Assembly: GCA_964370575.1 (NCBI GenBank) | Contig: CAYJJT010000001.1 | Coordinates: forward strand, 1,192-60,988 | Direction of reading: 5' to 3' | DNA length: 59,797 nucleotides | Source of the DNA: an uncultured Muribaculaceae bacterium | Lineage (GTDB): Bacteria; Bacillota_I; Bacilli_A; RF39; UBA660 | Part shown: positions 1 through 59,797 of the stretch, one piece after another | Layout: each line of letters starts with the position of its first letter | Numbering within the stretch: position 1 is the stretch's first letter | Notes under the pieces: generated by a model | The model's database searches: none | What the model was told of the DNA's origin: nothing | What the model saw: the letters and a program-made list of their open reading frames with translations, nothing else | Translations under genes and position numbers: made by a program

Positions 1-355
1 CTTCTAATTCCTTGCTTTTTTTGCTAGTAATTTCAACTACAACTGTATCACCATGAATATCTCCGTTCATATTTGGTGGGGCAACAAAAACATCATCATC
101 ACCTTCAATATCAACAAATCCAAATCCTTTTTTATTTCCTATTAATCTACCAGTTCGTAAATTACTATTGTCAAAAAGCATATATTTGTTTTTATTTGTA
201 CAATAAACTTTATAAGTACTTTCCATTTCTTTTAATAATTTTAATAAGTTTTTAAGTTCATCAACACTACCGTCTAAATTTAAACTTGCTTCTATTTCCT
301 GAATTGATAATGCTCTATTCGATTCTCTAAGAATTTCTATAATTTTTTCTATCAT
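1..355 (-). CDS. rnr: Ribonuclease R, N-terminal part (CDS continues past the left edge)
   Basis: Absent from the ORF track because it has no stop in the window. Hand translation from ATG 353-355 gives MIEKIIEILRESNRALSIQEIEASLNLDGSVDELKNLLK...GRLIGNKKGFGFVDIEGDDDVFVAPPNMNGDIHGDTVVVEI. This is a winged-helix region followed by the cold-shock-like GFGFV / DVFv.pp / GD.V.V pattern typical of RNase R N-termini. Confidence 0.75.
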   Translation of the reverse strand, partial: MIEKIIEILRESNRALSIQEIEASLNLDGSVDELKNLLKLLKEMESTYKVYCTNKNKYMLFDNSNLRTGRLIGNKKGFGFVDIEGDDDVFVAPPNMNGDIHGDTVVVEITSKKSKELE

Positions 356-431
356 TTTATCACCTACTTTTATTATAGTTTATTTATAATAAAAAATATA
401 GTAATTACTTATATTTATACAAAAAAGAAGA

Positions 432-662
432 CTATTTATCTTCTTTTTCTATCATTTCACTAACTTTTACTAATAAATCATCTATATTATCTGCAATAAC
501 CGGAATATGGTTAACAATTACAAAGGGTTTAGTTCTACCAATACCACATATATTATGACATCTTATATCTATAAATGCATTACAATCAATTTGTTTTAAT
601 TTGTTTTCTAAAATTTTATAATCTACTGCTTTACATTTATGACATATCCCAAATCTATTCAT
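432..662 (-). CDS. Small Cys-rich protein, DUF1450/YuzB-like
   Basis: 76 aa with two Cys pairs (CHKC, CHNIC) and a C-terminal VNH..V.A.n.ddL tail resembling the ~80-aa DUF1450 family. No clear RBS. Confidence 0.45.
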   Translation of the reverse strand: MNRFGICHKCKAVDYKILENKLKQIDCNAFIDIRCHNICGIGRTKPFVIVNHIPVIADNIDDLLVKVSEMIEKEDK

Positions 663-664
663 AA

Positions 665-1234
665 TTAATCAACTATAATAGTTGCGATATCTCCACTTTT
701 AGCACCCATTCCATTCGCTTCATCAGTATCAATATGAAATTCTAAACTAGCTTTCTCGCTAACTTTTAAAGCTACGTCATGAAATGTTCCTGGACGATTA
801 GAATTAATTTTAACACTAACTGTTTTAACTCCTTCTAATCCCATTTCCAATTTCATTTTTTCAGTAATATGAATGTGTCTCTTTGCTATAATACAACCAC
901 TATCTTTTTTTATAGTTCCCTTTGGGCCAATAATTGTAATAGCTTCACTATTAACTAAATCACCTGAATCTCTTACTGGTGGATTTAATTTCAATTTGAC
1001 TGCATCACTTCTTGATATTTCTACTTGAGTATATTCACGAACTGGACCTATAACTCTAATGTTAGTTAAGCTACCATTTTCACTTTTTATATCTACAACT
1101 TCATTACAAGCGTATTGATCTGGTTGAAGTAAATCACGCATTTTAGTTAATTTAGCATCTTCTCCAAATAGTACTTTTAAATCTTCTAATGATAAATGAG
1201 CATGCTTATTAGATACTCCAATAACTACTTCCAT
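665..1234 (-). CDS. pduL: Phosphate propanoyltransferase / phosphotransacylase PduL
   Basis: GVSNKHAHLS, QPDQYA, GPVREYTQVEISRSDA and AKRHIHI are the duplicated PduL motifs. Start moved to ATG 1234, which follows the RBS GAGGTGA (ORF track starts at 1267). Confidence 0.85.
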   Translation of the reverse strand: MEVVIGVSNKHAHLSLEDLKVLFGEDAKLTKMRDLLQPDQYACNEVVDIKSENGSLTNIRVIGPVREYTQVEISRSDAVKLKLNPPVRDSGDLVNSEAITIIGPKGTIKKDSGCIIAKRHIHITEKMKLEMGLEGVKTVSVKINSNRPGTFHDVALKVSEKASLEFHIDTDEANGMGAKSGDIATIIVD

Positions 1235-1349
1235 TTCTTTCACCTCTGTAATATTATAGCATAACAACTAATATTTTCAATTAATTATTTACTTACTTTA
1301 CATATCATATTTTTATTTTTTTTAAATATATATTTAATGAGGTGATAAT

Positions 1350-1739
1350 ATGAATTTTAGAGATGATGTTTATCAAAACACCAATTTATTTCCAGGTACT
1401 CCAGTTTATAATAACGGAATTAATACTCCTGATCAAGGAACGTTGAATAATCTTGTTTTACCATTTGAACAATCTTATATAGAAAATATTTTAAGATTAA
1501 ATAAAGGAAAAAAAGTTGAAGTGTTTATGAGTTATACTGATTCTGCTTTATGGAGAGATAAAACATTTGAAGGTATTATAGAAGAAGCTGGTCGTGATCA
1601 TTTAATTTTAAGTGATCCTAGTGATGGTAAATGGTATTTACTACAAATGATATATTTAGACTATATTAAATTTGATGAACCTATTAATTATAATAAAGAT
1701 TTTTCTAGAAAAGATAATATAAATTATTCTAACTTTTAA
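1350..1739 (+). CDS. GerQ/YwdL-like spore coat protein family
   Basis: LPFEQSYIENILRLNKGKKVEVFM...GIIEEAGRDHLILSDPSDGKWYLLQMIYLDYIKF matches the conserved GerQ C-terminal core as I recall it. RBS GAGGTGA. Confidence 0.55.
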   Translation: MNFRDDVYQNTNLFPGTPVYNNGINTPDQGTLNNLVLPFEQSYIENILRLNKGKKVEVFMSYTDSALWRDKTFEGIIEEAGRDHLILSDPSDGKWYLLQMIYLDYIKFDEPINYNKDFSRKDNINYSNF

Positions 1740-1785
1740 TTGTAACTTTATATAAACTTTGTTATAATTAAAACAAGGTGATAAT

Positions 1786-2331
1786 ATGAGTATTATAATA
1801 ATATTATTTATATGTTTAATATTAATTAGTGTAGTTGCATTATGGTTAACAATAACATATAATAACATTCAACACTATATAATAAGATTAAATGAAGTTG
1901 AAGCTAACATTGATAGAGTTTTAAGAAAACGTTTTGATTTATTAAATAAATCTATTGGTATTATTAAAACAAACACAGAAACTGAAGATGATGTATTAGT
2001 TAATGTTGTGAAATTAAGAAGTAGAAAATTATCTAATTTCGAATTAGATCGTGAAATTTATTTAGCAATTAACGAATTTGAAAGTTTTAGTGAAAAATTT
2101 CCAGTTCTTAAAACATGTGAATCATATTTGAAAATTGTAAATGGAATTAATGAAACAGAAATAGAAATATATGCTTTACGTGGATATTATAACGATATTG
2201 TAACATTATTTAATAAATCAGTTAGATCATTTCCATCAAATTTAATTGCACATGCTTCTAAATTAAAAGAAAAAGCTTATTTTGATGGTAAAGATATGTA
2301 TGATGAAGTAATAAATGATTTTAAATTATAA
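1786..2331 (+). CDS. LemA family membrane protein
   Basis: N-terminal TM followed by YNN...L.EVEANIDRVLRKRFDLL, the LemA architecture. RBS AGGTGA. Confidence 0.8.
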   Translation: MSIIIILFICLILISVVALWLTITYNNIQHYIIRLNEVEANIDRVLRKRFDLLNKSIGIIKTNTETEDDVLVNVVKLRSRKLSNFELDREIYLAINEFESFSEKFPVLKTCESYLKIVNGINETEIEIYALRGYYNDIVTLFNKSVRSFPSNLIAHASKLKEKAYFDGKDMYDEVINDFKL

Positions 2332-2340
2332 AAAAACATT

Positions 2341-2979
2341 CTAGTGAATGTTTTTTTGTATATTATTTTTATAATATTTACAAATATCATTTAACTGACA
2401 CGATTGACAATTTGGATTTTTTGCTTTGCAATAATATCTTCCAAATAATAATATTTGGTGATGCATTTTATTTAATTTATGTGCTGGTATAATTTTAGAA
2501 AGTTTTCTCTCTACTTGTTCAACTGTAGAATTAATTCTGACTAAATTTAATCTTTTTGAAACTCGTTCAACATGTGTATCAACTGCAATACAAGGAACAT
2601 TATATATTTCACTCAATACTACATTACAAGTTTTTCTTCCTACTCCAGGTAAAGACTCTATAAATAGTCGATCATTTGGTACATATCCAATACTTTCAAT
2701 TTCTTTTGCGATTGCGATTGTATATTCAGATTTTCTTCTAAAAGTACCTATAGTTTTAATTATATTACTAATATCATTAATATTAGCAGAAGCAAGTTCA
2801 CTGATTGTTTTATATTTCTCAAATAATACTTTGGTTACTAAATTTACTCTTTTATCAGTAGTTTGTGCGGATAACATTACCGCAATTAATAATTGAAAAT
2901 CAGTAGCATAGTTTAATTCACATTTTGGATTAGGTATTAATTCATCAAAATAAGTATATATTTTATCATTCATTATCAT
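2341..2979 (-). CDS. nth: Endonuclease III
   Basis: HhH-GPD motif (LPGVGRKTCNVVL, VDTHV) and a C-terminal 4Fe-4S cluster loop, CKAKNPNCQSCQLNDIC. Conserved dnaD-nth adjacency. Confidence 0.9.
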   Translation of the reverse strand: MIMNDKIYTYFDELIPNPKCELNYATDFQLLIAVMLSAQTTDKRVNLVTKVLFEKYKTISELASANINDISNIIKTIGTFRRKSEYTIAIAKEIESIGYVPNDRLFIESLPGVGRKTCNVVLSEIYNVPCIAVDTHVERVSKRLNLVRINSTVEQVERKLSKIIPAHKLNKMHHQILLFGRYYCKAKNPNCQSCQLNDICKYYKNNIQKNIH

Positions 2980-3601
2980 TTAACCAGTCATATTCATATA
3001 AAGTTTCTTTTGAAACATCATTACCCTTATATACATTCTGTTTTTTTATATCTTTAACAGTTTTATAACCTTTTTTCTTCCATTCATATAATATTTTATC
3101 TATATATCTTAAATTACTAACACCATTATAAGTAGCTTCTTTTAAAGCTTCAATAATCAATTCATCAGTATATTTATTTTCTTTCCAACCACCAATAATT
3201 TCATATTCCATCGGAGATAAAGTTCTTCCAAACTCTTCTTCAAAAATAGTAAATAAGTTAGTAACATCAGGATTTTCTTCTTTTTCATTAACTATTAAAA
3301 AAGCTAATTTATTATATAATCCTTCAAAACTAAATTGCTCTTCTCTAATACCATTATTTACAGTTGTAATTATTTTTAAAATATCTTTACTTTCTAAACT
3401 AGAAATATACGTGAAAGTAGTAGTTAAATCTAATTTTAAATCAGAACTAATTTGTTTTGGATCTAATACATTATTATTTAATAAATATATTAATAATATA
3501 AATTCTTCATCTGTCATTAGCAAATCTTTATATGATGTCATTAATACTTTTGGAATTGATACTACATTATCTTTTAATAATTTAATTACTTTTTCTAACA
3601 T
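2966..3601 (-). CDS. dnaD: DnaD domain replication initiation protein
   Basis: C-terminal DnaD/DnaB_2 domain (FEEEFGRTLSPMEYEIIGGW...YIDKILYEWKKKG). Lies upstream of nth as in Bacillus, overlapping it by 14 nt. Confidence 0.75.
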   Translation of the reverse strand: MLEKVIKLLKDNVVSIPKVLMTSYKDLLMTDEEFILLIYLLNNNVLDPKQISSDLKLDLTTTFTYISSLESKDILKIITTVNNGIREEQFSFEGLYNKLAFLIVNEKEENPDVTNLFTIFEEEFGRTLSPMEYEIIGGWKENKYTDELIIEALKEATYNGVSNLRYIDKILYEWKKKGYKTVKDIKKQNVYKGNDVSKETLYEYDWLNDNE

Positions 3602-3619
3602 ACTTTCACCTCTTTTTTA

Positions 3620-4279
3620 TTATACCATATAGTCTATAATTTCACACTCTTTTAAAAGCTTATATCCATAATCTTTATGGATACTATTATTAATTTTATT
3701 TAACTCAAATTTAACTTTATTTAAGGGTATAAATTTAATTAACTCTTTATTTATTTTTATAGTATCAATTATTTCTTTATCTAGTTTAAAATTTAAAATA
3801 GTTGCGAATCTTATAGCTCTAAGCATTCTAAGACTATCTTCAATTAACTTTATTTTGGGATCTCCTATACATCTTATAATTTTATTATTTAAATCATCAA
3901 TTGAGTTTATAAAATCAACATAATTATTATTCAAATCTATGCATAGAGCATTGATAGTAAAATCTCTTCTAATAATATCTTCTTCTATATTATCAACTAA
4001 TTCAATATCTTTAGGATATCTATGTTTAATATATTCTTTTTCTTTTCTAAAAAGAGTTATTTCAAATTTATAACTTTTATATTCTATTAAATAAGAGTAA
4101 AAATTTTTTTTCAATATATTAAAGTTATTGACAAGTACTTCTTCATTTATATTACTACATATATCAATATCATCTGTACTTATATTTAAATATCTATCCC
4201 TAGGATATCCACCAATTATATAACTTTGAAATCCTAGTTTATCAATTTTATTTAATATTTCTAACGCTACATCTATCAT
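3620..4279 (-). CDS. Short tRNA nucleotidyltransferase / poly(A) polymerase family protein (head and neck only)
   Basis: GGYPRDRYL, DIDI, RRDFTINAL and EDSLRMLRAIRF motifs. Start set at ATG 4279 after the RBS GGAGA. Only ~219 aa. Confidence 0.7.
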   Translation of the reverse strand: MIDVALEILNKIDKLGFQSYIIGGYPRDRYLNISTDDIDICSNINEEVLVNNFNILKKNFYSYLIEYKSYKFEITLFRKEKEYIKHRYPKDIELVDNIEEDIIRRDFTINALCIDLNNNYVDFINSIDDLNNKIIRCIGDPKIKLIEDSLRMLRAIRFATILNFKLDKEIIDTIKINKELIKFIPLNKVKFELNKINNSIHKDYGYKLLKECEIIDYMV

Positions 4280-4339
4280 ATATTCTCCTGTATAAAATAA
4301 AAGATTATTGTATTTCAATAATCTTTTAGTCTTTAATAA

Positions 4340-4612
4340 TTAGTTTAAAGCTTCTTTTAATTTAGAACCAGCTTTAATAGTTACAGCTGTTCTTGCTGGA
4401 ATTTCAATATTTTCTCCAGTTCTTGGGTTACGTCCCATTTTAGCTTCTTTTTCAACTGCTGCGAAAGTACAGAATCCAGTTAAAGTTACTTTTTTATTTT
4501 CTTTTAATCCTTTTACAATTCCACTCATCATTGCTTCTAAAGCACGTGATGCATCTGCCTTAGTTAATCCTGTTTCTTCAGCGATTGCATCTATTAACAT
4601 TGTTTTTGTCAT
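4340..4612 (-). CDS. hup: DNA-binding protein HU
   Basis: 90 aa, with MTKTMLIDAIAEETGLTKADA...GRNPRTGENIEIPA, the canonical HU sequence. Confidence 0.95.
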   Translation of the reverse strand: MTKTMLIDAIAEETGLTKADASRALEAMMSGIVKGLKENKKVTLTGFCTFAAVEKEAKMGRNPRTGENIEIPARTAVTIKAGSKLKEALN

Positions 4613-4748
4613 ATAAAATAACCTCCTATAAATTAAGCTCTATGCTTACAATCTAAGAATACCACTAATTTATATATTTGGCAATATTTTTTTAATTTTT
4701 TTATGATATTTGTACTACTTTTCCCTTTATTTACAATAAAAAAGAAGA

Positions 4749-5192
4749 TTATTCCTCTTCTTCTTCATCATCAGATATTATAGATAAACCCGCTAAATCA
4801 TCTTCAATATCATCCTCTAATTCATCTTCTAAATTCATACTTAAATCGTCCAACTCTTCTGAATCAATTTCTTCTTCTTCTGAATCATCATCTTCTTCTA
4901 ACTCTTCTTCAATCAATTCATCTTCTTCAATAATTAATTCTGCAGCATGACGGTCACGAATATCCCACTCGTTACTATCTAATAATACAAATCTTTTATC
5001 TAGGGTTAAAGATGTATAAAAATCTCCAATTTTATCCATGTATTGATTTTCACTATACTCTAACAAATCTGCAATAGTTTTAAATATACCTGGTGTATTT
5101 ATTGATTTTTTTTCTTCTACTAATAATTTATACGCTAAATCAGTATAAGATAATAATTCTATTTCTTCTTTACTCATATTTTTTAAACTCAT
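4749..5192 (-). CDS. rpoE: DNA-directed RNA polymerase subunit delta
   Basis: N-terminal HARE-HTH-like domain (LSYTDLAYKLL) plus a long Asp/Glu tail. Start moved to the ATG 9 nt after AGGAG. Confidence 0.85.
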   Translation of the reverse strand: MSLKNMSKEEIELLSYTDLAYKLLVEEKKSINTPGIFKTIADLLEYSENQYMDKIGDFYTSLTLDKRFVLLDSNEWDIRDRHAAELIIEEDELIEEELEEDDDSEEEEIDSEELDDLSMNLEDELEDDIEDDLAGLSIISDDEEEEE

Positions 5193-5204
5193 ATAATCCA
5201 TCTC

Positions 5205-6824
5205 CTACATTTCTTCTAATGCTTCTACTCCAATTAAATTTAATGCATTTTTAATTGTCATTGCAGTAGCATAAATTAAATTTACTCTTTCATTTGTACT
5301 TACTGTATCTTCAGTTAGTACTTTTTCATGGGCATAAAAGGCATGAAATAATGTCGCTAAATCATAAACATAATTTGTAATGATATGAGGACTCTTTTTC
5401 AAAGCACTATTCCCTACAGTATATGAAAATTCATATATTTTTGATAATAGTTTTTTACTATATTCACTAGTAAGTGTTTCGTATTTATCTAAAACTTTTA
5501 TCTCATTTTTGTAATTAGCTAATATTGAATGAATTCTAGCATGGGCATAATTTATATAAAATACAGGATTTTCATTTGTATTTTTACACGCTAAATCTAA
5601 ATCAAAGTCTAATTGTGTATCTAAGCTTCTAGATGAAAAGAAATATCTTGTTGCATCTAATCCAACTTCTTCTACTAATTCCATAATTGTTACTGCATTA
5701 CCAGTACGCTTACTCATTTTAACTTCTTCTCCATTACGAACTAATCTTACCATTTGAAGAATTTCTACATCTAATTTATCACTATCATATCCAAGCATAT
5801 TAATACTTGCTTTTAATCTAGGAATATATCCATGATGATCAGCTCCAAATACATTAATTAATTCGTCATATCCACGGCTAAATTTTAAACCATGATAAGC
5901 TATATCTGGTACTAAGTAAGTATATGATTTATCTTTTTTAACAAGTACTCTATCTTTCTCATCTCCATATAAAGTCGTTTTTAAATAAACAGCGTCATCT
6001 TGTTCATATGTATATCCTTCAGTAATAAGTTTATCTAAAGTTTCTTTTACTAGACCACTATCATATAAAGATTGTTCACTACTCCATAAATCAAAATTAG
6101 CACGATAGTTATGTAAATCTTCTTTTATTTGATTTAATAAATAATCTAACCCTTTTTTTCTAAAAACTTTAGAATCTGTAACTTCATTACCTAATTCATC
6201 CTTAATTGTTTTAGCAACAGCAATAATTTCTTTCCCATGGTATCCACCTTCAGGCATATCCTCTAATCTTCCACATAATCCTTCATAACGTGCCTTAATA
6301 GAATTTTCTAAATTACCTATCTGATTACCAGCATCATTTATATAGTATTCACGTGTCACATCAAATCCAGCAAATTTTAAAACTCTTGCCAAACTATCTC
6401 CATAGCTTGCTCCTCTTGCATGACCTAAATGTAATATACCAGTCGGATTAGCACTTACATATTCTATATTTATTTTTTTGTTATTTCCTATATTAATTTT
6501 TCCATAATTTTCTTTTAATTCTATTACTTTATTGATATTATCATATAAATAATCGTTAGTAACATAAAAATTTATAAACCCTGCTCCAGCAATTTCTACT
6601 TTACTAATATGTTTAGAATTTAATTCATTTATTTTCGCTACTATTTCAGAAGCAATATTTCTAGGATTCTTTTTTAAAGTACGCGCAAGTTGCATCGCTA
6701 CATTAGTTGAATAGTCTCCGTATGTAGTATCTTTGGGAATTTCTATAGCTATTTGTTCGATTGTAATTTCTGTATTAGTTTCTGCTAGGACATTATAAAT
6801 TATTTCTTTTAATAATTCTCTCAT
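5205..6824 (-). CDS. argS: Arginine--tRNA ligase
   Basis: Class I HIGH-type motif (SANPTGILHLGHARG) and MSKRTG (KMSKS), with the arginyl-type N- and C-terminal domains. Confidence 0.97.
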   Translation of the reverse strand: MRELLKEIIYNVLAETNTEITIEQIAIEIPKDTTYGDYSTNVAMQLARTLKKNPRNIASEIVAKINELNSKHISKVEIAGAGFINFYVTNDYLYDNINKVIELKENYGKINIGNNKKINIEYVSANPTGILHLGHARGASYGDSLARVLKFAGFDVTREYYINDAGNQIGNLENSIKARYEGLCGRLEDMPEGGYHGKEIIAVAKTIKDELGNEVTDSKVFRKKGLDYLLNQIKEDLHNYRANFDLWSSEQSLYDSGLVKETLDKLITEGYTYEQDDAVYLKTTLYGDEKDRVLVKKDKSYTYLVPDIAYHGLKFSRGYDELINVFGADHHGYIPRLKASINMLGYDSDKLDVEILQMVRLVRNGEEVKMSKRTGNAVTIMELVEEVGLDATRYFFSSRSLDTQLDFDLDLACKNTNENPVFYINYAHARIHSILANYKNEIKVLDKYETLTSEYSKKLLSKIYEFSYTVGNSALKKSPHIITNYVYDLATLFHAFYAHEKVLTEDTVSTNERVNLIYATAMTIKNALNLIGVEALEEM

Positions 6825-7189
6825 TCTATCACCTCATAATTTAAATTATATTTATATAATTCACTACTATCTTGATCTATTATTTCATATTCAATATTTA
6901 TATTTTCATCAGTATTGATAATACTTTTTGTATAAGTATTTAATATTATTTTTTTATTTACACTTTTAAGTAAATATGTCGATTCAGTTTTTAATCCTGG
7001 TTTTAATATTAATTCAATAAAATAATCATCATTTTCTCTTGTCAAAGTTATAAAATCATCCGACCTTATTACAACTTTAACTTTATTATCATAATAAATA
7101 ATTCTATTTTCTTTTAACTGACCAGTACACACTATTTCGTGCATTTGATTATCATTTATTAACTTTGAAATTATTTTAATTTTTTTCAT
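6821..7189 (-). CDS. DUF1934 (YwiB-like) protein
   Basis: 122-aa beta-rich protein whose stop overlaps the argS start (ATGA). This is the position ywiB occupies in Bacillus. Confidence 0.55.
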   Translation of the reverse strand: MKKIKIISKLINDNQMHEIVCTGQLKENRIIYYDNKVKVVIRSDDFITLTRENDDYFIELILKPGLKTESTYLLKSVNKKIILNTYTKSIINTDENINIEYEIIDQDSSELYKYNLNYEVIE

Positions 7190-7302
7190 AACAAATTATT
7201 CCTTTTTCGCTAGTAATTATAGCATACTTTTTTAAAAATTGCACTCATATTTTTAACTTTTTTTCTAATACTATATATAGTACTTATTTATACGGAGGAA
7301 AT

Positions 7303-9261
7303 ATGAAAAAAAGACGAAAATATTTCAAAATCATTGTTATAATTATTTTAATCCCTATTCTAATATATTTTTCTTTATATTTAGCAGCTAAAATGATGCC
7401 TAAACTACCGATTGATAGTGCTAATAGCTACTATTTTTATGATTTAAATGATGAGTTAATAGAAAATTCATCAAGTAAAGAATGGGTAGAATTAGATGAT
7501 ATTTCAGAACATTTAATTAATGCGACAATTGCGATTGAAGATAAAAATTTTTACAATCATATGGGATTTGATTATTTGAGAATAGTATCAGCTTTAGTTA
7601 ATAACATAACTAGTGAGAACATTGAAGGAGCAAGTACTATTACTCAACAATATGCGAAAAATTTATACTTGGATTTTGATCAAACTTGGAAAAGAAAAAT
7701 AGATGAAGCATGGTTAACTATAAGATTAGAGTCTCATTATTCTAAGGACGAATTATTAGAAGGTTACTTAAATACTATCAATTATGGTGGAATTTTTGGA
7801 ATTGAAGCAGCAAGTGATTATTACTTTAATAAAAAACCTAGTGAATTGACTCTAAGTGAAGCAACTATTATGGCTGGAATACCTGCTAATCCTTCTTATT
7901 ATTCACCAATTAGTAATTTAGAAAATGCGCAATATCGTCAAACTTTAATTTTAAATGCTATGGTACGTGAAGATTATATTACAGAAAGTGAAAAAAATAA
8001 TGCTTTAAAAACTGAATTAGTGTTTACTAGTTCGGATGAACAAGATAACTTAAAGATGCTTAAATATTATGAAGATGCTGTTATAAATGAGTTACAAAGT
8101 ATATCAACTATTCCTTCTTCCTTTTTAGCTACAGGAGGATTAAAAATATACACTACATTAGATTTAAATATTCAAAGAGAATTAGAAAATAATATTGATA
8201 CTTATTTAGCTGATGATGAAAATTTGCAAGTAGCTAGTATTATAATGGATCCAGAGGATGGAGCTGTTTTAGCACTGACAGGCGGACGTGATTACTCTGT
8301 TAGTCAATTTAATAGAGCCATTAATTCAGAGCGACAAGTCGGTTCAACGATAAAACCTTTTTTATATTATAGTGCTTTAGAAAATGGTTTTACTGCTTCA
8401 TCTACATTCATAAGTGAAAAAACTACTTTTACTTTTTCAGAAAATAAAACTTATAGTCCTGAAAACTATAATAATACTTACCCAGATAGACCAATTAGTA
8501 TGGCTACTGCATTAGCATATTCAGATAATATTTTTGCAGTTAAAACGCACTTGTTTTTAGGAGAAAATAGTTTACTTGAAACAGCGAATAGAGTTGGAAT
8601 AGAAGCTGATTTAGAAGCGTTACCTGCTACTGCTTTAGGTACTACTTCAATAAATATTATGGATATGATGCGAGGTTATGCTACATTTGCTAATGAAGGA
8701 TATAAAATTAACCCGTATTTTATTAGAAAAGTAGAAGATAGTGATGGGAATGTTTTATATGAAAATAAAATTGAAAAAGAAAATGTATTAAATAAAAGTT
8801 ATGTATATGTATTAAATGAAATGTTAAGTAATTCTTATGCTGAAGAATTTATAGATTATAATTATCCTACTGCATACAATATTGCTCCTAAAATAACTAA
8901 TAAATATGCAATTAAAACTGGTACTACAAATAGTGATCATTTAATTTTCGGATATAATAGTAATATATTAATGGGAGTATGGGCTGGGTATGATGATAAT
9001 AGTGATAGTGATGTTAAAGATGGTAATAGTATTAAAAATATATGGGTAGATACTGTAGAAACATACTTATCTGATTTAGATTATGAAAGTTGGTACGATA
9101 TACCGAGTAATGTAGTTGGAGTCATGGTAGATCCTATAACAGGGGAAATTCCACTCGATCCCAACGCTGAAACAACAATGTTTTATTACGTAAAAGGTAC
9201 AGAGCCAGTAAAAGAAGAAACTCCACTTGATGATCTAATTCCAACCATAAAAACACAATAA
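7303..9261 (+). CDS. Class A penicillin-binding protein (glycosyltransferase + transpeptidase)
   Basis: N-terminal TM; GT51 motifs (IAIEDKNFYNH, GASTITQQYAKN, RKIDEA); transpeptidase motifs STIKP, SDN and KTGT. Confidence 0.9.
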   Translation: MKKRRKYFKIIVIIILIPILIYFSLYLAAKMMPKLPIDSANSYYFYDLNDELIENSSSKEWVELDDISEHLINATIAIEDKNFYNHMGFDYLRIVSALVNNITSENIEGASTITQQYAKNLYLDFDQTWKRKIDEAWLTIRLESHYSKDELLEGYLNTINYGGIFGIEAASDYYFNKKPSELTLSEATIMAGIPANPSYYSPISNLENAQYRQTLILNAMVREDYITESEKNNALKTELVFTSSDEQDNLKMLKYYEDAVINELQSISTIPSSFLATGGLKIYTTLDLNIQRELENNIDTYLADDENLQVASIIMDPEDGAVLALTGGRDYSVSQFNRAINSERQVGSTIKPFLYYSALENGFTASSTFISEKTTFTFSENKTYSPENYNNTYPDRPISMATALAYSDNIFAVKTHLFLGENSLLETANRVGIEADLEALPATALGTTSINIMDMMRGYATFANEGYKINPYFIRKVEDSDGNVLYENKIEKENVLNKSYVYVLNEMLSNSYAEEFIDYNYPTAYNIAPKITNKYAIKTGTTNSDHLIFGYNSNILMGVWAGYDDNSDSDVKDGNSIKNIWVDTVETYLSDLDYESWYDIPSNVVGVMVDPITGEIPLDPNAETTMFYYVKGTEPVKEETPLDDLIPTIKTQ

Positions 9262-9419
9262 AAAATATTCACTTGAATATTTTTTTATTTTCATACAATT
9301 TATATTCACTAGATAAATAAATAACTATGCTAAGTAAATATTTATTAGTACCTGCAATTTTAAGAGCTTCAATCAAACTATTAGATCTTACAATAAGTAA
9401 AAATTTAAGATATATTTCT

Positions 9420-10190
9420 CTATTCTCTGAGTTTAATAATTTCATCAATACTTAAATTAGTAGTTTTCATAATAAGTTCTAAAGGGACATCTTTTTTTAA
9501 TAAATATACTGCGATTTCATAACTACTTTTACCTTTCATATCGTTTAATAACTCTACTAATAACTCTTTTGTTTCTAACGCTCTTTCTTCTTTTAATATA
9601 ATATTAGACATATAATGCCAGTCATATATATATTTTTCCATAATTTTATTACCTAGTGTTAAATAATTAGTATCAATAACTGTATCTAAAGAAAATAGTA
9701 ATATCCATCTTTTAAAATTAGTTAATTCATTTATACTATTATATTCTTTCATTAAATTATTAACATTAATTATATCTATTTTAATTTTATGATCATTATA
9801 AATATCTTTATTAGTTATAATATGTCTTTTAATACTATCCTCATGATCAATATCATCTTCAAAATTAATTATTAACTGATTAATTCTTATTTCTCCGTCA
9901 TTTTTAAAACAATACTGTATAAAATTCATAAATGAAAAATCAAAAAAGTTATTAAGACCTTTTTCTACACTGAATTTAAGTTCATAATAATACTTTATTT
10001 TACCAACATTAAATGTAAAATGAATTCTGTCATTAAGTAATTCGTCTACCTTTAACATAGTAATATCTTCAATTTCTAATTCTAAATAACTACTTATAAA
10101 TTCTCTAATATAATCTTTTTTGAAATCATTATCAACATATAGATATTTTTGTACTTTTTCATTAAATATAGGAACTAGTTTTTTATTCAT
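9420..10190 (-). CDS. Rpn/YhgA-like PD-(D/E)XK nuclease family protein (putative)
   Basis: D-x15-ELK (NDRIHFTFNVGKIKYYYELKF) resembles the lDv...G..i.iEiQ core. The C-terminal ...EIAVYLLKKDVPLELIMKTTNLSIDEIIKLRE tail is typical of TIGR01784-type proteins. Start moved to ATG 10190 after GGGAGG. Confidence 0.5.
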   Translation of the reverse strand: MNKKLVPIFNEKVQKYLYVDNDFKKDYIREFISSYLELEIEDITMLKVDELLNDRIHFTFNVGKIKYYYELKFSVEKGLNNFFDFSFMNFIQYCFKNDGEIRINQLIINFEDDIDHEDSIKRHIITNKDIYNDHKIKIDIINVNNLMKEYNSINELTNFKRWILLFSLDTVIDTNYLTLGNKIMEKYIYDWHYMSNIILKEERALETKELLVELLNDMKGKSSYEIAVYLLKKDVPLELIMKTTNLSIDEIIKLRE

Positions 10191-10328
10191 ATTTTCCTCC
10201 CAATAAATTTTTATCATATTTTTCTTTAATATAAAAAATACTAATTTTTTATATTTGATATTATATCTATTATTTTAACCAAAAAAAGACTAGATTATTC
10301 TAGTCTTTTTGTAATATTAAACACAAAT

Positions 10329-10724
10329 TTAGTCACAATTATTAACTTTATTAGATATATATTTATATATACTGTACATTGTATCTAAAGGAATAGGCTT
10401 TTGAAATCTAACTTTAACTTCATAACCACTTGTAGTTAAAATTTCAAAAGCTGTATTTATATTATGTATTTCTATATTATAAGTTGAAACAGATTGAAAC
10501 GGTACTGAATAAATACTTCTTCTAAACCCTCTAATACCACGACAATCTACTATTGTAATACGTCTATCAGTTAATATAAATAAATCTCTAGTCGCTTGAC
10601 ATACTATATATATTTTTTCATCTTCATTAAATATTTTTTTAACTTCATCTTCTAAATCATTAAATTCTATAATTTTTGTATAAGTTAATTCTGCAGTTAG
10701 TGGTTTAAATTTTATATAAGCCAT
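10329..10724 (-). CDS. Bacterial PH (bPH)-like domain protein
   Basis: LFILTDRRITIVD...SIYSVPFQSVSTYNIE resembles the bPH/YokE-like pattern. RBS GGAGGA. Confidence 0.35.
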   Translation of the reverse strand: MAYIKFKPLTAELTYTKIIEFNDLEDEVKKIFNEDEKIYIVCQATRDLFILTDRRITIVDCRGIRGFRRSIYSVPFQSVSTYNIEIHNINTAFEILTTSGYEVKVRFQKPIPLDTMYSIYKYISNKVNNCD

Positions 10725-10732
10725 AATTCCTC

Positions 10733-11266
10733 CTATTTAATTGTTCCAATTTTATTAAATGGATATAGTCTAAATATTACTTCACCTACTATATCTTCTT
10801 TTTTTACTAATCCTAATGTTCTACTATCAACTGAATCACCACGATTATCACCTAATACTAAATACATATTATTAGGTATTTCATCATATCCAATATGTTC
10901 CATTTTAAAGTCTTCACTTATACTTAATTTATCATCTAAATATGATTCTTCATAAATTTCTCCATTTATAAATAATTTGTTATTTAATATTTGAACAGTG
11001 TCACCAGGTAAACCAATAACCCTTTTTACCATGTAATTCCCTTCATTAAATTTAACACTTACTATATCACCATATTCAATATCAAAGAAAGCATATTTAG
11101 CTTTATTTAATATAACAACATCGCGGTCATTAAGTGTATAATTCATAGAATTACCAACAACTTGCTGTAGAGATACTATATATACAATAATTAATATTAT
11201 TAAAGCAATAAATATTATATAACCTATTGTATCTTTAAAAAACTCTTTAATTGTTCTAATATCCAT
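10733..11266 (-). CDS. lepB: Signal peptidase I
   Basis: N-terminal TM, with GNSMNYTL (catalytic Ser), VKRVIGLPGD (Lys box) and GDNRGDSVDSR. Confidence 0.9.
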   Translation of the reverse strand: MDIRTIKEFFKDTIGYIIFIALIILIIVYIVSLQQVVGNSMNYTLNDRDVVILNKAKYAFFDIEYGDIVSVKFNEGNYMVKRVIGLPGDTVQILNNKLFINGEIYEESYLDDKLSISEDFKMEHIGYDEIPNNMYLVLGDNRGDSVDSRTLGLVKKEDIVGEVIFRLYPFNKIGTIK

Positions 11267-11283
11267 AATATCTCCTTTTATTA

Positions 11284-12708
11284 CTAATTACTTAATCTTT
11301 TAAGTATAACTTCTTTTCCTATTAAATAAATTGTATCTGGAAGTTCCGGTCCATGCATTTTACCACTAGTTTTAATTCTAATTGGCATAAACAACATCTT
11401 ACCTTTTGCTCCACTTTTTTCTTTTGTATTATTTATAGCTAATTTAATATTATCAATATTCCATTCATTAATAGCTTCAATTTCTGTTTTAAACACATTT
11501 AACGTATCATCAATACCTTCACTAGTCATAAACTCTTTTGCTTCGCTATCTAACTCTATATTTTCTTCAAAAAACAATTCAGTTTCCTCTACAATTTCTT
11601 TACCATAACTAATATGATTTTGATATATTGTTACCAAATGTTTAATCCATTCATCATTTTTATTACTTAAATCATAATTTGCTTCTAAATGATTTTTAGT
11701 TATTGATAATAATGTATCAATGTCTAATTTCTTTACATAATGAGCATTAACCCAGTTTAATTTTTTTATATCAAAAACTGCTGGAGATTTATTTATACGA
11801 CTAGGATCAAATATTTCAGATAATTCTTCTAGAGAAAATATTTCTACATTTGTAGGAGGACTCCACCCTAATAATACTAAATAATTTACAATAGCTTCTG
11901 GTAAATATCCATCATTATATAAATCCATAAATGATGCATCACCATTTCTTTTAGATAGTTTTTTACCATCACTACCATTTACCATTGGTAAATGGACATA
12001 TACAGGTTTTTGCCATCCAAATGCTTCATATAGTAAATTATATTTAGGCGTACTCATTAAATACTCATTTCCACGTGCTACATGAGTTATTCCCATTAAA
12101 TGGTCATCTACTACATTAGCAAAATTATAAGTTGGATAACCATCACTTTTAAGTAATATTTGATCCTCCAATATTCTATTTTCAACAGTTATTTTTCCAT
12201 AAACAATATCTTCATAAGTACTAACACCTTCCTTAGGCATTTTTTGTCTTATTACATATGGTATTCCAGCTTCTATTTTACTTTTAATTTCTTCTTCAGT
12301 TAATTTTTTACATTCTCCATCATACATAAATGCTATCTTTTCTTCTTCAGCTTGAGTTCTAAGTTTATCTAATCTCTCACTTGTACAAAAACAATAGTAA
12401 GCATGACCTAGTTCTACTAATTTATGAGCATATTCTTTATAAATATCTAATCTTTCGCTTTGAGTATATGGTCCATAATTTCCACCATTATTTGGTCCTT
12501 CATTAAAATTTAATCCACATAGTTTACAAGTATCATAAATAAATTCAACTGCTCCATCTACTTTACGAGTTTGATCTGTATCTTCTATTCTTAATATAAA
12601 TTCCCCATTAGAGGTACTTGCTAATAAATATTCATATATAGCACTTCTTAAATTACCCACATGCATATATCCTGTCGGACTTGGGGCATAACGTGTTCTT
12701 ACTTTCAT
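11284..12708 (-). CDS. gltX: Glutamate--tRNA ligase
   Basis: RYAPSPTGYMHVGNLR (HIGH) and KLSKR (KMSKS). Start moved to the ATG after AGGTGAT. Confidence 0.95.
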   Translation of the reverse strand: MKVRTRYAPSPTGYMHVGNLRSAIYEYLLASTSNGEFILRIEDTDQTRKVDGAVEFIYDTCKLCGLNFNEGPNNGGNYGPYTQSERLDIYKEYAHKLVELGHAYYCFCTSERLDKLRTQAEEEKIAFMYDGECKKLTEEEIKSKIEAGIPYVIRQKMPKEGVSTYEDIVYGKITVENRILEDQILLKSDGYPTYNFANVVDDHLMGITHVARGNEYLMSTPKYNLLYEAFGWQKPVYVHLPMVNGSDGKKLSKRNGDASFMDLYNDGYLPEAIVNYLVLLGWSPPTNVEIFSLEELSEIFDPSRINKSPAVFDIKKLNWVNAHYVKKLDIDTLLSITKNHLEANYDLSNKNDEWIKHLVTIYQNHISYGKEIVEETELFFEENIELDSEAKEFMTSEGIDDTLNVFKTEIEAINEWNIDNIKLAINNTKEKSGAKGKMLFMPIRIKTSGKMHGPELPDTIYLIGKEVILKRLSN

Positions 12709-12818
12709 TCTAATCACCTATTACATTTTATCAAATTAATAACTAGAATACAAATAAATACTAGCTATTTTATTATGTTTAAAAAAAAATAACTTAATCA
12801 AATAAGTTATTTTTATAA

Positions 12819-13082
12819 TTAATTATCTAAAGTTAAAACTTTAGCCTTTTGTAGAGTCATAGTTGTTTCAATTACATTGTTAAGTGAATTATTTATTTTA
12901 GCAAATTCTAATGAAACTGGAACGTAAGGAATTACATTTCCTAATTGGGCAGGTGATAAAACATTAGTTGCTTCTCTGTAAAAATTTTCTACAGCACTAT
13001 ATTCTTTAACTTCTCTGCCATTTCCTTTGCTTAAATACCCAAAATTACTTTCTTTTATTAATGTGTCTACTAAATTTGTCAT
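12819..13082 (-). CDS. Hypothetical protein (87 aa)
   Basis: An ORF with RBS GGAGAA, lying 2 nt downstream of the 178-aa ORF. A hairpin terminator follows. No recognisable motif. Confidence 0.5.
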   Translation of the reverse strand: MTNLVDTLIKESNFGYLSKGNGREVKEYSAVENFYREATNVLSPAQLGNVIPYVPVSLEFAKINNSLNNVIETTMTLQKAKVLTLDN

Positions 13083-13084
13083 AA

Positions 13085-13621
13085 CTATTCTCCTTTTTTG
13101 ACAATACTGTCTATTAATAAGTCTGTGTCATGGTTAAAAAATGCATTTTTTAAGACATCATCTCCAATAAGTTTACCAACTATATTACAAGCAGTAATTT
13201 CTTCTTTGAAGAAGTCATCTTCACTTACATTTCCTACTAACATATTTGCTATTCCTGCGATATAACCAATATTTATACCAACAAACTTTTCTTCTTTATC
13301 AAATCCTATGTTACCTTCTTTATTCATAATTATTCTTATAACAATATTCATAAAGAAATTTCTAGAATCTTCTAAAGCCTCAAGCCCTTTAACATTAATA
13401 GTTAATTTATTTAATTTACTATTATAATCAAGTGGAAAAGAATTAACATAAGCAGATACTTTTTCAAATTTTAAAGTTTTTAAATTATTACATAAATTTT
13501 CTAAACTAACTTCTTTAAACGTTTCATGAAATACATTTACTAAACCTAAAATATTTTCCTTGATTGCTAAATCTAAATTCTTATTTGAATTTAGTGCTGT
13601 TTCTACATCTTTCATATTCAT
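13085..13621 (-). CDS. Hypothetical protein (178 aa)
   Basis: An ORF with RBS GGGTGAT. No recognisable motif. Confidence 0.5.
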   Translation of the reverse strand: MNMKDVETALNSNKNLDLAIKENILGLVNVFHETFKEVSLENLCNNLKTLKFEKVSAYVNSFPLDYNSKLNKLTINVKGLEALEDSRNFFMNIVIRIIMNKEGNIGFDKEEKFVGINIGYIAGIANMLVGNVSEDDFFKEEITACNIVGKLIGDDVLKNAFFNHDTDLLIDSIVKKGE

Positions 13622-13759
13622 TATATCACCCTAATATTCCTTTAATATTTATTATAGCAATATGTTAATAAATTATCAATATTAAATTCGTCAAACCTTG
13701 ATAACTTAGTTATATATTTTAACACAAATAAAAAAAAAGAAAAGACTTTTTTCTTCTCT

Positions 13760-14809
13760 TTACACAATATATGTCAACTCTCCCATTTCACTAGTTGGTA
13801 TAAATCCTGCAGATTCAACTAACAAATCTGGAATTCTATTTATAACACTTGCACAAGTTAATTCAACTGTATTTGGTCTATTAACTGTTACTGTTGTTGT
13901 AGGTTCTCCTTCAATAGTCCATTCATTTTTATCAAATTCATTTTCGTCATAAACTTTACCAATACATTCAGCAACTATTGTAATACCCTCTTTAGTTTCT
14001 GTAGTAACTACCGCACTCATTCCTGTTGCATTACCTGCTTCTATCGTCATATTTAAAGTACTACTTGTTATAGCTTTATCACTAACTGTTGGTACACATT
14101 TTTGTGTTTGTGAAATAATAGTCAACCCTAATTTATCACAAATCCAACCACTTGCACTCCACATATAAGATGGTAAGAATTTACCATCTGCAATTAAATT
14201 TGCACGTTCTTCTTCACTAATTTTATCTGCACTTGCAATTTCTTTATCGAAATCTTCTAAACTAAGACCAGCACCATGAGCTTGAGCTAATGCTATACCA
14301 TAATCTTCAACATTATAACTACTACTACCAATTATTTTGTTAATTTTATGAGTAGTTCCAGCCATCAGGCTTATTAAGTTTCCCCAAGCAACATCTTGAT
14401 ATCCATTACCTGTAATTGTACAGTTATTTTCAGTTGCTACTTTATCTAAAGCCATAGTCATAGCTGGCGATGAAGTAATTGGGTAGAAAGCCTCTTCACA
14501 AGTAGTTATAGCATTAACCCCTAGCCTAGCACATAACATTAAAGATTCATACACATCAGTCATTAAACTCATTGTTGTCACTATACAAACATCTGGTTTA
14601 ACACTAATCATCATTCCTTCAGCTTGCTCTGGGCTTACTATTTTTACTCCTAATGGTTCACATCCTAATATTTCCCCAATGTCTTTTCCAATAACTTCAG
14701 TATCTGTATCTACTGCTCCTACTATTGTTGCTCCTTTTTCAATTGCATATCTCATTGTGTAAATACTCATTTTTCCACAACCATATTGAACAATTTTAAC
14801 TCCGTTCAT
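13760..14809 (-). CDS. NAD(P)-dependent DapB-N-like oxidoreductase (amine dehydrogenase / 2,4-diaminopentanoate dehydrogenase-like family)
   Basis: N-terminal Rossmann motif VKIVQYGCGKM...GATIVGAVD. Overall resemblance to the Ord / amine dehydrogenase family. Confidence 0.5.
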   Translation of the reverse strand: MNGVKIVQYGCGKMSIYTMRYAIEKGATIVGAVDTDTEVIGKDIGEILGCEPLGVKIVSPEQAEGMMISVKPDVCIVTTMSLMTDVYESLMLCARLGVNAITTCEEAFYPITSSPAMTMALDKVATENNCTITGNGYQDVAWGNLISLMAGTTHKINKIIGSSSYNVEDYGIALAQAHGAGLSLEDFDKEIASADKISEEERANLIADGKFLPSYMWSASGWICDKLGLTIISQTQKCVPTVSDKAITSSTLNMTIEAGNATGMSAVVTTETKEGITIVAECIGKVYDENEFDKNEWTIEGEPTTTVTVNRPNTVELTCASVINRIPDLLVESAGFIPTSEMGELTYIV

Positions 14810-14898
14810 AATATCCCCCTTTATTTTATTACAATGTTATTATATCATTATTTAATAAAGTTTGTATTATTTGATTTATTTATTTACACAATTTCACA

Positions 14899-17217
14899 TT
14901 AACTAACTAATAGTTCATCTAATTTATCAATAATTATATTATCATTATTACTAATTAAATGATTTATAATTTTATTCTCTATATATTCATCAATTAATTT
15001 ATCTATTTTTCTAGCTCCAAATTCCTCATAGTCACATTTTTTTATCAATTCTTCTATTATATTGTTTTTGATTACTAACTTAATATTTTTTTCTTTATAT
15101 TTACTTTTAATTATATTTAATTTTTTTATAACTAATTTTTTTATAACCTCATGGTTTAGTTTATTAAATATAATTATTTTATCTAATCTATTTATAAATG
15201 GAATTGAAAAAACTTCTTTTAATTTATTAACTGCCTTTTTATTTTCATTATCTTTAAAACCAATATTTATATCATGAAAACCAACATTAGATGTCATTAT
15301 AATAGTGGTATGATCAAATCGTACAGTCTCTCCATTAGATAATTTTATTTTACTATCATCTAATATTTGAAGAAATAGATTTATCACTTTAGGATTAGCT
15401 TTTTCAATCTCATCTAATATAAGTACACTATATGGTTTTCTTTTTATATCCTCAAATATACTTGCTTCATTATACCCTATATATCCTGGAGGAGATCCAA
15501 TTAATTTTGAAATACTATGACTTTCAATAAACTCACTCATATCTAATTTAATAATATTCTTATTACCTACTAAATGACTAGCAAATATTTTTGCCAAATA
15601 ACTTTTCCCTACTCCACTAGGACCTGAAAACATATAAGCATGACATCTATTTTTGTCAGTAAACCCCAATTTACTTTTTTTTATTAAATTATTAACTAAT
15701 TCTAAAGCTTTATCTTGCCCTAATATTTTATTCCTAAGATCTTTTTTTATTTTATTTATTACTTTATCGTTATCACTATATAATTCATAAATTGGAATAC
15801 CTGTTTTAATATTAATTACTTCTTTAACGTCCATTATTGTTACAACTTTATCAATTTTTTTCTTATTCATTTTAAGTTCAATATTATTAACCTCATTAGC
15901 CAACTTATTTTCTTCATCTCTGAGCAATAAAGCTTCATCAAATAAATCTTTTTCTAGTAAGGCTACTTTTTCTTGTTTTATATCAATTAATTTTTTATTA
16001 AGCTTATTATATTTTCTAGCAACACTACTTTCTCTTAAACTTGCTTTAGCACAGACTTCATCTAAAATATCAATAGATTTATCTGGTTCTTCTCTATCGA
16101 AAATATATTCATCACTAAATTTTATTATCATATCAATTATATCGTTACTTAATATAACTGAATGGAATTTTTCATAGATAGGTTTTAATTTCATTAATAT
16201 CTCTTTTACTACTTCTTTAGTAGGAGTTTCGATATTAATTTTTTGAAATCTTCTTGCTAGAGCTCCATCGGGCTCAATATATTTTTTGTATTCTTTAGTT
16301 GTAGTTGCACCTATTAATCTAATTTTCCCCCTAGCTAGAGCAGGTTTAAATATATTAGAGGCATCAATCGCACCTTCAGCTCCTCCTGCTCCTACTAATG
16401 TATGTATTTCATCAATAAACAATATTATATCTTCATTATTTTCTACTTCTTTTAATATCTTTCTAATTCTATCTTCAAATTCGCCACGATATTTGGTTCC
16501 TGCAACAGTTGAAGCCATATCTAGTGAAATTAATCTTTTATCTTTAAGAGCATATGGAACTTCTTTACTAGATATCATACGACTTAACTCTTCTACTATT
16601 GCTGTTTTACCTACTCCCGGTGAGCCTATTAGGATAGGGTTATTCTTAGTTCTTCTTACTAATATTTCTAACAATCTATTTATTTCTTCTTTTCTGCCAA
16701 TTACTGGATCTGTTAAACCTTCTTTTGCTTTCATCGTCAAATCAATACCTAATTCATCTAATACTAATTTTTCATTTTTTTCCTTACTAGTATTAATTAT
16801 TTTAGGAGCAAATTCTTTATATAATTTATCTAAATCTATTTTCATAGCTAATAATATTCTGATAGCTACACCCTCACCTTCTTCTAACAAACTAGAAAAT
16901 AAGTGACTTACAGTTACTTCACTATTATTATTTTCTTTAGAATCTAATAAAGCATTTTCTAAAATTCTTCTTAACATAGGTGTATATAAAAACCATTCAC
17001 TTTCCTTACTTCCAATACCAACAATTTTTATTAATTCAGCTTTAAATTTATTATAAGTTAGCTTAAATTCTTTTAATTTTTTACTAACATTCGTATTACT
17101 TTTTAAAATTGCTAATAGTAAATGCTCACTACCAACATATGGATGATTTAGTTTTTTCATTTCATTTTTAGCTTCAACTACTACAATTCTTGCTTTTTCT
17201 TCAAAATTTCCGTACAT
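14899..17217 (-). CDS. clpC: ATP-dependent Clp protease ATP-binding subunit, ClpC-type
   Basis: Clp_N repeats, two AAA+ modules (GSPGVGKTAIVE, GPSGVGKSYLAK) and the GAR motif. Confidence 0.9.
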   Translation of the reverse strand: MYGNFEEKARIVVVEAKNEMKKLNHPYVGSEHLLLAILKSNTNVSKKLKEFKLTYNKFKAELIKIVGIGSKESEWFLYTPMLRRILENALLDSKENNNSEVTVSHLFSSLLEEGEGVAIRILLAMKIDLDKLYKEFAPKIINTSKEKNEKLVLDELGIDLTMKAKEGLTDPVIGRKEEINRLLEILVRRTKNNPILIGSPGVGKTAIVEELSRMISSKEVPYALKDKRLISLDMASTVAGTKYRGEFEDRIRKILKEVENNEDIILFIDEIHTLVGAGGAEGAIDASNIFKPALARGKIRLIGATTTKEYKKYIEPDGALARRFQKINIETPTKEVVKEILMKLKPIYEKFHSVILSNDIIDMIIKFSDEYIFDREEPDKSIDILDEVCAKASLRESSVARKYNKLNKKLIDIKQEKVALLEKDLFDEALLLRDEENKLANEVNNIELKMNKKKIDKVVTIMDVKEVINIKTGIPIYELYSDNDKVINKIKKDLRNKILGQDKALELVNNLIKKSKLGFTDKNRCHAYMFSGPSGVGKSYLAKIFASHLVGNKNIIKLDMSEFIESHSISKLIGSPPGYIGYNEASIFEDIKRKPYSVLILDEIEKANPKVINLFLQILDDSKIKLSNGETVRFDHTTIIMTSNVGFHDINIGFKDNENKKAVNKLKEVFSIPFINRLDKIIIFNKLNHEVIKKLVIKKLNIIKSKYKEKNIKLVIKNNIIEELIKKCDYEEFGARKIDKLIDEYIENKIINHLISNNDNIIIDKLDELLVS

Positions 17218-17317
17218 ATCTTTCCTCCTATAACTAGTTTATGATTATAGTGGTAAATATTTTGTCTTTTAAACAAAAAAAAGAAGATTTTCGTTCTTCT
17301 TTTTTCGTGTTTATTTT

Positions 17318-18331
17318 TTATTTATTAGCTAGACTAGTAAAATATAGAGCAGTTCTTACCATTTGAGCTGAATAACTCATTTCATTATCATACCAAGTAA
17401 CTACCTTAACTAATTGTTTACCATCTACTTCTAAAATGTCAGTTAATTTAGAATCTACTAAGCTACCAAAATATGATCCAATCACATCACTAGATACAAT
17501 AGGATCAGTAGTATATCCTAATGTTTCATTGGCATTATTTTCAAATAATTTATTTATTTCTTCAACCGAAGTATTTCTTTTTAGTTCAATAGTTAAATCT
17601 ACTACAGAACCTGTTGTTGTTGGAACACGAAGTGCACTTCCATCAAGTTTACCTTGTAAATTAGGAAGTACTAATCCTACTGCTTTTGCTGCACCAGTAC
17701 TAGAAGGCACTATATTACTAGCTCCTGCTCTACCTCGTCTTGCATCAATACCCTTTTTATGTGCTACATCTAAAATTGCTTGATCGTTAGTATAAGCATG
17801 AACTGTAGTCATATAACCTTTTTCAATACCAAATTCACGGTCTAATAAATCTACTACTGGAGCTAAACAATTAGTAGTACAACTAGCTGCACTAATTACT
17901 GTTTCACTTCCATCTAATGTTTTATGATTAACATTATATACAATGGTTTTTAAATCACCCTTTGCTGGTGCTGAAATAATTACTTTTTTTGCTCCTGCTT
18001 CTACATGTTTAGAAGCACTTTCCAGGCTTGTAAATAGTCCTGTACATTCAAATACTAAATCTATTTCCATTTCAGCCCATGGTAAATTTATCGGATCCTT
18101 TTCACTAACTATTTTTACCTTACGATCTTTTATAATAATATTATTATCATCATGACTGATTTCATTAATTTTATAATTTCTATGTGAAGTATCATATTTT
18201 AATAAATATGCTAATTGTTCAGCATCCGTTAAATCATTTATAGCAACTACTTCAACATTAGGAACTTGCTCTAATATTCTAAATACAAGTCTACCTATTC
18301 TCCCAAATCCATTTATTGCGACTTTTGTCAT
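17318..18331 (-). CDS. gap: Type I glyceraldehyde-3-phosphate dehydrogenase
   Basis: INGFGRIGR, active site SCTTNCLAP, and WYDNE. Confidence 0.97.
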   Translation of the reverse strand: MTKVAINGFGRIGRLVFRILEQVPNVEVVAINDLTDAEQLAYLLKYDTSHRNYKINEISHDDNNIIIKDRKVKIVSEKDPINLPWAEMEIDLVFECTGLFTSLESASKHVEAGAKKVIISAPAKGDLKTIVYNVNHKTLDGSETVISAASCTTNCLAPVVDLLDREFGIEKGYMTTVHAYTNDQAILDVAHKKGIDARRGRAGASNIVPSSTGAAKAVGLVLPNLQGKLDGSALRVPTTTGSVVDLTIELKRNTSVEEINKLFENNANETLGYTTDPIVSSDVIGSYFGSLVDSKLTDILEVDGKQLVKVVTWYDNEMSYSAQMVRTALYFTSLANK

Positions 18332-18352
18332 ATATATTTCCTCTTTCTTATT

Positions 18353-20017
18353 TTAATTATGGAAGCAACTATTCCCAATAAACTCTCTTAATACTGAATC
18401 ATTAGGAACTTCTTCACTTGAAAGTGGTAAGAAGTTTCTTAAAAAGTTTATAAGCCTTAGTGCTTCAGGATAATTTTTATTATTTTCATCTATAGAAAAC
18501 AATAATGGTTCAGCATATATTTTCAATACACTAATTTCATATAAAAGAGCTGAATTAATTACTACATCAGAACTTTCTATATATGGGTAAATATATTTAT
18601 TTTCACCCTCTCGTATTTTATTCCACTGAGTTAATGTATCACTCGCACTATTTCCACGAGTTCTACTATCTCTAATCATTCTTCTAAGTTTTCTAATATC
18701 AGTTGTATGAACTCTACTATGATTATCAACATTAAGTGGCGATAGAGGTGTTAAATATATTTTATATTTATTCTTACTATCCACTAACATTGTCAATTTA
18801 TCATTTAAAGCATGTAAACCTTCAACAATAATTATATCAGTATTTTTTTTCAATTGTAACCATTTACGTTTATACTCTTTTTTACCAACTACAAAGTTAT
18901 ATTCCGGAAGTAATACTCTCTCACCATCTAAAAGACGCATCATATCGCGATTGAAAGCTTCTAAATCAATAGCATTTACAGATTCAAAATCATATTCTCC
19001 CTTGTGATTTCTAGGTGTATCTTTACGATCCAAAAAGTAATCATCTATAGATATTTGGTGAGCAGTTATACCTTGACTACGTAAGTACACTTCCAACTTT
19101 TTAGAAGTTGTTGTCTTACCACTACTACTAGGTCCTGCTATCAGAACAAGTTTTATATCATTATCACTATCAGCAATTTTATTAGAAACATCAGCTAATT
19201 GACTATTATATTTGGCTTCACTAATTCTAATTAAATCATTATAGTTATGTGTTGTAACAAATTCATTCAAATCGGCTGCATTTCTAATTTCAACCGTGTC
19301 ACACCAATCAATATATTCTTCATATTTTTCAAATACTTTACCATAATGATTATATTCAAGTGTACATTCAGGATTTGTAATATTTGGAAATCTTATAACA
19401 AACCCTTTCGTATCAATATATGTTAATTTAAATTCATCTAATAATTTTGTACTAGCTGCTAAACCGCTATAAAAATAATCATATATATTACCTAATCTAT
19501 ATAAATGAATATTAGCGTTTGAAATATACTTTAAAGCTTTAACTTTATCAATTTGATTCTTTTTAGAAAAATAATATGATGCATCACTTCTAGATACACT
19601 AACTTTTTTTATTTCTAAATCATCTTCACAATGCTTATGCATTAATATTTCTAATTCGTTTACCACTTCTGGTGTCATTTCTTTATTAACAACTTCACAA
19701 TATACTCCATTATCAATAGAATGTTCAATAATTACTTCTGTATCATCACCAAGTAACATTTTAATAGAATATATCATTAAAAATTGTAATGTATTCTCAT
19801 ATATATAATGACCAATTTCACTACTACGATCATAAAATATAACTTCTGAATCACGAGTTATTTTATCTGTTAATGGAGTTAAATAATTATTTACTTTTGC
19901 AATCAAAATTGGGTAAGTATATTTATCTCTAAAATCTTTACTTATTTCTTGAAATGTTGTATTAGGTTCATAAGTATTAATATCAAAATTACCACTTTTA
20001 ACTTTAAACTTATACAT
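18353..20017 (-). CDS. TGS-domain / uridine kinase (PRK) family nucleoside kinase
   Basis: ThrRS-like N-terminal region followed by the P-loop GPSSSGKTTTSKKL and a uridine-kinase-like C-terminal half. Confidence 0.7.
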   Translation of the reverse strand: MYKFKVKSGNFDINTYEPNTTFQEISKDFRDKYTYPILIAKVNNYLTPLTDKITRDSEVIFYDRSSEIGHYIYENTLQFLMIYSIKMLLGDDTEVIIEHSIDNGVYCEVVNKEMTPEVVNELEILMHKHCEDDLEIKKVSVSRSDASYYFSKKNQIDKVKALKYISNANIHLYRLGNIYDYFYSGLAASTKLLDEFKLTYIDTKGFVIRFPNITNPECTLEYNHYGKVFEKYEEYIDWCDTVEIRNAADLNEFVTTHNYNDLIRISEAKYNSQLADVSNKIADSDNDIKLVLIAGPSSSGKTTTSKKLEVYLRSQGITAHQISIDDYFLDRKDTPRNHKGEYDFESVNAIDLEAFNRDMMRLLDGERVLLPEYNFVVGKKEYKRKWLQLKKNTDIIIVEGLHALNDKLTMLVDSKNKYKIYLTPLSPLNVDNHSRVHTTDIRKLRRMIRDSRTRGNSASDTLTQWNKIREGENKYIYPYIESSDVVINSALLYEISVLKIYAEPLLFSIDENNKNYPEALRLINFLRNFLPLSSEEVPNDSVLREFIGNSCFHN

Positions 20018-20146
20018 ATTATCCCTCTATTCTTATTCTATAATTCATTTTATCAAATATTTAAAAAAAAGTATACAACTATGTCGTATATTAATATGTA
20101 TATTTAATTTTTAATTATATATGATAAATATAGAGAGGGTGATTAG

Positions 20147-20719
20147 ATGTTAATACCAACTGTTATAGAAAAAAGTAATAATAGTGAGCGCGCTTATGAT
20201 ATATATTCTAGATTATTAAAAGATCGAATTATAATATTAGGAGGAGAAGTTAATGATAGTATTGCAAATACTATCGTAGCTCAGCTACTCTATTTAGACT
20301 CTATAAACAAAGAAGATATCAGCCTATATATAAATTCTCCTGGTGGATCTATTAGTGCCGGAATGGCTATTTATGATACTATGAATTTAATAAAAAGCGA
20401 TGTATCTACAATATGTATGGGAATGGCTGCTAGTATGGGAGCATTTCTGTTATCAAGTGGTGCTAAAGGAAAACGCTATTGTTTACCAAATAGTGAAGTT
20501 ATGATTCACCAACCACTTGGTGGTGCTAAAGGACAGGCAACAGAAATTCAAATTGCTGCTGAACATATATTAAAAATAAAAAGTAAACTTAATAAATTAT
20601 TAGCTAAAAATTGTAAACAAAATATTAAAAAAATTGAGCAAGATACTGAAAGAGATAATTTTTTAGACGCTAAAGAAGCACTTAATTACGGACTTGTTGA
20701 TGAAATATTAAGTAAATAG
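20147..20719 (+). CDS. clpP: ATP-dependent Clp protease proteolytic subunit
   Basis: [22 protein letters not shown] (catalytic Ser) and MIHQP (His). Confidence 0.97.
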
Positions 20720-20765
20720 TATTCAAAAATGTTTTTTTTTGATATACTTTACTTGTGGTGATACT

Positions 20766-21065
20766 ATGAAGGTTGCAGATAATAGATTTAAACTTAGTAC
20801 AGCATATATAATGCTTGGTTTATTGTGCCTATTTTGGTATTTCTTCTTAACTGAAGAAGGTAGTATGCGTAGAATGTATATTACAACTGATATAAATGTA
20901 GCTCTTACTTATGATGTTAATACTATAAGTACTTTATCAGATGGAACTGTTTATACTTTTACACCTGCAACATACACAGAAGATAATAAAAAACACTTTT
21001 ATAAATGTGTTTCTACTAATATAATTATCGAATGTGAATCAATAAGAAATGAATATGACCAATAA
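20766..21065 (+). CDS. Hypothetical small membrane-anchored protein
   Basis: An ORF with RBS GGTGAT before ATG 20766 and one TM (AYIMLGLLCLFWYFFL). A bidirectional terminator lies at 21064-21095. Confidence 0.45.
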   Translation: MKVADNRFKLSTAYIMLGLLCLFWYFFLTEEGSMRRMYITTDINVALTYDVNTISTLSDGTVYTFTPATYTEDNKKHFYKCVSTNIIIECESIRNEYDQ

Positions 21066-21148
21066 AAAAACTTAGTTATTTATCTAAGTTTTTTTGTAAA
21101 TTAATATAATAAACTAAACCCATATAATATTCTTTTCTCAAATTATTA

Positions 21149-21319
21149 TTATATTTTTTTATTCTTTTCATTAAATCTCATATGATAATTTTTTTTATTT
21201 TTAAATAAACTATGAACTTGTTCTAATTCGGATATACCAACTTCATTAGAAAATTCTTCATTTATTTTATCTATAGATTTTCTAATACTATTATATTTTT
21301 TTTCTTTTATTTTCTTCAT
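21149..21319 (-). CDS. Hypothetical small basic protein (56 aa)
   Basis: An ORF whose GGAGG lies 5 nt before ATG 21319. The ORF-track start sits inside the RBS. Confidence 0.4.
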   Translation of the reverse strand: MKKIKEKKYNSIRKSIDKINEEFSNEVGISELEQVHSLFKNKKNYHMRFNEKNKKI

Positions 21320-21363
21320 TAGTACCTCCAATTATATAATAACCAGAAAATACTATTTAATAC

Positions 21364-22539
21364 TTATAGTAATTCACTATATTCTTCTTCATTCAAATTA
21401 GTGATTGTCATAACAGTTTCTACACATTCTTCAACATATTTACTGTAATCAAATTTTGATTCCACTTCTAAACACTTTTCTAATTTTGGATGTATAACAG
21501 GATGTTTTGGTAAGAAAATTGTACAACAATCTTCATGTGGTAATATACTTGTTTTATATGTTCCTATCTTGTTTGCTAAATCAATAATTTCTAATTTATC
21601 CATACAAGCTACTGGTCTAATTACAGGCATAGTTGTTACTGCATTTATAACTTGCATACTTGCTAATGTTTGACTTGCTACTTGCCCTATACTCTCACCA
21701 TTTACTAAAATTTTGCAATTTCTTACTCTCGCTAACTTACTAGCAATACGATACATCATTCTTCTCATAATCGTTATTGTATAACTATCAATTCCATTTT
21801 TATAAATAGCTTCTTGTAATGCTGTAAAATTAACAACATGAACTTTAATGTTAAGTGAATATTCATTTATAATACGAGCTAAATCTAAAACTTTATTTCT
21901 TGCCTCTATACTAGTATGTGGTAATGATTCAAAATATATACATTCTAAATCTACACCTCTTTTTAAGGCTAAATAACCTGCTACTGGTGAGTCAATTCCA
22001 CCACTTAACATTAACATACCTTTACCTTGAATTCCAACTGGATATCCTCCTGCTCCTCTTATTTCATTAGTATAAATAAATGTTCCTTCTTCTCTTATTT
22101 CAACATTAATGATCATATCAGGATTATGAACATCAACTTTTAAATCTGTATTTTTTAAAACATGTCCACCAAGAATATGACTAAATTCCATACTTCCTAT
22201 ACTGAAACTTTTATCAGCTCTCTTTGTTACTACTTTAAATGTTTTATAATCATTTCTATCTAATTGTAAAACAGCATCTTTAATTGCATCAATATCATTA
22301 GTAACTTGATAACTTATAACTATCCCGTGCAGACCAAATACTTTCTTTAAAACATTTATAACTTCATCAAATTTTTCATCTAACACATCTATATACATTC
22401 TAACTCTATCACGTTTTATTTTAACTTCATAATTTTTCAGCATTTTTCTAATATTATTAGTAAGTGCACTAACAAATAAATTTCTATTACTTTTCTTTGT
22501 AGTCAATTCCCCATATTTAATCATTATTAATTTTTTCAT
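21364..22539 (-). CDS. thiI: tRNA 4-thiouridine synthase ThiI
   Basis: IKYGELTTK start, THUMP region, PP-loop SGGIDSPVA. Confidence 0.9.
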   Translation of the reverse strand: MKKLIMIKYGELTTKKSNRNLFVSALTNNIRKMLKNYEVKIKRDRVRMYIDVLDEKFDEVINVLKKVFGLHGIVISYQVTNDIDAIKDAVLQLDRNDYKTFKVVTKRADKSFSIGSMEFSHILGGHVLKNTDLKVDVHNPDMIINVEIREEGTFIYTNEIRGAGGYPVGIQGKGMLMLSGGIDSPVAGYLALKRGVDLECIYFESLPHTSIEARNKVLDLARIINEYSLNIKVHVVNFTALQEAIYKNGIDSYTITIMRRMMYRIASKLARVRNCKILVNGESIGQVASQTLASMQVINAVTTMPVIRPVACMDKLEIIDLANKIGTYKTSILPHEDCCTIFLPKHPVIHPKLEKCLEVESKFDYSKYVEECVETVMTITNLNEEEYSELL

Positions 22540-22611
22540 ACTATCCCTCACTTGTTTTATAATTATATCAAAAATAACTCATATCGACAATAAAAGAGTA
22601 CTGCTAGTACT

Positions 22612-24330
22612 CTATTTATCTCTACTATAATGACTTAATAATTTATCATATATACCTGGCTCAATTTTATTCAAACAATTAATTGTTAATTCTAAAGATT
22701 TTTGATACTCACCTTTATAAAATAATACTTCACTATAAGTTAAATTATTATCCAAACCTTCAACAGTAGTTCTATATCTATTACCATATACAATTGCCAT
22801 TTCTGCGAACATTGCCGTTTTAATCATTTCCTTTGTAGATGAAAATAATTTTAAAACTAAATCACGAGCTGTATCAACACGAGTATTTAGAGTTGCGATT
22901 GTGATTGGCTTCTTTTCAAGTTCTACCACAATCTCAGCAATAGCTGCTCCTGCTTCACGTAATTCAACATAGTAAGTTCTTGGAATTACTGGTAAATGAT
23001 AGTCACGCATTTTAAATTTTGCTTCTTTTAAAATTACTTTTACTTCTTCAAGTTGTTGTCTAGCTCTTACTTCATCTTCTTTCATATTTCCAATGCTATC
23101 AAGAGAATTATCTAAATTATCTTCAATATTTGCTAATCTAATAACTAAATTTTCAATTTCTTTAGTTAATTTTGAATAAGCGAAAGCATTATTAGAAGTA
23201 TGTTTGATCAATATATCATAATCATCACCAAGAATGCGCAATTCTTCTTTAATATCATTTAGTAATTTTACATCTTCATCACTCAAATTATAAATATTTT
23301 GAACTTCATTAATTTGTATAAAAATATCAGCAACTACTTTATTAATTTTTTCAAATTTCTCTTTAAAGGCCTTATTTGTTTCCTCATAAGTACTTCTTTC
23401 AATGTCTTCTTTTTCGAAATCATTAAATATTGATTCAAAATAATCTACTAATACTTTAAGTTCAAAAAGACTATCTTCTAAATTTAATAATTTAACACGA
23501 TCTATTATATCTACTATTTTTTTATTAGCTTCTTCTATATTATATTCAACATTTAAATAATCTAATGGATATCCTTCTTCCATCATTTTATCATAAGTTA
23601 CTTTTACTTCTTCTATTTTTTTAGGTAGTATTGAATTTGCTAATAAAATAATATCAGGCAATTCATTTACAACAATTTCCATATGCTTAAGCATATCATC
23701 AATAGCTTTAATTAACTGTGTAACTTCCGGATAATGATTAGCTTCCATAAGTGTTTCAAAATCTTCAAATCTTTTTGCAATATTTTCAAATTGAACTGTA
23801 ACATTATTTTCTAATTCTCCATAACTACTTACTTCATCTTTAAATTCTTTATAAAGTGTACGGTATTGATTTTTCAAATTAGTTATAATTGATCTATTAC
23901 GTTCTTCACTAGTCGTAATTTCTTTTATTTCATTAAGCAAAAAATCACTACTTGCTTTAAGTTTATATAATTCCATTTCTAATTGAGCTATTTTAAACAA
24001 TGTTTTTTTATAATCCTGTTTAGCAAGACTATAATCAGCTTCTAAAATCATATCAGTCACTAATGGAATTTGTTCTTTTTTCAAAGTGTCTAATCTTGTT
24101 TTCCATTCTTTATACATATTTTCTAATTTATCATTTTTTAAATATGACTCTATTTTTGCTAATTCTGGCATAATAGGTGAACTATCAATTGTATTCTTTT
24201 CATACTCTATTTCATCTAACTTTTTTTTGAATTTTTTATTTGTATATTTCTGTAATAAAGTTAATACTGTAATAATTGATACAACAGCAACTACATATAT
24301 TATTGACATTAAAACAATTATATTATCCAT
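22612..24330 (-). CDS. ezrA: Septation ring formation regulator EzrA
   Basis: N-terminal TM plus ~550 aa of coiled coil, with a C-terminal YGNRYR patch. Conserved thiI-ezrA-rpsD neighbourhood. Confidence 0.85.
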   Translation of the reverse strand: MDNIIVLMSIIYVVAVVSIITVLTLLQKYTNKKFKKKLDEIEYEKNTIDSSPIMPELAKIESYLKNDKLENMYKEWKTRLDTLKKEQIPLVTDMILEADYSLAKQDYKKTLFKIAQLEMELYKLKASSDFLLNEIKEITTSEERNRSIITNLKNQYRTLYKEFKDEVSSYGELENNVTVQFENIAKRFEDFETLMEANHYPEVTQLIKAIDDMLKHMEIVVNELPDIILLANSILPKKIEEVKVTYDKMMEEGYPLDYLNVEYNIEEANKKIVDIIDRVKLLNLEDSLFELKVLVDYFESIFNDFEKEDIERSTYEETNKAFKEKFEKINKVVADIFIQINEVQNIYNLSDEDVKLLNDIKEELRILGDDYDILIKHTSNNAFAYSKLTKEIENLVIRLANIEDNLDNSLDSIGNMKEDEVRARQQLEEVKVILKEAKFKMRDYHLPVIPRTYYVELREAGAAIAEIVVELEKKPITIATLNTRVDTARDLVLKLFSSTKEMIKTAMFAEMAIVYGNRYRTTVEGLDNNLTYSEVLFYKGEYQKSLELTINCLNKIEPGIYDKLLSHYSRDK

Positions 24331-24436
24331 GAATAACTCACCTCTATTATTTATCTCTTATACTATATATAATACCACAATTAGACATTTTTTTTGCATT
24401 TTTTTATGAAAATAAGTAAAATTTATTTATTATGTG

Positions 24437-24465
24437 TTGACATGACATTTATACAATGATACTAT
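24437..24465 (+). promoter_or_regulatory. Sigma-A type promoter of orphan gene A
   Basis: TTGACA, then 17 nt, then TACTAT, with an upstream TG (extended -10). Confidence 0.55.
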
Positions 24466-24517
24466 AACGGCATATAAAGGTCAGAATATGCCCTTTTATA
24501 TCGGGGGAAAATTAATA

Positions 24518-25390
24518 ATGAAAATAACAAATTTAAATAAAGAAGTTACAACAAAAACAATACAGAAAAGAAATAAATTTTCTGCTAGAGGAAAAAGAAC
24601 TTTAATAGGTATGGGACTAGCAAGTGTTCTAGCTGTTAGTGGTGTCGCTGCTATTAACAAAACAAAGGAAGATATTAGAGAAGATGTAAATCATAACATT
24701 ACTGATATTCTTAACCATGATATTAATACTCATACTGACTTAGATGAAAAACTAGTTTCTGTTATTAATGAAAATAACAAACAAGAAGTTTTTGATAATG
24801 TTAAATATGTAGAAGAATTATTAAATTTAAAAGAATATATTGAAACATTTGAATTAGAAAAAAAATTAAGTGCTACTCAAAAAATTGAATTTGCTGATAT
24901 TAAAAATACTTCTGATGGAAACTTTAATCATGATGAAGTAATGAATATTTATCAAAGAGTAGTTAAAGATTATCATCCTGATACTCCAATTACTGAAGAT
25001 GAAAAAGCTTTACTAACAGCTTATTATGATATTGTTGAATATATAACAACTACTGGTTCAAAAAACATCGATGAAGCAAGTTTATTATTAATCAAAAGTA
25101 ACTTCATGAATGAAAATGATATACCTAATGATCAATTGGATGAAATTACTATTTCGAAACCAATATCTAAAGGTCCTGGTTATAATGATGGGGCTTACAT
25201 TGAATATAACTATAAAAAATACGATATAACTGGAGCAGAGATGAAAGTTGTTGCTGGAGTACATAGTAGTCAACATATATTTCTTAGCGATATAACTGAA
25301 GATGAAAGAACAATTCATGATTTAACATGTATTGAAAATAATATTGATAATGTAACTGAATACATGAATGATTCTCGTACTTTAAAATAA
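24518..25390 (+). CDS. Hypothetical single-pass membrane-anchored protein (family 1, paralog of 27634-28368)
   Basis: RBS GGGGGA 9-10 nt before ATG 24518. TM is LIGMGLASVLAVSGVAAI. Shares DINTHTDLDEKLV and FNHDEVMNIYQRVVK blocks with the 244-aa ORF. Confidence 0.6.
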   Translation: MKITNLNKEVTTKTIQKRNKFSARGKRTLIGMGLASVLAVSGVAAINKTKEDIREDVNHNITDILNHDINTHTDLDEKLVSVINENNKQEVFDNVKYVEELLNLKEYIETFELEKKLSATQKIEFADIKNTSDGNFNHDEVMNIYQRVVKDYHPDTPITEDEKALLTAYYDIVEYITTTGSKNIDEASLLLIKSNFMNENDIPNDQLDEITISKPISKGPGYNDGAYIEYNYKKYDITGAEMKVVAGVHSSQHIFLSDITEDERTIHDLTCIENNIDNVTEYMNDSRTLK

Positions 25391-25446
25391 ATAGCACACA
25401 AGTGCTATTTTTATTATGAAGAAGGTAATAAAAATATAGTTAAAAC

Positions 25447-25475
25447 TTGACTTTTAACATATATTTATATATAAT
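25447..25475 (+). promoter_or_regulatory. rpsD promoter
   Basis: TTGACT (25447-25452), then 17 nt, then TATAAT (25470-25475). Confidence 0.7.
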
Positions 25476-25482
25476 TAAAAAT

Positions 25483-25638
25483 GCATGTAGATCTAGCAGC
25501 GTTATATGATATATTTAACGTGATTGTCACCTATAATGGTATACTAGTAACTTAGTGCTGCAAAGCGAAGATATTAAGATAATCACCCTATTTATAGACA
25601 TATAACCTCTATCTCATGAAAAGAAGGAGGAGAAAATT
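25483..25638 (+). promoter_or_regulatory. rpsD 5' leader (probable S4 autoregulatory leader)
   Basis: A ~155-nt untranslated leader that is visibly more GC-rich than its surroundings (gcagcgtt, gtgctgcaaagcgaag), ending in the RBS AAGGAGGAG. Confidence 0.45.
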
Positions 25639-26241
25639 ATGGCAAGATACACAGGACCAATTAACAGAAAATCACGTCGTTTAGGATTTTCAGTATTAGA
25701 AAACGGTAAAGATATCGCTAAAAGACCTTTTGCACCAGGTCAACATGGAGCTGGACGTAAGAAAAAAATGTCTAACTACGGTGTTCAATTACAAGAAAAA
25801 CAAAAACTTAGATTTATGTACGGTATGAACGAAAAACAATTCAAAAAATTATTCGTTGAAGCTGGTAAATTAAAAGGTGTTCACGGAGAAGATTTCTTTA
25901 AATTATTAGAAAGTAGATTAGATAACTTAGTATACAGATTAGGTTTCGCTACTACTAGAAGAGGATCTAGACAAATTGTTAACCACGGACACATTACTGT
26001 TAATGGTAAAAAAGTTGATATTCCATCTTACAGATGTAAAGCTGGTGATGTTATAGCTGTTAAAGAAAACAGTAAAACTCATAAAGCTATCGTTGAATCT
26101 TTAGCAAGTGTTCACAACCGTGTTGAATTCGTTACATATGATGAAACTAAAATGGCTGGTACATTCGTTAGATTACCTGAAAGAAATGAACTTAATAAAG
26201 AAATTAATGAATCATTAGTAGTAGAATACTACAACAGATAA
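25639..26241 (+). CDS. rpsD: 30S ribosomal protein S4
   Basis: MARYTGP..K.SRRLG start, S4 domain ([39 protein letters not shown]). Confidence 0.98.
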
Positions 26242-26263
26242 GAAACTTTTAGTTTCTTTTTTT
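26241..26263 (+). terminator. rpsD intrinsic terminator
   Basis: Hairpin agaaact-ttt-agtttct followed by T6. Confidence 0.75.
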
Positions 26264-26268
26264 ATACT

Positions 26269-26297
26269 TTGACAATTATTGCATTGCTTGGTAATAT
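26269..26297 (+). promoter_or_regulatory. Promoter of orphan gene B
   Basis: TTGACA (26269-26274), then 17 nt, then TAATAT. Confidence 0.55.
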
Positions 26298-26326
26298 ATA
26301 TAATAAAATTAATTAAGGAGACTTAT

Positions 26327-26920
26327 ATGAATAAAGATAAAATAACAATAAACAGTTTATTTGATATTGCCGACTACAAAGACGGATACTTTGTAGAAGA
26401 AGAATTGATACACGACATTATCATTGCATTAGAATTACTTCGTCATAATTATAATAAAAATATTTGTAAAATAAATTATTTAAGCAGTATACCATTAGTA
26501 CCTATTGGTGTATTAACATATATTTCCCTTAATGGGTCAGTGAACAATTTAACTACTACTAACGAATTAAATACTGTAATTCATATATTAGGTACTATTG
26601 GTATATCTGAATTAGCAAATAAGTTAATAAACAAATATTTATTATCATATAGAATAGAAAATAAATTATATAACTATAATTTAATATATAATCAGTTATT
26701 AGCACTTATTATTAATGAACTAAATAACTTAATTCAATTTAATACGACTAATACTAAAAATAATTTTGGATTAGATGAAAATACATTTTTTACTGATGAT
26801 TTTAATTTAAATGTTGATGAATATTTATACTTCGTTGAAAATGATTTATTGTATTTATTAAATAATAATGCATCATTACAAAATTATAAAACAAGATTCA
26901 ACAACTCAAACTCTAAATAA
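26327..26920 (+). CDS. Hypothetical 2-TM membrane protein (family 2, paralog of 27029-27631)
   Basis: RBS AAGGAG before ATG 26327. The ORF-track TTG start at 26279 overlaps the promoter. Two central hydrophobic segments. Confidence 0.55.
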   Translation: MNKDKITINSLFDIADYKDGYFVEEELIHDIIIALELLRHNYNKNICKINYLSSIPLVPIGVLTYISLNGSVNNLTTTNELNTVIHILGTIGISELANKLINKYLLSYRIENKLYNYNLIYNQLLALIINELNNLIQFNTTNTKNNFGLDENTFFTDDFNLNVDEYLYFVENDLLYLLNNNASLQNYKTRFNNSNSK

Positions 26921-26954
26921 ATCTCAACTAAGGAAGATCTCTATCTTCTTTTTG

Positions 26955-26983
26955 TTGACTTTAAGAATATAAAATGATAGTAT
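26955..26983 (+). promoter_or_regulatory. Promoter of orphan genes C-D
   Basis: TTGACT, then 17 nt, then TAGTAT with an upstream TG. Preceded by the hairpin ggaagat-ctct-atcttct plus a T-run, which terminates gene B. Confidence 0.5.
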
Positions 26984-27028
26984 ATTATACACATATAAAA
27001 GACATGTTTTAGGGAGTTGAAAGTAAAA

Positions 27029-27631
27029 ATGGAAAAAATAAGTACTCATGAACTTGCCTCTGAGATTAGAGAACATTATTTATCAAATAATATCACAGAA
27101 GAAGATTATCTAGAACTATCTACTACTTTTATTGAAATATTAAATTATGACTTTAAAATTTATAAAAATAATAAATCATTTACAGATATTTGCAATGGTA
27201 TTTTTACTGTTACTAATGGTACTTTCTTATTTTTATTAGCTAATAATTTTTTAAATGCTAATTTTCCACAAGTAAGTGATAATAAACAATGGGTAAATTT
27301 TGTTGCTTCACTATCTATAAGTTTCGTAAGTGTTGAATTAATAAATCACATACGTAATCGTTCAATAAAGCTTAGTTATAATGAAAATTATTATTGTGAA
27401 GAATTAAATTCATTTATAAATACAACTATTTCTGCATATTCAAATAAACCAACTATAAGTTTGGATATTAATGAAAAAAACTTTAAAAATGTATCCGATC
27501 ATTATATTTCTTTATTTAACAAAGAAATGATTGATGAATTAAAAAATAATGAAAATTTACAAGCAATAAGAAATATTAATATTAACCAAGAAGATGAGTT
27601 AAATGTTGATAATAATACATTAAGGAGATAA
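27029..27631 (+). CDS. Hypothetical 2-TM membrane protein (family 2)
   Basis: AGGGAG at 27011-27016, with ATG 27029 preferred over TTG 27017. Two hydrophobic segments. ELINHIRNRSIKLSYNENYY resembles ELANKLINKYLLSYRIENKLY in gene B. Confidence 0.5.
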   Translation: MEKISTHELASEIREHYLSNNITEEDYLELSTTFIEILNYDFKIYKNNKSFTDICNGIFTVTNGTFLFLLANNFLNANFPQVSDNKQWVNFVASLSISFVSVELINHIRNRSIKLSYNENYYCEELNSFINTTISAYSNKPTISLDINEKNFKNVSDHYISLFNKEMIDELKNNENLQAIRNININQEDELNVDNNTLRR

Positions 27632-27633
27632 GA

Positions 27634-28368
27634 ATGAAAATAAAATATAAAATATATAAAATTACCCTTACAGGTTTCCTTTCACTAGGAATATACAGCG
27701 CTTATAATATATATAATAAATTAAAAGGTGTAGATTCTCCAGTGATTATTGAGTCTCTTAGCACTATTACAGATCCTAATATACAAACTAATACTGATAT
27801 TGATGAAAAAATGGTGCAAATTGATGATGAAATGATTATTGAAAGAGCTTTAGAAATAGAAAAAATGATTATATTATACGATATGATAGAAGATTTAAAT
27901 TTAAATTTTTCTAACAATGAAGTAGCCAATATAAATACTAATGACTTTTCTTATGATACAGTTTTAAAGTTATATGATTCAGTTAAAAAGAATAATGATA
28001 ATAATGATAAACAAAAACTTTTTGCTTACAACATTAAATTACATGATTATCTAATTAATGAAGGTAATGAATATATTAGTGACTACGGATATTTATTAGG
28101 AAAAACTACTGCTTTAGATGCATTTGATATTAGTATTGATGATTATGATAACTATTATTTCAGTCGTAGTGACGATTATAGTAAAATGTATTTAAATAAT
28201 TTACCTAAAAGTGATGAAGTAGTAAATTATGAAGTGAGTGATAGTAATATGAAAGTTATTATAGATTCTAATCAATACAACATTGTAACATGTGATATTG
28301 AGACTATGAGATCATCTATAAACTTATATACATCATTTATGGAAGAAAATAATACTATAAAAAAATAA
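27634..28368 (+). CDS. Hypothetical single-pass membrane-anchored protein (family 1)
   Basis: RBS AAGGAGA. Starts 2 nt after the stop of gene C. N-terminal TM. Paralog blocks are shared with 24518-25390. Confidence 0.6.
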   Translation: MKIKYKIYKITLTGFLSLGIYSAYNIYNKLKGVDSPVIIESLSTITDPNIQTNTDIDEKMVQIDDEMIIERALEIEKMIILYDMIEDLNLNFSNNEVANINTNDFSYDTVLKLYDSVKKNNDNNDKQKLFAYNIKLHDYLINEGNEYISDYGYLLGKTTALDAFDISIDDYDNYYFSRSDDYSKMYLNNLPKSDEVVNYEVSDSNMKVIIDSNQYNIVTCDIETMRSSINLYTSFMEENNTIKK

Positions 28369-28370
28369 TA

Positions 28371-28793
28371 CTAAATAGTATTATTTTTTTTATTTTCACA
28401 TAGTTTATAATCTTCTATTACAGCTAGTTGATGATAGTATCCCTTCAGATAAAATTTTTCTGCTATATTCAATTGAACGAGACTATTAAACTCTTTATTT
28501 GCTAATTCCTCATTTAATGAAAAATATTTTTTATCAGCATCACTAACTCCATAGTTAAAACATTTTAGTTTATACCTATCTATTAATATAAAATTTAGCA
28601 ATATATAATTATAAACATAAATATAAAAATCATATAATTTTGTACAATTTTTATATTTAATAAAATAATTTATATTCTTTCTATATGATTCATATCCATA
28701 TGCATCCTTAACTGCTAAATAACTAACTTTTTTTATATCAGTTGTAGACAAATTATTAGTATCATATTTTTTAATTATATTATTTATTGTCAT
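28371..28793 (-). CDS. Hypothetical protein (140 aa)
   Basis: An ORF 11 nt downstream of the ATP-grasp gene, likely co-transcribed with it. No recognisable motif. Confidence 0.45.
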   Translation of the reverse strand: MTINNIIKKYDTNNLSTTDIKKVSYLAVKDAYGYESYRKNINYFIKYKNCTKLYDFYIYVYNYILLNFILIDRYKLKCFNYGVSDADKKYFSLNEELANKEFNSLVQLNIAEKFYLKGYYHQLAVIEDYKLCENKKNNTI

Positions 28794-28804
28794 AATAATC
28801 CTTA

Positions 28805-29794
28805 TTATTTATCTTTCAAATTAACTACTTTTTGATATTTATTTAGTAATCCTTCTTTTATTTTTAATAAAGATGGTTTAGCTTGATGAAGTGTTGGTTC
28901 GCAACTTGCTTGAATTAGTAATGGTCCATCTTCTGTAATAGCAATATCCCAACTAGCATATTTAACTCCTGGTACCATCAAAGACGCCTCTTTTGCTAAT
29001 TCTATTGCCTGTTTATACATAGGGATTTCGAATCCTTTAAATTCAACTTTAGTTTTAGGATGAATAGTATATATATTATCTTCTACATCAACAGCGTTTG
29101 TTGTAACTTTACCATTAGTATTTAAATAGGCTACTAATCCTCCAGCTTTAAATTTAGAAACAACTCCACCATTTCCAATTTTTAATACTCCATGTAAATA
29201 TGTAGCTTTATCATTTTCAGTATAAGTATAGATTCTAACAGTATTTACAGCATTTTTATATAAACTATTCATATCACTATGTTGTTTAACAAAACTCTCT
29301 ACTAAAACTTGACCACTTTTTCTAAGTGAACGATATAGTTTTTTTCCATCAGTATTTCTATTAACATTTATTTTTTCAGGTATCATATAACCTTCATCAC
29401 TAACTGATTTAACAATAATAGCTCTTTTCCCTTTCAAAAATTCACTAAATTGATCACCTTTTACTTCTCTTAAATAAATCCATTCGCGTTTTAAATATTC
29501 ATTAAATATTTTACTAAACTCTATTTTATCATTAAATGCGATTCTTGAACGTTCTTTATTACAACATTTTATGATTTTTCTATGATATTTAGATGGTAAA
29601 TAAGTACTTCTTTGTTTATCATTTAACAAATGAAATTCAAAGTCTAAATAGTCATGAAAAGTAGTTTTGTACTTTACTTTACACTTGATCATATCTCCAA
29701 TAATTTTAACCGAAACTTTATCTAAATCATTAGAAAGTTCTTTAATATCACTTATTACTTCTTTTGTCTTCTCACTAATTATATTTTTACTCAT
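28805..29794 (-). CDS. ATP-grasp fold protein, sugar-transfer-associated / alpha-L-glutamate-ligase-like family
   Basis: The C-terminal half (GGVVSKFKAGGLVAYLNTNGKVTTNAVD...IHPKTKVEFKGFEIPMYKQAIELA...ASWDIAITEDGPLLIQASCEP) fits the ATPgrasp_ST pattern. RBS GGAGGA. Confidence 0.55.
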   Translation of the reverse strand: MSKNIISEKTKEVISDIKELSNDLDKVSVKIIGDMIKCKVKYKTTFHDYLDFEFHLLNDKQRSTYLPSKYHRKIIKCCNKERSRIAFNDKIEFSKIFNEYLKREWIYLREVKGDQFSEFLKGKRAIIVKSVSDEGYMIPEKINVNRNTDGKKLYRSLRKSGQVLVESFVKQHSDMNSLYKNAVNTVRIYTYTENDKATYLHGVLKIGNGGVVSKFKAGGLVAYLNTNGKVTTNAVDVEDNIYTIHPKTKVEFKGFEIPMYKQAIELAKEASLMVPGVKYASWDIAITEDGPLLIQASCEPTLHQAKPSLLKIKEGLLNKYQKVVNLKDK

Positions 29795-29810
29795 AATTCC
29801 TCCATCATCA

Positions 29811-31037
29811 CTATTTAAACATACCTACGTAATATTTTTTCTTACCTCTTCTAATAATAATAGCTTTATTATACATCGCATTATCTTTAGTAATTAAAAT
29901 GTCTTCTGAAGTATATTTATCACCATTTATTGTGATACTGCCATTATTAATAAATTCTCTAGCTTCTCTTTTAGAAGTTGCTGCTTTAGATAATACTAAT
30001 AAATCAACTAAATTTATACTTTCCTCAAGTTGAAAACTATCTACATCTTTAAAAGCATCTTCAATTTCATCCATTGCTAGCTCTTTTATATTTCCACTAA
30101 ATAAAGCTTTACTAATATTTTCAGCCTTATTATATTCATCACTACCATGTAGATCAGTTATCACTGCTTTAGCCAATTCTTTTTGAGCCAATCTTAAATG
30201 TGGAGCTTCATTATGTTTACTTTCAATTTCTTTTATTACTTCGACTGGAATAAAAGTTAAAGTTTTTAAGTAATCAATTACTTTAGCATCTTCACTATTA
30301 ATTAAAAACTGATATAATTCATAGCTTGATGTTTTATTTTTATCTAACCAAATTGCCTTACCTTCACTTTTACCAAACTTAGTACCATCTGCTTTTGTAA
30401 CAAGAGGCATAGTAAATCCATAAGCTTCTTTAGCTATTTTTTTTCTAATCAACTCTATACCAGCAGTAATATTTCCCCATTGATCTTGTCCTGCAACTTG
30501 TAAGATACATCCTCTATTTTCATATAAATATAAGAAATCTAAAGCTTGCATAATCATATATGAAAATTCAGTATAAGTTATACCGTCATCTAATCTTCTA
30601 GCAACAATATCTTTACTAAGCATATAATTAATATTAAAATGTTTACCATAATCTCTTAAAAAGTCAATAAAATTTATATTGTGACACCAATCATAATTAT
30701 TAACAACTTCAAATCCAAAAATATCTTCTGCTTGTTTTTTTAAGCATGCAAAATTATGAGCTACTTCTTCTTTAGTAATCATAGTTCTTTCACTAGTAGG
30801 TCTAGGATCTCCTATTAAACCAGTTGCACCCCCAACTAAAAGAATTGGATTATGTCCAGCTAATTTAAGTCTTTTTGATATTAAGAAAGAAGAATAATGT
30901 CCTATATGCATACTATCACCAGTTGGATCGGTACCAATATAAAAAGTTATACTCTCATTATTTAATTTATCTTCTAATAATGGACTACTAATATCTTTAA
31001 TTAATCCCCTATATACTAATTCATCATATATTTTCAT
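29811..31037 (-). CDS. tyrS: Tyrosine--tRNA ligase
   Basis: GTDPTGDSMHIGH (HIGH), KFGKSEG (KMSKS) and a C-terminal S4 domain. The start overlaps the deoC stop by 1 nt (TAATG). Confidence 0.97.
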   Translation of the reverse strand: MKIYDELVYRGLIKDISSPLLEDKLNNESITFYIGTDPTGDSMHIGHYSSFLISKRLKLAGHNPILLVGGATGLIGDPRPTSERTMITKEEVAHNFACLKKQAEDIFGFEVVNNYDWCHNINFIDFLRDYGKHFNINYMLSKDIVARRLDDGITYTEFSYMIMQALDFLYLYENRGCILQVAGQDQWGNITAGIELIRKKIAKEAYGFTMPLVTKADGTKFGKSEGKAIWLDKNKTSSYELYQFLINSEDAKVIDYLKTLTFIPVEVIKEIESKHNEAPHLRLAQKELAKAVITDLHGSDEYNKAENISKALFSGNIKELAMDEIEDAFKDVDSFQLEESINLVDLLVLSKAATSKREAREFINNGSITINGDKYTSEDILITKDNAMYNKAIIIRRGKKKYYVGMFK

Positions 31038-31684
31038 TATTCAATTCCTTTCATAATATTTACTCCATGTGAAGTACCTATTCTCTCTACTCCTAATGTT
31101 ATGAATTTAATCGCATCATTATAAGTTTTTATTTCACCACTTGCTTTAATTTCTAACACTTCATTTTTATGTGCATTAATAATATCTATATCTTTAGTAC
31201 TAACTCCTCTGTTACCATACCCAGTAGAAGTTTTAACAAAGTTAATAAAAGTTAAATTACAAGCAATAACTGCTTCCATTATTTCTTCTTCAGTCAATAC
31301 ACTAGTTTCAATAATTACTTTAAGTATTTTACCTTTAATAGCATCTCTAACGCTTGTAATTTCTTCTACAATATAATCATAGCTCTTTTCTTTTAAAGCT
31401 CCAATATTGATAACCATATCAATTTCATCTGCTCCATTTTCAACAGCTTCTTTAGCTTCATATACTTTAACTCCAATTGTACTATTTCCAAAGGGAAAAC
31501 CTACAGTAGTACATACAGCAACACTACTTTCTTTTAATTCACTACTTGCCATTTCTACAAAACTAGGTGGAATAACCACACTAGCAAAATGATTTTCTTT
31601 AGCTTCACTACATACTCTTTTAACATCTTCACTAGTTACTGTAAATCCTAAAATTGTATGATCGATATAATTTTCTATGTTCAT
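31037..31684 (-). CDS. deoC: Deoxyribose-phosphate aldolase
   Basis: IDHTIL, VGFPFG, EIDMVINIG, KVIIET and FVKTSTGY (Schiff-base Lys). Confidence 0.9.
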   Translation of the reverse strand: MNIENYIDHTILGFTVTSEDVKRVCSEAKENHFASVVIPPSFVEMASSELKESSVAVCTTVGFPFGNSTIGVKVYEAKEAVENGADEIDMVINIGALKEKSYDYIVEEITSVRDAIKGKILKVIIETSVLTEEEIMEAVIACNLTFINFVKTSTGYGNRGVSTKDIDIINAHKNEVLEIKASGEIKTYNDAIKFITLGVERIGTSHGVNIMKGIE

Positions 31685-31689
31685 AATTT

Positions 31690-31880
31690 TCCTCCTAATA
31701 AAAAAAATACTTATAAATATAAAGACGCAATAATATCACGCGGTACCACTTTATTTCATAAATACTTATGCACTTAATTCTTAACGCGAATAACGATTTA
31801 ACTCAAAATATGTAATTGATAATATAATCTTGATAAACTTTCACCAACCGTTTATTCTCTAATTACTAACTATATTACTA
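31690..31880 (-). promoter_or_regulatory. T-box leader, probable Tyr (UAC) specifier
   Basis: Read on the minus strand: AGAGA (31856-31860); stem ATAAAC/GTTTAT closing the distal loop GGTTGGTGAAA; candidate specifier TAC-A (31812-31814); F-box-like CGTTA; T-box AAAGTGGTACCGCG (31739-31752); then an AT-rich hairpin plus T8 before the deoC RBS. Confidence 0.75.
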
Positions 31881-31936
31881 AATTATTTATCACTGCTAAA
31901 TTATTTATTTATTGTACCACAATATATACTACAAAT

Positions 31937-32278
31937 CTATTTGTCTAGATTAACTTTATCTATTAAACTTTCTATTTTTTTACCATATTCTATTGACTCA
32001 TCATATACAAACTCTAATTGTGGAATATGTCTAATATCAACTCTATTAGTTAACTCTCTTCTAATAAAATTTTTAGCATCCTTTAAAGCTTTTAAAGTGC
32101 TTATTTTTTTACTTTCATCTAATACAGTTATATATACTTTTGCATAGCTTAAATCTGATGACAAATTAATTCCAGTTATAGATACAAATCTTATATCTTT
32201 ATTTTTAATTTCTGTCATTAAAATCATACCTATTTCTTTTTCTAAAGTACTGGCGATTCTCTCAATTTTTACATTCAT
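31937..32278 (-). CDS. rbfA: Ribosome-binding factor A
   Basis: The RbfA pattern (R..R....L..EI..I.........FVSITGINLSSDLSYAKVY). Start moved to the ATG after GAGGTGA. Confidence 0.9.
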   Translation of the reverse strand: MNVKIERIASTLEKEIGMILMTEIKNKDIRFVSITGINLSSDLSYAKVYITVLDESKKISTLKALKDAKNFIRRELTNRVDIRHIPQLEFVYDESIEYGKKIESLIDKVNLDK

Positions 32279-32416
32279 AAATTTCACCTCACTTATATTA
32301 TACAATAATTTTAAATTTATTTATATCAATTTATGTAAACTTTCATTATTTATTTTACAATATACTTACTCTTTATTAACTTATATGATAAAATTTAATA
32401 GAAAGTAGGTAAGATT

Positions 32417-33313
32417 ATGCTTAATAAAATGTTTTTTGTAAATGTATTAATACTATTAATAATTTCCTTTTATTCAGATTATGCTTTATATTTTGTAACA
32501 GCACAATTATTAGGAATAATATTATATATGATGTATAAATTTAACAATAAAAATAAAAAAAATATTAATATTGATGAATATAGTGAATTAGATAAAAAAC
32601 TATATCCTTTACTAGCAAGTTGTTTAACAGATGAAAAAGGTGTATATTACAATGATATTGTAGCAACTATAATTAATTTAATTCAAAAAGATTATATTGC
32701 TGTTGATATAAATAAATACTATGACAAGGAAGAATTAACTTTAAAAGTTAACCCTATTGGTGATCCAACAACTTTATCTGTTACTGAAAACAGTATTTAT
32801 AACTATATAATGCAAAGTAATGATAAAGTTAGTTTAAATAAATTTATGGATAAAATTAAAAATAATAGTGATGAATTACTTAGAACTAAAAGTTTAATGT
32901 CAAATCTAACTGCTAGACTTAGCAATATTTATTATGTTAATAACATCGCAATTTTTATGACTTTAGTATTTGCAATTGTAGAATTTTATTTATTCTCAAT
33001 GATTAATACTAATTATATTTTTATGATGATAATATTTACTCTAATAATTATTATTATATCATTAATAAAATTCAAAGCAGAACGTTTAGTATTTATAAAA
33101 GATAAATATTTAGATGAAAAAAATCAATGCGATGGTTTTAAAAACTATTTAAAATCATATTCTAAATTAAAAGAAAAAGATATAACAGAATCCAATAAAT
33201 TTAATTATTATTTTCCATATTTAATTGCTTTTAATTTATTAGATAATTTAGATTTAGATAAAGTTAATAGTAAATTAGTAAAAGTCTATAAGTACATTAT
33301 AAATAATAGTTAA
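32417..33313 (+). CDS. Hypothetical multi-pass membrane protein (DUF2207 C-terminal-like)
   Basis: Two N-terminal TMs, a soluble middle domain (DIVATIINLIQKDYIAVD) and two more TMs. The resemblance to DUF2207 is weak. Confidence 0.4.
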   Translation: MLNKMFFVNVLILLIISFYSDYALYFVTAQLLGIILYMMYKFNNKNKKNINIDEYSELDKKLYPLLASCLTDEKGVYYNDIVATIINLIQKDYIAVDINKYYDKEELTLKVNPIGDPTTLSVTENSIYNYIMQSNDKVSLNKFMDKIKNNSDELLRTKSLMSNLTARLSNIYYVNNIAIFMTLVFAIVEFYLFSMINTNYIFMMIIFTLIIIIISLIKFKAERLVFIKDKYLDEKNQCDGFKNYLKSYSKLKEKDITESNKFNYYFPYLIAFNLLDNLDLDKVNSKLVKVYKYIINNS

Positions 33314-33345
33314 AGAAAAAACATATATATAAATTATATGTTTTT

Positions 33346-33879
33346 TTAATATAAATGATTACCAACTTTATAATTTGTAGGAATTATCCCTTTTATACTC
33401 ATATCTATCCAACTATTTAAAGCACATTCAAATCGTGTTTCTGAAAACATAAAATTAACTATATTTTGATAATCAGGAAAATCACATTTATTCATGTTTA
33501 AATATTTAATTATATTTCTAGGATCTATATATATGTCTTTTTCTATTTGTAAGTAAATTGAATCTATTATTAGATTATAAACTATTTCTAAATCTTCACT
33601 AAAAGCTATATCTATATCATCACTAAAAATTATTTCTTCATTTAATGATACAGCATCTTTTCTTTTATAAATAGTAGCTAAAATCCAAGTTTTAGCAAAC
33701 TTCATTTTCTCTATAGTTATTAAATCAACAACTATTTCATCTGTTTCTTTATTTACTACTGTAACACTACCATCATTATTATATGCAATAAAATACTTCA
33801 TATAAGTATTTTCTAAAGATCTAAAGTTAAAATTAAATTTTTTATACAACTCACTAAATAATGGAATATCTTCTTTCAT
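33346..33879 (-). CDS. Hypothetical protein (177 aa)
   Basis: An ORF with RBS AGAGGTG. No recognisable motif. Confidence 0.45.
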   Translation of the reverse strand: MKEDIPLFSELYKKFNFNFRSLENTYMKYFIAYNNDGSVTVVNKETDEIVVDLITIEKMKFAKTWILATIYKRKDAVSLNEEIIFSDDIDIAFSEDLEIVYNLIIDSIYLQIEKDIYIDPRNIIKYLNMNKCDFPDYQNIVNFMFSETRFECALNSWIDMSIKGIIPTNYKVGNHLY

Positions 33880-33936
33880 ATAAACACCTCTAATCTTATT
33901 TTATCATATTTTTTTTATAAAATAAAAGTAGAAAGA

Positions 33937-36063
33937 TTATCTTTCTACTTCTACCATTTCATATGCTTCTATAACATCATTAACTTTTATATCAATAAAA
34001 TTCTCAATTGTTATACCACATTCTAAACCTTTTTTAACTTCTTTAACAGTATCTTTTTCTCTTTGAATAGAATTAATATTTCCACCAAAAATAACAATAC
34101 TATCACGAATAATACGAGCTTTGCTGTCACGTTTAATTATTCCATCAGTTACTTTAGATCCAGCAATAATACCAACTTTAGAAAATTTGAAAATTTGTCT
34201 AACTTCGGCACTACCAATTGTTTTTTCTTCAAATATTGGTTCTAACATACCTCTCATAGCAGCTTCCATTTCTTCTACAATTTTATAAATTATATTGTAA
34301 AGTCTGATTTCTACTCCATTATCTTTAGCGATATCTCTAATAGTGTTATTAGGTCTAACATTAAAACCTATTAATATAGCATTACTAGCTTTAGCAAGTA
34401 CAATATCCCCTTCAGTAATAGCTCCTACACCACTACGAATTACTTTAACACGTACATCTTCTACTTCTAATTTTTCTAAAGAATTTTTAACAGCTTCACT
34501 ACTACCATTAACATCTGTCTTAACTATAACATTAATTTCTTTTATTCCTTCTTGAATTTTAGAGAATAAATCATCTAATGTTACAGCACTTTTAGCTTTA
34601 TTTTCTTTTATTTTAGCTTGTTCTCTTCTTGTTTCTCCAATAGAACGACTTTCCTTTTCACTCTCAAATGCCATGAATTTATCACCAGCACTAGGTACAC
34701 CATTTATACCTGTAATCTCTACTGGCATACTTGGTTTAGCTTCAGTTATTTCTTGTCCTAAATCATTTCTAAGAGTTCTCACTTTACCATAATTAGTACC
34801 TACAACAATAGGATCACCTAGTCTTAATGTACCATTACTAATAAGCATTGTAGTAATAGGTCCAACTTGTTTATCAAGTCTTGCTTCTACTACAGTTCCT
34901 GAGGCATAACGATTTGGATTAGCTTTATAACTTTGCATTTCTGCGATTAAACTAATATTTTCTAAAAGTTCATCTACACCTGTACCATCAAATGCCACAA
35001 TTTTATTATATAGAGTTTCTCCACCCCATTCATCAGGTGTAAGACCTGCATCAGCAAGTTCTGTCATAATACGATCTGGATTAGCTCCTGGTTTATCCAT
35101 TTTATTAATTGCTACTATAATTGGAACTCCTGCAGCTTTAGCATGGTCTACAGCTTCACGTGTTTGAGGCATAACACCATCATCTGCTGCTACGATTATA
35201 ATTATAATATCAGTAATACTAGCTCCTCTAGCACGCATTTCAGTAAATGCTGCATGTCCAGGAGTATCAATGAAAGTTATCTCTTTACCATTATGCTTAA
35301 CTTGGTATGCACTAATAGCTTGAGTTATTCCTCCAGCTTCACCTGCTACTACATTAGACTTTCTAATTGTATCAAGTAATGTTGTTTTACCATGATCTAC
35401 ATGTCCCATAATTGTTACCACAGGAGCTCTTTCAATCAGATTATCTTCACTATCGTTAATTTCAAATTCTTCAAAATTAGTAACATCAGCTGTTTCTTCT
35501 TTTTTTAATTCTTTATTATAATCAACAACTAATATTTCAGCATTTTCAAATGTTAAAGAATTATTAATAGTACACATAATTCCAAGAGAAAATAATTTTT
35601 TAACTAACTCAGCCGCCGCTACATTTAATTCTTTTGCAAGTTCCCCGATAGTCATATTTTCTCTATATAAAACTACATCTTCCCTAACTTCAACTACATT
35701 ACTTTGTAACTTTTCTTTACTTTTATACATTTGTTTTTTCTTTTTTGCTAACTCTTTTTTAGTATTAGCTACTTTATTTTGTACATTATTCTTTTTAGGT
35801 TTATCTTTCACATTAGTAGATTGTAAAACAATAGCTTCCTCTTCTTCTAACTCTTCATCATCAACATCAATAATATCAGATGTTTCTAATTCATCATTAT
35901 CAACTAATTCTACATTAGCAATAGCACTATCTAATAAAGTTATCCCTTCATCGTCTAACATATCGTCTTCACTATTAACTGAAATATTAAGAGTACTACA
36001 CATCTTTAATATTTCTTCTACCGTCTTATTTACATCTTGTGCATATTCTAATACACTCATCAT
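33937..36063 (-). CDS. infB: Translation initiation factor IF-2
   Basis: G domain ([21 protein letters not shown]). Start set at ATG 36063, since the ORF-track GTG lies inside the RBS GAAGGTGAT. Confidence 0.97.
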
Positions 36064-36081
36064 AAATATCACCTTCTCTTT

Positions 36082-36342
36082 CTATTTTAATAATGTTTTT
36101 AATTCTTCAAATACACTATTTGGTATTTCTACATCTAAATGTCTACTTAATATCTTAGACTTAATTGCTTTTTCAATAACACTTATATCTTTCTTTAAAT
36201 AGGCACCACGACCATTCGCTCTATTTGTCTCATCAATAATTACTGTTCCCTCTGGAGTTCTAACTACTCTAATTAATTCACCTTTAGGATATTTCTCACG
36301 TGTTATAACACATGTTCTCATAGGAATCTTTTTCTCTTTCAT
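36082..36342 (-). CDS. ylxR: YlxR/RnpM family (DUF448) RNA-binding protein
   Basis: PMRTCVITREKYPKGELIRVV...GRGAYL, located between nusA and infB. Confidence 0.9.
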   Translation of the reverse strand: MKEKKIPMRTCVITREKYPKGELIRVVRTPEGTVIIDETNRANGRGAYLKKDISVIEKAIKSKILSRHLDVEIPNSVFEELKTLLK

Positions 36343-36350
36343 AAATCCTC

Positions 36351-37568
36351 CTAATAATCAGTACTTTGTCTAATATTTATACCTAAACTACTTGCTTCTT
36401 CATAGTTTTTAATATCTAATTTGTGTTGAGTTAAACGACTCGCTAAACGAACATTCAATCCTTTTTTACCAAGTGCTTTACTTAAATTTTCTTGATCACA
36501 AATAACCATTGCTTCACGAGTTTTAGGATCCATAATAACTACATTAATGTTTTTAGCTGGACTAAGAGCATTTTCTATAAATTTAGTTATTTCACTATCA
36601 TATGGAATTACATCTATTTTTTCACCATTTAATTCTTTAATAATATTATTAATTCTTGAACCATTTTGACCAATACAAGCTCCTACTGGATCAATAGCAC
36701 TAATTTCAGTAGAAACAGCAATTTTAGTTCTAACTCCAGCTTCACGAGCAACAGTATGAATTAATATAGACCCATCGTTAATTTCTGGGATTTCAATTTC
36801 AAACAATCTTTTAACAAAACCATAATGAGTTCTTGATAATAAAATTAATGGTCCTTTACCGGCAGTATCTACTTTAGCAATATATACTTTTATACTTGAA
36901 CCCATTTTTATATTTTCACCTGGAATAACTTCTGTTTTAGGTAAAATTCCTTGAGTTCTTCCTAAATCAATATAATAATTACGAACATCTTCCATTGCTA
37001 CACTACCAATAACCATTTCACCTTCAGCTTCACTATATTCTTCCATAATAATGTTTCTCTCAGCCTCACGCATTTTTTGAACTATAACTTGTTTAGCAGT
37101 ACTTGCTGCTACACGTCCAAAATCTTTAGGAGTTACTTCATCTTCAATAGTTTCTCCTATTTCAATATCACTAACTAATTTGCGAGCTTGGTCAAGTGTT
37201 AAATGTATTCTTTCATCAAACATAATTTCTTTAGGTTCAACCAACTTTTCCTCTTCAGGTATTTCTTCACCTTCTTCAATTTTAGTTAATTGTTCATCTA
37301 ATAAATCTCCAAATTCATCATAAAACGCATCTATCTCTTCACCATTTACTAATCCAGCTTCATCTGGATCTTTAACAACTGTTTTAAATGAAAATAATTT
37401 AAATTCATTTGTATCTGGATCTCTTTCAACACGCACATTTGATAAATGATTATTTTTTTTATAGGCACTAGCTAATGCTAATTCCATTGCTTCATACACA
37501 GTTTCTTTATCAATACCTTTATCTTTATTTAAAATTTCAAGCGCTTTATCGAATGCTTTAGTATCCAT
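36351..37568 (-). CDS. nusA: Transcription termination/antitermination factor NusA
   Basis: N-terminal domain, S1 and two KH domains (GACIGQNGSRI, ALGKKGLNVRLA). ATG 37568 follows GGGAAG. Confidence 0.95.
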   Translation of the reverse strand: MDTKAFDKALEILNKDKGIDKETVYEAMELALASAYKKNNHLSNVRVERDPDTNEFKLFSFKTVVKDPDEAGLVNGEEIDAFYDEFGDLLDEQLTKIEEGEEIPEEEKLVEPKEIMFDERIHLTLDQARKLVSDIEIGETIEDEVTPKDFGRVAASTAKQVIVQKMREAERNIIMEEYSEAEGEMVIGSVAMEDVRNYYIDLGRTQGILPKTEVIPGENIKMGSSIKVYIAKVDTAGKGPLILLSRTHYGFVKRLFEIEIPEINDGSILIHTVAREAGVRTKIAVSTEISAIDPVGACIGQNGSRINNIIKELNGEKIDVIPYDSEITKFIENALSPAKNINVVIMDPKTREAMVICDQENLSKALGKKGLNVRLASRLTQHKLDIKNYEEASSLGINIRQSTDY

Positions 37569-37569
37569 A

Positions 37570-37827
37570 TTACTCACTTCCCTTCAATTTAGAACAAACA
37601 TCTAATATATAATTATCTTCAATCGGATCCTTTTCATCTAATATCGGATTGATAAGTTTACTAACTACGACACAGTCATCTACAGTTATAACTCCTTCTT
37701 TATCAATTATAACTCGAAGAAAGTAAATACCATCTTCTTTAACATATTCAATTTCATCAACAATATAACCATTTTCAGTAATTACTGGGACAATCATTGG
37801 TTTAACAATTTCTACATATTTATGCAT
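37570..37827 (-). CDS. rimP: Ribosome maturation factor RimP, N-terminal domain only (85 aa)
   Basis: Carries the RimP N-domain pattern (GYIVDEIEYVKEDGIYFLRVIIDKEGVITVDDC..VSKLINPILDEKDPI.DNYILDV) but stops where the SSPG and Sm-like C-domain would begin. Confidence 0.7.
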   Translation of the reverse strand: MHKYVEIVKPMIVPVITENGYIVDEIEYVKEDGIYFLRVIIDKEGVITVDDCVVVSKLINPILDEKDPIEDNYILDVCSKLKGSE

Positions 37828-37860
37828 AATATACCTCTTTCTACATTAAAGTCTAAATTA

Positions 37861-37882
37861 AAGAGCGGGGGTGCCCACTCTT
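37861..37882 (-). promoter_or_regulatory. GC-rich stem-loop in the rimP-nusA 5' leader (attenuator or stabiliser candidate)
   Basis: Minus strand reads AAGAGUGGG-CACC-CCCGCUCUU (9 bp including one G-U) followed by UAAUUUAGACUUUA. It lies between an extended -10 (TGATATAAT, 37901-37909) and the rimP RBS. Confidence 0.5.
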
Positions 37883-37975
37883 CCTTTAAAATCTATTTAT
37901 ATTATATCATAAAATTGTATTATTTTAACAATAAAATTAATATTTTTGATATAATAAGTACTGGAGATGATAAAA

Positions 37976-38686
37976 ATGAAACACATGAATATAATTAAAA
38001 ATATTTTAAAAGGAATTGTTGCGATATTTTTATACTTTTTTCTTACTATAATTCAAGGATTACCACTTGCTTTAGTTGGAATTGACGCTAATGAATTACC
38101 TAGTTTTGTACTAACTATCTATTTATTATTGTGGCAAGTATTGATATGTTTATCAATAGGATTATTATTTAAAGATGAATTTATTAAAAGTTATAAAGAT
38201 TTAAAGAAAAATCATTCTACTTATTTTAAAAAATATTTAAAATATTGGTTTATATTGTTAATAATTATGATGACTAGTAATATTATAATAAGTTTAATTA
38301 CTAATAATATGGATGGAGCTAAAAATCAGCAAACTATAGTTGAAACATTTACTAAGTATCCAATATATATGTACTTTGCTGCAGTTGTATTTGCACCCAT
38401 TATAGAAGAATTAGTTTTTAGATTCGCATTACGTAAAATTATTTTTAAATTAGATATATTATATATATTACTATCTGGATTGTTCTTTGGATATATGCAT
38501 GTTGCTGGAAGTACTACATGGCAAGAATTTATATATATAATACCATATGCTGTACCTGGAGTTATTTTTGCATATGTATATACAAAATGTAATAATATAT
38601 TTGTACCAATTTGTTTACATTTTCTACATAATGGTGTACTAATGGCATTACAAACTTTACTTTTTATTACTGGTAGTTTAAGTTAA
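37976..38686 (+). CDS. CPBP family intramembrane glutamic endopeptidase (CAAX/Abi)
   Basis: Multi-TM protein with motifs EELVFRFALR, FGYMH and HFLHN. Confidence 0.85.
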   Translation: MKHMNIIKNILKGIVAIFLYFFLTIIQGLPLALVGIDANELPSFVLTIYLLLWQVLICLSIGLLFKDEFIKSYKDLKKNHSTYFKKYLKYWFILLIIMMTSNIIISLITNNMDGAKNQQTIVETFTKYPIYMYFAAVVFAPIIEELVFRFALRKIIFKLDILYILLSGLFFGYMHVAGSTTWQEFIYIIPYAVPGVIFAYVYTKCNNIFVPICLHFLHNGVLMALQTLLFITGSLS

Positions 38687-38749
38687 AAGATGAGATTCAT
38701 CTTTTTTATTTTATATGATTATGTTAAAATTAAACTAGCGAGGTATAAT

Positions 38750-39664
38750 ATGAAACATACAGTAGATATCAATAATGAAATAAAGAAATCTAGTTTTAAA
38801 AGTAAATTAATTAAATTTTTAATAGTTTTAATAATATTAATAGTTTTAATATTTTATTATGCTACTAACATAAGTATTAAAAAATTAGAAGTACATGAAA
38901 TATTAATAACTAACGAAAACATTCCTGAATCTTTTGATGGAAATAAAATAATTCAAATATCTGATATCCACTATAATACTACTAATAGTAAAGTTGAAGT
39001 AGAAAAAATGGTTGAAGAAATTAATAAGTTAAAACCAGATTTAGTAGTTTTTACAGGCGATTTACTTGATAGTAGCATTACTTATAAAAATAGTGATTTT
39101 GATGAATTAACAAGCATATTAAATAAAATTGAAGCTAAACTAGGTAAGTATGCTATTAAAGGGGAAGAAGATCTTTTATTTACTGAATGGGAAACTATTA
39201 TTAAAAATAGTGGATTTATAAATATCAGCGATACATACGAACTTATATATAATGAATCACTTACTCCAATTTTATTAACTGGAATGAGTAGTAATTTAAA
39301 TTCTGATATTAAAGCAAGTACTAAACTTGCTAGTGTAGAAGCTTACTTAAATACTATTAAAGAGAATACAAGCAATACTATTCCTACTTACAATATATTA
39401 ATTATGCATGAACCAGATTATATAGATGATATCAATTATAGTAATTTTAATATAGTTATGGCTGGACATAGTCATGGAGGATATATTAATATAAATAGTA
39501 TAAGTGGTTTATTTTCTAAGAATGGTAGTGAAAAATATAATTATGGTTTATATGAGTTAGATAATACAAGTTTATATGTTTCTAATGGGATTGGTAATAG
39601 TGATCATAATTTTAGATTATTTAATACTCCTAGTATAAACTTATATAGATTAAATATTGAATAA
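38750..39664 (+). CDS. Membrane-anchored metallophosphoesterase (YkuE/YaeI-like)
   Basis: SDIHY, GDLLD and GHSHGG motifs. Start is at ATG 38750 after GCGAGG. The ORF-track start at 38690 lies inside the upstream terminator hairpin aaagatga-gat-tcatcttt. Confidence 0.8.
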   Translation: MKHTVDINNEIKKSSFKSKLIKFLIVLIILIVLIFYYATNISIKKLEVHEILITNENIPESFDGNKIIQISDIHYNTTNSKVEVEKMVEEINKLKPDLVVFTGDLLDSSITYKNSDFDELTSILNKIEAKLGKYAIKGEEDLLFTEWETIIKNSGFINISDTYELIYNESLTPILLTGMSSNLNSDIKASTKLASVEAYLNTIKENTSNTIPTYNILIMHEPDYIDDINYSNFNIVMAGHSHGGYININSISGLFSKNGSEKYNYGLYELDNTSLYVSNGIGNSDHNFRLFNTPSINLYRLNIE

Positions 39665-39678
39665 TTACGAACATATAT

Positions 39679-39710
39679 AAAAGCAGATAATTTATTATTA
39701 TCTGCTTTTT
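39679..39710. terminator. Bidirectional intrinsic terminator
   Basis: Hairpin aagcagataa-tttatta-ttatctgctt, flanked by an A-run and a T-run, between convergent genes. Confidence 0.7.
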
Positions 39711-40446
39711 AGTTTAATAATTTATTATTGTAAATATCTTCTTGGTAATTACTTATTGTATCTACAACTTTATCTTTAATATTAATTATAGAATCACAAT
39801 GAAAATTTTTCAACTCTTTTAAAGCTAAATTAAGTGTACTATTTATAATACCTCTATGTTCATCAACTATCTTCTTTACATCCATATATATTGCTATATT
39901 AGAATGTAGTTTATATTGAGTAGATAATTCATAAACTAAAGTATCATAATAATCACGTACTTCTAATATTTTAATATCATGATTATTAACACTATTTTCA
40001 TATAAATTTGTAATAGTGCTTAATCTAACCATACAATCTTGATAATTGTCTAAAGCTAAATAAGCTTTAATTTTTTCATTAAATATTTTAGTAACATCTT
40101 TTAATACTTCAAACTCATTTTTAAAAGCAATATTACTTTTAGCTTTATGTTCATCTAAAACATTATCTGTAACTAAGTTATATAATAAATCATAGCTAGC
40201 AGTATCATTTACTTCATTTATTTTATCATTTAATGATTTAGACAAATCTTTTAATATATTACTAGTATTCACATTATTTTTACTTAATATTAATTGGATA
40301 TTTATTTTAAGTTTTTCATTTAAATTATTAAACAACTCATCTACTAACATTAAAGTATTAGGATCTATATTATTAAGTGGATTATTTTTATTATCTTCAA
40401 AAAAAATAGTGTCATCATCAATTAATATATCTGTCTCAGTTGCCAT
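39709..40446 (-). CDS. Hypothetical Asn/Lys-rich helical protein (245 aa)
   Basis: An ORF with RBS AGGGGTG. No TM or signal peptide, and no recognisable motif. Confidence 0.45.
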   Translation of the reverse strand: MATETDILIDDDTIFFEDNKNNPLNNIDPNTLMLVDELFNNLNEKLKINIQLILSKNNVNTSNILKDLSKSLNDKINEVNDTASYDLLYNLVTDNVLDEHKAKSNIAFKNEFEVLKDVTKIFNEKIKAYLALDNYQDCMVRLSTITNLYENSVNNHDIKILEVRDYYDTLVYELSTQYKLHSNIAIYMDVKKIVDEHRGIINSTLNLALKELKNFHCDSIINIKDKVVDTISNYQEDIYNNKLLN

Positions 40447-40494
40447 CTTGATTACACCCCTTTTATTATTCTAAATTCTATTATAGCATATTTA

Positions 40495-40965
40495 TTACAC
40501 TAATTCTATAATTTCAAATAATAAATCAATAACCAAGTTTGCTACTAATAACTTTTCTAGTTCTCTATTTCCTAACGCTAAACTTACAGTTTTATAAAAT
40601 GACTTATTACTTACTCTATCATATACACATATATAAGTAATTCCACCTTCTACACCTAATTGACCAGTAATTCCAACTCCAATATCACTTTTAGCGTTTA
40701 AAGAAGCGTTTAAAGCCATATCTAATGACACTTCTTTACTATAGACAGTATACTTATCAATTAGTTCACTACTTACACCTAAATCTATCTTTGACTGACT
40801 ACTATAAGTCACAAATCCATAATTAAAAATATTACTACTACCTTCAATATTAGTTATAATGTTACTAACATATCCTCCAGTACATGACTCCATTACTGCA
40901 ATAGTCTTATTTTTATTTAAAAACCATCTATATACTAACTCTAACTTCTCTTTATTTAATTTCAT
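40495..40965 (-). CDS. pncC: CinA C-terminal domain protein / nicotinamide-nucleotide amidohydrolase
   Basis: AVMESCTGG, and a GVGITG-type motif (IGVGITGQLG). Confidence 0.75.
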   Translation of the reverse strand: MKLNKEKLELVYRWFLNKNKTIAVMESCTGGYVSNIITNIEGSSNIFNYGFVTYSSQSKIDLGVSSELIDKYTVYSKEVSLDMALNASLNAKSDIGVGITGQLGVEGGITYICVYDRVSNKSFYKTVSLALGNRELEKLLVANLVIDLLFEIIELV

Positions 40966-40988
40966 ATCATCACCATCTAAATTATATC

Positions 40989-41023
40989 ATAAAAAAAGAA
41001 AACTATAAGTTTTCTTTTAATAT
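40989..41023. repeat. 35-bp direct repeat, copy A (duplicate of the pflA 3' end and terminator)
   Basis: ataaaaaaagaaaactataagttttcttttaatat is identical to 42482-42516. It contains the hairpin gaaaact-ataa-gttttc. Confidence 0.9.
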
Positions 41024-42381
41024 GTTTTTGAACTATCTTCCATATCCATTTCTAATTCATTACTATCCACAGATTTAATAAATGGTATTTTAGGATTACT
41101 AGCAAGTTTATTCATAGCTTTTGCTAGTATATCTTTAGTTTTATTAACAAATTTTTCCTTAAGAGAGGCATTTTTAGATAATTTTACATTGTTCAATACT
41201 TTTTCTTCAAATTTTGGTACATATATATTGTGATATTCTTTTAAAGTCATATTCTCTTTACATGGTATACGTTCATCCCCAACTGTTATAAAATATTCCA
41301 TTTCTCTTGTTTCATCATTGAAATTAAAAGTATCTGCTTCAATCATATTATTAAAACTAGCATTGCGCTTATTTTCAAATTGCTCTACTGTTTCAATTGG
41401 ACCTACAATATTTCCTTCTTCCATATTTCTAACATAATTACTATAATCTTTATCTAACATACTATTGTAATCAGATAATTGTCCATTTTGATTATTCTTA
41501 ACTAAACTATCAATTAATTCTATTTTCTTTTGATTACCATTATATTTAATATTTTCGTTATTATATTTTTCTTCTAAACTTAATCTTATATTATCATCTG
41601 CATAAGTAATTTCCTCATGTAATTTTTCCATAGCAGATAAATTTCTAGAAATTTGATTTTCTTTATTAATTAATTCACTTTTTAAATTCATAGCCATTTC
41701 ATCTGCTTGAATACTTCTATCATAATCATAAGCTTTGTTTCTTAAATCAGATAATTTTCTACTTTCTTGTGAATACACTTTTGAATAGTGTTCTTCTTTC
41801 AAAAAATTACGATGCGGTTTTAAAACATTTTTACTATTTTCTATTTTATCCACTTTATCATTTAAAGTTTCCCAAACAGAATTTCTTTCATCGCTAGGCA
41901 ATTGTTCAATTTTTGATAATAAATTTTTATAATAACTTAAATAATACTCTTTTGTGATATCATCAGTTATTTCATCTTCTCCAATATATTTTCCGTTTAA
42001 TTCGATACTCTTTTGAACATTTCCTTCATAATTAGCTGGTGGAAAAGTCCAATCAAAAGACTTTTCGATTCTATAATCTATCTCTTTTTTACCTTGAGAT
42101 TCTCTTTCTGTACTTATTTTTTCAATATTACCAGAATTTTTTATAAATTCTAATAAACCTTCTAATTTTACCTGATTACCATAAAAACTATCACCTATCA
42201 TCTCATATACACTGTCTGGAATAAAATTATTTTCCGTATATTTTTTATATGTATCTTGATTTTTTAAATTATTTTTTACTATTTGCAATTTATCTGACAA
42301 GTTTCTAGCTGACCAGCTTAAACGACTACTTAGTGAATCAATTTCACCCATAATTTCTTTTACTACTTCATTTTTTTTCAT
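41017..42381 (-). CDS. Hypothetical 454-aa Asn/Lys/Glu-rich protein (cassette gene)
   Basis: A long ORF with RBS GGAGG 7 nt before the ATG. No signal peptide or TM, and no recognisable motif. Confidence 0.6.
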   Translation of the reverse strand: MKKNEVVKEIMGEIDSLSSRLSWSARNLSDKLQIVKNNLKNQDTYKKYTENNFIPDSVYEMIGDSFYGNQVKLEGLLEFIKNSGNIEKISTERESQGKKEIDYRIEKSFDWTFPPANYEGNVQKSIELNGKYIGEDEITDDITKEYYLSYYKNLLSKIEQLPSDERNSVWETLNDKVDKIENSKNVLKPHRNFLKEEHYSKVYSQESRKLSDLRNKAYDYDRSIQADEMAMNLKSELINKENQISRNLSAMEKLHEEITYADDNIRLSLEEKYNNENIKYNGNQKKIELIDSLVKNNQNGQLSDYNSMLDKDYSNYVRNMEEGNIVGPIETVEQFENKRNASFNNMIEADTFNFNDETREMEYFITVGDERIPCKENMTLKEYHNIYVPKFEEKVLNNVKLSKNASLKEKFVNKTKDILAKAMNKLASNPKIPFIKSVDSNELEMDMEDSSKTY

Positions 42382-42410
42382 AAAATTTCCTCCAAATTCA
42401 TTTATTAATA

Positions 42411-42440
42411 AAACTAAACCCCCCCCCCCGAATTTGTCAA
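42411..42440 (-). promoter_or_regulatory. Candidate promoter with a G11 tract in its spacer
   Basis: Minus strand reads TTGACA (42435-42440), AATTC, G11 (42419-42429), TT, TAGTTT (42411-42416). Confidence 0.5.
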
Positions 42441-42481
42441 CTTGTTTTACATTGAATTTACAACCAACTTAATTGATTATT

Positions 42482-42516
42482 ATAAAAAAAGAAAACTATA
42501 AGTTTTCTTTTAATAT
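42482..42516. repeat. 35-bp direct repeat, copy B (authentic pflA 3' end and terminator)
   Basis: Identical to 40989-41023. Here it encodes the last pflA codons (..LKENL*). Confidence 0.9.
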
Positions 42517-43215
42517 ATTATATAATTCATTACATCTATCCTTATCCATAGCCGGTAATCCATCTAAACGATAATTCAATCCAAGTTCTTTATATTTATG
42601 TACTCCAAATAATTCATATGGTAAAAATTCTATTTTATCTACATTCGGAATTAGTTTGATATATTGAGCTAGTCCTAAGATATATTCTTCATTATCATTT
42701 AAAGTTGGAACCATAACTTGGCGCAACCATAATTTTTTATTTTTTTCAATACAGAGATTTAAAAATTCTATTGATTTATCAATTGAGCAAAGTGTTAATT
42801 CCTTATATTCTTTACTACGATAATCTTTTATATCATAAATAATTAAATCAGTATAATCTAATATATCATTTACATTAGAGTTAAATATTCCTGCAGTATC
42901 AATAGCTGTATGAATATTTTCTTGTTTACATAGTTTTAAACATTGTAATAAAAATTGACTTTGATATAATGGTTCTCCTCCTGAAAAAGTAACCCCACCA
43001 TTTTTTCCAAAATAAGCTTTATAATTTTTAATTTTATTTATTAATTCTTCTGGAGTTAATGTGATATTACTTTTAGAAGCCCATGTATCTGGATTATGAC
43101 AAAATGAACATCTAAGAGAACAACCTTGCATAAATACAACATACCTTATTCCAGGACCATCTAATAATCCTGCGGTTTCAATGGAATGAATATAACCTAT
43201 ATTATTTTTTTTCAT
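42496..43215 (-). CDS. pflA: Pyruvate formate-lyase activating enzyme
   Basis: Radical [14 protein letters not shown] and [10 protein letters not shown] motifs. Overlaps the pflB stop. Confidence 0.95.
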
Positions 43216-45424
43216 GAAAAGTTCTACTTATTACTTCTAATTGTTGTTCCTTATTAAGTCTATTAAAATGCACTGCATATCCACTAACTCTTATTGTTAA
43301 GTTAGGATAATTATCTGGATTTTCCATAGCATCAATAAGTGTTTCACGGTTAAATACATTAACGTTTAAGTGATGTCCACCTTTATTAAAATATCCATCA
43401 AGTATGTTTGCTAAATTATCTATTTGTTCTTCTTCTGTATTTCCAAGTGCACTTGGTACAATAGAGAATGTATTACTAACTCCATCTTCGCAACAATCTT
43501 TATAAGAAATTTTACTTACTGAATTTAGTGAAGCAAGTGCTCCCATTTTATCTCTACCATGCATTGGATTGGCACCTGGAGCAAATGCTACACCTGCTTT
43601 TCTTCCGTCCGGTGTAGCTCCAGTTTTTTTACCATAAACTACATTTGAAGTTATAGTTAATATTGAAAGAGTATGTTTAGCATTTCTATATAATGGATGT
43701 GTTGTTAATTCATCATAGAATTTTTTTGTTATTTCAGAAGCAATCATATCTACACGATCATCATCGTTACCATATTGAGGATATTCTCCTTCAATTTCAA
43801 AGTCAACTGTAATTCCATCTTCATCACGTATAGGTTTTACTTTTGCATACTTAATTGCAGATAAAGAATCTGCAACAACTGATAAACCTGCTGCTCCAAA
43901 CGCCATTAGTCTATCAACTATAGTATCATGAAGTGCCATTTGACCTGCTTCATATGCATATTTGTCATGCATATAGTGAATAATATTCATTGCATCAACA
44001 TATGTTTTAGCAATTTTTTTCAACATAATATCAAAACTATTAATAACTTTATCATAATCTAAATATTCATCAGTCATAACCTCAATAGAATCTACTACTT
44101 TTATTTTCTTTATTTCATCTACTCCACCATTAATTGCATACAATAATGCTTTTGCTAAATTACATCTTGCTCCAAAATATTGCATTTGTTTACCAACTTC
44201 CATAGCTGATACACAACAAGCAATAGCATAGTCATTACCATACATAGGACTCATTAAATCATCATTTTCATATTGAATGGCATCTGTTTTTATACTCATT
44301 TTACTGCAATACTTTTTAAAATTTTCAGGCAACTTTTCACTCCATAATACAGTCATGTTAGGTTCAGGTGATGGACCTAAATTAGTAAGCGTGTGTAAAT
44401 ATCTAAATGAGTTTTTAGTTACTAAACTCTTACCTTCTTTTGTAACACCAGCAATAGACTCTGTAACCCAAGTTGGATCACCAGCAAATAGTTCATTATA
44501 TTCTGGAGTTCTTAAATGACGAGCTATTCTAAGTTTAATTATAAATTGATCTATAATTTCTTGAGCTTCGCCTTCAGAAATATCACCATTTACTAAATCA
44601 TTTTCAATATAAATATCTAAAAATGTAGAAGTTCTTCCCAAACTCATAGCTGCACCATTGTTTTCTTTTATTGCCGCTAAATAAGCAAAATAAACCCATT
44701 GTACTGCTTCACGAGCATTACTTGCTGGTTTTGAAATATCAAATCCATATTTAAGAGCCATCAAAGTCATATCTTCTAAAGCTTTAATTTGTTCTGTAAC
44801 TTCTTCGCGCAATCTAATTACAACTGTGGTAACATTATTTACTAATTGCTCTAAGTCATATTTTTTTGCTTTTATTAATAAATCTGTACCATATAACGCT
44901 ACTCTTCTATAATCACCAATAATTCTTCCACGTCCATATGCATCAGGCAAACCTGTTAATAAACCAGTTTTTCTAGCCATTTTAATATCATTTGTATAAG
45001 CTGAAAATACTCCATCATTATGTGTTTTACGATATCTAAAACTATCTTCTACACTTAAATCTAGTGTATATCCATAACTCTCAACAGCACTTTTACAAGT
45101 ACGCATACCACCAAAAGGATTTACTATCCTTTTTAATGGTTCATCAGTTTGAAGTCCTACAATCACTTCATTTTCGCGACTTATATATCCTGCATCAAAA
45201 TTATTGATTCCCGATATATTTTTAGTATCAATTTTATAAACACCACGTTCTAATTCTTCTTTTAATAATGGCTTTAAAGTCTCCATTACTCTTTCAGTTT
45301 TAATACTAGTATTCGCTAAAAATGATTCATCTCCGGTATATTCAGTATAATTTTCTTTAATAAAATCTTCTACATCGATTTGGTTTTTCCATTTTGTTCC
45401 ATTAAAATTTTCCCATTCTTTCAT
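43202..45424 (-). CDS. pflB: Formate C-acetyltransferase (pyruvate formate-lyase)
   Basis: 740 aa, with active-site IACCVSAM and the glycyl radical motif TIRVSGYAV. Confidence 0.97.
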
Positions 45425-45441
45425 AACATACTCCTACTCTT

Positions 45442-47436
<1,995 letters not shown>

Positions 47437-47446
47437 TTACTTTTAA

Positions 47447-47620
47447 TTATGAAATATCTTTTCTTAATGATTGTGCAGCAAATGTTATAATTGAAAAGAA
47501 ACCAATTATTAAAAATGCCCAAAATAATGGATTATCACCATGATCCACAACAAATTCTTTCATTTGTTCTCCAATATCTTCTAACCATTTGTAAATGTCT
47601 TTAAAAAATAATATATTCAT
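47447..47620 (-). CDS. Small hypothetical membrane protein (57 aa; below the ORF-track cutoff)
   Basis: Hand translation: MNILFFKDIYKWLEDIGEQMKEFVVDHGDNPLFWAFLIIGFFSIITFAAQSLRKDIS. RBS GAAGGTGA lies 5 nt upstream. The ATG directly abuts the pcrA stop. One C-terminal TM. Confidence 0.45.
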   Translation of the reverse strand: MNILFFKDIYKWLEDIGEQMKEFVVDHGDNPLFWAFLIIGFFSIITFAAQSLRKDIS

Positions 47621-49717
47621 TTAATTCACCTTCTTTATACTTCTATGACCTTTCATTAATTTTCTAACTCCATGTGGGTGTGGGAATGCAATAGTTAGAA
47701 TTGAATTTGCGACTTCTACTATTACTCCACTTCCAAATGTATCATGAATAACTTTTCCACCAACATTATAACTTTCGTGAGTATTAATATTATTAGTAAT
47801 ACTTGCTGGTTTTATAACATTACTTGTTTTTTCTTCAAACTTTTTTTCTAAAAGTTCAACATTAATTTCATTTATAAATCTACTAGGAGGATTCACTGAA
47901 TCCATCCCATATATAGTACGACGTTTAGCATTAATAATCCATAAATCTTTTTTAGCCCTAGTTACTGCAACATAACATAAACGTCTTTCTTCTTCTATTC
48001 CATCACTTTCCATAAATGAATTAGTATGTGGAAATATTCCTTCTTCTAAACCAATAATAAATACATATTCAAATTCTAAACCCTTTGCACTATGTACAGT
48101 CATCATTGTTACAACATCGTTATTATTTTTATGTTCTTCCATATCTGCTACTAAACTTATTTCACCTAGGAAATCTTCTAGAGATATGATACCATTTCTT
48201 TCTTCAAAACTTTTAGTAATCGATTTGAATTCTTCTAAATTTTCTATTCTAACTTCTGCCTCAACAGTTTTTTCATTTTCATACTCACTTCTGATACCTG
48301 ATAATGTTAATATTGCTTCTACTAACTCAGTTAGTGATAACTCATTTGTAAGTTCTCTAAGTTTTACGATAATATTTTTATATTCTAATTCTTTACCGGA
48401 ATCAATCGCATCATATAAACTAGTATTATTTAAATTTGCTTTAATACTTAAATTTTCTATAGTTTTATTTCCAATACCACGTTTAGGAGTATTAATACTA
48501 CGTAATAAACTAACATCATCATTTGTATTAAAAATAATTTTTAAATATGATATTAAATCTTTAATTTCTTTACGATTATAAAAGTAAAAGCTTCCAACTA
48601 CTTTATATGGAATATTAGCTTGCAATAAAGTTTCTTCCATATTTCTACTTTGAGCATTAGTACGATATAAAATTGCTATTTTTTCTAAACTAACTCCATC
48701 TAATATTAATTTATCAATTTCATGTTTTACAAAATAAGTTTCATCCTTCTCATCCATTGCACGATAATATTTGATTTTTTTACCTTCTTTATTTTGGGTC
48801 CATAAATTTTTATCCTTACGTTCTTTATTATTTTTTATAATATCATTTGCTGCTTCTAAAATAGTATCAGTTGAGCGATAATTTTCTTCTAACATAATAA
48901 TTTTAGGTTTATTATAATCTTTTTCAAAATTCAATATATTTCTGAAATTTGCTCCCCTAAAAGAATAAATACTTTGATCATTATCTCCTACCACACAAAT
49001 ATTTTTATACTTAGAACTAATCATTTTTATTAATGAGTATTGAGCATGATTTGTATCTTGGTATTCATCTACTAAAATATATTTAAATCTATCTTGATAC
49101 TCAGCTAAGATAACCTCATTTTCAGAAAATAATTTTAATGGTAATATTAATAAATCATCAAAATCAACAGAATTATTACGGATTAATTTTTCTTGATATT
49201 GTCGGTAAACTTTTGCAGTAAGTTCTTCCTCATTAGTATTAGCAATACGTTCATAATCATCTACACTAACCATTTCGTTTTTTGCGCCACTAATTTTATT
49301 TCTAATACTTCTAGGATTAATCATTTTAATATCAATATTCATATCTTTCATTATCTTTTTAACTAATGTTAATGAATCATCACTATCTAATATTGTTACA
49401 TTTTTTAAAAATCCAAGTGCTTCATAATTTTCTTTTAAAATAGTCAATCCGAATGAATGAAAAGTAGATATTTGAATATCCCAAGCTTTAGGTCCTAATA
49501 ACCCTATTACACGTTCCTTCATTTCCTTGGCTGCTTTATTTGTAAAAGTAATGGCTAAAATAGAATCACAAGTGATTCCTATATTTTCAATCAAATAAGC
49601 AATTCTTGTAGTTAAAACTTTTGTTTTCCCACTACCTGCTCCAGCCAAAACTAATAAAGGACCTTCAGTAGTAGTAACTGCTTTTTTTTGTTGTTCATTT
49701 AATAAATCTATATTCAT
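47621..49717 (-). CDS. pcrA: ATP-dependent DNA helicase PcrA (UvrD family)
   Basis: AGAGSGKTKVLT, DEYQDTN, TVHSAKGLEF and YVAVTRAK motifs. Confidence 0.95.
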   Translation of the reverse strand: MNIDLLNEQQKKAVTTTEGPLLVLAGAGSGKTKVLTTRIAYLIENIGITCDSILAITFTNKAAKEMKERVIGLLGPKAWDIQISTFHSFGLTILKENYEALGFLKNVTILDSDDSLTLVKKIMKDMNIDIKMINPRSIRNKISGAKNEMVSVDDYERIANTNEEELTAKVYRQYQEKLIRNNSVDFDDLLILPLKLFSENEVILAEYQDRFKYILVDEYQDTNHAQYSLIKMISSKYKNICVVGDNDQSIYSFRGANFRNILNFEKDYNKPKIIMLEENYRSTDTILEAANDIIKNNKERKDKNLWTQNKEGKKIKYYRAMDEKDETYFVKHEIDKLILDGVSLEKIAILYRTNAQSRNMEETLLQANIPYKVVGSFYFYNRKEIKDLISYLKIIFNTNDDVSLLRSINTPKRGIGNKTIENLSIKANLNNTSLYDAIDSGKELEYKNIIVKLRELTNELSLTELVEAILTLSGIRSEYENEKTVEAEVRIENLEEFKSITKSFEERNGIISLEDFLGEISLVADMEEHKNNNDVVTMMTVHSAKGLEFEYVFIIGLEEGIFPHTNSFMESDGIEEERRLCYVAVTRAKKDLWIINAKRRTIYGMDSVNPPSRFINEINVELLEKKFEEKTSNVIKPASITNNINTHESYNVGGKVIHDTFGSGVIVEVANSILTIAFPHPHGVRKLMKGHRSIKKVN

Positions 49718-49781
49718 ATATCTAACTCTTTTCTACTATAACCATTTTATCATAATTAGCTTAAATTTAAAACGAACATAG

Positions 49782-49809
49782 AAAAAAATTGCAATTATTA
49801 TTTGCAATT
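49782..49809 (-). terminator. Terminator of the disrupted ABC operon
   Basis: Hairpin aattgcaa-ttattat-ttgcaatt, with a T7 run on the minus strand. Confidence 0.7.
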
Positions 49810-49816
49810 CTTTAAT

Positions 49817-50602
49817 CTATTTCACTAATCTTTTTTCAATAAAATATAGTAAGTAATACATGAACGTAGCTAATAAAGATAAAATTATAATTCCACTAAT
49901 TACTAAATTTAAATTAAACACTTGTGATCCATATACAACTAGATATCCAATTCCTTGCTTAGAAACTAAAAATTCTCCCATAATTACACCAATTAATGTC
50001 ATACTAATATTCACTTTAAGTGCACTAATTATATTATTTCTATTAATTGGTAATACTAGTTTAGTAAAAACTTGCCATTTCGATGCACCAAATGACATAA
50101 ATAATTTAATTTTATTTATATCTGTATTATTAAATGCATCACTTATTGACATTATAGTTATAATTAAAGATATTAATAAGGCCATTAATATAATTGAATT
50201 TATATTTGCACCTGCCCAGATAATTATTATTGGGCCCAAAGCCACTTTTGGTAAACTATTAATAACAGTTAAATAAGGATCTAACACTTTTAACAAAACC
50301 TTATTCCACCATAACATTGTAGCTATAACAAGACCAATTATTGAAGCAAGAAAGAAACTGATAATAGTTTAGTATATTGTTGTCCATATATGATTGAAAA
50401 GATTATTAGCTATTGCTAAATCATATATGGTTTGGAAAACTAGTTTTGGCGATGAAAATATAAATGTATTTATTATTTTGCATTGAGCTAATAATTCCCA
50501 AGTAACAATTAAAAATATTAAGATACTAAATTGAAAAATTATTATCAAATTTTTTTCTTTTTTTAGTTTTTTTAAATATTCAAAGTGTTCTCTACTAAAC
50601 AT
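49817..50602 (-). pseudogene. ABC permease (NitT/TauT, BPD_transp_1 type) interrupted by an in-frame TAA
   Basis: ORFs 50369-50602 and 49817-50317 are in the same frame. Reading through TAA 50369-50371 gives ...HIWTTIY*TIISFFLASIIGLVIATMLWWNKVLLKVLDPYLTVINSLPKVALGPIIIIWAG. Confidence 0.8.
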
Positions 50603-50931
50603 GATTATCTATCTCTTTCCAGATATCTTCATAGTACTCATAAAATTTTTTAGTTTTTCTTAACTCAATAGTGTTATTTCTTTCTTCAAAATAAATATCA
50701 AATACTTTCTTAACCAAGGCAGGTCTTTTTGATAATACTATAACTCTGTCACTCATTGTTATAGCTTCTGCTAAATCGTGTGTGACCATTATTACACTTT
50801 TTCCTTCATTTTTTATTATTTTATAAACATCTTCAGTTACTGCAATACGGGTTTGATAATCTAAAGCACTAAATGGCTCATCTAATAGTAATATATCTGG
50901 TTTTGTAGCTAATGTCCTAATTAAAGCTACT
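50595..50931 (-). pseudogene. ABC ATPase, C-terminal fragment (Walker B, H-loop)
   Basis: Hand translation upstream of ORF 50595-50789: (V)ALIRTLATKPDILLLDEPFSALDYQTRIAVTEDVYKIIKNEGKSVIMVTHDLAEA... There is no start codon or N-terminal half at this position. Confidence 0.85.
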
Positions 50932-51008
50932 GCTTGAGCACATTATAACCAAAAAAATAATTAACACAATTTAGAACAAACAATATTATAAATTGAAGGA
51001 GTGTTTTT

Positions 51009-51782
51009 ATGAACGACATTATATTTGCATTAAGTCTGACATTATTTGCAGGATTAGCAACTGGAGTAGGAAGTATAATAGCTTTATTTGTTAAAAAACA
51101 AAGCAATAAATTTTTATCACTTTCACTAGGATTTTCAGCAGGAGTTATGATATACGTTTCATTAGTTGAAATATTTGTCAAAGCAAATGAATCATTAAAT
51201 CAGGTAGTTGGACAATATTTAGGTGGATGGTTTACTGCTGCTGGTTTCTTTTTCGGAGTAATATTAATAGCAATAATTGATTATATTTTACCATCAAATA
51301 AATTATCAGAACTAGATAATAAAAAAGATAAATCTAAACTTTATCGAATGGGAGTATTCACAGCTCTAGCTATTGCTATACATAACTTTCCTGAAGGACT
51401 CGCTACATTTATATCTGCATTAGAAGATCCATCGGTTGGAATAGCCATAGCTATAGCTATTGCTATTCATAATATACCTGAAGGAATAGCTGTTTCTGTC
51501 CCTATTTATTATGCTACTGGAAATAAATTAAAAGCTTTTAAATATTCTTTTTTATCTGGTATTGTTGAACCTGTTGGTGCAATAATTGGATATTTATTAC
51601 TAATGCCTTTTATGAACGATATTGTCTTTGGATTCATATTTGCATCTGTAGCTGGAATTATGGTTTTTATTAGTATAGATGAACTTTTGCCATCCGCTCG
51701 TGAATACGGTCGACAATCACTAGTTACGTATGGAATGATATTAGGAATGGCCGTAATGTCAATAAGCTTGCTAATAATATAA
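51009..51782 (+). CDS. zupT: Zinc transporter ZupT (ZIP family)
   Basis: Multi-TM protein with duplicated HNFPEGLA / HNIPEGIA motifs. RBS AAGGAG. Confidence 0.9.
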
Positions 51783-51788
51783 TTTAGC

Positions 51789-53276
51789 TTATTTCCAATA
51801 ACAAATTATATTATAATTATTTTCAAACTTATCAACTACTATATATTTGATAAGTTTTTCAATTATACTTCTATTTAATTTATTTGTTATTTCATCTACA
51901 TCTATTTTTTTAACTTTACTTTTTTGCAGATGCTCTAATCTTTCATTATATATTAATAGTTTATTGGTGTAATTATCATTCAACAAATTAAACTGTTCAA
52001 AAGTAATAATGTTATTTAATTTATCATCATAAATACTTTTAAATTTATCGTTAAGTATTTCGATTTTATTTAAAATTCTATTTTTTTCTTTACTTTTATC
52101 CATTAATAGATCATTTTCAACATCATTAATCAAACTTGATGGTGAATATTTTAAAAATATAATTTTTTCAACAACATCATATAAATAGTCATACCTAATT
52201 GAATTATTATATGTACAATACTTATTTCTACATGTTAAATAAGTATATTTATTTGTAGAATTTTTATTCATATAATTACCACAATTTTTACATTTAATTT
52301 TTCTTGAAAATATAGATACTTTTTTATTTTTAGTATTTACTTTTCCTCTATCAAATCTTAATTTCTGAACTTTAATAAATATTTTTTTTGAAATTATCGC
52401 CTCATGAGTATCATATTTTTTAATCCAAAATTTTTTATCTTTTTTTATAATTTTTTTATTTTTATAACTAGAAGTTGTTCGTTTTCCTTGAATTAGAACT
52501 CCGGTATATATTTCATTTGTTAAAATACTTTTTACAGAACTACTACTCCATTTTATTTCTTCAATATCTTTTGTACTAACAATATTTATCTTATATCCAT
52601 TTTCCCGCTTATAAAGTGAAGGAGGTGATATAAAGTTATTATTTAAATAATCAGCTATTTTACTATAACCATATCCATTAATATATAACTGATATATTTT
52701 TTTTATAATATTACTTGCATATGAATCTACTTCTAATTTATTATTATTTTCTCCATCTACTCTATAACCATAAGGAGCAAATGGAGAAATAAACTCCCCT
52801 TTTTGCATTTTAATTTTAAATGCAGATCTAATATTATTCGATACCTCTTCCAAATACCACTCATTTACTAAACTATTAATTTGTCTACTCTTTTTCGTAT
52901 ATATATTATCTGTATCTACATTATCTACTAAACCAATAAATCTAACATTCCACTCTATAAATTTATTATGTAAATATTTCTCTACTATTTCAATATCTCT
53001 AGAAAATCTACTTTGACTTTTACATAGAACTATATCTACATAACCATTTTTACAATCCTCAATCATATTTTCAAATTCTTCTCTATATGATCCAGCACCT
53101 GATAAATCTTCGTCACAGTAAACTTTATAAAGCTTCCAATTATCAGTTTTATCTATTTTATCAAGTAACATATTTTTTTGATTTTTAATACTTTCACTAT
53201 ACTCATATATATTTGCTTTATCATTATCTTCATTTGATAACCTTAAATATACTGCTACATTTAATTTTTTTTCCAT
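51789..53276 (-). CDS. Large serine recombinase (TndX/TnpX-like)
   Basis: Catalytic region VAVYLRLSNED...ESIKNQK...SGAGSYREEF...KSQSRFSRD, a recombinase domain, the zinc ribbon CKNCGNYMNKNSTNKYTYLTCRNKYC, and a C-terminal coiled coil. Confidence 0.85.
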   Translation of the reverse strand: MEKKLNVAVYLRLSNEDNDKANIYEYSESIKNQKNMLLDKIDKTDNWKLYKVYCDEDLSGAGSYREEFENMIEDCKNGYVDIVLCKSQSRFSRDIEIVEKYLHNKFIEWNVRFIGLVDNVDTDNIYTKKSRQINSLVNEWYLEEVSNNIRSAFKIKMQKGEFISPFAPYGYRVDGENNNKLEVDSYASNIIKKIYQLYINGYGYSKIADYLNNNFISPPSLYKRENGYKINIVSTKDIEEIKWSSSSVKSILTNEIYTGVLIQGKRTTSSYKNKKIIKKDKKFWIKKYDTHEAIISKKIFIKVQKLRFDRGKVNTKNKKVSIFSRKIKCKNCGNYMNKNSTNKYTYLTCRNKYCTYNNSIRYDYLYDVVEKIIFLKYSPSSLINDVENDLLMDKSKEKNRILNKIEILNDKFKSIYDDKLNNIITFEQFNLLNDNYTNKLLIYNERLEHLQKSKVKKIDVDEITNKLNRSIIEKLIKYIVVDKFENNYNIICYWK

Positions 53277-53337
53277 AACCTTAAAATCACCTATTATATT
53301 ATATTTTTTAAATAAAAAAAAAGACTATTATAGTCTT

Positions 53338-55620
53338 TTATTCTGTTCTAAGCGCTTCTACAGGATCTTTTTTACTTGCCATCTTTGATGGAATAAATCC
53401 TCCGATGAGTGTTAAAATCATGCTAATTAATAACAATGATATTGCATGAATTGGGTTCATTTTTGCAACATCTGGTAAATCAGTCAATGATTCAATAACT
53501 ATATTTATCGGGAATGTTAAAAGCCAAGTAATTAGTAATCCAAGTGTACCTGCTGAGAAACCTATTATTAAAGTTTCTGCATTAAATACACGCGTTATAT
53601 CTTTCTTACGAGCACCTAAGCTTCTAAGAACACCAATTTCTTTTGTTCTCTCTAATACAGAAATATAAGTAATGATTCCGATCATAATACTTGATACAAC
53701 TAAACTTATTGCTGAAAATGCTACTAATACAATTGTAATAGCATCCATAATACTGCTTGATAAATTTGCAATCATTTCTGCCATATCTGTATATAAAATT
53801 TGATCAACTTCTTCTTTATCATCATTGTATTTATCTAAATATTCTGTTATTTTTTCTTTAGTTTCAAAATCTTTAGGATATAATTGAATCATGATTGGCG
53901 TTTCATCATTACCTAGATATGATAAAAATACATCTTTACTATTATTTCCAGTCTCTTCAAACTTAGCACCTGTTAATACATTAACATCACTATTTAATTG
54001 TGCATTAACTATTAAAGAATTTTGGTTAGATTCGATTAACTCATCTAGTAAACCTGGCATATATAAAATACCTGAATTATTAGTTAAATTTTCTGTATCT
54101 TCTTTACCTCTAATAACTCCTACTACTTTTAAAGTAATATTATTTTCATTATTATAAACTTGTTCTAAATTTTGATTTGGAACAAAATAGTTATTAATTG
54201 ATAAATAATAATCATCATTTTTAACAGCCTTTAATTCTTTACCAAGAACATTATCTATTTTTATTTCATCTTCATTTATATCTAAACCCAATAATGTTAA
54301 TAATTCTTCTTCTACACTATTTGTATTATCCATAATTAACAATATTTCATTACTAGCTTCAGGATAGTTACCAGCAACTACATCATAATTCTTAGTAATA
54401 TAATTAGCAACTTCTCCATCAGTATTAGTTGGCATAGAAGATATACCTTGAATATTCCCTACTGGTTTATATTCACCATTATTGAAACTCATTAAATTTA
54501 ATGATGCAATAGTAGTTGTAGATATACCATCTAATAGATTTGAGTCAATACTTTCTATATAATCAACATAGTCTAATGTAATATTGTTTGTATGTGTCAC
54601 TTGTTCTTCAATAGCTTCCATTGGATATATAGTATCATCATTTGGATATAATTCTCTCACTTCAATATTAGGCATCATCACATCATCAGAACTCATTGCT
54701 TGCTCAGTGATCATTATAGGCATTGATGACAATGTTGATTTTTCAAATTCACTAATTTGTATATCAAAACCATTTGAAAGTGCTAAAATTAAAGAAATCC
54801 CTATAATACCTATACTAGATGCAAAAGCAGTTATAAGAGTACGACCTTTTTTAGTCTTTATATTATTAAAAGATAACTTTAGTGCAGTTAAATAATTCAT
54901 AGCTGTCTTTTTTATATTATAGCTTTTATTATCATTATTATCAGTTACCGGATTAGAGTCACTTGTAACAGTTCCGTCTTTCATATCAATAATTCTATTT
55001 GCATATTCATGAGCTAATTCTGGATTATGAGTTACCATAATTACTAATTTATCTTTTGCTATTTCTTTAATTAATTCCATAATTTGAACACTAGTTTTAC
55101 TATCCAGTGCTCCCGTTGGTTCATCTGCTAATATAATTTCTGGATCATTAGCAAGTGCACGAGCAATAGCTACTCTTTGCATTTGCCCACCAGACAATTG
55201 ATTAGGTTTTTTATTAGCGTGTTCTTTAAGGCCAACTTTTTCTAGTACTTCAAGAGCTTTATCTTGACGTTTTTTTGCACTTATACCACTTAAAGTCATT
55301 CCTAATTCAACATTTTGTAAAACAGAAATATGACTGATTAAATTATAACTTTGAAAAATAAAACCAACACAATTATTTCTATAACTATCCCAATCTTGAT
55401 CTTTAAAATTCTTTGTTTCTTTATTATTAATAATTAAATTACCAGCATCATATCTATCCAGTCCTCCAATAATATTTAATAATGTCGTCTTTCCACTACC
55501 ACTTGGACCAAGAATAGATACAAATTCATTTTTTCTAAATTTTAAACTAACACTATTTAATGCAATTTGATTAAAATCACCTGTTTTATAAACTTTAGTT
55601 ATTTTTTTAACTTCTAACAT
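53338..55620 (-). CDS. Fused ABC ATPase + FtsX-type permease (MacB-like efflux transporter)
   Basis: GPSGSGKTTLLN, LSGGQMQRVAIARAL, ILADEPTGALD and VTHN, followed by a TM, a large extracytoplasmic domain and a C-terminal FtsX-type 3-TM bundle. Confidence 0.85.
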   Translation of the reverse strand: MLEVKKITKVYKTGDFNQIALNSVSLKFRKNEFVSILGPSGSGKTTLLNIIGGLDRYDAGNLIINNKETKNFKDQDWDSYRNNCVGFIFQSYNLISHISVLQNVELGMTLSGISAKKRQDKALEVLEKVGLKEHANKKPNQLSGGQMQRVAIARALANDPEIILADEPTGALDSKTSVQIMELIKEIAKDKLVIMVTHNPELAHEYANRIIDMKDGTVTSDSNPVTDNNDNKSYNIKKTAMNYLTALKLSFNNIKTKKGRTLITAFASSIGIIGISLILALSNGFDIQISEFEKSTLSSMPIMITEQAMSSDDVMMPNIEVRELYPNDDTIYPMEAIEEQVTHTNNITLDYVDYIESIDSNLLDGISTTTIASLNLMSFNNGEYKPVGNIQGISSMPTNTDGEVANYITKNYDVVAGNYPEASNEILLIMDNTNSVEEELLTLLGLDINEDEIKIDNVLGKELKAVKNDDYYLSINNYFVPNQNLEQVYNNENNITLKVVGVIRGKEDTENLTNNSGILYMPGLLDELIESNQNSLIVNAQLNSDVNVLTGAKFEETGNNSKDVFLSYLGNDETPIMIQLYPKDFETKEKITEYLDKYNDDKEEVDQILYTDMAEMIANLSSSIMDAITIVLVAFSAISLVVSSIMIGIITYISVLERTKEIGVLRSLGARKKDITRVFNAETLIIGFSAGTLGLLITWLLTFPINIVIESLTDLPDVAKMNPIHAISLLLISMILTLIGGFIPSKMASKKDPVEALRTE

Positions 55621-55713
55621 TTATTTCATCTCCTATTTTATAACAATATAATTATATCATAAATCACATAAAGAAATCACAATATATTTATGTGAAATTT
55701 TGGTATTTAAAAT

Positions 55714-56133
55714 TCATACTACTCTTTGTCGCATACCACCAGACAAATTCGATGGTTTACTATTCATAAATTTTTCCAACCCATAAGATTTTAGCAGAGC
55801 CTTAACATAATTTATATTATCATTCGTTAATTCATTTTGAATCTCTAAACCTATTAAACAATTTTCCAATATTGTTCTATATTCAAGTAAACAATCATCT
55901 TGTAGCATATAGCCTATTTTTCTTTTACCATAGATTATATAATCTCCTGAACTTTTTTTTTCTAAACCTGATAACATAGAAAGTATTGTCGACTTTCCAC
56001 ATCCACTTGGACCTACAAGAGAAATAAATTCATTATCATACAAATCAATTGAGACATCTTTCACTGCAATTATTTCCTCAGCTAAAGTATGATAATTTTT
56101 TTGTAAATTAGTTATTTTTAATATTCTCTCCAT
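55714..56133 (-). pseudogene. ABC ATPase, N-terminal fragment (Walker A to signature motif)
   Basis: GPSGCGKST, the Q-loop MLQDD and LSGGMRQRV are followed by V*, so the ORF ends immediately after the ABC signature. Walker B and the H-loop are missing here. Confidence 0.85.
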
Positions 56134-57122
56134 TACTTTATCATAAAATCATTATAAACTAATTTATTATAATCTACTTTAGATTCTAATATTCCTGCAT
56201 TTATTGCAATAGTTTGTATATGATTAAATTCATCTTCACTAATATATGTAGAATCATACCATGAATCTATTTCTTTATATCTATCAACTATTTTTTCTAA
56301 ATCACTAAGTGTTATATCAGGAAAAAATTCAACAATATCTTCTGCAATAACTTTACTATCTGTTTCTTTCACATATTTTAAACCTTTATCAATTGCCTTA
56401 TTAAATCCATCAATTACTTCACTATTATCTTTAATATAACTTTTTTTAGCATTATATGCTGTATAAGGTACTGTTCCTCCATACTCTCCAACACTTGCTA
56501 CTACATATCCATATCCTTCTTTTTCTAATTGTAATGCTTGTGGTTCAAATAATGTTACAAAATCTCCTTCTCCACCTATGAACGCTCCACTCATAGCAGA
56601 AAAATCAATACTAGTATTAATGTTTAAATCTTCTTTAGGATTTATTCCACTGTTAGTAAGTGCCCACTCGAAAGTCATCTCTGGCATACCACCAACTCTA
56701 CCACCAATAACATCTTTTCCAACTAAATTTTCTAAAGTAAAATCATCAATTTTTTCTCTTGACACAATAAAGCTTCCATCTTTTTTGGTTAAACCTGCAA
56801 AAGTTTGTAAATAGTCTTCTTCACCTTGATTATAAATATATATTGTAGACTCACTTCCACAAAATCCAACATGTACATCGCCAGATAATACTGCTGCTGT
56901 AACTTTATCTGCTCCTGGTATTGTAGTAAGATTTATATTGATTCCTTCTTCTTCAAAATATCCATTTGCAATCGCAGCATATTGGGGTGCATAAAATACA
57001 CTTCTTGTGACTTCTGCAACTTTTACTGTTCTCAAATCTGAAGTTTTTTCCTTATCAAACGTTATTATAAGTACAAATACTATAATAATTAAACATATTA
57101 TTGAAATAATAAATTTTTTCAA
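56133..57122 (-). CDS. ABC substrate-binding protein, NMT1/THI5-like (NitT/TauT family)
   Basis: N-terminal TM anchor and SsuA/NMT1-like periplasmic fold motifs (APQYAAIANGYFEEEGI, GDVHVGFCG). TTG 57122 lies 7 nt after GGAGG; the ORF-track alternative is 57140. Confidence 0.75.
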   Translation of the reverse strand: MKKFIISIICLIIIVFVLIITFDKEKTSDLRTVKVAEVTRSVFYAPQYAAIANGYFEEEGININLTTIPGADKVTAAVLSGDVHVGFCGSESTIYIYNQGEEDYLQTFAGLTKKDGSFIVSREKIDDFTLENLVGKDVIGGRVGGMPEMTFEWALTNSGINPKEDLNINTSIDFSAMSGAFIGGEGDFVTLFEPQALQLEKEGYGYVVASVGEYGGTVPYTAYNAKKSYIKDNSEVIDGFNKAIDKGLKYVKETDSKVIAEDIVEFFPDITLSDLEKIVDRYKEIDSWYDSTYISEDEFNHIQTIAINAGILESKVDYNKLVYNDFMIK

Positions 57123-57203
57123 ACTAATTCCTCCATTCAAAATATTATATGTTATTTAACTAATATAGAATGGGCTCATATAATAAAAAAGTAAATCATT
57201 GAT

Positions 57204-58208
57204 TTACTTTAGATTCATAGTAGGTGTAGCATTTAAATTTATATCTGCTCTTACACCAAGTTTATAAGCATAATATCCTGCTGCACCAATCATCGTTGCA
57301 TTATCAGTACAATATTTAAAATCAGGAACACTTAAATTAATATTATTTTCTTCTGCCATTTTTTCTAACTTATTTCGCAATCCTTTATTTGCCGCAACTC
57401 CACCAGCTAATATTAAATTACTAACTTTATATTCATTAAGAGCTCTTAAAGTTTTTTTAGTTAATAAATCAGTAACTGTTTCTTGGAAAGAAGTTGCTAA
57501 ATTTTCAACATTTATTTTTTCTCCACGTTGCTCATATTTGTGATTTAAATTTATTACAGCAGATTTCAATCCACTAAAACTAAAATTATAACTATCATCA
57601 TTTAGAGGCATAGGTAATTTATACTCATGATATCCCCTAGTAGCTAAGGCATCTACCTTAGGTCCTCCAGGATATCCTAATTTCATAACTCTAGCAACTT
57701 TATCATAACATTCACCAACTGCATCATCCATAGTTCCACCAATCTTTTCAAAAGAATAATCTTCCTTCATATAAATTAAATCAGTATGACCACCGCTAAC
57801 GACTAGAGCAATTAATGGAAATTCCATAGAATTAACCAAATTATTAGCATATATATGCCCAGCAATATGGTGGACCGGAACAAGCGGTTTATTATAGACA
57901 TATGCTAAAGTTTTTGCAACTTGAACACCAATAAGTAAAGAGCCTACTAGTCCTGGTCCATTTGTTACTGCAATAGCATCAATATCATTCATAGACATAT
58001 CAACTTTAGTTAAACATTCCTCAATAACTAAAGTTATATTTTCAATATGATGTCTACTTGCTACTTCAGGCACCACACCACCAAATAATGCATGTATATC
58101 CATTTGACTTAGAACTACTGATGAAATATCAATAGATCCATTTTTAACTATTGATGCACTTGTTTCATCACAACTAGTTTCAATTGCAAGTATATATGTA
58201 TCATTCAT
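57204..58208 (-). CDS. tsaD: tRNA N6-adenosine threonylcarbamoyltransferase TsaD
   Basis: ILAIETSCDETS, HHIAGH and GGVAAN motifs. Confidence 0.97.
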   Translation of the reverse strand: MNDTYILAIETSCDETSASIVKNGSIDISSVVLSQMDIHALFGGVVPEVASRHHIENITLVIEECLTKVDMSMNDIDAIAVTNGPGLVGSLLIGVQVAKTLAYVYNKPLVPVHHIAGHIYANNLVNSMEFPLIALVVSGGHTDLIYMKEDYSFEKIGGTMDDAVGECYDKVARVMKLGYPGGPKVDALATRGYHEYKLPMPLNDDSYNFSFSGLKSAVINLNHKYEQRGEKINVENLATSFQETVTDLLTKKTLRALNEYKVSNLILAGGVAANKGLRNKLEKMAEENNINLSVPDFKYCTDNATMIGAAGYYAYKLGVRADINLNATPTMNLK

Positions 58209-58621
58209 TTTATCACCTTTTCCATTAAATAAGCATCTTCATCTTTATAATAATTTTTGCGTACTGATATTTCCCTAAATCCTATTTTTTTATATAATTT
58301 AACTGCTGTATCATTTTTTTGATTAACCTCCAACGTTATTGAATCTACTGACTCTTTCATACAATAATTCACCATTTCTTGACACAATAATTTTCCTAAA
58401 CCAAGACCTCGATAATCATTTTTTACATATAAATAATTTAATTCTGCACGTTCATATAATAAATTAAAATTTATAAAACCAGTTAATTCATTATTAGAAA
58501 GATGCGCCAAATAAATACTATAAGGACTATCAGTAAAATCATTAACATTAATTTCAGATGAAAAATATTTCAACATTTTATTTAGTTCAATAATATTTTG
58601 TTCATTACATTTTATAATCAT
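58205..58621 (-). CDS. rimI: Ribosomal-protein-alanine N-acetyltransferase (GNAT)
   Basis: GNAT acetyl-CoA motif (YRGLGLGKLL). Located between tsaB and tsaD. Confidence 0.8.
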   Translation of the reverse strand: MIIKCNEQNIIELNKMLKYFSSEINVNDFTDSPYSIYLAHLSNNELTGFINFNLLYERAELNYLYVKNDYRGLGLGKLLCQEMVNYCMKESVDSITLEVNQKNDTAVKLYKKIGFREISVRKNYYKDEDAYLMEKVIK

Positions 58622-58622
58622 A

Positions 58623-59249
58623 TTAATTTTTCTCCAAATTTTCCTCTGCTTCAGTAAGTTTTAAGTATTTAGGATTAACACTGTGTGGATTAACTGATAC
58701 ATCGTCACGATGTTTTTCAATAACTTTTATTATATCTAAACTTGGAGATAGTATATTAAAGCCGTCTATATTAGTATAGCTAACAAATGTATAGCTATTA
58801 TTTTCCAAAATATTGTTTTTAATATCATCATTTGTAGAATATCTATCACTAATTACTATATTTAAGTTTTTATCATATATAGCATTAAATGATGAATTTC
58901 TACGAGCATCGATAATCGGAATAATATAATCTGTATTAAAATCAGTTGATGCCATCAACTCCAATTCAGAAATACAAATAATATTTATTTTCAATGCCCA
59001 AGCTAATGTTTTGGCTACACTAACCCCAACTCTTATTCCAGTAAATGATCCAGGACCATTTACAACATATATCTTTTCTATATCTTGCACAGATAAATTA
59101 GTATTTTTAAAAACTTTATCTACAATGTCTAGCAATCTAGTAGAAAGTGTTGTCCCACTTATTTCACTAACTCTACTAATAATTTTATTATTTTGAATAA
59201 GTGCTACATTTGTTTCTACATTTGAAGTATCAATAAATAATTCTACCAT
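58623..59249 (-). CDS. tsaB: tRNA threonylcarbamoyladenosine biosynthesis protein TsaB
   Basis: IDTSN and GPGSFTGIRVGVS motifs. Confidence 0.9.
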   Translation of the reverse strand: MVELFIDTSNVETNVALIQNNKIISRVSEISGTTLSTRLLDIVDKVFKNTNLSVQDIEKIYVVNGPGSFTGIRVGVSVAKTLAWALKINIICISELELMASTDFNTDYIIPIIDARRNSSFNAIYDKNLNIVISDRYSTNDDIKNNILENNSYTFVSYTNIDGFNILSPSLDIIKVIEKHRDDVSVNPHSVNPKYLKLTEAEENLEKN

Positions 59250-59695
59250 ATAACAGCCTCACATAAATTTTCATATTTATCACCTGTAGCTACAAATTTA
59301 AATAATCTAGTGTTCTCATCAATAACTTTAATAAAGATGTCTAATCTTTCACTAGGCAGTATATCTTTTATAGTGTTTGCCCATTCGATAACAACTACAC
59401 CACCTTTAGTAAAATATTCTTCAATGCCAATACCTTCGGTGTTTCCGTTTAGTCTATCTACATCGATATGATATAGTGGCAATTCACCATCATATTCTTT
59501 TACAATTGTAAATGTCGGAGAAGTAATATTTTCCTTGATTGCTAAAGCTTGAGCTATGCCCTTAGTAAATAAAGTTTTTCCACTTCCCATTTCTCCATTT
59601 AAACATATTATCATATTAGGAAATTTTTCTGCTTCAAAATTTTGTGCTAGTTCTATTGTTTCTTTTAAACTATGTGTTTTTACTTTGTATTCCAT
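59243..59695 (-). CDS. tsaE: tRNA threonylcarbamoyladenosine biosynthesis ATPase TsaE
   Basis: LNGEMGSGKTLFTKG, SPTFTIV and HIDVDRL motifs. ATG 59695 follows GGTGAT. Confidence 0.9.
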   Translation of the reverse strand: MEYKVKTHSLKETIELAQNFEAEKFPNMIICLNGEMGSGKTLFTKGIAQALAIKENITSPTFTIVKEYDGELPLYHIDVDRLNGNTEGIGIEEYFTKGGVVVIEWANTIKDILPSERLDIFIKVIDENTRLFKFVATGDKYENLCEAVIW

Positions 59696-59754
59696 ATATA
59701 TCACCAACTTTATTATAAATCATTATATATAATTTATCAATCAATAATAAAAAA

Positions 59755-59775
59755 AAGAGAAACAAAGTTTCTCTT
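59755..59775 (-). terminator. Intrinsic terminator of a minus-strand gene beyond the right edge
   Basis: Hairpin aagagaaac-aaa-gtttctctt, followed by a T-run on the minus strand. Confidence 0.6.
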
Positions 59776-59797
59776 GGTATTCCCCTTTTTGGGTATA

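Follow-up and report, generated by a model that had tools for sequence, protein, structure and literature searches.

To our knowledge, phase variation by slippage has been documented almost entirely in cultured pathogens. Repeats within the promoter spacer give ON/OFF switching of vlp in Mycoplasma hyorhinis (poly-A) and of Vmm in M. mycoides (a TA repeat), and TA repeats occupy the promoter spacer of hifA/B in Haemophilus influenzae. The hif switch is cited in PMC5084427 (ref. 18), where the principle that repeat tracts alter the spacing of promoter elements is laid out. In porA of Neisseria meningitidis an 11G tract lies between the -35 and -10 boxes, and surface expression is 2-fold lower at 10G and 13-fold lower at 9G (PMC3639595). 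This length-graded poly-G spacer is a precedent for the kind of promoter homopolymer switch that an earlier note on the present DNA had called established. In the AT-rich genomes of Campylobacter jejuni and Helicobacter, rare G/C runs of at least 8 nt are hypermutable sites (PMC8355987).

The locus considered here lies in the window (the whole stretch of 59,797 nt that was analysed, with a GC content of 25.7 %), upstream of an orphan gene of 454 codons, orf454. As in porA (and also opc and fetA, poly-C), a G/C homopolymer of approximately 9-11 nt is found between -35 and -10, and porA, like orf454, is a single gene with its own promoter. However, porA encodes a major outer-membrane antigen of a pathogen and its switching is proven, whereas the window has a cytoplasmic-looking orphan behind a weak -10, in an uncultured gut bacterium of Gram-positive type, and switching is proposed by analogy. 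The vlp, Vmm and hif systems likewise have a simple repeat between -35 and -10 and AT-rich, small-genome hosts, but their repeats are of A or TA and serve surface lipoproteins or fimbriae, whereas the window has a G-run in a very AT-rich genome. A rare, hypermutable run in an AT-rich genome is also the likeness to the poly-G/C tracts of Campylobacter and Helicobacter; those, however, are mostly intragenic, act by frameshift and are numerous per genome, whereas the window contains one in 60 kb.

Anatomy of the tract and its probable promoter

On the minus strand, the region between pflA and orf454 reads TAG (the pflA stop)-TTTTCTTTTTTTATAATAATCAATTAAGTTGGTTGTAAATTCAATGTAAAACAAG-TTGACA-AATTC-G11-TT-TAGTTT-TATTAATAAATGAATTT-GGAGG-AAATTTT-ATG. 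A -35 hexamer of perfect consensus, TTGACA (42435..42440, minus), is followed by the 5-nt linker AATTC (42430..42434, minus), the candidate slippage tract itself (42419..42429, minus; C11 on the plus strand), the dinucleotide TT (42417-42418, minus) and the best -10 candidate, TAGTTT (42411..42416, minus). The tract thus has the conserved TTGACA 5 nt upstream and the weak -10 candidate 2 nt downstream. A Shine-Dalgarno sequence, GGAGG (42389..42393, minus), precedes by 7 nt the ATG of orf454 (42379-42381, minus), and the tract lies 37 nt upstream of this start codon. These coordinates confirm the layout given in the earlier note, and its spacer arithmetic was correct on recheck, with 18 nt between TTGACA and TAGTTT at G11, 17 nt at G10 and 19 nt at G12. 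A count also upheld its statement, made by eye, that apart from G11 the window has no G/C homopolymer of more than 5 nt. Under independent-base and first-order Markov models, between 6e-5 and 8e-5 G/C runs of 11 nt or more are expected in the window, and no other G/C run of at least 7 nt was found in approximately 430 kb of related loci. The run is uninterrupted over its 11 nt, where a length of about 8 nt or more is capable of slippage.

Of the two proposed promoter boxes, the -35 is perfect and conserved and the -10 is weak. TAGTTT agrees with TATAAT at 3/6 positions, for which reason a consensus promoter scanner called no promoter at the tract; the matching positions (T1, A2 and T6) are the three most conserved of the -10. 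The hexamer that directly abuts the run, TTTAGT (42413-42418, minus), is without the A at position 2, an essential base. The promoter may therefore have been re-registered (to TAGTTT, at 18 nt) or have decayed, and it is in this deviant -10 that the switch hypothesis is weakest for the window locus. TTGACA occurs 19 times in the window, and four of these hexamers are intergenic, that of orf454 being one. In two of the other three, at 24437 and 26269, a spacer of exactly 17 nt leads to TACTAT (preceded by a TG) and to TAATAT, respectively, which indicates that canonical sigma-A promoters with a 17-nt optimum are in use.

Frameshift-type switching was judged irrelevant, as the tract is intergenic. 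With G9 or G12 the reading frame of orf454 would extend back to the TTG in the -35 box, adding 20 residues, but no Shine-Dalgarno sequence precedes this TTG. No RNA family of Rfam was found in the window. A 7-codon upstream ORF, ATGAATTTGGAGGAAATTTTATGA (MNLEEIL*; 42379-42402, minus), spans the Shine-Dalgarno sequence and its stop overlaps the orf454 start (ATGA); in AT-rich sequence this is probably due to chance.

Gene insulation and the sister genome

The order of genes is ligA-pflB-pflA-orf454-cinA-orf245, followed on the opposite strand by genes for a metallophosphatase and a CPBP-family protease, and then by rimP-nusA-infB. The ligA-pflB-pflA order is kept in relatives. Downstream of pflB (43202-45424), pflA (42496..43215, minus) encodes the pyruvate formate-lyase activating enzyme of 239 aa (Pfam Radical_SAM and Fer4_12). 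The next gene, orf454 (41017..42381, minus), encodes a mostly helical protein rich in Asn, Lys and Glu, and its downstream neighbour is a cinA-like gene for 156 aa (40495..40965, minus; Pfam CinA, E = 1e-27). The flanks are therefore as described before, with a PflA-type activase upstream and a 454-aa ORF that has neither a known match nor a hydrophobic segment. NusA, which is encoded 4 kb away, is 50-62 % identical to proteins of uncultured "Bacilli" or "Tenericutes" MAGs from the gut of deer, mouse, rabbit and human, and 95 % identical to that of a single close relative. The window also encodes a class A penicillin-binding protein and EzrA, and hence the organism has a cell wall. Elsewhere in the window, a large serine recombinase of 495 aa with the domains Resolvase, Recombinase and Zn_ribbon_recom (51789-53276, minus) may be a sign of an integrated element or of a segment that can invert.

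The closest NusA belongs to the MAG GCA_964369865.1, hereafter the sister genome. It is titled 'uncultured Muribaculaceae bacterium' (Bacteroidota), and its genes and GC content of 25-27 % fit low-GC gut Bacilli; the title is probably a taxonomic mislabel. Its pflA was found through a search with PflA. Identity to the window is 95 % for NusA, 75 % for PflA (P0004) and 44 % for orf454 (P0002). A 177-aa ORF beside infB (33346-33879, minus) is 46 % identical to its sister orthologue, the second fastest-evolving in the block; it is without a Pfam match and contains a 24-nt tandem repeat in 2.5 copies (33579-33637).

Transcription signals separate orf454 from both of its neighbours. The pflA gene ends in an intrinsic terminator, the hairpin AAAGAAAAC-TTATA-GTTTTCTTT plus a T7 run, which takes in the last pflA codons and forms part of the first copy of a direct repeat (42478..42519, minus; overlapping the pflA stop codon). 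The second copy (40985..41026, minus) is the orf454 terminator hairpin, directly after the orf454 stop. The two copies are identical over 35 nt and share 95 % identity over 42 nt. With an 11-bp stem and a U7 run at the 3' end of a gene, the duplicated hairpin has the form of a rho-independent terminator; copy 1 folds at -11.5 kcal/mol (z = -4.95, 0/200 shuffles as stable) and copy 2 at -13.5 kcal/mol (z = -2.52). The terminator of pflA was missed by the scanner because its stem has fewer than three G-C pairs. In the sister genome the hairpin is kept after pflA, and it is also found after the orf454 orthologue (contig L001, 1462-1490). Repeat copy 2 is followed by a perfect extended -10 of cinA, TGATATAAT (40981..40989, minus), which reads TGTTATAAT in the sister, and boxes of the TGnTAnnnT type lie upstream of cinA in other lineages too. 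Since a terminator closes pflA and a separate promoter serves cinA, orf454 is monocistronic and needs a promoter at the tract; on this arrangement of signals, it requires one within the 100 nt that hold the tract.

The direct repeat brackets a unit of 1,493 bp that consists of the G-tract promoter and orf454, and the sister has the same arrangement. Recombination between the repeat copies would delete this promoter-orf454 cassette. At one site GAG is found in both copies of the sister and GAA in both copies of the window, a pattern that suggests concerted evolution. The terminator duplication is absent in other lineages.

At the homologous place the sister genome reads TTGACA-AAATC-G14 (contig L082, 6773-6797, with the -35 box at 6773-6778). 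The comparison of tract length between related genomes, which had been put forward as a check, thus gives 11 in the window vs at least 14 in the sister; as these are the only two genomes that carry the locus, the length variation comes from one comparison, and the sister length is imprecise. The sister assembly is broken at the tract itself. Contig L082 ends 143 nt past pflA, after the terminator, a diverged AT-rich stretch, TTGACA-AAATC-G14-T13 and a low-complexity tail. The contig with the orf454 orthologue, L001, starts 84 nt before the ATG with 51 nt of poly-C (sense strand), then ATAATTTTATTAATAATTAAATGGAGGAAAATT-ATG. The tail of L082 (6784-6863, from G14 on) is a degraded copy of the head of L001, in an alignment that beats 1000/1000 shuffles and 1000/1000 random genomic windows. 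This alignment indicates that the two contigs abut at the tract and that the tail is degraded read-through. In two-colour Illumina chemistry, absence of signal is called as G. The C51 end of L001 (1-51) probably consists, we assume, of such dark-cycle G calls on the opposite strand, from reads that entered the tract from the gene side.

Conservation between the two genomes falls into blocks, namely the terminator (17/17), TTGACAAAWTC (10/11), TTTTATTAATAA (12/12) and the Shine-Dalgarno sequence (9/9, kept in the sister as TGGAGGAAA). The -35, linker and tract are kept, with TTGACAAATTC in the window vs TTGACAAAATC in the sister, where the linker is AAATC. The approximately 43 columns from the terminator to the -35 are about 58 % identical, and gapped. 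On this comparison the tract is a real genomic feature of the lineage, with differing length. Immediately downstream of its run the sister probably reads (T/G)ATAAT, and would thereby have the abutting -10 of the canonical module that is described below. A 7-nt inverted repeat around the window tract (CAAATTC/GAATTTG) was also considered and rejected, being absent from the sister genome.

The orphan, its slot and look-alike promoters

A search of 5.8 billion proteins returned one homologue of orf454, the 44 % identical sister protein P0002, and a profile search of 1.84 billion representatives returned no further homologue. Nor was any relative beyond P0002 found in GTDB genomes, JGI metagenomes, IMG/VR or plasmids. 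No match to orf454 was obtained in Pfam, NCBIfam, PADLOC, PHROGs, the PDB (profile search), plasmids or viral contigs. The same protein is not on record in other assemblies, and the collections hold no further assembly of the species. An AlphaFold2 model built on the 2-sequence alignment had a pLDDT of 42 and was unusable. The protein contains no signal peptide or TM segment (highest 19-residue Kyte-Doolittle value 0.29), so that the cargo is without an export signal, unlike most contingency genes. It is the fastest-evolving in the block, at 44 % identity vs 68-95 % for the other compared genes, with the exception of the 177-aa ORF. A foreign origin of orf454 was rejected: its GC and GC3 are host-typical (z = -0.29) and hence give no hint of a recent transfer.

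The pflA-cinA slot is hypervariable and holds unrelated, lineage-specific genes in related gut Bacilli, whose products evolve fast and are for the most part surface-exposed. In one pair of loci it holds a membrane protein of 306 aa or 312 aa (L090, 4761-5681; L084, 4799-5737), and in L085-L088 proteins of 243 aa and 257 aa that match SpaA weakly and have a C-terminus of the sortase type (L085, 4922-5653; L086, 2136-2909). Between L085 and L086 PflA is 100 % identical, whilst the slot proteins are only 29 % identical. The slot proteins of other lineages showed no homology to orf454. As judged from these sequences, the behaviour of the slot fits a locus under diversifying or fluctuating selection. 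L086 has a G9 in the leader of its slot gene (2068-2076), inside a strong terminator-like hairpin (-24.9 kcal/mol, z = -3.85), and the closely related L085, L087 and L088 read GTGAGGGC at this site. The flanks of that run, TTGCAAAAATG-G9-CGATTTAG, loosely resemble TTGACAAATTC-G11-TTTAG of the window.

Metagenomic contigs were scanned for the exact 20-mer TTGACAAAWTC+G9, which was found in at least 120 stretches; by rough estimate, chance would give a few. The 80 loci among the matches listed (L092-L171) fall into 32 families with unrelated flanks and a GC content of 0.32-0.64. In the 30 family representatives listed, the hexamer that follows the run has the profile T22 A26 W A17 A20 T19, a -10 box, which was absent from the query, and an exact TAnnnT at offset 0 is present in 16/32 families among the matches listed. 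The run length in these listed matches is mostly 9-12, giving a spacer (5+n) of 14-17 nt, and a single gene follows the module at a distance of 25-200 nt. Near-identical alleles among them (approximately 98 % over 300-nt flanks) differ in tract length, as G10/G9, G10/G9 and G9/G11.

The cargo of the listed matches is enriched in N-terminal hydrophobic segments (16/26 cargo families vs 127/501 background ORFs, odds ratio 4.7, p = 1.7e-4). It includes PEP-CTERM proteins, YadA-type trimeric autotransporters (one with ESPR and SLH), a BspA-LRR/Big_3/dockerin protein, an Ig-like surface protein, a SHIRT-domain protein, a type IV pilin, a lipoprotein and a double-glycine-leader peptide; a minority, again among the matches listed, are cytoplasmic NTPases (a DUF697 GTPase and DO-GTPase2). 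The window shares the 11-mer type of these loci (-35 plus linker) and then the G-run, in that TTGACAAATTC is followed by G11, i.e. at least nine G. However, in the metagenomic loci the -10 abuts the run (TTGACA-AAWTC-G(9-12)-TAWAAT), whereas in the window the abutting hexamer is TTTAGT rather than TAnnnT and the usable TAGTTT starts 2 nt further on. Approximately 2/3 of the metagenomic cargo (among the matches listed) is exported or on the surface, whereas that of the window is without a signal peptide. L144 and L150 contain two module copies each, approximately 1.5-1.6 kb apart, with lengths of G12 and G9 in L150.

A scan of phage contigs in which the linker was left free also returned promoters of the form TTGACA-linker-G9-13-TAnnnT; their linkers were diverse, and their spacers measured 14-18 nt in total. 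The 208-kb phage contig UViG_3300015214_000001 (L244, L246, L249) has four copies of a poly-G promoter. The TTGACA-linker-poly-G-TAnnnT design is widespread. A special role of the AAWTC linker was not supported, as it did not occur in this unbiased scan; given the diverse linkers of the phage sample, the shared AAWTC may reflect sampling and not common descent, and it is probably sampling rather than a special cassette. The 15-mers of the module had no match in the literature text searched.

Competing explanations and biological meaning

The reading that we favour, with moderate confidence, is a sigma-A promoter in which a slippage-prone G-run sets the -35/-10 spacing, giving heritable and reversible expression of orf454 that is either graded or ON/OFF. 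Monocistronic orf454 would be driven from a sigma-A-type promoter in whose spacer G11 is the part that varies, and slipped-strand mispairing in replication would add or remove one G. With G10 the spacer would have its optimal 17 nt and expression would be highest; with G11, the assembled length, it has 18 nt and expression would be lower, whilst 12 or more, or 9 or fewer, would leave the promoter poor or off. Clonal lineages would then differ heritably and reversibly in the amount of orf454 product, and the tract would act as a graded or ON/OFF contingency switch. As for the phase-variable switch that the earlier note had proposed, the conserved site, the length difference, the insulated gene and the polymorphic analogues elsewhere speak for it, and the poor -10 against it. 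The tract promoter is probably real, length-variable and of the porA type.

The poor -10 lends itself to another explanation, in which a promoter with a poly-G spacer was inherited and its -10 mutated from TATAAT to TTTAGT, leaving orf454 weakly expressed or dependent on read-through, with a tract that is perhaps mutable and yet no switch. This is somewhat unlikely. The abutting hexamer lacks A2, which 26/30 analogous loci (among the matches listed) possess, the promoter scanner is silent, and the sister seems to keep (T/G)ATAAT after the run, which would make the window the derived state. However, unselected runs should be broken by substitutions, and this one is still uninterrupted over 11 nt at 25.7 % GC; TAGTTT keeps T1, A2 and T6 at a workable spacing of 18 nt (17 nt at G10); and orf454 is intact, with a strong Shine-Dalgarno sequence, its own terminator and no other conserved promoter. 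It is decidedly unlikely that the run is instead a fixed part of the promoter or leader and not a mutational switch, whether as a rigid spacer (affecting basal strength or supercoiling sensitivity), as the source of the G at -14 of an extended -10, as a site of factor binding, or as a pause or RNA element in the leader. Poly-G promoters with normal spacers of 14-18 nt do occur in phage contigs, four of them in one 208-kb phage, and classical phase variation is less expected in phages. Moreover, a lone TATAAT (42484-42479) directly follows the pflA terminator; through it, or through read-through of the terminator, transcription could begin upstream, which would place the tract in the leader, where its length would be irrelevant. 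Yet this TATAAT is not kept in the sister, near-identical alleles differ in the length of the run, as do the window and the sister, and the window run does not abut the -10 and so cannot supply the G at -14. The leader RNA fold is not significant (z = -0.88), and the idea that the tract belongs to an RNA hairpin, an attenuator or a terminator was rejected.

That the run is a sequencing or assembly error, such as a dark-cycle poly-G of two-colour Illumina data or a mis-joining of contig ends, is hardly credible, even though the sister assembly has artefacts of just this kind at the same site (the C51 contig end and the smeared tail). These are best explained by a real, longer tract. An artefact would have refuted the earlier note by its own account, but a genome that was assembled independently has the TTGACA-AAWTC-G(n) junction too, reading TTGACA-AAATC-G14 at the corresponding site, both flanks of the window align colinearly with the two contig ends of the sister, and G11 is shorter than any assembly k-mer and lies inside a 60-kb contig. 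We also think it improbable that the -35/AAWTC/poly-G/-10 unit is a portable, cross-phylum cassette for phase-variable promoters, with a linker kept for mechanistic reasons or spread horizontally, which was captured with a cytoplasmic orf454 (possibly a phage-defence or conflict protein) into the hypervariable slot. If it were so, the duplicated 35-nt terminator could also allow loop-out of the cassette, and contingency control by promoter slippage would be extended to non-surface functions in uncultured commensals.

For the slippage-controlled promoter that we favour, the mechanism is already known from porA; some value is added by its host, by an orphan as cargo, by a slot that is hypervariable and by a signature found across metagenomes. 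The signature, TTGACA followed by a short A/T-rich linker, at least nine G and TAnnnT, is a possible search key for phase-variable genes in metagenomes. It retrieves dozens of independent promoters with polymorphic tracts ahead of adhesins, pilins and PEP-CTERM proteins, from metagenomes and phages, and may prove more useful than the single locus. Long G-tracts break short-read assemblies and leave poly-G/C contig ends, hence such loci are systematically under-assembled. The candidate described here belongs to an uncultured gut bacterium of low GC content, from the class Bacilli, and involves a lineage-specific orphan in a slot that diversifies even within species. If confirmed, it would mean that such commensals also bet-hedge by stochastic promoter switching, and it would mark orf454 as a gene under fluctuating selection.
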